Source of the DNA: Mobula hypostoma
Taxonomy: Eukaryota
Reading direction: 5' to 3'
NCBI RefSeq assembly: GCF_963921235.1
Contig: NC_086108.1
Span: 37,016,001-37,080,000, forward strand
Length of the DNA stretch: 64,000 nucleotides
Positions 1 through 64,000 of this stretch are shown piece by piece (the stretch's first letter is position 1; each line of letters begins with the position of its first letter). Position numbers and translations under genes: made by a program. The notes beneath the pieces were generated by a model. It did no database searches. It was not told the origin of the DNA and worked only from the letters and a program-made list of their open reading frames with translations.

Positions 1-240
1 AAAAGTAAAAAATCTCATTTGGAGAGATTTCTGGAGTTTTATCAATCTCATGATGTTTTCCATATTGTTGTATCAAATCAAAACAATCTTAAGCTTTTGT
101 GATAGCATATAGAATTACAGTACAATAATTCAAATATGGGGTTCCACACGGCCATAACCCAGGCCCCATTTGGTTGTAAAATGAATATATTTAATCAAAG
201 ACTGCTTTCCATACTTTGTTTTCCATACTTTCATAGCCTA

Positions 241-1468
241 TTAATAATCGTAATAATTTTCCAGGTCTTCCACATCTTCCACATCTTCATCTGAACTTTC
301 CACACTCTCTGAGGTGGATGCCTGGTTCTCACAGTCTGCCAGTCTACACATGTCAGTACACCTGAGGCCATTTGCAACACACATACATCTTGGGAGTGAA
401 CATTTTTTTGGACAATTACAGGCCAGTAGATTCAGGACAGCATCGGGTGCTGACTGGTCTTCCATCCAGTGCACCACCAACTGTTCAGCTTCCTCTTCTC
501 TCTCCATCTTCCATCCTCTGCCAACAGGGCTTGGCACTTGTGGGTCCTTCTCCAAACACCTTCTCCATATACCAGCCTGGTAGTTGGCTCACTGTGCATG
601 TTTTGTTAAGCAGTCCTTGCATGGTGGGAGTTGATGACTTTCGATTTCACCATTTTTTGGCACAGAAAAGGTGATACTCGAGCTCATTGGCCTTGGTGGT
701 TGATGCTTTTGGGGCATACAGGAGACATGTAAATGCCTCCAGTTTGTCCATCAGTTCTGGGGAGAGGTCCCATTCCTGACCCAACTCTAAGAATGTGTCC
801 TGAGTTTCCCTGTAGCTGGTCAGAAGTTTTAGGGCACTTGTCTTCCCTTTGCCTGCAAAAGCGCTTACAGTGTCACATGCTGTATATGTGTGCAACTCGA
901 TGAGAGCCCTACAAACCTCTATGCCAACAGTGACAGCAACCTTCCTGATGTCTACAAGCCTTGTACGGGTTCTAGTGCCACACTTCTGGAACAATGGGGC
1001 CTCAATCTTGTCACAAAATGCTAAAGACATGATAAAGACATCTGTGTCTTCTGAACAGATCACTACAGATTGGTATCCCTCTCTTGTGGCATGGGCAGCG
1101 TGGAGAAGTAGGCGGCCATCTGCTTCTTCTTGTTGACACTGAAGAGCTGACACCTCCTCACTGTCTTGAGATGTGATTCTGTAACATTTGTCATTCACAG
1201 TTGCATACAGAATCTTCTCCTGTAGCTTTGCTCTGTACTCAGCCTTCCTCCATTCATGGACTATGAAGCTAGTGAGACTATTTTTGTTACTGACTTTGGT
1301 CAGGGAGCTCCTCCACTGCCTCACCATCTGTGTGCCTGTGATACCTTGCAACTCATGACCAGTCTCTTCACCCCACAGAGATCTTTCACTATTCTTGATA
1401 GAGTTCTCCTTGTATGTGTCGAACACAACATCTATTCTGCTCCTCTGACTGCTTTCCCTCAGAGCCAT
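241..1468 (-). mobile_element. Academ (AcademX-type) DNA transposon fragment: XPG/FEN1-like nuclease domain plus C-terminal Cys8 zinc finger, pseudogenised
   Basis: ORF 647-1468 has XPG/PIN motifs IDVVFD, EEADGR, SEDTDV and H3TH-like CDTVSAFAGKGK. After a 1-nt frameshift near 650 and a TGA the frame continues (GEIESHQLPPC...AGIW) into ORF 241-555 with CNCPKKC..RCMC..GLRCTDMC...CEN. XPG + Cys8 is the AcademX architecture. Confidence 0.75.
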
Positions 1469-2792
1469 ATCCAGAAAGCTACCACCACTGCAATGCTATC
1501 ACATATTTTTATATCTTGCCAAAAATCACTATAAGAATTATTCCCACCAGAAGGTACCGGTGGCCCAAATCCGGGGTCCTGGCTCACGGACTACATGGGT
1601 CTTCACAAGAAACACTTCAGTGGAATAAGGAATATTGAGTCAAATGGTAAAGAGGTTGGAAATAAGGAGGCACACATTTAATTAAGGGGCAGAATACTCA
1701 GAATAAGATGATAATATACATAGATTAAATAATAACACCCAAAAGGAAATTACAGAATTTCTTGAAGGGAATAAAATCATAGGAGTGAGGGGAAAAAGCA
1801 GGAGATTAGACCTAAATAAATTAAATTGGCACAGACATAAGGTGGTGGAAGGCATATTTCAATGTGACATCATTCAATGAGTCTGCAGAGTTATAACTAA
1901 GCTTAATTATGTTCATGTTAGATTCTGTTGTGTAAAGTCTGTTAAAACAATGGCCTCAATGTGCAATGAGCTTCTGTTATCCCACATTTCTGATGATATA
2001 TCTTTTTAGTTAATTGACTTGTTGTAAGGAGATTCACAAGCTGAAAGAGAATGATCTCTGTAGCAAAGGTCCTTGCTTATAAATTCAGTTTAAATTATCA
2101 ATTAGAGATTACATCTGTTTCTGAGCAAAAATTTGGAAAATAAATTCCGTGGAGGGAATATTGGCTCTTGGTATGAGAATGAAACCATTTTGATTTGCAT
2201 TAAAATTTGTAATTCAAAATGAATGGTCACACATCACCACCTCTTGCCTATTTGCATGCAGCTATGTATATTTTGTCTCCATCAACCAGCCTAGAAGACA
2301 ATTATCTGCCTTTAGTCAATACATGGTATTTACTTTCTATATTTCTAACTTACTGGTTGTACAAATCTGCTTGCTACATTCATGCAAACTACAATTAAAC
2401 AAAATATATTTTCCTAATATGAATGAACACTTAAAAGGCATTCTTTAATGGAGGAGAACATTCTGGGTTCTTAAAAACACAGCTGTCAATTCAATCTAAT
2501 CAGAGAAAAACTATTGTTTTTTAAAATTATTTTATTGAAAGCTAGGATCAAAAACATAGCCAATATAATGTCCTACCTTCTTCAAAATACCTTTTCAATT
2601 CCTAAGAGTTTTCAATAATAAATTTAATTTGGCATGCCAAACACAACAACTAAAATTGCATTGTGGGGAAATTCTGGTGGAGGGTACACCTGTGCATTAG
2701 TGTACCCATGCAGGATCTCCATTGCTGATTTGACCAACTCTCTGGTTTCAGTGAAAGTTTATTCATTTACTGCAATGATGACCGTGCCCACT

Positions 2793-4200
2793 ATCAGAAT
2801 CAGAATCACTTTATTGCCAGTATGTGAAACATACTAGAATTGATAGTGGTTCAGTACCAAGCATAAAACACAGCACAATACCATAACAGACCACAAAAAC
2901 ACAACCAACAATTTACAAGATAATGTCCCTGAGCAATCAGCAATTAGCAGCATGGTCATACGTGCAAACATCAATAATCAAACTTAAATAAATGTGAACA
3001 TAATGACAGATTCAATACTTATCAGCAGAACAAGGAGAGCAGGCAGACCATTTAATGGATGCTGTGAAGGGACAGTTAGGGTATTATACCTGAGTGAGTT
3101 TTGTTGAGAAGCTGGATAGTTACAGGAAAAAAGCTTCAGAAATAAAGTGTAGTCATGGTGGTGATCAACTTGTAGTGTCTCTCTGATGACAATTTTGAAG
3201 AAGGGACTACTAAAGGCTGATTTATACTTCTGCGTCAACTTGACGCCGTAACCTACGCAAGTGGCCTACGCGCGTTGTGAGCATTTATACTCGTGCGTTG
3301 GTGTGTCTGCGTCGCTCTGCAACTCAGGCATGTCACACATGCGCACACACCTGCCCATGCAAGGCTTCATGGTCATGGTAGTCTTTCTTGGGGTAAACAA
3401 GTTTAAAGCGAGCGTTTTTTTTCGTAAAAGCGAAATGTGTCCTCCATAATTTCGGAGGTCTGTAAACCTTTATGGAAAGCATTGCAGCCAGAGTTCCTTC
3501 CCTGCTCTTCAGTCGCCCAATGGGAAGCTATTGCAGCGTAGGAGAAAATGTGATGCTACCAAGCGGACCAATCACAGTTGTTGCGGTCTGTGTTGTCGCG
3601 ATGCATAGTTACATTTTGGGAGAGGTGCATGTCAGGCTACAGCATAGGGATCCACGTAGGCACTGCGTAGGGATCGCGACGACGCCATTTGACGCAGAAG
3701 TATAAATCAGTCTTGAGATGGGTGGAATTAACAGCAATTTTTTTCAGCTCTTTTTTCACTCTGGTGTTGAATACTGCAGGCCTTTTAATGTTGGTAGCTG
3801 ACAGCAAATGATTTTCTTTGCTGAGTGGACCACTCACTGCAACCTGGACTTGGAGAGGGAGGAGAGGGCGAGAAACCAAACAGTGATAGAGATGGTCACA
3901 ACACTTTCACTGATAGCTGAATAAAAATTCATCAAGACACATCATGAGATCGTTAAGTTTCCTAAACTGGCATAGAAAGAACTATCTCGGCTGGGCTTAC
4001 CTAATGATAGGCATGACATGCTTGTCCTGCTTCCATGTAATAGAGTACAGCTGTAATAGCCGGCACCAATATCTGGACTCTTGATCCAAATTCTGCCAGA
4101 TCCCACCATCAACATCTGCTGCCACCATCATAGAACCCTTGAATCCATATTGACAGATCTCAAGCTACTACCACTGAAAGTCAAATATTTTGACCTGGGA
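2793..4200 (-). mobile_element. Old degenerate LINE 3' fragment (Rex1/L2-like), interrupted by a MITE
   Basis: (ATCAGA)n tail followed by TTTATT (AATAAA on minus) at ~2793-2815; body decayed, upper boundary uncertain. Confidence 0.35.
3214..3713. mobile_element. Non-autonomous DNA transposon (MITE), PIF/Harbinger-like
   Basis: 25-bp TIR AGGCTGATTTATACTTCTGCGTCAA / TTGACGCAGAAGTATAAATCAGTCT (1 mismatch); flanks TAA and TGA (TWA-like 3-bp TSD); subterminal CCTACGCA..CCTACG inverted motifs. Confidence 0.8.
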
Positions 4201-4510
4201 ATTGTTCTGCATTTAAGCAAGAATTGAGGTGTCTTTGATTTGAAATGTTAACTTAGTTTCTCTTTTCACTGATGCTAAAAGATCTTGAATCCTCTGGAGG
4301 CACAGCCTAATTTCAGTAAGCAAAACAATTATTATTAAGTATTTTATTTCAGACTGCTGCCTTGTAACAATTATGAATGCTTACCTAGCTATTAATACAA
4401 GTGCGAATATTCTGAAGACCATAAGACCATAAGACAAAGGAGCAGAAGTCGGCCATTCAGCCCATCGAGTCTGCTCCGCCACTTTATCATGAGCTGATCC
4501 ATTCTCCCAT

Positions 4511-7464
4511 TTAGTCCCACTCCCCCGCCTTCTCACCATAACCTTTGATGCCCTGGCTACTCAGATACCTATCAATCTCTGCCTTAAATACACCCAATGA
4601 CTTGGCCTCCACTGCTGCCCGTGGCAACAAATTCCATAGATTTATCACCCTCTGACTAAAAAAAATTTCTTTGCATTTCTGTTCTGAATGGGCGCCCTTC
4701 AATCCTTAAGTCATGCCCTCTCGTAATAGACTCCCCCGTCATGGGAAACAACTTTGCCACATCCACTCTGTCCATGCCTTTTAACATTCGAAATGTTTCT
4801 ATGAGGTCTCCCCTCATTTGTCTAAACTCCAAGGAATACAGTCCAAGAGCAGACAAACGTTCCTCATATGTTAACCCTCTCATTCCCGGAATCATTCCAG
4901 TGAATCTTCTCTGTACCCTCTCCAATGTCAGTGCATGCTTTCTTAAATATGGAGACCAAAGCTGCCCACAGTACTCCAAGTGAGGTCTCACTAGCACCTT
5001 ATAGAGCCTCAACATCACATCCCTGCTCCTATACTCTATTCCTCTAGAAATGAATGCCAACATTGCATTCGCCTTCTTCACGACCGACTCAACCTGGAGG
5101 CTAACTTTAAGGATATCCTGAACGAGGACTCCCAAGTCCCGTTGTATCTCAGAACTTTGAATTCTTTCCCCATTTAAATACTAGTCTGTCCGTTTATTTT
5201 TTCTGCCAAAGTGCATAACCACACACTTTCCAACATTATATTTCATTTGCCACTTCTCTGCCCATTCTTCCAATCTATCCAAGTCTCTCTGCAGACTCTC
5301 CATTTCCTCAGTAGTACTGGCCCCTCCACCTATCTTCATATCGTCAGCAAACTTAGCCACAAAGCCATCTATTCCATAATCCAAATCGTTGATGTACAAT
5401 GTAAAAAGAAGCGGCCCCAACAGGGACCCCTATGGAACACCACTGGTAACTGGCAGCCAACCAGAATAGGATCCCTTTATTCCCACTCTCTGTTTCCTGC
5501 CAATCAGCCAACACTCTATCCACGTATGTAACTTTCTTGTTATTCCATGGGCTCTTATCTTGTTAAGTAGCCTCACGTGTGGCACCTTGTCAAAGGCCTT
5601 CTGAAAATCCAAATATACAACATCCACTGCATCTTCCTTGTCTAGCCTACTGGTAATTTCCTCAAAAAATTGTAATAGGTTTGTCAGGCAGGATTTTCCT
5701 TCAAGGAATCCATGCTGAGTTCTGCCTATCTTGTCATATGCCTCCAGGTACTCTGTAACCTCATCCTTGACAATCGACTCCAACAACTTCCCAACCACAG
5801 ATGTCAAGCTAACGGGTCTATAATTTCCTTTTTGCTTCCTTGCCCCCTTCTTAAATAGCGGAGTGACATTTGCAATCTTCCAGTCTTCCGGAACCATGCC
5901 AGAATCTATCAACTTTTGAAAGATCATCACTAATGCCTCCGCAATCTCCACAGCTACTTCCTTCAGAACAGGAGGGTGCATTCCATCTGGTCCAGGAGAT
6001 TTATCTATCTTTAGACTATTCAGCTTCCTGAGTACTTTCTCTGTCGTAATTGTGACTGCGCACACTTCTCTTCCCTGCCACCCTTGAGTGTTCGGTATAC
6101 TGCTGATGTCTTCCTCAGTGAAGACTGACGCAAACTACCCGTTCAGTTCCTCTGCCATCTCCTCATCTCCCATTACAATTTCTAGAGCATCATTTTCTAT
6201 CGGTCCTATATCTACTCTCACCTGTCTTTTACTCTTTATATACTTGAAAAAGCTTTTAATATCCTCTTTGATATTATTTGCTAGCTTCCTTTCATATTTA
6301 ATCTTTTCCCTCTTAATGACCTTCTTGATTCCTTTTGTAAGGTTTTAAAAACTTCCCAATCCTCTGTCTTCCCACTAATTTTTGCTTCCTTGTATGCCCT
6401 CTCCTTTGCTTTAACTTTGGCTTTGACTTCTCTTGTCAACCACGGTTGCATCCTTTTTCCACTCGAAAATTTCTTTTTTTTTGTAATATACCTGTCTTGC
6501 ACATTCCTCATTTCTTGCATAAACTCCAGCCACTGCTGCTCTGCTGTCTTTCCCGCCAGTGTCTCTTTCCAGTCAAATTTGGCCAGTTCCTCTCTCATGC
6601 CACTGTAATTTCCTTTACTCCACCGAAATACCGACACATCAGATTTCAGCTTCTCTTTTTCTAATTTCACAGTGAACTCAATCATGTTATGATCACTGCC
6701 TCCTAAAAGTTCCTTCACCTCAATCTCTCCAATCACCTCTGATTCATTACACAATACCAATCCAGTACATCCGATCCCCTAGTGGGATCAACTACAAGCT
6801 GTTCGAAAAAGCCATCTTGCAGACATTCTACAAATTCTTTCTCTTGAGATCCAGTGCCGACCTGATTTTCCCAATCTACTAGCATGTTAAAATCCCCCAC
6901 AATTATCATAACACTGCCCTTCTGACAAGCCTTTTCTATTTCCTGTTGTAATTTGTAGTCCACATCCCTGCAGCTGTTTGGAGGCCTATGAATAACCGCC
7001 ATCAGGGTCCTTTTACCCCTGCTATTTCTTAGCTCAACCCATAAAGATTCTGCACCTTCCGATCTTATATCACCTCTTTCTAATGATTTCATATCATTTC
7101 TTACCAATAAAGCCACACCTCCCCCTCTGCCTACCTTCCTATCCTTGCGATACACCGTGTATCCTTGGACGTTCAGCTCCCAGACACATGCATCCTTTAG
7201 CCAGGTCTCAATGATGGCCACAATATCATACCTGCCAATCAGTAGCTGTACGACAAGATCATCCACCTTATTCCTTATGCTGCGTGCATTTAAGTACAAC
7301 ACCTTAAGACCAGTATTTGATACTTTTCGCTTTGATTTCACTGCAACTTTATTGCACTGCAACTCATCCCAATGGCTACAAATTTGCCCCATCACCTGCC
7401 TGTCTTTCCTGACATCTTTACTGCTCACTATCTTAGATTTATTTCTGTTTTCCCCTTCCTCCAC
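4511..7464 (-). pseudogene. CR1 ORF2 (APE endonuclease + reverse transcriptase), broken by frameshifts and stops
   Basis: LNARSIRNK, ETWL, GGGVALLV, GDFN (APE); YRPVSLTS, YLDFQKAFDKV, SGVP*, FADD (RT); C-terminal RGDLIE. Confidence 0.92.
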
Positions 7465-7496
7465 TCTGTCATTCCGTTTCCCATCCCCCTGCCAAG

Positions 7497-8432
7497 TTAG
7501 TTTAAACCCTCCCTAACAGCTCCATTAAACTTTCCCGCCAGGATATTTGTCCCCTTCGGTTTTAGGTGTAACCTGTCCTTTTTGAACAGGTCATACTTCC
7601 CCCAGAAGAGATTCCAATTATCCAAGAATCTGAAGGCCTGCCCCCTACACCAGTCTCTCAGCCACGCATTCATCTGCCTGATCCTACTATCCTTGCCCTC
7701 GCTAGCCCGTGGCACAGGTAGCAATCCCGAGATTACTACCCTGGAGGTCCTGCTTCTCAGCTTCCTTCCTAACTCCTGGAAATCTCTCTTCAGGCCCTCC
7801 TCCTTGGTCCTATCTATGTCATTGGTACCAACATGTACCAAGACAACTGGCTGCTCACCCTCCCCCTTTAGAATATTCAGGACCTGATCCGAGACAACCC
7901 GTACCCTGGCACTTGGGAGGCAACACACCATGCGGGTATCTCTGTCAGGCTCACAGAATCTCCTGTCTGTTCCCCTGACTATGGAATCCCCTGTGACTAC
8001 CGCATTTCTCTTCTCCCTCCATCTCTCCTGCACAACAGCGTCAGGCTCAGTGCCAGAGACCCGGTCACCGTGGGCGTCCCCTGTCAGGTCATCCCCCTCA
8101 ACAGCATCCAGAACAAGATATTTGTTGCTGAGGGGGACAGCCACAGTTGTGGTCTCCACTATCCAGGCATTTCCCTTCCCTCTCTTGACAGTCACCCAGT
8201 TTTCTGACCCCTGTAGCCCAGGGATGACTACCTCCCTGTAGCTCCTGTCTATCACCTCTTCACTTTCCCTGATAAGCAGTAGATCATCAAGCTGCAGCTC
8301 CAGGTCCCTAACACGGTCTCTGAGGAGCTGCAACTCGGTGCACCTGGCGCAGATGTGGCCATCAGGGAGGCTGGAGTTCTCCCAGGATTCCCACATCTGA
8401 CACCCTGAACAAAACACTAACCCTGCAGGCAT
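7497..8432 (-). CDS. CR1 ORF1p: zinc finger/leucine zipper plus SGNH(GDSL) esterase-like domain, open frame (311 aa)
   Basis: CSGCQMWE...CARC, heptad LxxxVxxLExQL, GDSIVRG, HVGTNDI, DRLHL. Confidence 0.9.
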   Translation of the reverse strand: MPAGLVFCSGCQMWESWENSSLPDGHICARCTELQLLRDRVRDLELQLDDLLLIRESEEVIDRSYREVVIPGLQGSENWVTVKRGKGNAWIVETTTVAVPLSNKYLVLDAVEGDDLTGDAHGDRVSGTEPDAVVQERWREKRNAVVTGDSIVRGTDRRFCEPDRDTRMVCCLPSARVRVVSDQVLNILKGEGEQPVVLVHVGTNDIDRTKEEGLKRDFQELGRKLRSRTSRVVISGLLPVPRASEGKDSRIRQMNAWLRDWCRGQAFRFLDNWNLFWGKYDLFKKDRLHLKPKGTNILAGKFNGAVREGLN

Positions 8433-8999
8433 GCTATCTAATTCTACAGGGATGAAACAGGAAAAATAAGTCTACTCACCCACTTACCTCGCCAAACAGA
8501 CGATCTTTTTAAACCGTTAGCTCGTACCGTTAGCTGTGAGAGCCCTGCTGATCCCATCTGTCCAGGCCGATTTGCGAAAGGGGGGGGGGAGAAAAAAAAA
8601 GAGTTAGCGCTTCGCTTTCGCCTCTTCCCGTTTACTGCTGAAGCCCGTTGAAGCCAAAGCCCTACACTCTGCTACCACTCACTCCGCTGCCCGCTCCGAC
8701 AGCTGCTCGCTGTATAGGGTGGTCTCCTTTTTAAACTCTCCGTGTGGTCCTGTTGACATCACGCACCTGCGCAGTCTTGCCCTTCTTGCACTCGAAGAAG
8801 CTTTTAAAAAAAACTGCCTTCCTTCAGAATTCAGCTCCCACGACGCTCTGTAGTCCTGATCCAAAAAAAATAACATCGCTATCAAATTATGGATAAGAGG
8901 GATAAAAAGGATCTAAAGATTTAATTGAGGGAGAGGATTAGAGGGAAATAGCTAGTGTTACAGCTTTAGACATTCAAGGATTTTTGGGTGACAAATAAG

Positions 9000-9126
9000 A
9001 GAAAATCTGCAGATGCTGGAAATCTGAGCAACACAAACAAAATGCTAGAGGAACTCAGCAGGCTAGGCAACATCTAGGAAATGAGTACAGTCAATGTTTT
9101 GGGCTGAAACCCTTCGACAGGACTGG
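9000..9126 (-). mobile_element. Short Penelope-derived terminal fragment with decayed hammerhead motif
   Basis: TCTGCAGATGCTGGAAAT...AACAC..AATGCT..GGAACTCAGCAGG end shared with the PLE termini elsewhere in the window. Confidence 0.65.
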
Positions 9127-10908
9127 ATTTTTGGGTAATCTGCATGCATTCATTATCGAAGTACATAGCTATAAATAACAAAACTCTGTTTATTTCTAGT
9201 ATAACTTAAAGACATTAATCTGAAGATGAAGTAAAAATGTCAAAATTTCTTCCCTCTGCCCAGGGAACTTATTTATTTTATGCATACTGTTGTGTAAAAA
9301 TATTCTTTTTTACACTACAGATGCCAAAAGCAATAAAGTTAGAAATGGAGCAGAGATAATAATATTGCATAGAATTAGAAATATGAATCCACTGATCTAT
9401 AAAACTGAGCTTCCTTTTAATACCAGGAGAAAAGGAATATACATTCAGGCTGTGATTCTTTCTAAAAACGAAAGGAGTAAGATCTCCAAATTTCAAAGCA
9501 TAGTACATGTTTGTAAAATATACAGAAAAAAATCTGGAGGAAGTAAAGGAAGAATATTACTTTTAAAGCTCCAAATCAAGTGGATAAGATGGCAACATGT
9601 CCTGTAATAGATGAACCTGGGTAGGCTTAAGATAATTAAATCGCTAAAAAAGGACAGTGAGGAAGTTTCATATAAGTTAAAAACTGAGCTGTTTGCCATA
9701 ATATTCCAGTAAAATTTCACTATTCATAAAGCCCATCTTAAAAGATTTCTAATATGTCTAATAACATTGATAAAAACTGTTGTAGATATCCTGCAGTTAT
9801 AGACATTGCTTAGCTATCTGACTCCTGAATCACAATTTCTCCTTTTTCATTTCTTGCTTAATCTTAAATCATAAACTGTCATGTTTCTCTATCGAAAACT
9901 CATTTCCTATCTGGTGCAGTGCATCCATTCAGAAAACAGCATAAAAAACCTAAACTGTCAAACTAATGTGTCCTGAGGGGGTGTTACACCATCTGAGGTG
10001 TCATCTTTTGGATGAGGCATTAAACATGACCCCACTTACCCTCTGCAACAGTTAAAATTTTCCACAGTATTATTCAATGAGGAGTTCTGCACAATATTCT
10101 GGTCAACTACGGAACAACTGCAGCTTGTTTGATCATTTTGCTCTGAGTACTGATTGCAAAAAAAAAGTTTCTTTCTGTTGGATAAGACATGCATGAATAC
10201 TGCCAGATGGTGGTTCTAGTACTCGATAGATTGTGCCTATTTGTGAACACAGAGAGAAATTTCAAATGCACAAATGGAAGGGAAAGCTGCGTCAGGTGCA
10301 AACCAGACAGATGGAAAAGTCACGGATGTTTCTTCAGATGATAGGGTGGTTGTCACCAGCAAATATTTCCCAGTCAAATTTATGTTCACTGTCTTCCTCA
10401 TTACTGTGGACATTTTGTGCTGTTATGGTAGCACTCTTCAGAGAATTTATGCATTTGTAGATATAGTAACTGTCCCAGAATGATTCTGACTTATTCAAGG
10501 GCTCATGTTTTTTTTTATCCTGGCCCCATCTGTGAGTTTTCTGCTATGCTCCATATCTTAGAGCATCCTGTGGTTATATTTCACAGCATCTATCTTTTCT
10601 GTCATTGTTATCTAATAAATATAGCCTACCTGAGAAACCTGGTGCTAATTGACATTAGGGCACTGACTGCTAAAATTGGAGTTGGACACCAAAGCACACC
10701 ACCGCTGATAATCCGTCAGGAGCTTTCAGTTTGCACAGCTGCAGGTTTAGGCACAATAAGGTCTTCAGATTTAATGACATCGTTTGTAATACCCTCATTA
10801 ATACAGTTAATTGACACGGAGTTCTTGGAGCCCTTCAATCCCACACCCCCTCCCCTCACCTCAACATCACCGCTGTGTAGAAATGAGAGGATTTGCATGA
10901 GAAATACA

Positions 10909-11451
10909 CACTCAGTGGCCTCTTTATTAGGTAATCTTGTACGTTAATGCTAATAGATAATCAGCCAGTCTTGTGGCAGCAAGTCAATGCATAAAGTCAG
11001 GCAGACATTGTCAAGGGGTTTAGTTGTTGTTCCAATCAAATATCAGAATGGGGAAGGAATGTGATATAAATGACTTTGACTGTGCACTGATTGTTGGTGA
11101 CAGACTGGGTGGTTTGAATATCTCAAAAACTGCTGATCTCCTGGGATTTTCCAGACTCAAGTCTCTGGAGTTTATAGAGAATGGTGCAAAAAAAAATACA
11201 GTGAGTGGCAGTTTTGTAGGCAAAAATGCGTTGTTAATGAGGGAGGTCAGTGGAGAATGACCAGACTAGTTCAAGCTGACCAGAAAGTGAGAGTAACTTA
11301 CATAAGCATGTGTTATAACAGTGGTGTGCAGAAGAATATAGCTGAACATAAAACCACATCGAACCTTGAAGTGGATGGGCTACAGCAGCAGAAGACCACA
11401 GTGGCCACTTTATTAGATATCTCCTGTACCTAATAAAGTGGCCACTGAGTG
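10909..11451 (+). mobile_element. Internally deleted Tc1/mariner (Tc1-like) element
   Basis: ~26-bp TIR CACTCAGTGGCC(T/A)CTTTATTAGGTA; residual transposase N-terminal HTH (MGKECDINDFDCALIVG...ISKTADLLGFS, later GYSSRRP); extra TIR copy at ~11397. Confidence 0.85.
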
Positions 11452-11849
11452 TGCTTTTGAGACTAAGCTCTCTCATCGCAAGATCCAGTGCTGAAATAAA
11501 ATCCGTGACCTCACTGGACTGTCCAGATTAGTGTTCTCAAATACCATCTAACAGTTTTACAATTCAAGCACAAAAGCTGTTCCAACTGAGCAGCCTGTAA
11601 AATCCCTACACAGCAAACAGTCACCACAAATGCAGTGCACACACCTTCCCTGTCTACACAGTGATGAGAATCACTTTTTATCACTGTTTTTCAGTTGACT
11701 GAGCAAATAAGAAGAGCCCTCTAGGCATGGGCTCTTACTTAGTTAAAGTAAGTAAAGCAGTAATGATTAGGTGCTCAGGTGCCATGGTGCTAATACATTG
11801 CCGAAAACCCATATTCATACCAAGTAAAAAGGAAACATGCTAATTTTCA

Positions 11850-14201
11850 TGCAACACACACAAAAGTTGCTGGTGGAACGCAGCAGGCCAGGCAGTACCT
11901 ATAGGAAGAAGTACAGTCGACGTTTCAGGCCGAGACCCTTTGTCAGGACTAACTGAGAGAAGAGATAGTAAGAGATTTGAAAGTGGGAGGGGGAGGGGGA
12001 GATCCGAAGTGATAGGAGAAGACAGGAGAGGGAGGGATGGAGCCAAGAGCTGGACAGGTGATTGGCAAAAGGGATACAAGGCTGGAGAAGGGAGAGGATC
12101 ATGGGACAGGAGGCCTAGGGAGAAAGAAAAGGGGAGGGAGCTCAGGGGAAGATGGAGAGCAGGCAAGGAGTGATTGTGAGAGGGACAGAGAGAAGAAGAA
12201 GAAAAAAGGGGGGGGGAAATAAAAATAGATAAGAGATGGGCTAAGAAGGGGAGGAGGGGCATTAACAGAAGTTAGAGAAATCAATGTTCATGCCATCAGG
12301 TTGGAGGCTACCCGGATGAAATATAAGGTATTGTTCCTCCAACCTGTGTGTGGCTTCATCTTGACAGTAGAGGAGGCCATGGATTGACATATTAAGTTCC
12401 CTGGCCCTCACCGCCTTATTTTCACCATCCTCCACCAGAAAGGTCTCAAAGCTGTCTGCTTCTTTTTGGATTCCAGACCTAACCAGTTTCCCTCTACCAC
12501 CACTCTCCTCCGTCTTACAGAGTTGGTCCTTATTCTTAATAATTTCTCCTTTGGCTCCTCCCACTTCCTCCAACTAAAGGTGTAGCCATGGGCACCCTTA
12601 TGGGCCCCAGCTATGCCTGCCCTTTTGTTGGCTTTGTGGAACAGTCTATGTTCCAAGCTTATACTAGTATCTGTCCCCCACTTTTCCTTCGCTACATCAA
12701 CAACTGCATTGGCTCTGCTTCCTGCACGCATGCTGAGCTCATTGACTTCATTAACTTTGCCTCCAACTTTCACCCTGCCCACAAATTTACCTGGTCCATT
12801 TCCAACACCTCCTTCCCGTTTCTTGATCTTTTTGTCTCTTTCTCTGGAGAGAACTTATCCACTGATGTCTACTATAAGCCTACGGACCCTCACAGCTACT
12901 TGGACTATTCCTCCTCCCACCCTGTCCCTTGCAAAAATGCCATCCCCTTCTCGCAATTTCTCCATCTCCGCCGCATCTGCTCTCAGAATGAGGCTTTTCA
13001 TTCCAGGACGAAGGAGATGTCCTCCTTTTTTAAAGTAAGGGGCTTCCCTTCCTCCACCATCAACTCTGCTCTCAAACATATCTCTCCTATTTCACGCACA
13101 TCTGCCCTCACCCCATCGTCCCGCTACCCCACTAGGAATAGGGTTCCCCTTGTCCTAACCTACCACTCCACCAGCCTCCGGGTCCAACATATAATTCTCC
13201 ATAACTTCTGTCAGCTCCAAAGGGATCCCACCACCAAGCACATCTTTCCCTCCCCCTCCTTTCTGCTTTCCACAGGGATTGCTCCCTATGCGACTCCCTT
13301 GTCCATTCGTCCCCCCCATCCCTCCCCACTGATCTCCCTCCTGGCACTTATCCTTGTAGGCAGAATAAGTGCTACACATGCCCTTACACTTCCTCCCTTA
13401 CCACCATTCAGGGCCCCAGACAGTCCTTCCAGGTGAGGCAACACTTCACCTGTGAGTCGGCTGGTGTGATATACTGCGTCCGGTGCTCCCGATGTGGCCT
13501 TCTATATATTGGCGAGACCCGACACAGACTGGGAGATCATTTCGCTGAACACTTACGGTCTGTCCGCCAGAGAAAGCAGGATCTCCCAGTGTCCACCCAT
13601 TTTAATTCCACGTCCCATCCCCATTGTGAAATGTTAATCCATGGTCTCCTTAACTATCAAGATGAAGCCACACTCAGGCTGGAGGAACAACACCTTATAT
13701 TCTATCTGGGTAGCCTCCAACCTGATGGTATGAACATTGATTTCTCTAACTTGTGTTAATGCCCCTCCTCTCTTTCTTACCCCATCCCTTATTTATTTTT
13801 ATTCCCCCCCATTTTTTCTTCTTCTTCTCTCTGTCCCTTTCACAATCACTCCTTGCCTGCTCTCCATCTTCCTCTGGGCTCCCCTCTCCTTTTTTTTCTC
13901 TCTAGGCCTCCTGTCCCATGATCCTCTCCCTTCTCCAACTCTGTATCCCTTTTGCCAATCAACTTTCCAGGTCTTGACTCCATCCCTCCCCCTCCTGTCT
14001 TCTCCTATCATTTCAGATCTCCCCCTCCCCCTCCCACTTTCAAATCTCTTACTATCTCTTCTTTCAGTTAGTCCTGACGAAGGGTCTCGGCCCAAAACTT
14101 CGACTGTACCTCTTCCTATAGATGCTGCCTGGCCTGCTGCAGTTCACCAGCATTTTGTGTGTATTGCTTGAATTTCCAGCATCTGCAGATTTTCTCAGGT
14201 T
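11850..14201 (+). mobile_element. 5'-truncated Penelope-like element with an inverted 3'-end copy (11850-~12391, minus) at its 5' side
   Basis: 12-bp TSD TGCTAATTTTCA at 11838-11849 and 14202-14213; RT and GIY-YIG ORFs; inverted duplicate of the pseudo-LTR. Confidence 0.92.
12588..13759 (+). pseudogene. Penelope RT C-terminal half plus GIY-YIG endonuclease (frameshifted)
   Basis: MGTxMGPSYA, FLRYINN (decayed YIDD), PFLDL, TDVYYKPTD, YLDYSSSHP; GVIYCVRCSRCGLLYIGET...RLGDHFAEH...GMNIDF. Confidence 0.9.
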
Positions 14202-15227
14202 TGCTAATTTTCACATCAGGTTCTGTTTCTGTTCAGTTTTTGTTGATATCACAAAGGGGCTACTGTGAATTGGTGGGAGCTATGACAAGACAAGGGCGCA
14301 TGACTACAATCAGACTGGCTGAGGAAAAAGTAGCTGAGTCAGGCCCCTCCCTTTCATACTGTGCTCCAGTGTTCACTTGGCGGAAGGACAAGTGGGACCA
14401 GGACTACATCCTGCCACTCAGGGACTAGGCTATATTTTTTTTTCTTTGTGATTGTATGTTTTTCTGAAATTGTAAGTGAAATTGCTGGTATTAGGTATTT
14501 CAACCCTGGGGAAAAAAGATACTCACTATTTTATCTATGCCTCTCATAATCTTATAAACCCTTATCAGATCTCACCTCAGCCTCCACCATTCCAGAGAAA
14601 TCAACCCAAGTTTGTCCAGTCTCTTTTGCCTTCTAATCCAGGCAGCATCCTGGTAAGCATCTTCTGCACCCTCTCCAAACCCTTAACGTACTTCCTATGA
14701 CAGGGCGATCAGAACTCTATGCAATACTCCGGATGCAGCCTACCTAGGGTTTTATAAATCTGTAACATAACTTCCTGACCTTTGAACTCAACGTTTCAAC
14801 TGATAAAACAAGCATACTACATGCCTTCTTAACCACCCTATCAAATTGTGTAGCCACTTTCGGGAGCTATGAACTTGGACCCCAAAATTTCTCTGCTCAT
14901 CAACACTGTTAAGGATCTAGCCCTTAACAGTGTATTGCCTCTTTACATTTGACTTACCAAGGTGCAGTACTTCACATGTGGCAGGGTTTAATCTCCATCT
15001 GCTATTTCTCCATCCATATCTGCAACTGATCTATATCCCACTGTATCCTTTGCCAGTCTTCTACACTATTCATACCGTCACCAATCTTTGTGTCATGTGC
15101 AGACTTACTAACCCACCCATCTACATTTTCATCCAGGTCATTTATATACATCACAGACATCAAAGGTCTAAGTACAGATCCCTGCGGCTTCTGAAAGGGG
15201 TAGCTGAAGGGATTGTGGAGGCATTAC

Positions 15228-17619
15228 AGTTCAAAGTAAATTTTATTATCAAAGTCATCATCTTCAACCCTGAGAGTCATTTTCCTGTGGTCATATTCAG
15301 CAAATCTATAGAATAGTAGCTATAACAGGATCAATGAAAGATCAACCAGAGTGCAGAAGACAACAAACTGTGCAAATGCAAATGTAAATAAATACAAAAC
15401 AAAAGAAGAACATGAGATAATGAGATAAGGAGTTTTTAAAGTGAGATCATTGGTTGTGGGAATATTTCCATGATAAGGTAAGTGAGTGTACTTATTCTCT
15501 TTCATTCAAGAACCTGCTGGTTGAGGGGTAGTAACTATACTTAAAACCTGGTGATGCGAGTCATAAGGGTCTTGTACCTTCTCCTTGATGGCAGCAGCGA
15601 GAGAGACCATGACTTGGGTAATACAATCTCTGATGATGGATGCTGCTTTCCTATAAAAGCATTTCATGTAGATGTTCTCAATGGTTGGGAGGGCCTTACT
15701 ACTGATGTACTGAGCCGAATCCACTATCTTTTGTAGGATTTTTGGTTCAAAGGCTTTGGTGTCCCCATAACAGGCTGTAGTGCAGCCAGTTAATACACTT
15801 TCCACTACACATCTATAGAGGTTTGTCAAAGTTTTAGATGTCATGCTGAAACTCCGTAGACTCCTAAGGAAATAGAGGCATTGCCTTGAATTCTTCACAA
15901 CTGCACTTATGTGCTGTGCCCAGCACAGATTATCTGAAATTGTAATATCCAGGAATTTAAAGTTACTAACCCTCTCTACCTCTGATCCTCCGGAGAGGAC
16001 TGGTTCATGGATCTCTGGTTTCCTTCTCCTGAAGTCTCTGATCATTTCCCTGGTCTTGCTGACATTGAGTAAGAGGTTGTTGTTATGACACCACTCAGCC
16101 AAATTTTCAATCTCCCTCCTATATGCTGATTCATCGCCACCTTTGATTTGGCCCTCAACAGTGCTGTCATCAGAAAACTTAATTATGGCATTGGATCTGT
16201 GCTTAGCCACACAGTCATAGGTGTAAAGCGAGTGGAACAAACAGCTAAGCACACAGCCGGATGATGCACTTGTTCTGATGGAGATCGTGGAGGAAACATT
16301 GCTGCCAAACCAAACTGACTGGAGTCTACATGTATGGAAATCCAGGACCCAATTACACAAGGAGGTGTTGAAGCCAGGGTCCTGGAGGTTATTGATAAGT
16401 TTTGAGGGGATGCTGGCATTGAATTTTGAGCTGCAGTCAATAAAAAGCATCCAGATACAGTATATGCACATTTGCCTTCCAGATGTTCCTGGATTGAATG
16501 AAGAGCCAATGAGCCAATGACACGGCATCTGCTGTGGGCCTGTTGCTCCGGTAGGCAAATTGGAGCAGATCCAAGATGCCACTCAGACAGGAGCTGATAT
16601 GTTTCATCTCCAGCCTCACTGTGGGCGTAAGTGCAACTATGCAGTAGTCATTGAGGCAGGCCGCCATGCTCTTCCTGGGCACTGGTGTAATTGACGCCGA
16701 TTTGAAGCAGGTGGGTACCCCACACTACAAAAGTGAAAGGTTAAAGACCTCAGTGAAAACACACCAGCTAGTTGGTCAGCACAAGTCTTTGGTACGTGGC
16801 CTGGTACCCCATTCGGTCCGGATGTTTTTCGTGGATTCACCATCCTGAAGGCAGCCTGCGTGTCAGCTTCAGAGACTGAGATCATAGGATCATCAGGAGA
16901 TGTGGGGGCTTACGATGGTTTTGCCACGTTCTGGTGGTCAAAACAAGCATAGAAGAAATTCAGCTCTGCTGGAAGCGAATCCCTTTTGTCCCCTCTCTTA
17001 TGTTGCTTGATTTAACTTAGTAGGAAATGCTAGTATTCAAGCACTACCACATCCCTCGTTGTTTCAAGTTTGGACCGGAATTTCCATTTCGCTCATGAGC
17101 TGGCTTTCAGAAGATCATACCTGCACCTCTTGTAGCTTTCTTGGCCTCCAGACTTGAATGGTCTTCAGCAGATTTTGGACCTCATGGTTCATCCAGGGCT
17201 TTGTATTGGGGAAGACTCTAAGTGATTAAGTGGGCACATGCTCATCCACAGCTGTTTTAGTAACGTCCAATACAACCATGATGTACTCATTCAGATTTCT
17301 AGATGAATGCTTCAACATGGCCCAGTTCAGTGACTCAAAACAATCCTGTAATCACTCTTATGTCTCCTGAGACTACCTCTTAGTTGTTCTGATCTGGAGG
17401 CCTTGCTTTTTAGCCTCTGCCTGTATGCAGGTAGGAGGAGAACAGCCAAGTGATCCAATTTATCAAAATGCGATCTGGGTGAGGAACGGTAGGCAGTGGT
17501 CTAGTATGTTGGTGCTACCTCTGGTGCTACAGGTTATATGCTGCTCATAATTGGTCAGTGTTTTCTTCAAACAAACCTGTTTGAAGTGTCTGACTATAAT
17601 TTGAAATGCGTCGAATGGT
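15228..17619 (-). mobile_element. Rex1/Babar-type LINE, decayed RT
   Basis: ORF 15506-16582: LFIDCSSKFN, LYTYDCVA, KFSDD, EWCHNNNLLLNVSKT, YRCVVESVLT; upstream SGPNGVPG. Confidence 0.85.
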
Positions 17620-17666
17620 TACTAATGATTATTCAAGAATCAATAGATTCTGGCCTGGTTCTGGAA

Positions 17667-18154
17667 CACTAGGTTAATTCCTGGGATGTCCGGACTGTCT
17701 TACGGAGAGAGGTCAGAGAGACTGGGCTTGTACACGCTGGAATTAAGGAGATTGAGGTGGGATCTGATTGAGACATATAAGATTATTAAGGGATTGGACA
17801 AGAATGAGGCAGGAAATATGTTCCAGATGCTGGAAGAGTCCAGTACCAGAGGGCATGGTTTAAGAATAAGGGGTAGGTCATTTAAGACAGAGTTGAGGAG
17901 GAACTTCTTCTCCCAGAGAGTTGTGGAGGTGTGGAACGCGTTGCCTCAGAAGGCAGTGGAGGCCAATTCTCTGGATGCTTTCAAGAAGGAGCTAGTTAGG
18001 TATCTTATGGATAGGGGAATCAAGGGTTATGGGGACAAGGCAGGAACCGGGTATTGATAGTAGATGATCAGCCATGATCTCAGAATGGCTGTGCAGGCTC
18101 GAAGGGCCGAATGGTCTACTTCTGCACCTATTGTCTATTGTCTATTGTCTATTG
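17667..18154 (+). mobile_element. CR1 3' fragment with (CTATTGT)n tail
   Basis: ORF 17686-18057 LELRRLRWDLIETYKI...FFSQRVV; heptamer tail at 18128-18154. Confidence 0.88.
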
Positions 18155-18558
18155 ACTTGAAAATTGCAAATGTCACTCCACTCTTCAAGAAGGAGGGAGG
18201 CAGAAGAAAGAAAATTATAGGCCAGTTAGCCTGACCTCAAGGGTGGGAAGGTATTGGAGTAGATTATTAAAGATGTGGTTTCGGGATACTTGTGATGTGA
18301 TAAAATAGGCCATAGTCAGCATGGTTTCCTTAAGCGAAAATCTTGCCTGACAAAGCTGTTGGAATTCTATAAGGAAATAACATGCAGGTTAGACAAAGGA
18401 GAATTGGTAGATGTTGTGTACTTGAATTTTCAGAAGGCTATTGACTGGTCCCGCACATGAGGCTGCTTAACAAGGTAAGAATCCATGAAATTACTGGAAA
18501 AATATGAGCATGGATAGAATATTGGCTGATTGGCAGGAGGCAAAGAGTGGGAATAAAG

Positions 18559-19447
18559 CAAACACGAGGAATTATGCAGATGCTGGAAATTCAAGCAACA
18601 CACATCAAAGTTGCTGGTGAACGCAGCAGGCCAGGCAGCATCTCTAGGAAGAGGTACAGTCGACATTTCGGGCCGAGACCCTTCGTCAGGACTAACTGAA
18701 AGAAGAGCTAGTAAGAGATTTGAAAGTGGGAGGGGGAGGGGGAGATCCAAAATGATAGGAGAAGACAGGAGGGGGAGGGATGGAGCCAAGAGCTGGACAG
18801 GTGATTGGCAAAAGGGATATGAGAGGATCATGGGACAGGAGGCCCAGGGAGAAAGAAAAGCGGGAGGGGGGGAAACCCAGAGGATGGGCAAGGGGTATAG
18901 TGAGAGGGACAGAGGGAGAAAAAGGAGAGAGAGAAAAAGAATGTGTGTATATAAATAAATAACGGATGGGGTATGAGGGGGAGGTGGGGCATTAGTGGAA
19001 GTTTGAGAAGTCAATGATGGCATGAACATTGACTTCTCAAACTTCCGCTAATGCCCCACCTCTCCCTTGTACCCCATCCGTTATTTATTTATATACACAC
19101 ATTCTTTCACTCTCTCTCTTTTTTCTCCCTCTGTCCCTCTCACTATACCCCTTGCCCATCCTCTGAGTTTTCCTCCCCTCCCCCTTTTCCTTCTCTCTGG
19201 GCCTCCTGTCCCATGATCCTCTCATATCCCTTTTGCCAATCACCTGTCCAGCTCTTGGCTCCATCCCTCCCCCTCCTGTCTTCTCCTATCATTTTGGATC
19301 TCCCCCTCCCCCTCCCACTTTCAAATCTCTTACTAGCTCTTCTTTCAGTTAGTCCTGACGAAGGGTCTCGGCCTGAAACGTGGACTGTACCTCTTCCTAG
19401 AGATGCTGCCTGGCCTGCTGCGTTCACCAGCAACATTGATGTGTGTT
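18559..19447. mobile_element. Fold-back Penelope-derived insertion: two inverted pseudo-LTR copies
   Basis: 14-bp TSD GAGTGGGAATAAAG at 18545-18558 and 19448-19461; ~420-bp inverted arms around a ~10-nt spacer at 19017-19026. Confidence 0.92.
18657..18693 (-). ncRNA. Minimal type I hammerhead ribozyme (Penelope-type)
   Basis: AGUC-CUGACGA-AGGGUCUCGGCCC-GAAAUGUC-GACU: conserved core, stem I AGUC/GACU, stem II GGG/CCC. Confidence 0.7.
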
Positions 19448-21543
19448 GAGTGGGAATAAAGAGAGTCTTTTCTGGTTGGCTGCCAGTGAGAAGTGGTGTT
19501 CCACAGGGGACGGTGTTGGGACTGCTTCTTTTTATGTTATATATCTGTGATTTGGATGACAGAATTGTTCCTTTTGTGGTCAAGTTTGTGGATGTACGAA
19601 GATAGGTGGAGGGGTAGGTAGTATTAAGGAAGCAAGGAGGCTGAAGAAGGACTTAGGCAGATTAGGAGAATGGGCAAAGAAGTGGCAGATGGAATGTAGT
19701 GTTGTGAGTGTATGTTCATGCACTTTGGTAGAAGGTATAAAAGCATAGACTTTGTTCCAAACCGGGAGAAAATAAAGAAGTCCACCGTGCAAAGGGACTT
19801 GGGAGCTCTCGTGCAGAATTCCCTAAAGGTTAATTTGCAGGTTGAGTTGGTGGTGGGGAAGGTAAGTGCAATGTAAGCATTCATTTTGAGACGACTAGAA
19901 TATAAAAGCTAGGATGTAATGCTAAAGCTTTATAAGGCACTTGGAATATTGTGAGCAGTTTTGGGCCCCTTATTTAAGAAAGGATATACTGCTATTGGCG
20001 AGGGTTCAGAGGGGGTTCATGAGAACAATTCCAGGAATGAAAGGCTAATAATATGAGGAACGATTGATGGCACTGTGCCTTTACTCACTGGAATTTAGAA
20101 GAATGAGGAGCAATCCCATTGAAACCTATTGAATGTTGAAAGGTCTAGATAGTGTGGATGGGGAAAGGATGTTTGCTGTGGTAGAGGAGTCCAGAACCAG
20201 AGGGTACAGCCTCAGAATGGAGGGATATCCATTTAGAACAGAGATGAGGAGGTATTTCTTTAGCTAGAGGGCATTAAATTTAGTGGAATTCATTGCCAGA
20301 CGTAGCTGCGGAAACTGTTCATTGGGTGTATTTAAGGCGGAGGTTGATGGGTTCTTGATTAGTTGGGTCATGAAAGGTTATAGGGAGAGGTCAGGAGAAT
20401 GGGGTTGAGAGGGAAATGGATCGGCCATGATGAAATGGACTCAGTGGGCAAAATGGCCTAATTCTGCTCCTTCTGCTCCTGTATGGTCTTATGGAAAACC
20501 ACTAATCATAGACCTCCAGATAGAATAAGACCCTTCGACCTCTACCCTCTGTGATATGTTGCCAATCCAGTTCTGAATTCAAATGGCCAATTCACCATAA
20601 ATCCCATTGGTGAATTCACCATTGATTCTGGCTGAGCCTCCCATGGGGGACCTTGTCCAATGTCTTACTAAAATCCATGGAAATGATATCCACAGCTCTA
20701 CTTTGTCACCTCATCAGAAAAATACAATCAAGTTGGTAAGACTCAACTCGCCCTGCAAAAAGCCATGTTTTTTCAAATGTTCATTAATACTATCCTTAAG
20801 AATTCTTTCCAGTAACTTATCTACAGCTGAAGTAAGACTCAGCAGTCAATAGTTGCTAGGAGTATCCTTGTTTCCCTTTTTGAATAATGGAACACCGTTA
20901 GCTACTTGCCAGTTATTGAGGACTTCTTCTGTGGTTAGAGAGGACATAAAGATGTTGGTCAAAGCTTCAGCAATCTCATCTCTTGCCTAGCTCAATATCT
21001 CATCATGCCATGGGTACTTATTCACCTTAACACTGATCTCCATATCCACCACATTCTTCTCTTTGGTAAATACTTACTTAGGATCTCACCCACATCCTCT
21101 GCATTTAAGCAAATATTCCCCCCTTTATCCTTAAGTGGTCCTAGTTATCCTCTTGCTGTTGGTGTACGCCTAGGATTCCTAGTCATTCTCTTTAATTCTG
21201 CTAGCCAGGGACCTTTTATGGCCTTTCCTGCCAGTTTGATTTTAGATTCCTAGGCTTTATGCAATTTTCCTTTCTCGTCTTGACTAAATTCATCACCTTG
21301 CTCGACATCCAAGGTTCTCTTACCTTTCCCACCCTTGTCCTTTCTTCTTACTAGAATACACCTGATGTGTATTCTGTGAGGTTGGTCTTTAAACACCCTC
21401 CACATGTCAGATGTAAAGTTTCCCGAAAACAGCTGTTCCCAATTACCTCTCCCTAGTTCCTGCCTAATGCTAACGTGGTTTGCTCTGCTTCAATTTAACT
21501 TTCTCCCACAAGGTTCATAGTTATTCGTGTAGAATTAGATAGC

Positions 21544-22506
21544 ATGCCTGCAGGGTTAGTGCTTTGTTCAGGGTGTCAGATGTGGGAATCCTGGGAGAAC
21601 TCCAGCCTCCCTGATAGCCACATCTGCGCGAGGTGCATCGAGATGCAGCTCCTCAGAGACCGTGTTAGGGATCTGCAGCTGCAGCTTGATGACCTACTGC
21701 TTGTCAGGGAAAGTGAAGAGGTGATAGACAGGAGCTACAGGGAGGTAGTCATCCCTAGGCTACAGGAGTCAGTAGTCATCCCTAGGCTAGAGGAGTCAGA
21801 ACACTGGGTCACTGTTAAGAGAGGGAAGGGAAATGCCCGGATAGTGGAGAGCACCCCTGTGGCTGTCCCCCTCAGCAACAAGTATCTTGTTCCGGATGCT
21901 GTTGAGGGGGATGACCTGACAGGGGACGCCCACGGTGACCGGGTCTCTGGCACTGATCCTGGCGCTGTTGTGCAGGAGAGAAGGAGGGAGAAGAGAAATG
22001 CGGTAGTCGTGGGGGATTCCATAGTCAGGGGAACAGACAGGAGATTCTGTGAGCCTGACAGAGATACCCGCATGGTGTGTTGCCTCCCAGGTGCCAGGGT
22101 ACGGAATGTCTCGGATCGGGTCCTGAATATTCTAAAGGGGGAGGGTAAGCAGCCAGTTGTCTTGGTACATGTTGGTACTAATGACATACATAGGACAAAA
22201 GAGGAGGTCCTGAAGAGAGATTTCCGGGAGTTAGGAAGGAAGCTGAGAAGCAGGACCTCCAGGGTAGTAATCTCGGGATTGCTACCTGTGCCACGTGCTA
22301 GCGAGGGCAAGAGTAGTCGGATCAGGCAGATGAATGCCTGGCTGAGAGACTGGTGTAGGGGGCAGGGCTTCAGATTCTTGGATAATTGGGATCTCTTCTG
22401 GGGGAAGTATGACCTGTTCAAAAAGGACAGGTTACACCTGAACCCGAAGGGGACCAATATCCTGGCGGGAAAGTTTAATAGAGCTGTTAGAGAGGGTTTA
22501 AACTAA
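21544..22506 (+). CDS. CR1 ORF1p (zinc finger/leucine zipper + SGNH esterase-like), open frame (320 aa)
   Basis: Same motifs as copy A; in-frame 27-nt tandem duplication VVIPRLQES-VVIPRLEES. Confidence 0.9.
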   Translation: MPAGLVLCSGCQMWESWENSSLPDSHICARCIEMQLLRDRVRDLQLQLDDLLLVRESEEVIDRSYREVVIPRLQESVVIPRLEESEHWVTVKRGKGNARIVESTPVAVPLSNKYLVPDAVEGDDLTGDAHGDRVSGTDPGAVVQERRREKRNAVVVGDSIVRGTDRRFCEPDRDTRMVCCLPGARVRNVSDRVLNILKGEGKQPVVLVHVGTNDIHRTKEEVLKRDFRELGRKLRSRTSRVVISGLLPVPRASEGKSSRIRQMNAWLRDWCRGQGFRFLDNWDLFWGKYDLFKKDRLHLNPKGTNILAGKFNRAVREGLN

Positions 22507-22574
22507 ATTGGCAGGGGGATGGGAACCGGAATGATAGAGCGGAGGAAGGGGAAAACAGAAATAAATTTAAGATA

Positions 22575-25450
22575 GTGAGCAGTAAAAATGTCAGGAAAGA
22601 CAGGCAGGTGATGGGGCAAATGTGTAGCCATTGGGATGAGTTGCAGTGCAATAAAGTTGCAGTGAAATCAAAGCAAAAAGCATCAAATACTGGTCTTAAG
22701 ATGTTGTACTTAAATGCACGCAGCATAAGGAATAAGGTGGATGATCTTGTTGGACAGCTACAGATTGGCAGGTATGATATTGTGGCCATCACTGAGACCT
22801 GGCTAAAGGATGCATGTGTCTGGGAGCTGAACGTCCAAGGATACACGGTGTATCGGAAGGATAGGAAGGTAGGCAGAGGGGGAGGCGTGGCTTTATTGGT
22901 AAGAAATGATATGAAATCATTAGAAAGAGGTGATATAAGATCGGAAGGTGCAGAATCTTTATGGGTTGAGCTAAGGAATAGCAGGGGTAAAAGGACCCTG
23001 ATGGCCGTTATTTATAGGCCTCCAAACAGCTGCAGGGATGTGGACTACAAACTACAACTGGAAATAGAAAAGGCTTGTCAGAAGGGCAGTGTTATGATAA
23101 TTGTGGAGGATTTTAACATGCGAGTAGATTGGAAAAATCAGGTCGGCACTGGATCTCAAGAGAGAGAATGTGTAGAATGTCTGCGAGATGGCTTTTTCGA
23201 ACAGCTTGTTGCTGAGCCCACTTGGGGATCTGCTGTACTGGATTGGGTATTGTGTAATGAACCGGAGGTGATTGGAGAGATTGAGGTGAAGGAACCCTTA
23301 GGAGGCAGTGATCATAACATGATTGAGTTCACTGTGAAATTAGAAAAAGAGAAGCCGAAATCTGATGTGTCGATATTTCAGTGGAGTAAAGAAAATTACA
23401 GTGGCATGAGAGAGGAACTGGCCAAAGTTGACTGGAAAGAGACACAGGCGGGGAAGACGGCAGAGCAGCAGTGGCTGGAGTTTATGCAAGAAATGAGGAA
23501 TGTGCAAGACAGGTAAATTCCAAAAAAGAAGTTTTTGAGTGGAAAAACCATGCAACCGTGGTTGACAAGAGAAGTCAAAGCCAAAGTTAAAGCAAAGGAG
23601 AGGGCATACAAGGAAGTAAAAATTAGTGGGAAGACAGAAGATTGGGAAGTTTTTAAAACCTTACAAAAGGAAACCAAGAAGGTCATTAAGAGAGAAAAGA
23701 TTAACAATGAAAGGAAACTAGCAAATAATATCAAAGAGGATACTAAAAGCTTTTTCAGGTATATAAAGAGTAAAAGACAGGTGAGAGTAGATATAGGACC
23801 GATAGAAAATGATACTGGAGAAATTGTAATGGGAGATGAGGAGATGGCAGAGGAACTGAACAAGTATTTTGCATCAGTCTTCACTGAGGAAGACATCAGC
23901 AGTATACCGGACACTCAAGGGTGACAGGGAAGAGAAGTGTGCGCAGTCACAATTACGACAGAGAAAGTACTCAGGAAGCTGAATAGGCTAAAGGTCGATA
24001 AATCTCCTGGACCAGATGAAATGCACCCTCCTGTTCTGAGGGAAGTAGCTGTGGAGATTGCGGAGGCATTAGCGATGATCTTTCAAAAGTCGATAGATTC
24101 TGGCATGGTTCTGGAAGACTGGAAGATTGCAAATGTCACTCCGCTATTTAAGAAGGGGGCAAGGAAGCAAAAAGGAAATTATAGACCTGTTGACTTGACG
24201 TCGGTGGTTGGGAAGTTATTGGAGTCGATTGTCAAGAATGAGGTTACAGAGTACCTGGAGGCATATGACAAGATAGGCAGAACTCAGCATAGATTCCTTA
24301 AAGGAAAACCCTGCCTGACAAACCTATTACAATTTTTTGAGGAAATTACCAGTAGGCTAGACAAGGAAGATGCAGTGGATGTTGTATATTTGGATTTTCA
24401 GAAGGCCTTTGACAAGGTGCCACACATGAGGCTACTTAACAAGATAAGAGCCCATGGAATTACAGGAAAGTTACATACGTGGATAGAGCGTTGGCTGATT
24501 GGCAGGAAACAGAGAGTGGGAATAAAGGGATCCTATTCTGGTTGGCTGCCGGTTACCAGTGGTGTTCCACAGGGATCAGTGTTGGGGCTGCTTCTTTTTA
24601 CATTGTACATCAACGATTTGGATTATGGAATAGATGGCTTTGTGGCTAAGTTTGCTGACGATACGAAGATAGGTGGAGGGGCCGGTAGTGCTGAGGAAAC
24701 AGAGAGTCTGCAGAGAGACTTGGATAGATTGGAAGAATGGGCAGAGAAGTGGCAAATGAAGTACAATGTTGGAAAGTGTATGGTTATGCACTTTGGCAGA
24801 AAAAATAAACGGGCAGACTATTATTTAAATGGGGAAAGAATTCAAAGATCTGAGATGCAACGGGACTTGGGAGTCCTCGTACAGGATTCCCTTAAATTTA
24901 ACCTCCAGGTTGAGTCAGTAGTGAAGAAGGCTAATGCAATGTTGGCATTCATTTCTAGAGGAATAGAGTATAGGAGCAGGGATGTGATGTTGAGGCTCTA
25001 TAAGGCGCTGGTGAGACCTCACTTGGAGTACTGTGGGCAGTTTTGGTGTCCTTATTTAAGAAAGGATGTGCTGACGTTGGAGAGGTTACAGAGAAGATTT
25101 TCACTAGAATGATTCCGGGAATGAGAGGGTTAACATATGAGGAACGTTTGTCCGCTCTTGGACTGTATCCCTTGGAGTTTAGAAGAATGAGGGGAGACCT
25201 CATAGAATCATTTCGAATGTTAAAAGGCATGGACAGAGTGGATGTGGCAAAGTTGTTTCCCATGATGGGGGAGTCTAGTACGAGAAGGCATGACTTCAGG
25301 ATTGAAGGGCGCCCTTTCAGAACAGAAATGCGAAGAAATTTTTTTAGTCAGAGGGTGGTGAATCTATGGAATTTGTTGCCACGGGCAGCAGTGGAGGCCA
25401 AATCATTGGGTGTATTTAAGGCAGAGATTGATAGGTATCTGAGTAGCTAG
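22575..25450 (+). pseudogene. CR1 ORF2 (APE + RT) with a few stops and frameshifts
   Basis: ORFs 22575-23516, 23535-23924, 23937-25112 and 25043-25450 are colinear; SDHN, GVPQGSVLG, FADDTK. Confidence 0.92.
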
Positions 25451-26155
25451 GACATCAAAGGTTATGGTGAGAAGGCGGGGCAGTGGGACTAAATAGGATA
25501 AAATGGATCAGCTCATGATAAAATGGCGGAGCAGACTCGATGGGCCGAATGGCCTACTTCTGCTCCTTTGTCTTATGGTCTTATGGTCTTATCCTTAACT
25601 GTACCTATCTTAAAACTTAAGGAGTCGTGGTCATTGTTTGCGAACTGCTCATCCACTGAAGGTTTGGTCACCCGGTCATGCTCATTTCCCAACACTAGGT
25701 CCAGTACAGCCCTTCCTCCTTTTGGACTATCTACATGTTGAATTAAGAAATCCTCCTGGATGCAGATAACAAATTCTGCCCCATTTAAACCACTTGCACA
25801 AAGAAGGTCCCAATTTATATTGAGGAAGTTGAAGTCCCCCATGATGACACCTATATTGTTTTTAAACATTTCCTTAATTTGCTAGCTTAGAATATCTCTT
25901 CCTCAACATCCTGGTGGCTGTTGGAGGGTGGTCTGTCGTACAATCCCATCAGAGTGTTTGTACCCTTCCAATAGCTGAGTTTCATCCAAATAGTGGATGA
26001 ATAATCCATCAGGTTCACTCTGAGTGTAGCTATTAGATTGTCTCTGATTAGTACTGGAACACCCTCCTCATTACCTCCCTCTCTATCTTTTCTAAAACAT
26101 CGAAATCCTGGGACATTAAGCACCCATTCTGCTCTGCTCTCAACCAAGTCTCTGT

Positions 26156-26379
26156 AATTGAATCTGTGGAGTTCTTTGCCACAGGCAGCTGTGGAGGCCA
26201 AACCTTTATGTATATTTAAGGCAGAGAACTGATAGGTTCTTGAATGGTCAGGGCATGAAGAGATACGGGGAGAAGCCAGGAGATTGGGGCTGAGGGGAAA
26301 ATTGGATCAGCCATGGTGAAATGGCTGAGCAGACTCGATGGGCCGAAATGGCCTAATTCTGCTCCTATGTCTTATGATC
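26156..26379 (+). mobile_element. CR1 3' end fragment
   Basis: AATCTGTGGA...GCTGTGGAGGCC...GGCCTAATTCTGCTCCTATGTCTTATG. Confidence 0.75.
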
Positions 26380-27197
26380 TCAATCATCTTTACCATTATA
26401 CTCCTAGCGTTAAAAAACAAAACCATCAAACCATCCCATTGTATCTACTACTCTGCTCCTGCCTGTTTTTACTGACCCTGACATGTACCTTTCTCTCCAT
26501 CCCGCCACTTTCTTACCTAGTGCTCTGGTTCCCATCCCCCTGCCAAACTACTTCAAACCTTCCTGAGTAACACTAGCAAACCTCCTGGTCAGAGCATCAT
26601 GACTTTAGCTAACAATGATTCATAGGTCTCATCTGGCAAACTAACATTACAGATGGTGCCTCAGAGTGGAATTGAAGCTCTTCCGCATATCAGGAAATGG
26701 GTAGCACTTTTCCTTCCTTCTGACAATTTGCAAGGCAGTGTCTATCTGGCTGATAATGAGTGGGTGCTTGTTGCTTGCTACGTCAGGGACTTGTGCACCT
26801 GTTTTAACATTCAAAAGATGTACACAATGCTTCTCAGTCTTGTTTAATCTTGCAATGCAACTTTGCAAAATCATTTGATGTACAAATCCAAATTTTCAGG
26901 AGTCACAGCTTCAAATAATAGGATCAAATGGTAGATAGCTTTTACATGTCGTCTATCAACCTGGTTAATTGAGTTTAAATAAGTATATTATAATGCAAAG
27001 CAAAAGTATTTAATTTAAAAACTGCTCCAAGCTTCATTGTGAACATATTAGGCATGAGACAATGAATTTTCACATTCTTATCATCCAAACTTTAGTCTTC
27101 ATTATCACAAAGATGGCTTTATGTAGAAAGAATTGGTTAAGATGCAGTATTTTTCCTTTATTTTCTCGTGTTGTGATAGTAAGCGTAATGGAAAAAA

Positions 27198-27350
27198 GTC
27201 CAGTCGATGTTTTGGGTGAAACCCTTCGGCTGGGCTGGAGAAAAAAACGTCATCTGTACTTTATTCCACAGATGCCGCCTGGCCTGCTGAGTTCCTCCAG
27301 CATTTTGTGTGTGTTGCTCGGATTTCCAGCATCTGCAGATTTTCTCTTGT
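27198..27350. mobile_element. Short Penelope-derived terminal fragments joined in inverted orientation
   Basis: Minus-strand decayed hammerhead (GTCGATGTTTTGGG..ACCCTTC) fused to a plus-strand terminus GATTTCCAGCATCTGCAG. Confidence 0.55.
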
Positions 27351-28169
27351 TTGTGGTAAGCATTATGGGCTGTGCAGCGCGTAAAATGTGTCAAATTGCT
27401 GACGGGCAGGAGAATCTTATTAGATTCATTCACCGTTGAAGGGGAGTTGATTTACACTTATGCAAGACGTGTTCATAAGTAACATGAATTTCAAACCCTT
27501 TAACCTCTTCGCCACTTGCAGTTTTGAGAGCTGCACCCAAATATCACTCTCAGCTGTTCCACTATGCCCAACCCAGTACTGGACAGAGGTGGATGATATG
27601 GTGTTTCAGAACACTTTTGATTGGGTCCCACATAGGAGGCTGGTCAACTGAGTAAGAGCACATAGAAATGTGAACGATATACTGACATGGATTAACAATC
27701 AGAAAGCAATGGAAATAAGCAGGTTTTTATAAAGTGGACAAGTGGAGACCATGTGGTACCATAGGGATCAATGGCTCAACCCCAACTATCCACAATCCGT
27801 TTCAATGATTTGACTGAGAGTATCACATTCTGTATTCCCTTGTTTATTGATTATATAAAACCAGGTGAGATTATGGGTAGAGAATAGGAAGTGAAAACAA
27901 TAGTATAGAGACAAGCTGTAGAAATGCCGTAGTTAAGACATGGCAGATTGTATATAATGTGGAAAAATGTGAGGACATCCACTCAGTTATATAAAACCAA
28001 ATATGTTGTAAACGTTGAGACATTCGGAAATGTTGGTAAATCAGTTTATTATTGTCGGATGTATGGAGATATAGTGGAAGACTTTGTTTTGCATGCCGTC
28101 GATACAGACCTTTATCATATCTGTGTATGGAGAAAATACAAAGGAATAAACAATAACAGAGTAACAGAG

Positions 28170-29850
28170 AACACAGAACAGTACAGCACAGGGGAAGCCT
28201 CTTTGGCCCACAATGTTACACAAAAACAAATGCGTTAATAATCATATGGCCAATTAAACTGCTCTGTTATGATGACACAATGTCCATATTCCCTCATTTT
28301 CGTCACCTTCATGTGCCTATCTAAACTTCTCTTAAACGTCCCAAATGTATCTACATCCATCACCAGTGTGATCCAAGCACTCAGCACTCTCAGTGTGAAA
28401 AAACCTGCCCCTCAAATCTCCTTTGAAATTATCCCCGCTCACCCTAAATGCTTAAATGTATGCCCTCTGGTATTAGACATTTTCATCCTGGGAAAAGGAT
28501 ACTGTCTCTCTACTCTATCTATGCCTGTCATAATCTTATAAACTTCTATCAGATCTCCCCTTAAAATCTGCCACTCCAGAGAAAACAACCCAAGTTTGTC
28601 CAACCTCTCATTACAGCACATGCTCTCTAATCTGGGCAGCATCCTGGTAAACCTCTTCTGTACTTTCTCCAAAGCCTCGACATCCTTCCTGTAATGGGGT
28701 GACCAGAACTGTATGGAATACTCTAGATGCAGCCTAAATAGAGTTTTATAAAGGTGCAACATAACTTCCTGACCTTGACCTCAGTGCCTCGACGAATAAA
28801 GGCAAGCACGTCGTATGCCTTCTTATCTACCCTGTCAAACTGTGTAGCCACTTTCAGGGAGCAATAAGCTTGGACCCCAAGATCCCTCTGATCATAATCA
28901 CTGTTAATGGTCTTGCCCTTAGCAGTGTATTGTCTCTTAACATTTGACTTAGCAAGGTGTAACACTTCACATTTTGCTCTATCTGCCATTTCTCCACCCA
29001 TATCTACCACTGATCTATATCGTGCTGTATTCTTTGCCAGTCTTCTACACTATCCACAACTCCACCAATCTTCATATCATCCACAGACTTACTGACCTAC
29101 CCATCTGCTTTTTCATCCAGGTCATTCACATACATCTCAAACAGCAGAGGTCTCAATACAGATTCCTGCAGAACACCACTAATCACAAACCTCCAGCTCC
29201 CTTCAACCACTACCCTCTGTCTTCTATGGCAAGCCAGTTCTGAATCCAAATGGCCGATTTACCATTGATCCCATGTATTTTAATAAGGGATCTTGTCAAA
29301 TGCCTTTCTAAAATCCATGTGGACACCATCCAGAGCTTTACATTCATCAATCACCCTTGACACCTCGTCAAAAAACTGAATCAAGTTAGTAAGAGGCCAG
29401 GCAGCATTTCTATGTGTGTGTTGCATGAAATTCCAGCAGCTGCAGATTTCCTCGTGTTCAAGTTAGTAAGACATGATTTGCCCTGCATAAAACCACGTTG
29501 TCTCTTCCTAATTGGGCAATGGTTTTCTAAATGCTCATAAATCTTATCCCTAAAAATTCTCCCACAAACTTCCTTACCACTGACATGAGACTCACCGATC
29601 TATAATTTCCAGGATTATCCCTGTTCAAGAATAATGGAACAATATTAGCTACTCATCAGTGCTCCAGGGCTAGAGAGGACACAAAGATATTGGTCAGGCT
29701 CCAGCCATCTCTTCACTTGCCTTTCTCAATAACCTGGGGTACCTCCCATCAGGCCCTGAGGACTTATCCACTTTAATGCTCTTTAAGAGACCCAACACTA
29801 CCTCCTCCTTAACCTCAAATGCCCCAGCATATTCATACTCTCCCACTCAT
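28170..29850 (-). mobile_element. Decayed CR1 LINE (RT to 3' end)
   Basis: ORFs 28439-29010: LYKTLFRLHLEYSIQFWSPHYRKD, RGDLIEVYKI. Confidence 0.8.
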
Positions 29851-29859
29851 TCATGTCAG

Positions 29860-30910
29860 AATAGAGAATAAAATGTTACAATTACAGAGAAAGTAAAATG
29901 CAGGCAGGCAATAAGGTGCAAGGCCAAACAAAGTAGATTAAAGGTCAAGCGTCCATCTCATTGTCCTAGGAGACAATTCAGTAGTCTTATAACAATAGGA
30001 TAGAAGCTGCCTTTAAACCCGATGATACTTGCATTCAGGCTTTTTCACTTGCTGTCCAGTGGGATGGGGAGAAAAGAGAGAATATCTGGGTGGGTGGGGT
30101 CTTTGATTATGTTGATTGCTTTACTGAGGCAGCAATAAGTACAAGCAGATTCCATGGAGGGGATTTCTGTGATGTACTGAGCTGCATCCACAACTCTCTG
30201 CAGTATCCTGTCATTTCTTCCTGAGCAACTGCAGTAGCGATGTGTGAATCTATAAAAAATGGTGTTGGTCAAATGGGATATGTCAAATTTCTTTAGCCTC
30301 CTGAGGAAGTAGAGATAATGTGCTTACTTGGTCATGGTTTTCATATGATTCTGCCAGGACAGGCTATTGTTAATGTTCACGCTTAAGAATTAGAAGCTCT
30401 CAAACCTCTCAGCTTTAGCACCATTAATGTAAACAAGTTTGTGTGCACTGCCCCCCCCTTTGAAGTCAATGACTAGCTCTTTTGTTTTGCTGACATTGAG
30501 GGAAAGGTTGTTGTCTTGACACCATGCTAGCAAGCTTTCTATTTCCTTTCTATACATTGAGTCATTTTTATTGGATATTCAGGCAACTATAGTGCTGTCG
30601 TCTGAAAACTTGTAGGTGGGGTCTGAGCAGAATCTAACCACACAGTCATGAGTGTACAGGGAGTAATGTAAGGGCCTGAGGATAGAGCCCTGTGGGACAG
30701 CAACGTTGAGGATAATGCTGGTAGAGGTGTTGCTGCCTATCCTTACTGATTGCTGTCTGTTAGTCAGAAAGTTAAGGATCCATTTGCAAGGGGAGGTGTT
30801 GAGTTCCAATCCAACTCAATGAGTTTGGAGATGGGTTTGCCTGGAATTATGAAACTGAAGGGAGAACTGTAGTCAATAAATAATAGTCTATTATCAGGAT
30901 GCTCCAGAGA
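29860..30910 (-). mobile_element. Decayed Rex1/Babar LINE
   Basis: WILNFLTNRQQSVRIG, PQGSIL, LYTHDCV, KFSDD. Confidence 0.75.
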
Positions 30911-30929
30911 TGAGTGTAGGGCCAAGGAG

Positions 30930-31600
30930 ACAGTGATGGGCAGATTTCAATAGTTGTGAAAAGGGACAGCGGTCTTCTTGTATAAAGTCACTGTTAGTTG
31001 GCACACAGCTACAGGAAACAGTTATGAAAATACTGCAAGAGATTTAAGTATAAGACTAAAGATATCTTAATGTACTTGCAGTATATACAGTAGAGCCCTA
31101 TTGGGTACTATTTTGGTCACCTTATCTAAAAAGAGATAAGCTTGACAGAGGAGGTGGCCAGAAAATATTCACCAGATTGGTTTCTGGAATGGCAGGTTTG
31201 TTATTTGAGGAGAAATGGAGTGGTCTATATTCTCCAGAACTTAGAAGAAACAGAGGTGATTTAATTGAAGCCTCAAAATTTCTTGCAGGGCTCAACAGGA
31301 TGGATACAGGGAGTATATTTCAACTGGATAAGGAGTCCCAAACTAGGGATCACATAAGGACTTGGACATTTAGATCTGAAGAGAAATTTCTTCACTTGAA
31401 GAATGGTGAATCTTTGGAATTTTTTACCCCAGACACCTATGGAGGTTCAGTTATTAAATTCATTGAGAACAACAATTGATAGATTTCTGGATATTAAGGA
31501 GATAATATGAGAAAATGATGAGGTAGATCAGCCTGAGTGCATCGAATGGTGAGCAGGCTTGAAAGCCCAGACGGCTCACTCCTGCTCTTAATTCATTTTT
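30930..31600 (+). mobile_element. Old CR1 3' fragment
   Basis: GLYSPELRRNRGDLIE; 3' stem-loop and CTCCTGCT end. Confidence 0.65.
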
Positions 31601-32386
31601 CTGATGATTCAAAGATAAAATGAAAACTGGATAGTTGTCCCATCAATTCTTTTCGACCCAACTTCAGATCCCTGCCTTCAGGACTACACTGCAGCTTTAA
31701 CTAAAATTAAACTTTAGAAGTATGAAATTTAATCTTCAGCAAGGAAGAAAACCACAAATAAGTAAGCATGGGATAAGAAACTGTCTGTCTGCCCATAGGC
31801 TGTTGCTCCCTAATTGTGCTCTTATATAAGCTTCCTTATTGTGAATTCAGATCCAGCATCTAGGCATAAGTTGCAAATTACCACTCCATTTCTACATTAG
31901 ATGGCCTGGTAAAACTACTTCATATTATTTATTGACCTTCACCAATGCAGTATGATGTTAGATTTCATCAAAGGACTCAGAAATCAAGCCAACTTGATAC
32001 TATTTAAGCTCGCTGGCTTGTAAATACAGCAATGAAGCAGTCTTCTGATTTACAGTTTCACATATATCCAGCTAGAGTGCCTAAGACTTTTGCACAGTAC
32101 TGTATTTGTCAACATGGAGTGGACAGCGACTTTATAAATGTGGACTAAGTAAAGGATGTTGGGAATGGTGAGGGTGGAGCGCTGTAGGAGGGCTGAGGGA
32201 TAGGTGGCAGAGAAAGAGTGTTGAGGGCAGGGAGTGGGTGTGGTGCAGTTGAAGACACACCCAGTCCTGAGGCACAATGTCATTTGATCCCAACCAATTG
32301 GTTAATTGGTCATTACGGAATGCACCTCTGGTGCGTCCTACTCCCTCCCCTCTCCTGTCCTCTTTTTCCAACCATGATTCTCCTCT

Positions 32387-32940
32387 GAAGCAACACACAT
32401 AAAAGTTGTTGGTGAACGCAGCAGGCCAGGCAGCATCTCTAGGAAGAGGTACAGTCAACGTTTCGGGCCGAGACCCTTCGTCAGGACTAACTGAAAGAAG
32501 AGCTAGTAAGAGATTTGAAAGTGGGAGGGGAAGGGGAAGGTCCGAAATGATAGGAGAAGACAGGAGGGGGAGGGATGGAGCCAAGCACTGGACAGTTGAT
32601 TGGCAAAAGGGATATGAGAGGATCATGGGACAGGAGGCCTAGGGAGAAAGAAAAGGGGGAGGGGGGGGAAAGCCCAGAGGATGGGCAAGGGGTATAGTGA
32701 GAGGGACAGAGGGAGAAAAAGGAGAATGTGTGTATATGAATAAATAACGGATGGGGTACGAGGGGGAGGTGGGGCATTAGCGGAAGCTTGAGAAGTCAAT
32801 GTTCATGCCATCAGGTTGGAGGCTACCCCGACGGAATATAAGGTGTTGTTCCTCCAACCTGAGTGTGGCTTCATCTTTACGGTAGAGGAGGCCATGGATT
32901 GACATATCAGAATAGGAATGGGACGTGGAATTAAAATGTG
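32387..32940 (-). mobile_element. Penelope 3' fragment (GIY-YIG end + pseudo-LTR)
   Basis: Near-identical to the arms at 18.6-19.4 kb. Confidence 0.88.
32453..32488 (-). ncRNA. Minimal type I hammerhead ribozyme, best-preserved copy
   Basis: AGUC-CUGACGA-AGGGUCUCGGCCC-GAAACGUU-GACU; palindromic ACGU stem III; GUU cleavage triplet. Confidence 0.72.
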
Positions 32941-33061
32941 TTCTTTGTTCTTGCTATACTCAATCCACAATAGAGACCCATATCAGAATCAGGTTTATCA
33001 TCACCCATGCATATAATGTTTTTTTTGCGGCAGCTTTACAGTGCAATACATAAAATTACCA

Positions 33062-33127
33062 CAGTACTGTGTAAAAGTCCCAGGCACCTTGATATATATA
33101 TGTACCTAAGACATTTGCACAGTACTG
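33062..33127. mobile_element. Tiny Tc1-like palindrome made almost only of TIRs
   Basis: CAGTACTGTGTAAAAGTCCCAGGCAC...GTACCTAAGACATTTGCACAGTACTG followed by TA; a single matching TIR at 32077-32102. Confidence 0.6.
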
Positions 33128-35491
33128 TACAGCCCTCAAAACTGAACTACTTTGAGTATTTCTAATAACTCTGAGAGTAAGATGATGGAATGATACGTTT
33201 TATAATTTCATGGCTTGAAACACCCAAGTTAGAAAGCACTTAGAAATCAATATGATGTGTAGACTTATAGATGACAGGGAGTTGGCAGTTTCCCATGACT
33301 AAAGAACACAAGTAAGCCTATTAGCCTTCCACAATAGACTGGACGTTTTCACAGTTCTTTTCATTTGATCTCAGAATCAATGCTTGCTGCTCTATTTGTG
33401 AAACCATCCCTAATGCAATATTTGCACAATGTACCAAGAATAGATTTTGCAGTGATCTAAGGAGAAAAGAATGGTCATGAATTTAAAGTAAAAAGTAATA
33501 GCATGTTTACTTTGTATCCCATTATTAGTGTATAAATAATCTAATTGGTTTGTAATGAGGCAGGGAGACAATATAAGTTACTATCCGCCACCAATTACTA
33601 GCCAATTTATGTTATTTTGGCTGGGGCCTTGCATCCGAGTGCCAAGTAGTTACAACTTTCATGTAGTTAAAATGAATTAAATGTACTTGCTAGCAAGTCA
33701 GAGCTGGTAATTAATAATGTATAAATGTTGACAAAGGAGACATTTATGTTCCAGCAAAGCCATTCAATCTCTTTAGCTCCAAAAACGGAATAATTGGGAA
33801 ATTGAAATATCATCTCTGCAGGTAATAAATATATTTTAAAGATTTTATTCTTATGAAAAACCCTTCCTATTGTTTCCTAATTCCTTTTTGTTCTCTTAGT
33901 CCAATCATTCTTTCTCACTGAGACTCTCAGAAAGTCATTTTGCTTCAAGGAACCAAATGGCGATAGCGTGTTTATGCTGTTCTTAAATTTGTTCCATTGA
34001 AGCTAATGTTGTACGTAATTCAAATACTGCTAAATCACTTCTAGCTCAACCAGAGGACGAATTTCTCCAATACTCTTTCTTTCTCAACCTATCTTGTTTC
34101 TAATTCAATTAATCACTTCATTGTCATACCTTAGGTCTTTGTCTATCCATACATCTCATTGGTTAAAGACTTAAAATGACCATCCCAAAATTCACAAATA
34201 TTCCTATTATTTCTTACCTTATCTTGTTCCTATTGGCCTACATTTGCAGAAATTCAACTGAAGGGTATTAGAAAAATATCTAATAAAAGCAGCAATTTGT
34301 GAGAAAGTTGACTCCAGCAAAGTTTGGGCCAATGTTTACATTGCAAACGAATGTTCAAGATGTGTTCAATAATTTGTTTGCCTCACTGGAAATGTTCACA
34401 CTCCATTCAATAATTTTATCCATATTTTGCTAAAGGCCATCCCATTGTCATATGGCCAGCTGATATTTCCCATTCTGGTACGCATTCATCACATTAGGAT
34501 CCATCTGCCATCCCTAAGCTCATCTGTTCAATTGCTCCTTTGACTGCTATCTTTATTTTATGCTTGCCACCTGGACACATGGATTAGAGTCATCAGTAAA
34601 TTCTGGAAGGCTGCAATTATCAGTCTTGTACATTTTCCTTATAGTTTGTTTCAACAACAGAAATGTGTTGATGAGTCCCACAGGAGCTCCTGTTTCATTT
34701 CAACCAGTGGCAAGGACAATATCTAGATTATAAAGAAATATTACTTACTATTATTGCTAACCTGACACAATTAAACTGTATTTGAGTTAATGGCATGCAA
34801 GTCACCTCCAAGAGAAATGAGGAACAGACAGCAAATTGATCAGCTGAAGTGATGCACAATAAAAAAACAATGAATGCCTCCTGCCAAACTAAGGAAAATT
34901 AATGTTTCAAATCTGCCAGTTATTTACTCCAAATGTTGTTCTAATTGCCTACATGGACTAGTCTAAAGAGCAGAAGGGAGATATGTGGATATATATATAT
35001 ATATATATATTAGGAAAAGTCATTTGCTCTGTTGCTGCACTATGTCACATTCAATTTGCATTTCTATACCCTCTTGATAATTTGATTAAATTTCTTGACA
35101 TCAGGTAAGATGCTAAATATGTCCAATCCCTCTGAATATGATGGCTATGGTCCAAATTAATGTGACTGGTAGTACTGTACGAATAATAGTTATTCATATT
35201 TTAACTTCTTTGTATAAACGTCACTAATTTCTAACTACATAATTGCTACCCTTTTTATAGATCAGACCTCTGATTTATGACCTCCTAATAATAATAATGG
35301 AAGTCTGGTCCCTCCTTCAAGAGTAACTTGTAGTTATATATCATCTGCAACTAACAAAATGCCCCGAGGATTATCAGAGAGATGTTATCAAATACAATAT
35401 CACATAAAGAGTAGCAGGACAGATGATATAAGTCTCATGAAAGATATTTTTGAAGGACTTTGTTCAAAGGGAAAGAAAGAAATAATGTAAC

Positions 35492-35720
35492 TGTGGTAAA
35501 CCATGTATATATGGTGTAACTCGGTTACCTGTCTGGACACACCCCTCTGCTGACTGCCCCTGTGGCTCCTCCCACAGAGTCCTGTATAAAGGTGTTCACC
35601 TTGCCCCTCCCCCTCAGTCCGGGGGCAGACACTCACTGTGGAGGTCGTATTGTACAGCGAATAAAAGCCTTTCAGTATTTTACCAAACCTCAGTCTTTTG
35701 GAGTAATTGAAGGTGCTTCA
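35492..35720 (+). repeat. 5' LTR
   Basis: TATAAA at 35585, AATAAA at 35660; 3 substitutions versus the 3' LTR (counted by eye). Confidence 0.97.
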
Positions 35721-35746
35721 ATTTTATTCACTGTACGTTTTAAAAC

Positions 35747-36838
35747 ATGGAACAGGCCCTGAGACCAGACAAATTAGACCTCAATCCGCAAACACCTGAA
35801 GCTGGAAACGCTTTCGAACTCTGGCTGGCCTGCTTCGAAGCGTATCTAGAGGAGATTAAAGCGACCGACCCCGTAGCGAAGCGCAGAGTTCTACTCTCCA
35901 GGGTCAGTTCACGGGTCTATTCGCTGATCAGAGACCAGCCGAACTACGATGGCGCGATGAACGCACTCAAAAGACAATACCTGTGGCCGATAAACAGCGT
36001 CTATGCTCGGCACTGTTTAGCAACACGGCAACAACGGTCCGGGGAATCGAGTGCTGTGTTTGTCCACGCCCTACGGACACTTGTGCGGGCCTGAAATTGC
36101 CAGGAGCTGACGGCGACGCAGCATGCAGAACTCCTAGTGAGGGACGCCTTCGTTACGGGGACCAGGTCAGTGTACGTGCACCAGCGGCTGCTGGAAAAAG
36201 CCGATCTTACCTTAAGTTCGGCGATCGAGCTGGCTGATATGTTGGAGGCCACTCTGCATAACTCCGAGGCTCTCCAGGCACGTGATCCCCCGATGGCCTC
36301 GTGGGTGCCACAGACCCCGCAACCCGCCGGCGAATCAACCTCGGCTGCTGCCAGTCGTGAGTCCGCGAAGTGCTACTTCTGCGGACTGGAGAAGCACCCC
36401 CGGAAGCGCTGCCCAGCCCGACAAGCTACCTGTTCCAGCTGCGGAAAGAAGGGCCACTTCGCCAAGGTCTGTAAGTCAAAACCGCGAGCGGGATCGAGCA
36501 GCGCCGCGTGCGAGACGTGGGGGTCGCCATCATGCCTGCCGCCATCTTCCCTGCACGCCACCACCATGTGCGAGACATGGGGGCGGCCATCTTCCCTGCA
36601 CACTGCCACCACGTGCGAGACATGGGGGCCGCCATCTTCCCTGTCGCCATCTTCCCTGCACGCCGCCACCACGTGCGAGACATGGGGGCCGCCATCTTCC
36701 CTGCACGCCGCCACCACGTGCGAGACATGGGGGCGGCCATCTTGGTCGGCGCCACCTCCCACCGCCTACGTCCAACGGGTGCTCACGGGCACCCCACCAC
36801 GCCGGACCAAGACAGCGACCCCACCCTGGCTTCCGTGA
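35747..36838 (+). pseudogene. gag: Gag with two CCHC zinc knuckles; one in-frame TGA at 36092-36094
   Basis: ORFs 35747-36094 and 36137-36838 share a frame; CYFCGLEKHPRKRC and CSSCGKKGHFAKVC. Confidence 0.9.
36505..36745 (+). repeat. 45-bp minisatellite (~5 imperfect units) in the gag/pol overlap
   Basis: Unit CTTCCCTGCACGCCGCCACCACGTGCGAGACATGGGGGC(C/G)GCCAT, encoding SSLHAATTCETWG(P/R)P. Confidence 0.92.
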
Positions 36839-39833
36839 CCCCAGACCAAAGCGCTCCCCACCAGCTCGCAAGGTCAGTGATGGACATCCTGGTGGAGGGG
36901 CACAGGACAAGCTGCCTGTTTGACACAGGCAGCATGGAGAGTTTTATCCACCCAACAACGGTGCAGCATTGTGGACTCATGATACGGCCGGTAAGTCGGA
37001 GGGTCACCATGGCCTCCAGGTCGCATACAACAGACATCCGGGGGGGTTGTGTAGCGACACTAGTGGTGCAGGGCACAGAATATCGGGACTTTAAGTTACT
37101 GGTCTTGCCTCAACTGTGTGCCCCTGTGCTGTTGGGGTTGGACTTCCAGAGCCACCTGAAAAGCGTGACAATGAAGTATGATGGGCCCCTCCCGCCAATT
37201 ACTGTCATAAATCCCCTGTTTTGTAGAGATATGTCACGTACCCCACTACTGACCACACACACACACCGACCCGCGCATCCCACCCAACATCATGCCAACT
37301 GCCACACTACCGACACCACTTGCGGCCTCTCCACCCTCAGGATCCCTCCCCTACCGCTGTTCGCCAACCTGACCCCCAACTGTAAACCTGTGACAACTAA
37401 AAGCAGGAGGTACAGCGCGGGGGACAGAGCTTTCATTAAGTCGGAGGTGCAGCGGCTGCTCAGGGAGGGGGTCATTGAGACAAGCACAAGTCCTTGGAGG
37501 GCGCAGGTTGTGGTTGTTCGGAACGGGGAGAAGAATAGGATGGTCGTGGACTATAGCCAGACCATCAATAGGTTCACGCAGCTCGACGCGTACCCTCTAC
37601 CCCGCATCGCGGATATGGTCAATCAGATAACACAGTACAAAGTGTACTTGACCATAGACCTAAAATCCACTCACCATCAGCTCCCCATCCGCAGGGAGGA
37701 CCTCCCTTACACTGCCTTCGAGGCGGACGGCAGGCTTTATCAATTCCTGCGCGTCCCCTTTGGTGTCACGAATGGTGTATCTGTCTTCCAGAGGGCAATG
37801 GACCAGATGGTGGACCAGTGCCAACTGAAGGCCACGTTCCCATATCTGGATAACATCACCATCTGTGGTCACGACCAGCAGGATCACGACAACAACCTCC
37901 AAAAATTTCTCCAAGCGGCCAAATCTTTCAACCTCACCTATAACAAGGACAAGTGTGTATTTGGGACCACCCGACTTGCTATCCTTGGGTGTGTCGTGGA
38001 GAATGGAGTCATTGGCCCTGACCCCGACCGTATGCGCCCCCTGTTGGAACTCCCTCTTCCCATTACCCTCAGAGCCCTCAAAAGGTGCCTGGGCTTCTTT
38101 TCATATTACGCCCAATGGGTCTCTAACTATGCAGACAAGGCCCACCCCCTGGTCAAGTCCACCACATTCCCCCTCTCTGCCGAGGCCCACACGGCCTTCA
38201 ACCGCATAAAAGGGGACATTGCCAAAGCAGCAATGCATGCGGTGGATGAGGCCATTCCCTTCCAAGTAGAGAGTGACGCCTCCGACTTTGCGCTGGCTGC
38301 TACCCTCAACCAGGCAGGAAGACCAGTGGCATTCTTCTCCCGTACCCTTCAAGGCCCTGAAATTCGGCACTCTGTGGTAGAGAAAGAGGCCCAGGCCATA
38401 GTGGAAGCTATAAGGCACTGGAGGCACTATCTTGCCGGCAAAAGGTTCACCCTGCTAACTGACCAGCGCTCAGTCGCATTCATGTTTAATAATCAGCAGC
38501 GGAGCAAAATCAAAAATGTTAAAATTCTGACATCATGTACAGGCCTGGGAAGCTCAACGAGCCCTCCGATGCCCTATCCCGGGGAACATGCGCCAGCACG
38601 CAGATCGACCGGCTATGCGCCCTACATGTAGACCTTTGCCACCCGGGAGTCACCCGGCTTTTCCACTTCGTGAAAGCCTGGAACCTGCCTTACTCCCTTG
38701 AGGAGATCAGGATGATGACCAGGGACTGCCAAGTCTGCGCAGAGTGCAAACCGCACTTCTACCGACCCGAAAAGGCACCACTCATCAAGGCCACCTGCCC
38801 CTTTGAGCGACTGAGTGTTGACTTTAAGGGCCCCCTTCCCTCCACCGACCACAATGTGTACTTTCTTCACGTAATTGACGAGTACTCGCGGTTCCCCTTC
38901 GCCATCCCCTGCCCCGACACCACTACCACGTCAGTTATAAAAGCCCTGCGCAAGCTCTTCACTCTGTTCGGATACCCATGCTATATCCACAGTGACAGAG
39001 GGTCCTCGTTTATGAGTGATGAGCTGTGTCAATATCTACTGGCTAGGGGAATTGCGACCAGTAGGACCACGAGCTATAATCCCCGGGGGAATGGACAGGC
39101 AGAGAAGGAGAATGGCACAGTGTGGAAAGCCACACTCTTAGCCCTCAGGTCAAAGGGACTGCCGGTCTCCCGCTGGCAGGAGGTCCTTCCCGAGGCACTC
39201 CACTCCATCCGCTCCCTGTTATGCACAGCCACCAATGCCACCCCCCATGAGCGGCTCTTTTCTTTTCCCAGAAAATCGTCCACTGGAACCACCCTACCAA
39301 CTTGGCTGACATCCCCGGGGCCAGTGCTGCTCCAGAAACATGCGAGGAGCAATAAATACTCCCCGATGGTCGAGAGGGTTCACTTACTTCATGCGAACCC
39401 CCAGTATGCCTATGCAGTTTTACCTGATGGGCGGGAGGACACGGTCTCCATCCGGGACCTGGTGCCCGCAGGAGCACCGGGCCCCTACCCTGAACACTCC
39501 GTGGTGACTATTGACCCCGTACCACCAATGTATGTACCTACGAGACACCGTGCACCCCAAACCCTATACAGACACCACACGACACTCCCATACCGGGCGC
39601 GACGCACACGCACGAGGGATTACCGACGCCTAACGTGCTGGCACCTGAAGTCAGGCCGGAGCCAGCACAACCGCCATCGCCAGTGCTATGTAGATCACAA
39701 TGACGGACTCAACCGCCTGATAGACTTAACCTGTAGATATACTTCTTGTAAATATTGTCAGTCACTTCACCCCGTGGGACTCTTTTTAAAAAAAGGAGGG
39801 GTGAATGTGGTAAACCATGTATATATGTTGTAA
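36508..39833 (+). pseudogene. pol: Pol (protease, RT, RNase H, integrase) in the -1 frame relative to gag; frameshifting deletion near 38528
   Basis: LFDTGS; SPWRAQVVVV, DAYPLPRI, VPFGVTNG, YLDN; SDASDF, EKEAQAI, TDQ; HHCC, VDFKG, HSDRG, NGQAEKEN. Confidence 0.93.
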
Positions 39834-40034
39834 CTCGGTTACCTGTCTGGACACACCCCTCTGCTGACTGCCCCTGTGGCTCCTCCCACAGAGTCCTGTA
39901 TAAAGGTGTTCGCCTTGCCCCTCCCCCTCAGTCCGGGGGCAGACACTCACTGTGGAGGTCGTATTGTACAGCGAATAAAAGCCTTTCAGTATTTTACCAA
40001 ACCTCAGTCTTTTGGAGTAAATGAAGGTGCTTCA
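39806..40034 (+). repeat. 3' LTR
   Basis: Direct repeat of 35492-35720, preceded by the PPT. Confidence 0.97.
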
Positions 40035-41179
40035 GTAACAAAATGATTGAAGGAAAGAATTCTCAAGCTTAGGTCTTTAGCAACTAAAAACCTACCTACC
40101 AATGAATGCAGTGGTTAAAATTGGTCAGAATTAGAGGACCACAGGTCTCAGAGGATTCTGGGTGTTATGTAGATACTCCTAAATTAAGGCCAATGTTTAA
40201 TTTCATATTTCTAAAGAATCCATCAAATAATTTCCGTGTTTTTGTTCATCTCTTGTCATGCATGTTCACAGGCATGGCGATTTATGCAGGTTACATGGAA
40301 GTTTATTTTGGTTGCTTTCATAAAGAGATACTACCAAATGAACAACAATGAAAGAGCAGTAAGCTGAACACGGTCTTGCTCCCAATTGCCGTTACTAATC
40401 TGATCTAGAAGTGAAATTGTATACCTTGTCTGCTTGAGTCACTTTGGACTCTAGCATTGTGGTCTAAGTAGTTGGAAGTGTTGTGTATTTAATATTTCAG
40501 TAGCTTTTGTGTAACTTTGTAAATATATTGTTTGATTAAGCATGCTTTCTTTGTTTATATAATTCATTACGGATTATATCTAAAAGTACATGAATGGCAT
40601 ACATCATTACACCGCCACGTAATATGCGCACACCTCATTAAAGTAGAAACAAAAAGTACATGTTATCCCCAGCTCCCATGTTTTTCTTTCAACTGTTTTT
40701 TATGTTTTGGGGTTACAAAACATTATAGTGGCAATGAGGAAATTTTAAAATGAACCTGAGATGACTACCTACCTGTTGAAGCACAGCACGTTTTTTTATT
40801 TGCAAGAGGAGAAGGAGAAATATTTGAGTGAAAAAATGCAGCACATGTTTTTTGAAAAGGGACACAAAATGGATGAAACTCATGGGTTCATAAACAGTGA
40901 GTACTGAGTGATAATAATAATAATAAGTAAATTAAAAAGAAACAGAAATGGCTGGCTACATGGGAAAGATAGACAGCTTTGGTTGCACAAGAGATAGCTG
41001 GGTTACGTATACTGAGTGAAATGAGCAATTTTTTTAAAGAAATGGAAGAGCCAATGAGAAACAAATACTAGTTTTGTTGAGTGTAATTTGTGGAAAAACA
41101 TACAGTTTGCTTAGAAATTTAGCTGATCCAACCAACCCAGCCAAAATGAGCTTTGCTGATTTCATGAGCATAATGCAGG

Positions 41180-41605
41180 AACTTCTGCATCTCCAACGGG
41201 ATTCAACCACCAAGCACATCTTTCCCTCCCCCTCCCTTTCTGCTTTCCACAGGGATCACTCCCTACACAACTCCCTTGTCCATTTGTCCTCCATCTCCAC
41301 CACATTTGCTCTCAGGATGAGGCTTTTCATTCCAGAATGAAGGAGATATTCTCCTTCAAAGAAAGGGGCTTCCCTTCCTCTAATGTCAACACTGCCCTCA
41401 ACTGCATCTCTTCCATTTCACGCACATCTTCTCTCACCTCATCATCCCACTATCCTACCATAAATACGGCTCCTCGTGTCCTCACCTACGACTCCACCAG
41501 CCACTGCATCCAGCACATAATTCTCCACAACCTCTGCCATTTCCAATGGGATCCCACCACCAAGCACACCTTCCTCTCCCCCACCCGCACTTCCTGCTTT
41601 CTGCA
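41180..41605 (+). mobile_element. Rearranged Penelope internal fragments inserted in the old Gypsy
   Basis: Matches 12985-13310 (RGFPSS, LQRDPTTKHIFPS). Confidence 0.75.
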
Positions 41606-43463
41606 TTTCAAAGGTACTGAACTGAAGCCTGCATACAGTATATCCAACTAAGAACTTGCATTGGAGAAAGGATCACTCCTGTGGGAATGGCAGTTGTAAC
41701 AGTGAATACAACAACGAATAAGCCACATTGGACTTGTACGTGGTAAGAACAGGAGGGTCAGCAATGTGGGGCAGTGATTGGCTGCGACAACTACAATTTG
41801 ATTGGAGATCCATCCACCATTTTCATGCTACACCCCCGCAATAGACTCAACTGGAAGCAAATTAAAGAAGGTTCTGATGATGCCACAACAGTGTCCAAGG
41901 ATGGCATTGGAAAACTCAAGCATATATAGGGTAGAATAAAGTTAAATGAAAACGCCAAATTCAAATTTTACAAAGCTCATCCAGTTCTTTCAAGGTCTTT
42001 GTCACTATAATAAGCTTATTTTTGGAGTAGCATCTTACCTGCACCTTGGCAGAAAGCTATGGACCAGGTGCTGCGAGGCTACCCAGGCACTCAGTTTTAC
42101 CTGGATGACATCATTGCTACCTGTAAAGATGACAAAGAACATCTTCAAAATCTCAAGATATTACTAAAAAGATCAGAAGATTGTGGGCTCAGAGCATGAC
42201 GCAACAAGTGTGAATTCTTTAAACCAATCATCACTTACTGTGGTCACACTATTGATGGACAAAGATTTGGACAAGTGTGCTGAGAAAATTCAAGCAGTGG
42301 TGGATGTTCCAAGGCTAAAAGACATGTCACAGATGTGATCTTTTTTAGGATTTGCCAATTACTATAACAGGTTCCTGCCAAAGCTGGCTACTGTTCTCCA
42401 TCCCTTGAACTGATTACCACAGATCGGGAAGAAATGGCAAAGTATAAAGCAGTGTGAGGTGGCTTTCCAAAAGACAAAGGAAGTGGTGATGTCAGACACT
42501 GTACTCACACACAGAATCCTCCTTGACCAGTGAGGCTTCCCTGTTGCACCTCGCTGCATGGTATAGTTGCAGTCATGTCACATGCAATGAATGAAGGAGT
42601 GAACTCACCATAGACTTTGCATCACATTCCCTTACCACTGCAGAGAATAATTAGCCAAAAATAGACAGGGAAGCCTTGAATCTAGTTTGGGGTGTAGAAT
42701 GTTTGAACCAGTACTTGTATGGACAGAACTTATCTCATGCTGATCAAAAACCATTAGTGTTCATTTTCAATCCACAGAGGGGTGTTCCACTAACAACAGC
42801 AGCACGAATGCAGAGATGGGCTCTCTTTGTTGGAGGACAAAATTACAAGATCAAATTCAAGAGCACGATGAATCATGGAAATGCTGATGGATTGCCCCGC
42901 TTACCTTTGGAAAAGGAAATACCTGAAAAAATTTACAAAAGAGAATGCTCCCCTTGATGTATTCTCCAGCATGCAAATCGGAAGTCTCCATATTATGGCA
43001 GAAATGATTCAAAGGAAACCAGAAGTGACCCCCACATTCTCAGGTGTACATGGCCACCAAAAATGGTTGGAATGTGCAGCAAAAATTCCATTTCCCCCAC
43101 TTTTAGCTGCACCGGGATGAACTTGCTCTTGACAGTGCTTTCCTTATGTGGGGATTGAGAGGTTTTGTACCATCCAAACTGAGAGCTAAAGTTTTGGAGG
43201 AGCTAATACCGGTCATCTAGATGTGGCCAAAATGAGAGCATTGGCTTGAAGGTTTGTCTGGTGGCCTGGGATGGATCAGCTGATTAAGCAGCTTGCCATG
43301 CACTGTTCCTAATGACAACACGTCCAGAAGAAAGCTGTCAGAACAACTTCCTGTGGTCCCAGAGCCATCTCCTACAACCACCATGGAGGAGGTCCCAGAA
43401 CCTGGGACGGACAATTTAAAATTTACTATGCTGTGGATGTCTATATGGAAGTTTTATTATATT

Positions 43464-43468
<5 letters not shown>

Positions 43469-43507
<39 letters not shown>
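43469..43507. repeat. (GT)n microsatellite
   Basis: Directly visible. Confidence 0.97.
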
Positions 43508-43508
<1 letters not shown>

Positions 43509-44644
43509 ATAAGATGACTAGAGAGCAATGTGTTATATACTTCGGTTGGGATGCATTCTTTATGAGTTAGAGTTTATAGCTAAGCAGGGAGGAGTGTAAT
43601 GTATATAATATTTCAGTAATATTTAAAATATATTGCTTGATTAATCATGCTTTGTTTACATCATTATATCACCACATCATATATGTGCACCCCATTAAAG
43701 TGAAAATGGAGAGTACATGTTCTCTCAGGCTCCTGTGAGTTTCTTTCAATTAGCTTTTATGTTTTGAAGTTACAAAACATAACAGAAAGGTCTCCAAAAT
43801 TATAGAGAAGCATCCCCAATGCTCCTGAAAGTGTAGATAGCTGGAAAACTCTTGCGTCAGAGCTCCCCTCTATCAGACGTGTAATTGTTTATAATTGCCA
43901 CTTAATATTTTTGGCATTCAGAAATACTTAAAGATGATTAAAATCAAAGCATTAAACATTAAAATTAATTATATAATATTGAAAATAAAAAAGTAGACAG
44001 AATGCCTAAAGCTATCACTAAATATTACCAGACTAATTAATAAGGTTACAGTAACTTACTTTTCTTTGTTGGCTGAAGTTCAGCCCTCAAAGAATTTCCT
44101 CTGAGGAGCTGTCAGAAGCCAACTAGCCCATCTCTAGCAAAACACATGAAGGCCTCATGGGAGACATAAATTAGAATTGTTGCGGTTGGAGCTATTGATG
44201 TATTCACCACACACTCGATCATGTTTCACTTGCTGTTGATGTTTTCAGCTGGAATAAATGGTGTCTACAGCTGTCTAATATATAAATCTGCCAATAAGTA
44301 GAGGCAAGACCCCACCTCCTTACTTCTGATGGGTCAGCACTCCGAAATTCCATTGATTTCTGGCATCCCCACTTTTCTAATTATGGATATCGAGTGGCTG
44401 GATTCTGTTTCTTTGCCACTATTGAAGTTTTACATTGTACGATTGCCTACAAATGAGGCAAGTTTACAAATTTAAGTGCTGAGTCGACAAATGGGAATGG
44501 GAGGACATACATAGACAGAGAGGGATGAAGTCAGACAAGCTGGTAAAGAGGATTGCAGTGTTACAGTAGACAGGCGGACAAGGCTGAAAGGACACACATA
44601 TAGCTTCGCATTGGTGAACTTACAGATATTCTCTCATTTTAAAC

Positions 44645-44900
44645 AGGGTGGCACGGTAGCATAGTGTTTAGCACAATGCTTTATAATGCAGGTGACCTGG
44701 GTTCAATTCCTATTGCTGCCTGAGCTGAGTTTGTATGTTCTTCCCATGATCATGTGGGTTTCCTCCGGGTGCTTTGGTTTCCTCCCACAGTCCGAAGACG
44801 TACATTGTACGTTGTCCCATGATTAGGCTAGGATTAAAAGAGGGGATTGCTGGGCAGTGTGGTTCAAAGGGCCGGAAGGGCCAATTCCGCACTATATCTC
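44645..44900 (+). mobile_element. tRNA-derived V-SINE
   Basis: Box A-like TAGCATAGTG, box B GGTTCAATTCC, V-domain GGGTTTCCTCCGGGTGCTTTGGTTTCCTCCCACAGTCC. Confidence 0.8.
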
Positions 44901-45544
44901 AATCAATCAACAAATGACACTTTCAGTGAAATCACAGTATCTTGGGTCAAGTGGTTAATGGGCAAATTGTGACTTCATCCAGAGTTGCTGCCATCATTGT
45001 TTCTCCAAGGTTTCAGGCCAGCCCAGTCGTATGCCCAAGTTACCCACGCCAGAGTCCAAATTTGCCTAGGTTTGAGCTTAAAGCACTCAGGACAGCCCAA
45101 AGAGAATGACCAGAGTGCTTCCCACTGCCAAGCAATCCAAGGGATAGACTGCTGCTGTCTCTGCCTCTACTGCTAGTAGCACTGACACAAGGACTGGTAG
45201 ATCCCTCTTGGTCCTGAGATTCATGGAAAGATCAGAGTTGGATTGACACGAAGCCAGTTGGAAAATATGCATACAGTTAGCTATGCTCTTTTGTCTATCT
45301 TCTGATGCTATAATGCGAGTTAATGACTTAGCGATAGGGACATAACTGTGACCCATTACAAGATAGATCCATTAGTATAGCTTCATACTCCATGGTTGAT
45401 GCTTTATGCTGCTTTCAAATGCACTTCTATGCTATCACTCATTACCACCTAAAAGTTCCTCTCCAAATCACATGTCATATTGATCTCAAAGTACAGGATA
45501 CCATCATATGTTCATCCTAACCATCATCATGGCTCCGTCTAAAT

Positions 45545-45902
45545 AAACAATGGATGCGCCCGTCCGGGGCGCAAACCTGGGCGATGAATATGGAGATCCT
45601 GGGCTGCCCAGACATCAAGATCCTCCTCTCGGCCTTGCGGATGTGGTCCAAAGGAACGTGAAGCAGTACATTTGGCATCAGCTTGGCTGCAGGAGCTGCC
45701 GGGAGGTGACATGATACGTCATCCAACTGCCTTAGGGGCTCCACTCCGGATTTGTGTAGGGTTTACTCCTTAGCCTTCTGTTCCTCTGAAGATACCCACA
45801 AGGCAGTGGGATCCGTAACCCTGGATATGGGCCCATACCGGGTACTGTCAGCCGGAGCCAACTGAACCCGGGACTCGTGTAAGGCAGGGTCGTCACTCCC
45901 TG
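45545..45902 (-). mobile_element. Probable 5' region of an Ingi/Vingi-type LINE or a derived short element
   Basis: GC-rich island with minus-strand CCAC-TGCCTT-GTGG hairpin and GGCTAAGGAGTAAACCC, resembling the Ingi/Vingi 5' signature (recalled, not aligned). Confidence 0.45.
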
Positions 45903-46521
45903 TAGTAGTGACATATGGAGCCACTACCCACTACCTATCCTAACCACTGGTTCATAATTTTGCAGCCCTATCAATACTGTAGGAGTACCTTCACATGAGG
46001 CTGCAGTGTTTGCAGAGTCATCTCTGTGCTATAATCTCTACAGGAATTTGAGACGGGCAACAAATGTTGTCCTCTCCATGAAATGTTAGGCATAAAGATA
46101 ACATTTGAAAAACTAAGTTTCTGGTTGGATGGTGGAATACATACTGAAAAATTCAGCTGTCTATAGAGAATGCAATTGGCAATCGAAGAGCTAACTTTCA
46201 TTTGTTCATGAGCTGATTTGGAATAACTGAAACATTTTGCTTGTAGTAACTGTCTTTGGGCAATAATAATTCAGCTCATACTTGATATGAGTCTTTCAAC
46301 AGAATTGATCTAATTTGTACTAATAAAACAGAGAAACTCAATTCTTGTTTTCAGTACCTTGGAAAATCAATAGCCATATGCTCATTTCCTCTTCTTTTTT
46401 TTCCTTTCCATTCAATATCAGAGAACATTCAAACAAAATTATGGAGACAGAGTTCTATACAATTCTCTAAAACAAATTGAAGCATTATTCAAAAACCTAT
46501 TGATTCTGTATTCAAGTTGGG

Positions 46522-46690
46522 ATTACAGTTGGCTTATAGAGTAGCTACTCCATGGCTCCTGTGACCTAGGTTCAGTCTTCATTTCCAGTGCTCTCTGTGG
46601 TGTGTGCACATTTTCCTTCTGACTATGGGTTTCCCCCAGGTGCTGTGATTTCCTCCCACATCTGAATGCGATTAGTTCATTGGTCATTGG
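46522..46690 (+). mobile_element. Decayed V-SINE
   Basis: GGTTCAGTC box B remnant; GGGTTTCCCCCAGGTGCT..TTTCCTCCCACATC. Confidence 0.6.
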
Positions 46691-47679
46691 CAACAGGAAA
46701 TAAAACAAAAGAAAATGCTGGGGGTGGGGACTATAGTGGCCAAACCAAATCAAAACCAAATCCAAAACAATTGCCGCTGCTGGCGACCCTACGGATTTGT
46801 TGTACTTGCATGATGTACCCTTACTCCTGTAATGATAGCTCTAAAAGTCGCAGATGTGCATTTGATCCTTTATTAGCAGTTAGCAAATATACAATCTTGA
46901 AGCGATGAAACTTAAGCATGCCCAAGTGTAAGCTAAATGTAACTGAGCATTATTGAGTGATCAGCAAAAGGTACAACATCCGCTAGTCCCCAGCTACTAA
47001 AAACTGCGACAAAATAAGCAAGAATATGTAACTTATTCCCTTCGCTTTTGCCACGCCCCACTCATGTGACTAGTTACAATAGTAAACATTAAAAAAATGC
47101 AACACAGAATACAATGCAATTAGAGAATAGATGCATGGTTCCTGCAGGCACAATCAGTGAACAGATAAACTGAGTTAATGTTTCAGATTAAAGATCCTTT
47201 GACAGAACTGACAAAGCAATTAAAAAATGTTGGCTTTGACATGCAGAGGATCGTGGAAGAATGCAGAGGATAAAGGAAATTTTCTGAGAAATTGTTAGTG
47301 CAGCCATCTAGTTGATAGGTTGCTAAAGGTAGCTTCAGAGAGTTTAAGCAAACAGATAGGTAAATCCTTTGATATGCAGAACTGCTGGTAATACCAGCTG
47401 GTCAATCTGCTGGTGGAGAGAAAGAAAGTAAATTACAGATGGAAAACATACAGTAAAGCTTGGCCCTAACTGATAAACATAGAAAGCTAGTTAAATTAAA
47501 TCACTGAATTTGATACAGTGTGTCTGAAGAAGAAAAATATATTTATCCAGAGAAAGAAAGAGGCACAAACCCATGCAGAACTAAACCAAGTAAAGCTAAT
47601 TAATAGTAGTCGAACTATGTCTCAATGGAAAAGAAACATCAGCTGGTAAAGAAGAGCGAATGCTGGCAATAGATAGATA

Positions 47680-48240
47680 CTTTACTGATGCCAAGGGAAA
47701 TTAGAGTGTCACAGTATCATTACAGGTGCACAGATAATACAAATATTAGAAGAAAAGTAAGAAAGAATAAGTTACCTCAAACAGTCTAACAGGAGAGGTC
47801 ATCACTTCCCTGACAATCAATTTTCCAGCTCTTAGCTCCATCCCTCCCCCTCCTGTCTTCTCCTATCATTTTGGAGATCCCCCTCACCCTCCCACTTTCG
47901 AATCTCTTGCTATCTCTTCCTTCAGTTAGTCCTGACGAAGGGTCTCGGCCCGAAATGTCAACTGTACCTCTTCCTATTGGTTCTGCCTGGCCTGCTGCGT
48001 TCACCAGCAATTTTTATGTGTGTTTCATAGAAGGTTGTACTGGTGACAACAGACTGGTAGAACATGTGAAGGGGATGCCTGCATACTCCAAAGGACCTCA
48101 GTCTCCTCAGGAAGTACAGGCAACTCTGGCCCTTGTACACAATATCTGTGTTGGTGCTCCACTCAAATCTGTCATCCAGCTGCACCCCAGGTACTTATAG
48201 GTCCTCACCACATCCATTCTTCACCATCAATAGTAACTGG
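47680..48240 (-). mobile_element. Rex1-type 3' fragment containing a plus-strand Penelope pseudo-LTR piece (~47812-48023)
   Basis: LYFLRRLRSFGV...MFYQSVV; the insert carries CTGACGAAGGGTCTCGGCCCGAAATGTC. Confidence 0.75.
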
Positions 48241-48289
48241 GAGCAGTGCAGGCTTAGTCTTAGTCTATTACTAAAAGTGCTCCCCTGTT

Positions 48290-49900
48290 CAGCCATGGTG
48301 GCCTGCAGAGGGTGAGAAACATTTTCCAAAATTGCCAGGATCTTCCGTAGGGTCCTTTATCTACCACAGCCTCCAGTGTGTCCAATCTGAACACAGTTTC
48401 TCCCCTTGGAAAAAGATCTGCAATCAGCAAGTCCTTTCTGGGTATCATGACACCAGCCATGCAATGCTTCTTAACTATGGGGTTAGGGCAAAGTATAGCC
48501 TTGTCATAGAGTATGAGTGTGAGGAACCTATTGCTTGCATGTCACAGACAATAAAAAATGTGAAAAAACTAAGGTTAGAGAGTAAAGGAAGCATTGATGA
48601 TTATATTTAAGGTTACAAGATTATTCAGACTTGCTACTAGCCACATGTCTCTAAAGTAATTTGTTCCCAATACTAGCATCATGATTGCAGACTGAAGTCA
48701 TCCATCTGTCTCAACACAGTCTTGGTATCGAATACAGAACAGAAAAATGAAACCAAGGCCACTTTACAAATGTACAGCAAATATGGAGAAAGAAATTGAT
48801 ACTCTGCAGTGCTTGGAAGATGATTTCCATGTTATGTCAGTGAAAATAAAAGAGACACAGGGTAGTGAATATTGCAGAACCCCATGCAACACACGTGGGT
48901 GTAGTGAATATGAATGTAATAGTGAAAAAAAGGATTTGTCTATTGGCCTGATATTGACACAGATATATATATGTAAAGTCAAACGGCAAGGTACACCATA
49001 TGTGCTGGTTGTAGAACATGATCTCTTATGGTACTATGTAGGTGTAGAAGTGGCTGACAAGACTACACCAGCAGATCTATATGGATTATTGAAGAAAGAT
49101 AGGGTATTTATTTTAGCAATAACCGACTGCCAGTCAAAGTGGTTGGAAGTAAAATATGTGTGGCCGTTTATCTCAACAGAATTCCCAGCTCAGAATTTAA
49201 GATCTCTCTTTGTCATTCATTGTCTTCTGGAAGAAATTATGTCTGACGATGGTTCACAGATTAAATGATTGTGCAGCTTTTGAACAGCAATTAAATAAAT
49301 TACCATTTCATTTTTTTTCTTTACCATCAAGCTTCAAATGGGGGAAGCAAACTATCAGATTACACATGAAAGAGTTATTGAAGGAACATGTCATGGAAGA
49401 TTAATGAAATATCTTCATGAAACATCAACTAGCAGATTTTCTTTTAAATTTTAAAGCAATGCTACTTCTCTGAACAATATACAATCATGCAAAGTGCTGA
49501 TGGATGGAAGATACAGGATATATTTGTGTCTCGTTTGTCTCAACTTGTAATGAAAACTGAGAGAATGCAAGATAAATGAAGATATCCTGCACCAAGTAGA
49601 AAAGAGAGGAAATTCAATGTACTTGTGGTAAAGTTATCTCACAAGATAGATGAAAAAATTCAGAAAGTTTGATGTGGACCACTTGATCCTGATTCACTGC
49701 ACTTCAGAAGATAACAAAAAACGATTGTGAGATTGAAGATGTTTTGTAATAGATTCCACAACTGTTCAAGGAGAGGCAACTGTTGCGAAAAGCAAAAAGA
49801 ATGAAAAAAACCTGTGACCTGGTTATATTTTTAATGTTTATGAATATGATAAATTAGTATATGTTCTTTGATATAGAAAGAAATGTATGACATCATTAAT
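48290..49900 (+). mobile_element. Very old Gypsy pol relic (RNase H/integrase)
   Basis: FILAITDCQSKWLEV...LRSLFVIHCLLEEIMSDDGSQ resembles the integrase core (VDAHSKWPEV...EEIVSDNGPQ); boundaries approximate. Confidence 0.55.
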
Positions 49901-50959
49901 ATTACATCATGTCATATTTATATCACTGTGCATAGAGCGTAATGGGCTGGCTTGATCAAACCCAAACAATTTGAGCGTCCAGGAGATGTGGTAAAAAGCG
50001 CCCAAGCACAACTAAGTAACTTAAGCCTAATATATTATCATAATAATAGAAAGTAGAAATAAATCACACAAAACACTATGTAGCTAGACACAAAGTTTTC
50101 CACAAAAATTTCAGGGCTCACAATTCTTCGTCACCACTTGATTGTTGCTGTTGTTGGATAAACTCCAAATTTTGATTCACTTGTGAAACCACCCCTGGGT
50201 CATAGGCACTGATCATGATTTCCAGTCTAGGTGAAAACCAAAGAGCCCAGGGAAGGTACACCAATAAATATGAGTTCCACAAACATCGAGAGGCGCACAG
50301 AGACAGACAAACTCTTTGATCATTTGTTCTCATGCCATTATCTCATCCATCAACCAAGTTCTCAAAGTGATCAACAGACATTTAGTCATTAACAGACATC
50401 CTCACGTCAATGGTGCCTGAGAATAAGACAGAGTCTAGTTGCTATCAACAAACATTAGACATTAACAGACGCACAGTGTTACCTTGTACAGACACTTCAC
50501 CTGTTGCAAACTTACTAAGAGTTACGGTGTCATTTTCAACTGATCAGACACTCATTCAATGTTTTAAAAAATTTAATATAACATAGACGCAGTTTGACTA
50601 GTACCTTTGGAGAAACTGAACTAACTTCCTGTGTATTAATTGGCACACTCTATCGATCCTAGCCCAGATCCCAGCTACATTTGACTCTTAGACTTTCGAG
50701 TCAGCTACTGGAACCAGGAAGTAGTTCTATACTAAATAGGAAACAATTTTGAACTACATGCAACCTGGCGACTTGAGAATTCCCTTGATTCTACTTAAGA
50801 ATGAGATGGACAATGTGTGTTTGAACATTGCAACACATGTGATTTTTCATGTTCAATCTATTGGTTACTTTGTTCAATTATTCTCCAGTTATTTTGATTA
50901 CAAACTATTATTTACTCCAATTATAATTTTTAAACTTAACATTCCATTGGGAGACTGAC

Positions 50960-51293
50960 ATTATGTAAATGGATAATTTATCTAGAAGGAATAACTTTAC
51001 TCATCCTAACATTGAACCACAACCTCTGGACTGACTTTTAAGGACTCTACAAGTTGTGTTCTCACTATTTATTGCTTATTTATTTATTACTATTGCTATT
51101 ATTTTTGCTCTTTTCTTTTTGAATTTGCACAGTTTGTTGTCTTTTGCTTGTCTGTCTCTGTTGTGTGCAGTTTTTGTTGATTCTATTGTGTTTCTTTCTA
51201 TTTACTGTGAATGCCCGCAAGCAAATGAATCTCATGTAGTATGTGGTGACATATAAGTACTTTGATAATAAGTTTACTTTGAACTTTGAACTC
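50960..51293 (+). mobile_element. Rex1-type 3'UTR with (TTTGAAC)n tail
   Basis: Reverse counterpart of 15228-15500. Confidence 0.65.
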
Positions 51294-51944
51294 TGAAGTG
51301 GGTAGCAGGGTTGGAGATAATATTAAAGGCAGGTATAGGAAGTATTTGATGGTGACCCTCATTAACCGGTGTCAGAAACAGGTTAAGTTGGGCAACAATG
51401 ACAGGATTCGTACCTGGAGAAATGTGAGTGAGCTGCCTGGCCCTCTGCAGCTTGCCTGAGATACCTAACAGTGGAGAGGGGCCTTCCCTCTTTCAGTGCA
51501 ATCTTCAATTGCACTGTCTTGTGGCAGCTCCCCACGAAGCCATCTAATTTCTCCATCCTACGGCAGTTACAAATGTGCTGCTGGGTACAGCTTTTCCGAG
51601 GTGCACAGTTTTAAGCAGTAATGAGATCAATGAAGCAATGCTTCTGCGTTCTGTCAGCTGGATCCCCAGCGTGATGGAAGCATGAAAAGAGCATGTGTAG
51701 GCTGGGAACAAAAGTCTGGATCACAGCTGTGTGAGCAGTGGTGCGCCACTGACTCGAGGACATCTGTAATTGATGCTGATATCAGTGAAGTTGACGTGTT
51801 CCCCTCATTTCCCTATGTTAAAAGCACTGTATTAATAGATTTTTTGTTACCGGAATACAAACCTGGTATTTGGCCATCTGAGACTACCTATTGCATCAGT
51901 GCAGCTTCCTGTATATTTGGTTTCAGAGCAGAGATATGTCACAG

Positions 51945-52140
51945 CTGGTAGTGCTGCGTCTTCATAGCTCCAGCGACCTGGGTCCAAACCTGGCCTGTCT
52001 GTGTGGAGTTTGCATGTTCTCCTTCTAACTGCTTAGATTTCCTTTGGATGTTCTAGTTTCCTCCCACATTCCCAACACGTGTAGTGCTAGAGTAGGTTAA
52101 ATTGCCTTTAGAGTGTAATGAGTGATAGAATCAGGGAAGA
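51945..52140 (+). mobile_element. Decayed V-SINE
   Basis: CTGTGTGGAGTTTGCATGTTCTCC...TTTCCTCCCACATTCC. Confidence 0.6.
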
Positions 52141-52814
52141 AGGGTGATCATGTAGTTATGACTGCTTCTCAGAACACATCAATTAGAAGGCACTAGAACT
52201 AACCCGCCAACCACACAGATTCCTGCTCCTGACTTGCTTTAGCATCTGCTTATAAACAGTGGACTCATATTCTGTAATTTGCTTGAACTACCTCCCATAG
52301 CCTTCCTGCTTAAATTTCCTGGCTTACTAACACTTATGCTAGAGTTTACAACAGTTGTCATTGATTCTGATGCCAATGTCACTGGGGCCAGTGCCCAAGT
52401 GAGTGTATCTATGTTACTACTCTAGGAAAGAAAATATTCTTGAATTCTGACTAAAATGTACATAAGAAAGTTGTGTAACAGAAGCAATATAAACGTGGTG
52501 CTTTAACATATCAAGATAGTTTTTCACCTGGCTTATCAAGAATGTATCTGCGTTTGAAAAATATCCAGTCTCTGCTTTCCTTGGGTTCCAAGGATAAGAA
52601 AAATATCAAGTAAAAGAAAGTAATGACTTTTTGCTTGAGTAGTGGCTCAAATTTTATTAAATTCCACTGTCTGGTCTCAAGTTCATCACATCGAGTATAG
52701 CATGTTGACACCAAAAGAAGAATCTAAAATGGTGAAAGACTAGATTGATTCTACTTATTGGCACATTGTTCTACAAGCAGGTAGACATTGCTGAGAAGCT
52801 GCAAATAAATATAC

Positions 52815-54110
52815 CATAAGACTAAAAGATTTAGGAGAATTAGACCATTTTGCCCATCGAGTCTGCTCTGCCACTTCATCATGGCTGATCCAATTTTCCT
52901 CTCAGCCCCAATCTCCTGCCTTCTCTCTGTATCTCTTCATGCCCTGACCAATCAAAAATCTATCAAACTCTCCCTTAAATATACTTAAAGACTTGTTTCC
53001 ACAACTGTCAGCGGAAAAGAATTCCACAGATTCACTACTCTCTGTCTAAAGAAATTCCTCCTCATCTCCATTCTAAAAGAACATCCCTTTATTCTGAGGC
53101 TGTGTCCTCTGGTCTTAGACTCTCCCACCATAGGAAACATCCTCTTCACATCCACTCTATCAGCCTTTCACCATTCGATAGGTTTCAATAAGTTCACCCC
53201 TCATTCTTCTGAATTCTAGTGAATACAGGTACAGAGCCATCAGACACTCTTCATATGACAAGCCATTCAATCCTGGAATCATTTTTGTGAATCTCCTTTG
53301 AACCCTCTCCAGTTTTATTACATCCGTTCTCAGATAAAGGGCCCAAAATTCCTCACAATACTCCAAGTGAGGCCTCAACTGTGCTTTATAAATCTCATCA
53401 TTTAACCCTTGCTTTTATATTCTAGTCCTCTTGAGATGATTGGTAACATTTCAGTTACTCTCCTCACTACAGACTCAACCTGCAAATTAACCTTTAGAGA
53501 ACAAGGACTCTGAAGACACTTTGCACCTCAGTATTTTTTGTATTTTCTCTCCAATTAGAAAATAGTCAACCCTTTCATTACTATGGCCTACTCCTGCACC
53601 TATTTCCACCTATCATCATATCGTCTGTAAACTTGGCCAAAAAGCCATCAATTCCATCATCCAAATTATTTACATATAACAGAAAAAGAATCAGTCCCAG
53701 TACCGACCCCTGTGGAATGCCACTCATCACTGGCAGCGAAGTAGAAAAGGCTCTCTTTATTCCTGCCCTTTGCCTCCTGTTAATCAGCCACTGCTTTATC
53801 CATGCTCAAATCTTTCCTGTAATACCATGGGCTCATAACTTGTTTAGCAGCCTCAAGTGTGGCACCTTGTCGAAGGCCTTCTGAAAATCCAAGTACTCCA
53901 CATCAACTGATTCTGTCTTCTGGAATCATTCCAGAATCTAGTGATTTTTGAAAGATCATTATTAATGCCTCCTCGATCTCTTCAGCCAGCTCTTTCAGAA
54001 CCCTGGGGTGTACACCATCTGATTCAGGTGACATATCTATCTTCAGTGTGAATGCTATCATATTATGATCACTTACCCTTAAGGTTTCCTTTACCTTAAG
54101 CTCTCTAATC
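52815..54110 (-). mobile_element. Decayed, internally deleted CR1
   Basis: CCATAAGAC tail; RPHLEYC, LEFRRMRGELIETY; VSDHNMI. Confidence 0.8.
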
Positions 54111-55499
54111 ATCAGGCTACCCATACATAATATGAGGTGTGCTTTTCCAACCTGAGAGAGGCCTCATCATGATAGCGGGAGAGGATTGACATGTTGGAAT
54201 GAGAATAGGGATTGGAACTAAAACGGTTAGCTGCCAGGAAATCCTGTTTGTTGTAAATGTAATGAATAAATAAATATGGCTACATTGTAAATGTCAGCCT
54301 CACCAAAAAATGCTCACATTCTAAGAGTTGAAAAGAATGGACAACTCCCAGTAGTTCAAAACAACTGAAATAAGGCATCCAACTTTGATTTGTTTATGCA
54401 AGGGAAATTTTGTTTTATAATACCTTAATGAGTAACCCAAAATAGTATGCACCAAGAGGGGCTGTTGCCAAATAATATTTTTGGGCTATCCACTCCTTAA
54501 AGTCTAATTTTATGTCATTATTAGTCCTTCACTCAACAGGAAACCATTTTCCCACCTTCCTGTGAAGTCTGAGAATGTGGAAAGTCCTTTCTCTGACACC
54601 TACCTCTTGGCAGGTGATTTTGATATCTACTCCGAGCAAGCTCCCTCTGGAGGTCGATGAGGGCACGTCTTCACCATACACCGTTAGACAGTCTTTGGCG
54701 CTCAAGTTAATCTGTGTTTTTTCTTCAGTACAGCAGCAGAATACCCCTTTGGAATTACAATATTCAGCAGCTGCAGCAAAATTCTTTTTTTTGCCCCCTC
54801 TCGCTGTTTATCGCTCACCCAAGCTGGGGCAATTCAGGCCAGGATCTGATGATTTTTCATGATGGGAAATCTTGCAGAATTATTCCAGCATGGTTTCAAC
54901 AGGCACAATGCTCAGTGATTGAATGTGATGGCACTTCAGCTGATTAGTGAGATGAAATGTTAGGAAGAGTGAAGCTTAAAATCTCTGTTCCTTAATCACC
55001 AACCATATTAGTCGCCCTGAAAACTGTCTAAAACTAAATGCGACCATTCGTAACCCTGGTGATATGTGAACATGTGAATTAAGAATGGGCATTGATTACT
55101 CTGACCATCTAGCTCACTCCTTCCTTTGATGAAAAGATTTCCAAAGAGTTCCAAACATTGGAGAGAAAAGAAATCCCTACCTCTGTTAAATGACAGACAA
55201 CTTATTTTTAAACAGGTTTTCTCATAGAAGTGAACATCTGCTCTACACCCACTTTGCCAAGATCCCTCAATCATACTTGATCTCAATTTGAATGTCAGTC
55301 CACATGTACATAATATCTCAAAGACTGCCTTTTACCACTTCTTCAACCTGACCTGGCTTCCACACCTACTTCAGATCATCAGCTGCTGAAGCCCTTACCC
55401 AACCCTTTCAAAATTCAGTATTTAACTGATCAGCTTTTAACTGGCTAGTATTTAACTTGGCCTTCTGGCCAGCTTTTCCCTCTACTGAAATCATTCAAA

Positions 55500-56016
55500 A
55501 ATGGATTATGTTAACTCAGGTAGGGCTGTCTCTCCCTCTCACTCGCTGCTGCCAAGGGAAGGTCTCTGCAATTCAATGGTCTCTCTCTCTCCTTTGATGC
55601 TGCTGGAAGGTGGTACCAAAGTTCTGGGCCTGCAGTTTATGGATTGGACTGTAGTTCAATTAGACTCTTTTGATTTTATGTTTTTATATTGTGTTTTTGC
55701 TTGTTCTTTCTTGTAGGCGTTTGCGCGATTTAATCTTTTGCGCTGTTGATGTTTTTGTTGTTGTTTGTGCAATGTTTTTTAGCGTGGGGGGTTGTTTTTC
55801 TTCTTGCCATTTGTGCAACTTGTTTTTTTTCCGCGTGGAGGGGCTTCGATGTTTTTGTTGCCATTTGCAAGTGGGCGGGAGGGGTGATGTTTTTCTTTGA
55901 ATGGTTTGCATGATTTTCTTTGTTTTGTGGATGTCTAGAGAAGATGAATCTCAGAATTGTATATTGCCTACATCTTTCGATAATAAATGTACTTAGAACT
56001 TTTGAACTTTGAACTT
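55500..56016 (+). mobile_element. LINE-like 3' end, GT-rich, with (GAACTTT)n tail
   Basis: AATAAA then GAACTTTTGAACTTTGAACTTT; related minus-strand copy near 63240. Confidence 0.5.
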
Positions 56017-56369
56017 TCCACATTCTGAATCAATGTGGCAGAATCTTAAACATTATAAATGCTTACACCCCAGAGTACAGGACAAAAAACACAAATTCAA
56101 CATAATCAAGGATATAAAGTCTGTTTTTAATTTGTCTGCTGGTGACAGACTCTGTTCAGTACATGTAAAGATAATTTTAACTTAAACCATCTATTTGGAA
56201 ATAGCAGGGATTAGCTTTATATCAAATTAGATCTTGGTGCTGTTGAAAAGGTTAGGGAGTAATGTTGGACAGCGTGTAAAAGGCACCATCCATTTCTGAA
56301 GATTCCTTCCTTCAAAATGGACTTAAAGTAATACGGAAATTTCTCAGTACCATAAACAAACACCTTTGT

Positions 56370-56783
56370 ACTACTCAAAAGGCCAGTAAAATCAATAAGG
56401 ATTCCGTTCATCCTGCTTATGGATGGTTTGCTCCACTCCCATCCAGTGAAGAGGATCCACAGAATGCACACCAGGACCACTAGACTCAAAAACAGTCTTC
56501 CCTGAAACTGTCCGGCTGATCAACACCTCCACGTATTAACCCACTCCACCACCACTACGTCCACATAAGCCCCCCAGCACCCTTCTTTATCCCATGGGCT
56601 GCCACTTTACAATTACAGTCCACACCAGTCATGTCCTATTGTGTCCTCATATGCCCTGGTGCTACCTCAATGAGTTTCTCTTACCAAGAGTCATTTTGTC
56701 ACCTTATCATTTCCTGTGAGAGTCACCTTATGTTCGGATACGCCTCCAACTTGTGCCACTTTATCAGTCAATATATACAATCA

Positions 56784-56832
<49 letters not shown>

Positions 56833-56893
56833 ATCATTTCATTTTCTTTTACATTTGCATACTGAAGAATAAAAATAAACTATCTTGAATCTT
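56370..56893 (+). mobile_element. Rex1-type 3' end containing (TA)20 at 56785-56824
   Basis: ACCAGGACCACTAGACTCAAAAACAG C-terminal motif; AATAAA then TCTTGAATCTT tail. Confidence 0.55.
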
Positions 56894-57326
56894 AAATGTT
56901 GAATCTCAATAGAAGCTGTTGATTATCTAATGGTATGGGCGTTCCAATAAAGGATAGGCGACAAATTTCGAGGATCACTGGTAATGTGGAGATAAGGGAA
57001 TGTAGGGATTTAAGGAAGGAGCTCTGAGGAAGGGTCTTTGACCTGAGACCAGTTCTGTTACTCTGAGCTGCTAAGTCTTTCCAATGATTTCTGGTTTTAT
57101 TTTACAGCTGTAGGGATTTCCTATGTGACTCAACAATCCTGAACAAGCACCTTTTTTCAATCACGATCACCAAATGAATAATTGCAGGAAATAACAACCC
57201 AATAGCTGTTGTTCAGACCCTCACATTTCAGGTTTCAATAGAGACAGGCTGTGGATATGACCAATTAGGTTGCATGAAAAGCCACATTCATGAGGTAAGC
57301 ACATTTTCAGGAGCAGGAGCCTTTCT

Positions 57327-58440
57327 TGAATTGAATTGATTTTATCTCTTACATCCTTCACATACACGAGGAGTAAAAATCTTTACGTGACATGTCTGTC
57401 TAAATGTGCAATGTGTAATCATAGTAATTTAGAATAATTTATAAAAAAATAGAACATTCAATGTAACATAGAAATACACTCAAATCAGTATCAGTTAATC
57501 GGTCTGATGGGCTGGTGGAAGAAGCTGTCCCAGAGCCTGTTGGTCCTGGCTTTTATGCTGAGGTACTGCTTCCTCGATGGTAGCAGCTAGAATATACTGT
57601 GGTTGGGTGACTCGGGTCCCCAATGATCTTTCGGGCCCTTCTTTCACACCTGTCTAAATAAACGTTCTGAATCATGGGAAGGTCACAACTACAGATGCGC
57701 TGGGCTGTCTGTACCACTCTCTGTAGAATCCTGCGATTAAGGGAGGTACAGTTCCCATACCAGGCAGTGATGCAGCCAGTCAGGATACTCTCAATTGTAC
57801 CCCTGCAGAAAATTCTTAGGATCTGGGGGGGTTGTCACACCAAACTTCCTCAACTGTCTGAGGTGAAAAAGGTGCTGTTGTGCCTTCTTCACCACACAGC
57901 TGGTGTGTACAGATCACATGAGGCTCTCGCTGTTGTGGATGCTGAGGAACTTAAAGCTGTTTACCCTCTCAACCCCAGATCCACTGATGTCAATAGTGGT
58001 TAGCCCATCTCCATTCCTCCTGTAATCCACAACCAGCTCCTTTGTTTTTGCGACATTGAGGGAGAAGTTGTTTTCTTGACACCACTGTGACAGAGAGATG
58101 ATTTCTTCTCTATAGGCCACCTCGTTATTGTTTAAGATTAGGCCAATCAATGCAGTGTTGTCAACAAATTTAATTAGCAGATTAGAGCTGTGGGTGGCGA
58201 CACAGTCATGGGTATACAAGGAGTAAAAGAGGGGACTTAGTACAGAGCCCTGAGGGGCTCTTGTGTTGAGAGTCAGAGGGGCAGAGGTGAGGGAGCCTAC
58301 TCTTCCCACCTGCTGGCGATCTGACAGGAAGTTCAAGATCCAGCTACAAAGGCAGGGTCAAGGCTAAGGTCCCTGAGCTTCCTGTTGAGCCTGGGTGGAA
58401 GTATGGTGTTGAATGCTGAACTGTAGTCCAAGAACAGTAT
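57327..58440 (-). mobile_element. Rex1/Babar LINE fragment
   Basis: [52 protein letters not shown]. Confidence 0.88.
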
Positions 58441-58561
58441 ACTCATATAAGCATTCAATGCCCAACCAACAAATCGTAAACAGTCCGACATTATCACTTC
58501 CACTCTCCGATAAACTTCATACCATACCATTCAGTTACCACCTCAATGTTGTGACCTACCA

Positions 58562-59715
58562 CCTCATTGACTATAGCTCAGTATTTAATACCATCATTCC
58601 CACGATCCTGATTCAGAATTTACAGAACTTGTGCCTCTGCACCTCCCTCTGCAATTGGATCCTTGACTTCCTAACCAGAAGACCACAATCTATGCAGATT
58701 GGCGATAGCTCCTCCTTGCTGACGATCAACACTGGTGGACCTCAGGGGTGTGTGCTTAGTCCACTGCTCTACTCTGTCTATACCCATGACTATGTGGCTA
58801 GGCATAGCTCAAATACCATCTATAAATTTGCTGATGATACTGGTAGAATCTCAGATGGAGATGAGAGGGCATACAGGAGTGAGATATGCCAACTAGTGGA
58901 GTGGTGCCGCAGCAACAACCTGGCACTCAACGTCAGTAAGACAAAAGCGATGATTGTAGATTTCAGGAAGGGTAAGACGAAGGAACACACATCAATCCTC
59001 ATTGAGGGATCAGAATTGGAGAGAGCGAGCAGTTTCAAGTTCCTGGGTGTCAAGATCTCTGAGGACCTAACCTGATCCCAACATATTAATGCGGTTACAA
59101 AGAAGGCAAGACAGTGGCTGTTATTTATTAGGAGTTTGAAGAGATTTGGCATGTCAACAAATGGACTCAAAAACTTCTATAGATGTACCATGGAGAGCAT
59201 TCTGATAGGCTGCATCACAGTCTGGCATGGAGGGGCTACTGCACAGGACCGAAAGAAGCTGCAAAGTGTTATAAATTTAGTCAACTCCATCTTTGGCATT
59301 AACATGCAAAGTACACAGGACATCTTCAAGAAGTGGTGTCTCAGAAAGGCAGCGTCCATTATTAAGGACCTCCAGTAACCATGCATGCTCTTTTCTTGCT
59401 GTTACCATCAGGTAGGAGATACAGAAACCTGAAGGCACACACTCAGCGATTCAGGATCAGCTTCTTCCCCTCTGCCACCCGATTCCTAAATGGACATTGA
59501 ACCTGTGAACACTACATCATTTTTAAAATATATATTATTTCTGTTTTTGCACAATTTTAATTATATTCAATACACAAACATGTGTATACTGTAATTGATT
59601 TACTTATTTATTATTATTTTTTCTTCTTCTATATTATGTATTGCATTAAGTTGCTGCTGGTAAGTTAACAAATTTCACGACACATGCCAGTGATAATAAA
59701 CTTGATACTGATTCA
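58562..59715 (+). mobile_element. Rex1/Babar LINE fragment (different subfamily)
   Basis: [43 protein letters not shown] tail near 59695. Confidence 0.9.
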
Positions 59716-62219
59716 AAGTAGTGCCCCAGCACCTATCTCAGTTTCCATACGCTCTCCTGCTGCAGGCTTCTAAACCAACAGGCCTGCTGAGTTGCAACCA
59801 GGAGGGACAGTCAAAAAAAAGTCAACTAAAATCTGCAGGCTGCTTGGGAAATCAGTACTTTCAGATTTCTGGTTCATAAATACTTGCACCAATAAACTCA
59901 TCTGCAGCCACACCCACTCTAAAATTCACACCCCAGTTATTTAATTCGAGTGTTCCGGTGAGTTAAATAAAAGGTGCAGGCTGTGCCTGTTCTGCGATAT
60001 CTTGCATTGTCATTCCAAACTTCCAACTTGAAACATCTGAACCATGAAAAGGTTCTGGAAACTCAGTGAAGCACCCAGCAAGCGAAAAACGAAACACCTT
60101 GGGCCATCAATTCCAACAAGTGCAGAGAAAACATGGGTGTGGAAGTCTTTTCATTCAAATCAACTTTCTATAGTCTGAGAAACTATTCTGCAAACTAGGA
60201 TGGGATCAATCCCACGTTATACTTCCTTCTTTTTCAAGTGCCTCTCTGCCTTCAGGCATAGGAAACATGGATAAGGTGAATAAAACATGCAGGATATTTT
60301 TTGATAAAGAAAAATATTGCTTTCTCCAGTAACCAACCTAAATCTGAATATAACATTTTCTTTCCTAGAATACCTCTGCATATCACTGTTTGAAGAGGAA
60401 ATGTGAAGCATGTGGTATAATTTGAAACACAGGAAGGAAAACAGGCCTTCAGTTTGTTCAATCTGTTCTGCCATTCATCAAGCCCTTGAGTGCTCTGCCT
60501 CCTAATTCCATATCCCCATCTACACTCTATATTCCTTGCACCAGCACACGGTCACAGCTAGATGCAACATATTAATGATGCAAGATCTACAGGCTATGAA
60601 ACTAATAGAAGAAGCAATATCGAATGAAGTAAAATAAAGGGCAATTTTAAGTCAACCCACCACTGGATAAACAATGTCTTACGTTTAGCTCAATTTTGTA
60701 GACATTTTAAGATAATTTTAGGCGGAACATAAAATTTGCATTCCATTCGCATCCTCATTTTCATCATTGACCATCACCCAATCTTGTGTGATGGTATTGG
60801 GTTCCCTGTCTGCAAAGCCCTAAATTCTAAAGGAAATTTATGCTCTATCCAATGTAGGTATCTCTGGGTATCCTCCCTATAGGGAGCTTATACAGAATCC
60901 AGGCTACTCTTCAAAGACAAGCTTACCTCCCTGTCTAGTCTCTGTGGCAAGGCCTAGCTGTCAATATCCACAACATGAGTTATGGGTCCCCTCTCCCTAC
61001 CAAGGAGCTAACAAAGTAGTTTAAAAACAGTTTGTTTTATTTTTAATGATACATGTCTAATTTTAGACAAATAGTTCTTAACACACTTTTAACACACACA
61101 GAGGATTTCTGACTTATAAATTACAATTGATTTATAAACTACAAGGGATTTCCAAATACAGGTTCAATTCTTATGATCTAAAAGAACATGCAAGTGAGTT
61201 GCAGGTGACTTAATCATCTGTCAAAGGAACCAAGCTAGTATTATAAAGGTTTGGCGATAAAATATGAGCTCCAAGAGATTATCACATTTCTTTCTCCAGC
61301 AGCCCCAGCAGTGTTTTGCAAATAATTTCACTTTTAACCCTCAGTGACCTCTTTTGGAGGCTTCCTGAATTCTTTACTTCCAGAGTATAGAATCCCAGAT
61401 GAGGTGAAAACTATTATTAAGTCAAATAACATCATGTTTATGATGTCCCAATGTGCCCATTAAAACTTACTTCATCAAGCACCTTGTGTTTTGAGGCCCC
61501 AGTGGTCTGCTATAAGCCTAAAGTGCTGATAAAAGCTCTGTTTACCCATTATCAATTATACTGCTGCATTGCTGGCTGGCAAGACCACTCATCGAATGAG
61601 TTTTTACATAATAAACCCTTGCTGTCAATAAGATCATTAAGTAGTGTGTGTAGAAACCAAACATCTAATATCTATAAATGAAATTGAAAGGTTGTTTTTG
61701 GCTATCCTTGTTTACAAGACACCAGCCTTGGCTCAATTAATTACATTCCCTGGAGTGTAGATCCATCGGTTTAAGCAACTCTGCAGAGAAATGCGAACAC
61801 AATGATAGACTGATGCCCTGACTGACTGGATCACGTTAATTCTGAACTGCCACCTTATGCATTTCCTGCAGCTGCACTTTTTACAGCCATGCAGGATGGA
61901 TCCAGCTGGAGGCCCCATTGCCACAAGCAGCAGAGCAATTCAAAGGCAACATCCAGAACTCCGATGGTGGATCCTGAGGCCAATCCCAACCATTGATGAT
62001 CTTTTGATGGCTTGTTATTGTCAAAGCAATATTAAACTGTTTGTAATTGTCCAAATGATCAGTGGGAGGCAGATGTCCCATGATAGTATTCAAAACAGAG
62101 CAAAATAGGGCAGATGAATATTCACACGCAATCCATTAAAAAAATCTTGTCTTTTCAGTTTTGGGAAGCCATATTTCATACAACAGTGACTAAACTATGA
62201 ACTATATTATTACACAATT

Positions 62220-63060
62220 AGAATCAGGATCAAGTTTACTATCGCTGTGTGATATGCCATGAATTTTGTTTGTTCTGTGGCAACAGTACAGTACACAGAC
62301 AAAGTTACTACAAATGATAAAATAAATAATTAGTGCAAAAATGGAATAATGAGGTAGTGTTCATAGGTTCATGGACTATTTAGAAATCTGATGGTGGAGG
62401 GGAAGAAGCTGTTCCTAAATCATTGAGTGTGGGTTTTCAGTCTCCTGTACATCCTCCCTGATGGTACTAATGTGAAGAGGTTATGCCCCAGATGGTGAGG
62501 ATGATGGATATCACGTTCTTGAGGCACCACCTATTGAAGATGTCCTTGGTAGGGAGGGTTGTGTCAGTGATGGACATGACTGAGGCTACAACACTCCGTA
62601 GCCTCTTCCAATTTTGTGCATTGGAGCCTGCCTCACAGGCTATGATTTAACCAGTTAGAATGCTCTCCACCATATATCTATAGAAATTTGCAAGTATCTT
62701 TGGTGACATACCCAAACATAAGATCCTAAGGGTGGTTGACAAAGTAGATGTTGAGATGTTCTCAATAATAGGATAGGGAAGATAGCTACACATTAAAGGG
62801 CCTGTTAGTTAAAACTGAAGTGTCTAGAAATTTCTTCTCTTCTGGGGTAGTGGAATTATGGAATTCTCTTCTGAGGGTGATGAAGGCCACAATCATTATA
62901 ATGTATAAGATAGATAGAGATTAATATTTGAAAGATCAAAGAATTGTGTATTACATAGAATTTAACAGAAGAGGAGCTGAGGATAGCATTGATCAGTTAT
63001 AATCATATAGCATAGAAAGACAGGCTTGAGGAACCTGGTTTTCTCATGTTCCCATAGTTT
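62220..63060. mobile_element. Rex1 3' fragment (minus, 62220-62715) abutting an old CR1 3' fragment (plus)
   Basis: Inverse of the 59140-59715 motifs, then TTTCTTCTCT...GTGGAATTATGGAATTCTCT. Confidence 0.6.
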
Positions 63061-63239
63061 TGTGTTCAATGTAGTTTCCATTTGGCCATAATGCAAAGAA
63101 TAAAACTAATACAAAATAAACAGTTCAAATCAAAGTGAAAAATCAAACACAGTATATTCCATACAATTACTCATAATTACTTTTGTAAAATTCCTCAGGG
63201 TCAGATTTGATGTCCCCGCACAGAGCAGCACCAATGTCC

Positions 63240-63950
63240 AAAGGTTCATTTATTATTATCAAAGTATACAACTCTGAAATTCTTCTTCTCTAAATAGCCA
63301 CGAAACCAAGAAAGAAAAGACTGGTAGCACAATCATCAAACTCTAAATCCCTACTCCCCACGCAGAAAAATGAACAAAACCAAAACAGGCATATTGACCC
63401 CCAAATATCCCCTCCCTTGCGCACAAAAATGAGGAAGATAGGGCAAAAAGCACAGAATACAAAAAAAAACGTAAGACTGAAAAAATGCCTACAGTTCAAG
63501 TCCACATGCAAAATGCAAAAAACTTGGGCAACGTTCTCCCTCTCCATAGCAGAGTAATCTCACCAGCGATAAAAAGGTAGTCTCCCCATCTCCAGCAGCA
63601 CAGCGATCCCCCAACGATAAAAAGACAGGCAGCCAGCATTTTAATTCCCCATGTTGCTTTAATCACTAAACAATGGAAGCTTTAATCCAGCAAAATGGAG
63701 TTGAATATTGGCTCACAACCATTTACCACGAGATTCCCACACGCTGCCTCTGCCTCCTGGAATCCCCTCGGAGACTGCAGAGCGCTGAAATAACCAAACA
63801 TTCTCCAAACTGAAAATGACAGGTTCCAACAATTCCAGCATCACATTCAAGATATAAACAAATGTAAGAGACATAAAAGAAGCGACATGTATGGCTTCAT
63901 AATCTATCCAGAAAATGTTGACGGAAGGAGTGTTGTACGCAGGCGCCATC
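63240..63950 (-). mobile_element. LINE-derived or non-autonomous repeat, A-rich on plus
   Basis: TTTATTATTATCAAAGTATACAACTCTGAAATTCTTCTTCTC terminus like the 55.9 kb repeat. Confidence 0.45.
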
Positions 63951-64000
63951 TGAGTACCATATGAACACCATGGCTCATGAAAGGAAGTTGAATTTTCAGT

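Follow-up and report, generated by a model that had tools for sequence, protein, structure and literature searches.

Complementarity between the primer-binding site and its own LTR suggests self-priming of a Gypsy retrotransposon in Mobula hypostoma

Which RNA primes reverse transcription of a Gypsy element whose primer-binding site (PBS) does not start with the TGG of a tRNA-type PBS? The question is raised by an element located in a 64,000-nt stretch of Mobula hypostoma DNA (contig NC_086108.1, positions 37,016,001 to 37,080,000 of the forward strand; hereafter the window). An initial annotation had pointed out that this PBS is complementary to a segment of the element's own LTR, and had offered three options for the pairing: priming by an internal R segment, priming by the trimmed 3' end of the RNA, or masking of the 5'-LTR poly(A) site. 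We analysed the element, its copies in the genome and its distant relatives; the features of the window copy are collected in Table 1.

Table 1. Features of the Gypsy element in the window (positions are those of the window)
Feature	Position (strand)	Remarks
Gypsy LTR retrotransposon, 4,543 bp	35492-40034 (+)	LTRs, TSD, PPT, gag + PR-RT-RNase H-IN
Left target-site duplication (TSD) GTAAC	35487-35491 (+)	Same as 40035-40039
5' LTR, 229 nt, TG..CA	35492-35720 (+)	Start shared with the other listed copies
TATA-like TATAAA	35585-35590 (+)	Putative promoter element
Inr-like CTCAGTCC (CTCAGT)	35613-35620 (+)	From sequence; five fossil stops at 35612-35617
LTR segment pairing with PBS	35652-35666 (+)	14/15 plus covariation; predicted 3' end of self-primer
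AATAAA inside duplex	35660-35665 (+)	Predicted paired in 5' context, unpaired (0.81-1.00) in 3' LTR context
GCCTT, conserved as RC	35667-35671 (+)	Directly 3' of LTR segment; 19/20 relatives
8-bp U5-end hairpin	35705-35723 (+)	Overlaps PBS; competes with R-U5 stem
PBS	35722-35736 (+)	1 nt (A35721) past LTR end; without TGG
gag	35747-36838 (+)	ATG 11 nt 3' of PBS; two CCHC-type knuckles
Frame with protease, RT (motif YLDN) and RNase H	36475-38631 (+)	
Integrase frame	38523-39833 (+)	Without chromodomain
Polypurine tract (PPT) GGAGGGGTGAA	39795-39805 (+)	
3' LTR, 229 nt	39806-40034 (+)	226/229 identical to 5' LTR (3 differences)
Right TSD GTAAC	40035-40039 (+)	

The element has the organization of a Ty3/Gypsy retrotransposon, with gag followed by PR-RT-RNase H-IN, direct TG..CA LTRs, a TSD and a PPT, and the two CCHC knuckles of its Gag lie in the ORF at 36095-36838. 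The window copy is decayed: its gag is interrupted by a stop codon (36092-36094), and its integrase frame is out of register with the RT-RNase H frame. A search of the 3.48 Gb Mobula hypostoma genome with the LTR plus the gag start as query gave 2,136 candidate loci. Between the Gag knuckles and the protease lie tandem repeats of 45/15 nt (36504-36758), the number of which differs among copies. Summed contig depth, which is not a copy number, was far higher over the LTR than over the internal region, and this difference suggests that related genomes contain many solo LTRs. The RT active site (window region 37829-37870) reads YxDN instead of YxDD. Among 46 metagenome loci, YxDN was found in 25 and YxDD in 12 (nine were unreadable), and 9/10 named proteins also carried YxDN, indicating that a high-copy family has proliferated with an Asn where a catalytic residue normally stands. 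Elements with either motif have the PBS duplex. The two ends of the polyprotein are alike, as Gag starts with an RP(E/D)(R/K)LD-like motif and integrase ends in PP(E/D)RLDL (L031:2190-2230 and 5700-5746; P0137). The rest of the window consists mostly of decayed repeats (647-1495, 4656-8471, 12543-13759, 15506-16582 and 21499-25450), which we take from their motifs to include LINE-like ORFs in either orientation, containing RT and endonuclease-like frames, as well as one fragment that is Penelope-like or of GIY type and another that resembles a transposase.

No TGG was present after the 5' LTR end. Instead, 35722-35736 matches the reverse complement of 35652-35666 in 14 of its 15 letters, a match reached by none of 20,000 shuffled LTRs, and the duplex ends 1 nt from the LTR edge. 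The partner segment holds an AATAAA, recurs in the 3' LTR and lies 67 nt downstream of TATAAA (~65 nt in the initial annotation, which was borne out on all of these points). The single mismatch, A35730, had been ascribed to CpG decay. This reading is right, as 24 of 29 copies carry a G there (A in four, C in one). When the leader was folded, 12 of the 15 duplex pairs were predicted at a probability of 0.98-1.00, the exceptions being the mismatched position and the final two A pairs. The 8-bp hairpin proposed to span the LTR end exists in the sequence, but is outcompeted in the predicted fold by a rival R-U5 stem, its six pairs outside the PBS having a probability of 0.00. Over 14 hand-picked copies it showed one double change and 89% paired cells; thus it is at most an alternative fold.

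The initial annotation had proposed that copies and relatives be aligned for covariation between the PBS and the LTR segment. In 73 distinct ordinary 5' ends from the Mobula hypostoma genome (out of 90 loci), 1041 of 1095 cells were Watson-Crick, compared with 971 in the best of 2,000 permutations. Positions 35652, 35656, 35658 and 35659 change on both sides of the duplex between subfamilies of this genome. A formal count over 14 hand-picked copies found double changes in four of the 15 pairs, and five of six slid controls were without any. Thus, at the level of sequence, the duplex in the primer position covaries. This result bears on the idea that the primer is a host RNA, be it a tRNA, a tRNA half or another, and that the match to the LTR is incidental. 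Four PBS variants in one genome, and about 20 across relatives, each follow their own LTR, which no tRNA can explain. In addition, a TGG-initiated PBS matching a tRNA 3' end was found neither in the window nor in the relatives inspected, no tRNA family matched 35450-35800 at E≤10 in a search of this region, and no tRNA gene was found within the 64-kb window. We regard a host-RNA primer as scarcely credible. A tRNA match of the PBS, or complementarity that did not covary, had been named at the outset as the outcomes that would speak against self-complementarity; the complementarity covaries, and ~20 different PBS sequences cannot all match a tRNA.

The pairing is also kept in distant relatives from metagenomes. 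The closest named proteins were from Mobula and Hypanus, and named-protein relatives at 47-61% identity were from corals, anemones, molluscs, flatworms, nematodes and spiders. A metagenome scan gave 80 loci, of which 36 had a gag start and enough upstream DNA to be scored; three were too close to a contig end and 41 had no gag start. An inverted repeat score of at least 10 was obtained for 29 of the 36 scorable relatives compared with 20 of 432 shuffles, and a score of at least 12.5 for 23/36 compared with 6/432. Several of the 36 are copies of one family, leaving ~20 different PBS sequences. The 29 keep the pairing with different letters, with an 11-nt duplex in L105. L056 also pairs, 13/13 over a shorter loop. 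The duplex was absent from six of the 36, whose 5' ends appear decayed, replaced or LTR-less, and none of these six had a TGG at the PBS. Ten of 12 curated elements had their own LTR as the best fit for the PBS, and in ten of 12 the PBS began 1 nt past the CA. The layout in relatives is an LTR end CA, usually one A and then TTT(T)A, and in 19 of 20 relatives the partner segment terminates in an A-run with RC just behind it (14 of them have RCC). RT identity to the window was 45-61% for most relatives in which it was measured, and duplex-bearing elements were scattered over a quick-search tree composed of clade members. Among viral contigs no relative of the element was found, despite eight pattern matches.

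As the HIV-1 polyA hairpin masks the poly(A) signal of the 5' LTR, the AATAAA inside the duplex could have a similar meaning. In the predicted folds it is paired at the 5' end and free at the 3' end (Table 1), so that masking is structurally feasible in the window family. The hexamer at the duplex is AATAAA or ATTAAA in eight of 20 relatives, but the duplex is kept in the other 12, where the hexamer is non-canonical. Masking is therefore not the conserved function and at most an added role; judged from the predicted folds, it may be a side benefit in the window family, a suggestion that we hold to be less likely than not. That the duplex exists to mask the signal, with something else acting as the primer, is very improbable, as the partner occupies the primer-binding position with no other PBS present, and the fold-backs and primer-like copies described below would be left unexplained.

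The duplex has left traces in the genome. In three of 30 loci, where they were first seen, the PBS continued into inverted upstream LTR and not into the gag leader. Targeted patterns for this arrangement gave 51 + 21 + 8 matches and backwards-pattern controls gave none; the exact pattern gave 28 matches compared with 443 ordinary 5' ends, and palindromic mini-elements amount to ~6 per 100 ordinary 5' ends. We examined 82 of these fossils individually (L171-L241, L273-L280, L165, L292 and L293). Extension to the LTR start or its first 15 nt was observed in 72, these being mostly ~405-nt palindromes with two U3 ends, and ten of the 72 continued beyond the PPT into internal sequence, implying that the template was an RNA 3' end or a full plus strand. 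A 5-bp target duplication (≤1 mismatch) was present in 28 of the 36 fossils with scorable flanks, showing that they are integrase products and not assembly errors. Thus DNA synthesis continued beyond the PBS into the upstream LTR, and the products were integrated. Any LTR-derived primer is compatible with the 72 fossils extending to the LTR start, since long palindromes follow from any primer carrying the LTR segment. We consider it highly probable that the primer is derived from the LTR, by Tf1-like self-priming of some kind.

Where the RNA starts can be predicted from the sequence. The first T of TATAAA lies 31 nt upstream of A35616 in the Inr-like motif, and A35616 is thus the predicted transcription start; against this, older subfamilies have AATAAA in place of TATAAA. 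The ten fossils that end early all do so within 35612-35638, five of them at 35612-35617. Only one of these five, L199, is clean: it ends opposite G35617, has three untemplated nucleotides added and is flanked by a 5-bp TSD. Of the other four, L172 and L229 stop at microhomologies, and L186 and L201 extend 4-5 nt further; L275 and L207 end at a cryptic CA. Binomial tails of ~1e-4 calculated for the stops near 35616 were discarded as overstated, given the microhomology or cryptic CA at several ends. The stretch 35598-35617 is also splice-acceptor-like, with a pyrimidine run and CAG, and a T-rich run plus CAG occurs 10-20 nt before the duplex in invertebrate-type relatives (L073, L084, L087, L099, L103 and L052); an intron or a trans-splice in the leader is possible. 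The LTR stretch was contained in 14 runs, all as assembled contigs, and in the contigs of eight runs neither an RNA start or end nor a poly(A) tail was seen, nor was there a splice joint at 35617.

The left-hand sides of the fossils bear on where minus-strand synthesis stopped. In eight of the 82, a minus-sense U5-R piece is present and is folded back at the CTTTT register, 35663-35667 with 35695-35699, and none of the 82 used any other listed 5-8 bp fold-back register. In L179, L214 and L235 the left side joins other sequence at 35662-35667. Left-hand junctions therefore number 11 at 35662-35667 and none at 35616, which matches the traces expected from minus strong-stop DNA with its end at the A-run, although the end position is blurred by 5 nt since fold-backs need microhomology. 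These junctions weigh against a primer formed by the 3' terminus of a genomic RNA (the element's own or a co-packaged one) after trimming or cleavage back to the 3' LTR's A-run, as such a primer predicts a strong stop near 35616. It would account for the 72 fossils that traverse all of U3 and the ten that pass the PPT, and for fossils with arms from different subfamilies. In the comparison of arms in 37 palindromic fossils, CpG decay swamped the signal, no switch point could be fixed and only L213 and L165 were clearly heterologous; their arms show that a second RNA served as template. The number of two-ended mini-elements does not rank the models, since integration favours such elements. As a weak point against an RNA-3'-end primer, a pattern for poly(A) retrocopies gave no matches: in no copy is the segment followed within 30 nt by a poly(A) run. 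Overall, we judge priming by the RNA 3' end to be unlikely.

Another arrangement is that of plain Tf1, in which the RNA would start at or near G35652, or the leader would be clipped, and the 15 paired nucleotides, cut after the A-run, would be the primer. The covariation and the fold-back fossils are expected here as well, and a 15-nt copy annealing to the 3' repeat would also give palindromic mini-elements. Moreover, the breaks of L021, L281 and L169 fall on the 15th nt or shortly before it, i.e. at the PBS end, which fits a 15-nt primer. In L021 (2803-3213), which is rearranged, an inverted LTR+PBS piece and an LTR piece both end exactly at G35652, the 5' edge of the duplex; both ends lie at one shared internal microhomology. 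However, the PBS-end break pattern gave one match compared with 28 extensions, a count to be read with the fact that this pattern catches only about a third of such breaks. Furthermore, no TATA is found 25-30 nt before 35652, TATA and Inr together indicate 35616, and ten copies end 29-56 nt into the extension with none ending within 35507-35611 (one more is deleted there). We therefore find the plain Tf1 arrangement improbable.

An unbiased scan for junctions to internal sequence found four in 35656-35667 and two in the control window, few events in either case. It gave 38 matches (33 examined), and the control gave 15 (eight examined, plus L188); the 38 were mostly small LTR deletions. As cut-site junctions, L254 and L259 were rejected as chance matches and L253 as a later insertion; L258 and L282 were left without assignment. 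LTR deletions of 10 nt that end on G35667, with loss of AATAAAA, recur in two subfamilies, and one 8-nt duplication starts at G35667 (loci L255, L262, L264, L246, L268, L272 and L267); first jumps misplaced from a strong stop at this position would fit them, as would simple short-repeat slippage. In one contig the PPT (window 39805) directly abuts the U5 end in reverse complement, beginning two nucleotides past the LTR, and this single record is possibly another aberrant priming product.

The initial interpretation is supported, and among its three options for the pairing, priming by an internal R segment fits the fossils best. The RNA would start near A35616, and 35652-35666 would pair with the PBS across a ~55-nt loop, a step borne out by the covarying complementarity. 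By analogy with Tf1, the RT would then cut within the TAAA(A) run or immediately 3' of it, ahead of the conserved RCC, with the cut site predicted before 35667; this would place a 3'-OH one or two nucleotides from the LTR edge. The element's own RT would probably make the cut, as described for Tf2. Such an internal cut would free a capped primer of ~50 nt with its last 15 nt paired, and on the sequence data, with few clean fossil events, we lean towards this version, including the start near 35616. Minus strong-stop DNA would end at ~35663-35667 and jump to the 3' repeat, which would have to reach beyond the cut, and the primer would remain attached and be copied by the plus strand; fossils support both steps. 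Normally, only the 15 paired nucleotides of the primer copy would be retained. A longer primer copy could anneal to the 3' LTR of an RNA and run through U3, yielding palindromic mini-elements of ~405 nt, with U3 at either end, for insertion by integrase.

More broadly, we tentatively suggest, as a plausible though not yet probable reading, that the RT of a widespread animal Gypsy clade recognises TAAA/RCC ~50 nt inside its RNA, that self-priming in this clade is of an independent form, using a long capped fragment cut at this site and overlapping the poly(A) signal, and that its attached-primer copies are a new class of integrated palindromic mini-elements recording RNA start and cut sites. 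Self-priming has so far been established in Tf1/sushi chromoviruses and predicted in a few plant lineages, and tRNA-free priming in a large animal lineage would surprise a specialist. Whether hairpin priming is older than tRNA priming in LTR elements is an open proposal in the excerpt of PMC3601003, on which a large chromodomain-less animal lineage that self-primes would bear. An internal cut, if true, would imply that the RT-RNase H cleaves an RNA duplex in a sequence- or structure-specific way at a distance from the cap, for which the conserved TAAA/RC motif is an exact test substrate. The fossils indicate that intermediates of reverse transcription can be mapped from a repeat-rich genome without the bench, and they account for a class of short palindromic repeats that annotation would misfile. 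PBS finders based on tRNAs would miss this clade.

Mag elements have a two-knuckle Gag and are primed by tRNA. Our element resembles the Mag lineage in being compact, with short LTRs, two CCHC knuckles and no chromodomain, a Mag-like placement being conceivable, and differs from it in being probably self-primed. The Mag lineage (A, B and C clades, Cigr-1, MolGy3/11) also ranges from cnidarians to vertebrates according to excerpts of PMC2774666 and PMC6238403. The excerpts of PMC6238403, PMC3587641, PMC2774666, PMC8556966 and PMC13524379 contain no PBS data for the clade. In the literature covered by our search, which included few subscription papers or Repbase reports, self-priming in a non-chromovirus animal Gypsy clade was not reported, nor were such primer-copy fossils. 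For the Tcn1 chromoviruses and the TAR/Houba/Osr-1 Copia elements, both of plants, self-priming has been predicted where PBS and LTR are complementary over 10 nt or more (PMC6317226, in excerpt); these belong to different lineages and hosts, and in that excerpt the prediction stands alone, without covariation or fossil mapping. Skipper of dictyostelids and the fungal Copia element GalEa are also without a canonical tRNA PBS, and unusual priming has been proposed for both (PMC5006619 and PMC6934838, in excerpt). In these excerpts, Skipper has a polypyrimidine stretch without an LTR partner (PMC5006619), and GalEa has an internal hairpin, not PBS-LTR pairing (PMC6934838).

The closest parallel in mechanism is with the Tf1/sushi chromoviruses. 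In Tf1 and Tf2 of Schizosaccharomyces pombe, Tj1 of S. japonicus and Tosmo/Tcry, as in our element, the PBS lies just after the 5' LTR and is complementary to an LTR segment, not to a tRNA. In the excerpts of bioRxiv 2022.12.06.519325 and PMC4600332, the primer of Tf1, Tf2 and Tj1 is the mRNA's 5' end held within a three-duplex fold, and their integrase carries a chromodomain; this primer is cut from the RNA by the element's own RT (PMC5341516 and PMC4600332, in excerpt). About half of Tf1 cDNA retains a copy of the PBS at its 3' end, and Tf1 RT adds untemplated nucleotides (PMC11042837, in excerpt), both of which match the fossils by analogy. Predicted folds of 12 elements of our clade showed a central helix, often with a hairpin just 3' of it, and no common flanking duplexes as in the three-duplex pretzel. 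No Chromo match was obtained in the window or in four Pol proteins from relatives at E≤0.1; thus we do not file the element under Tf1/sushi. The missing chromodomain supports the initial suggestion of a different Gypsy branch; the match to Ty3 RT-RNase H was 147 bits compared with ~430-640 bits within the clade. Unlike Tf1/sushi primers, which sit at the very 5' end of the RNA, the duplex of our clade (13-19 bp) is predicted to lie ~36 nt inside it: TATA-Inr and the truncated fossils point to a start 36 nt upstream, whereas three loci break at the 15th nt. It also ends, unlike theirs, in a conserved TAAA(A)/RC, with a poly(A) hexamer in some families.
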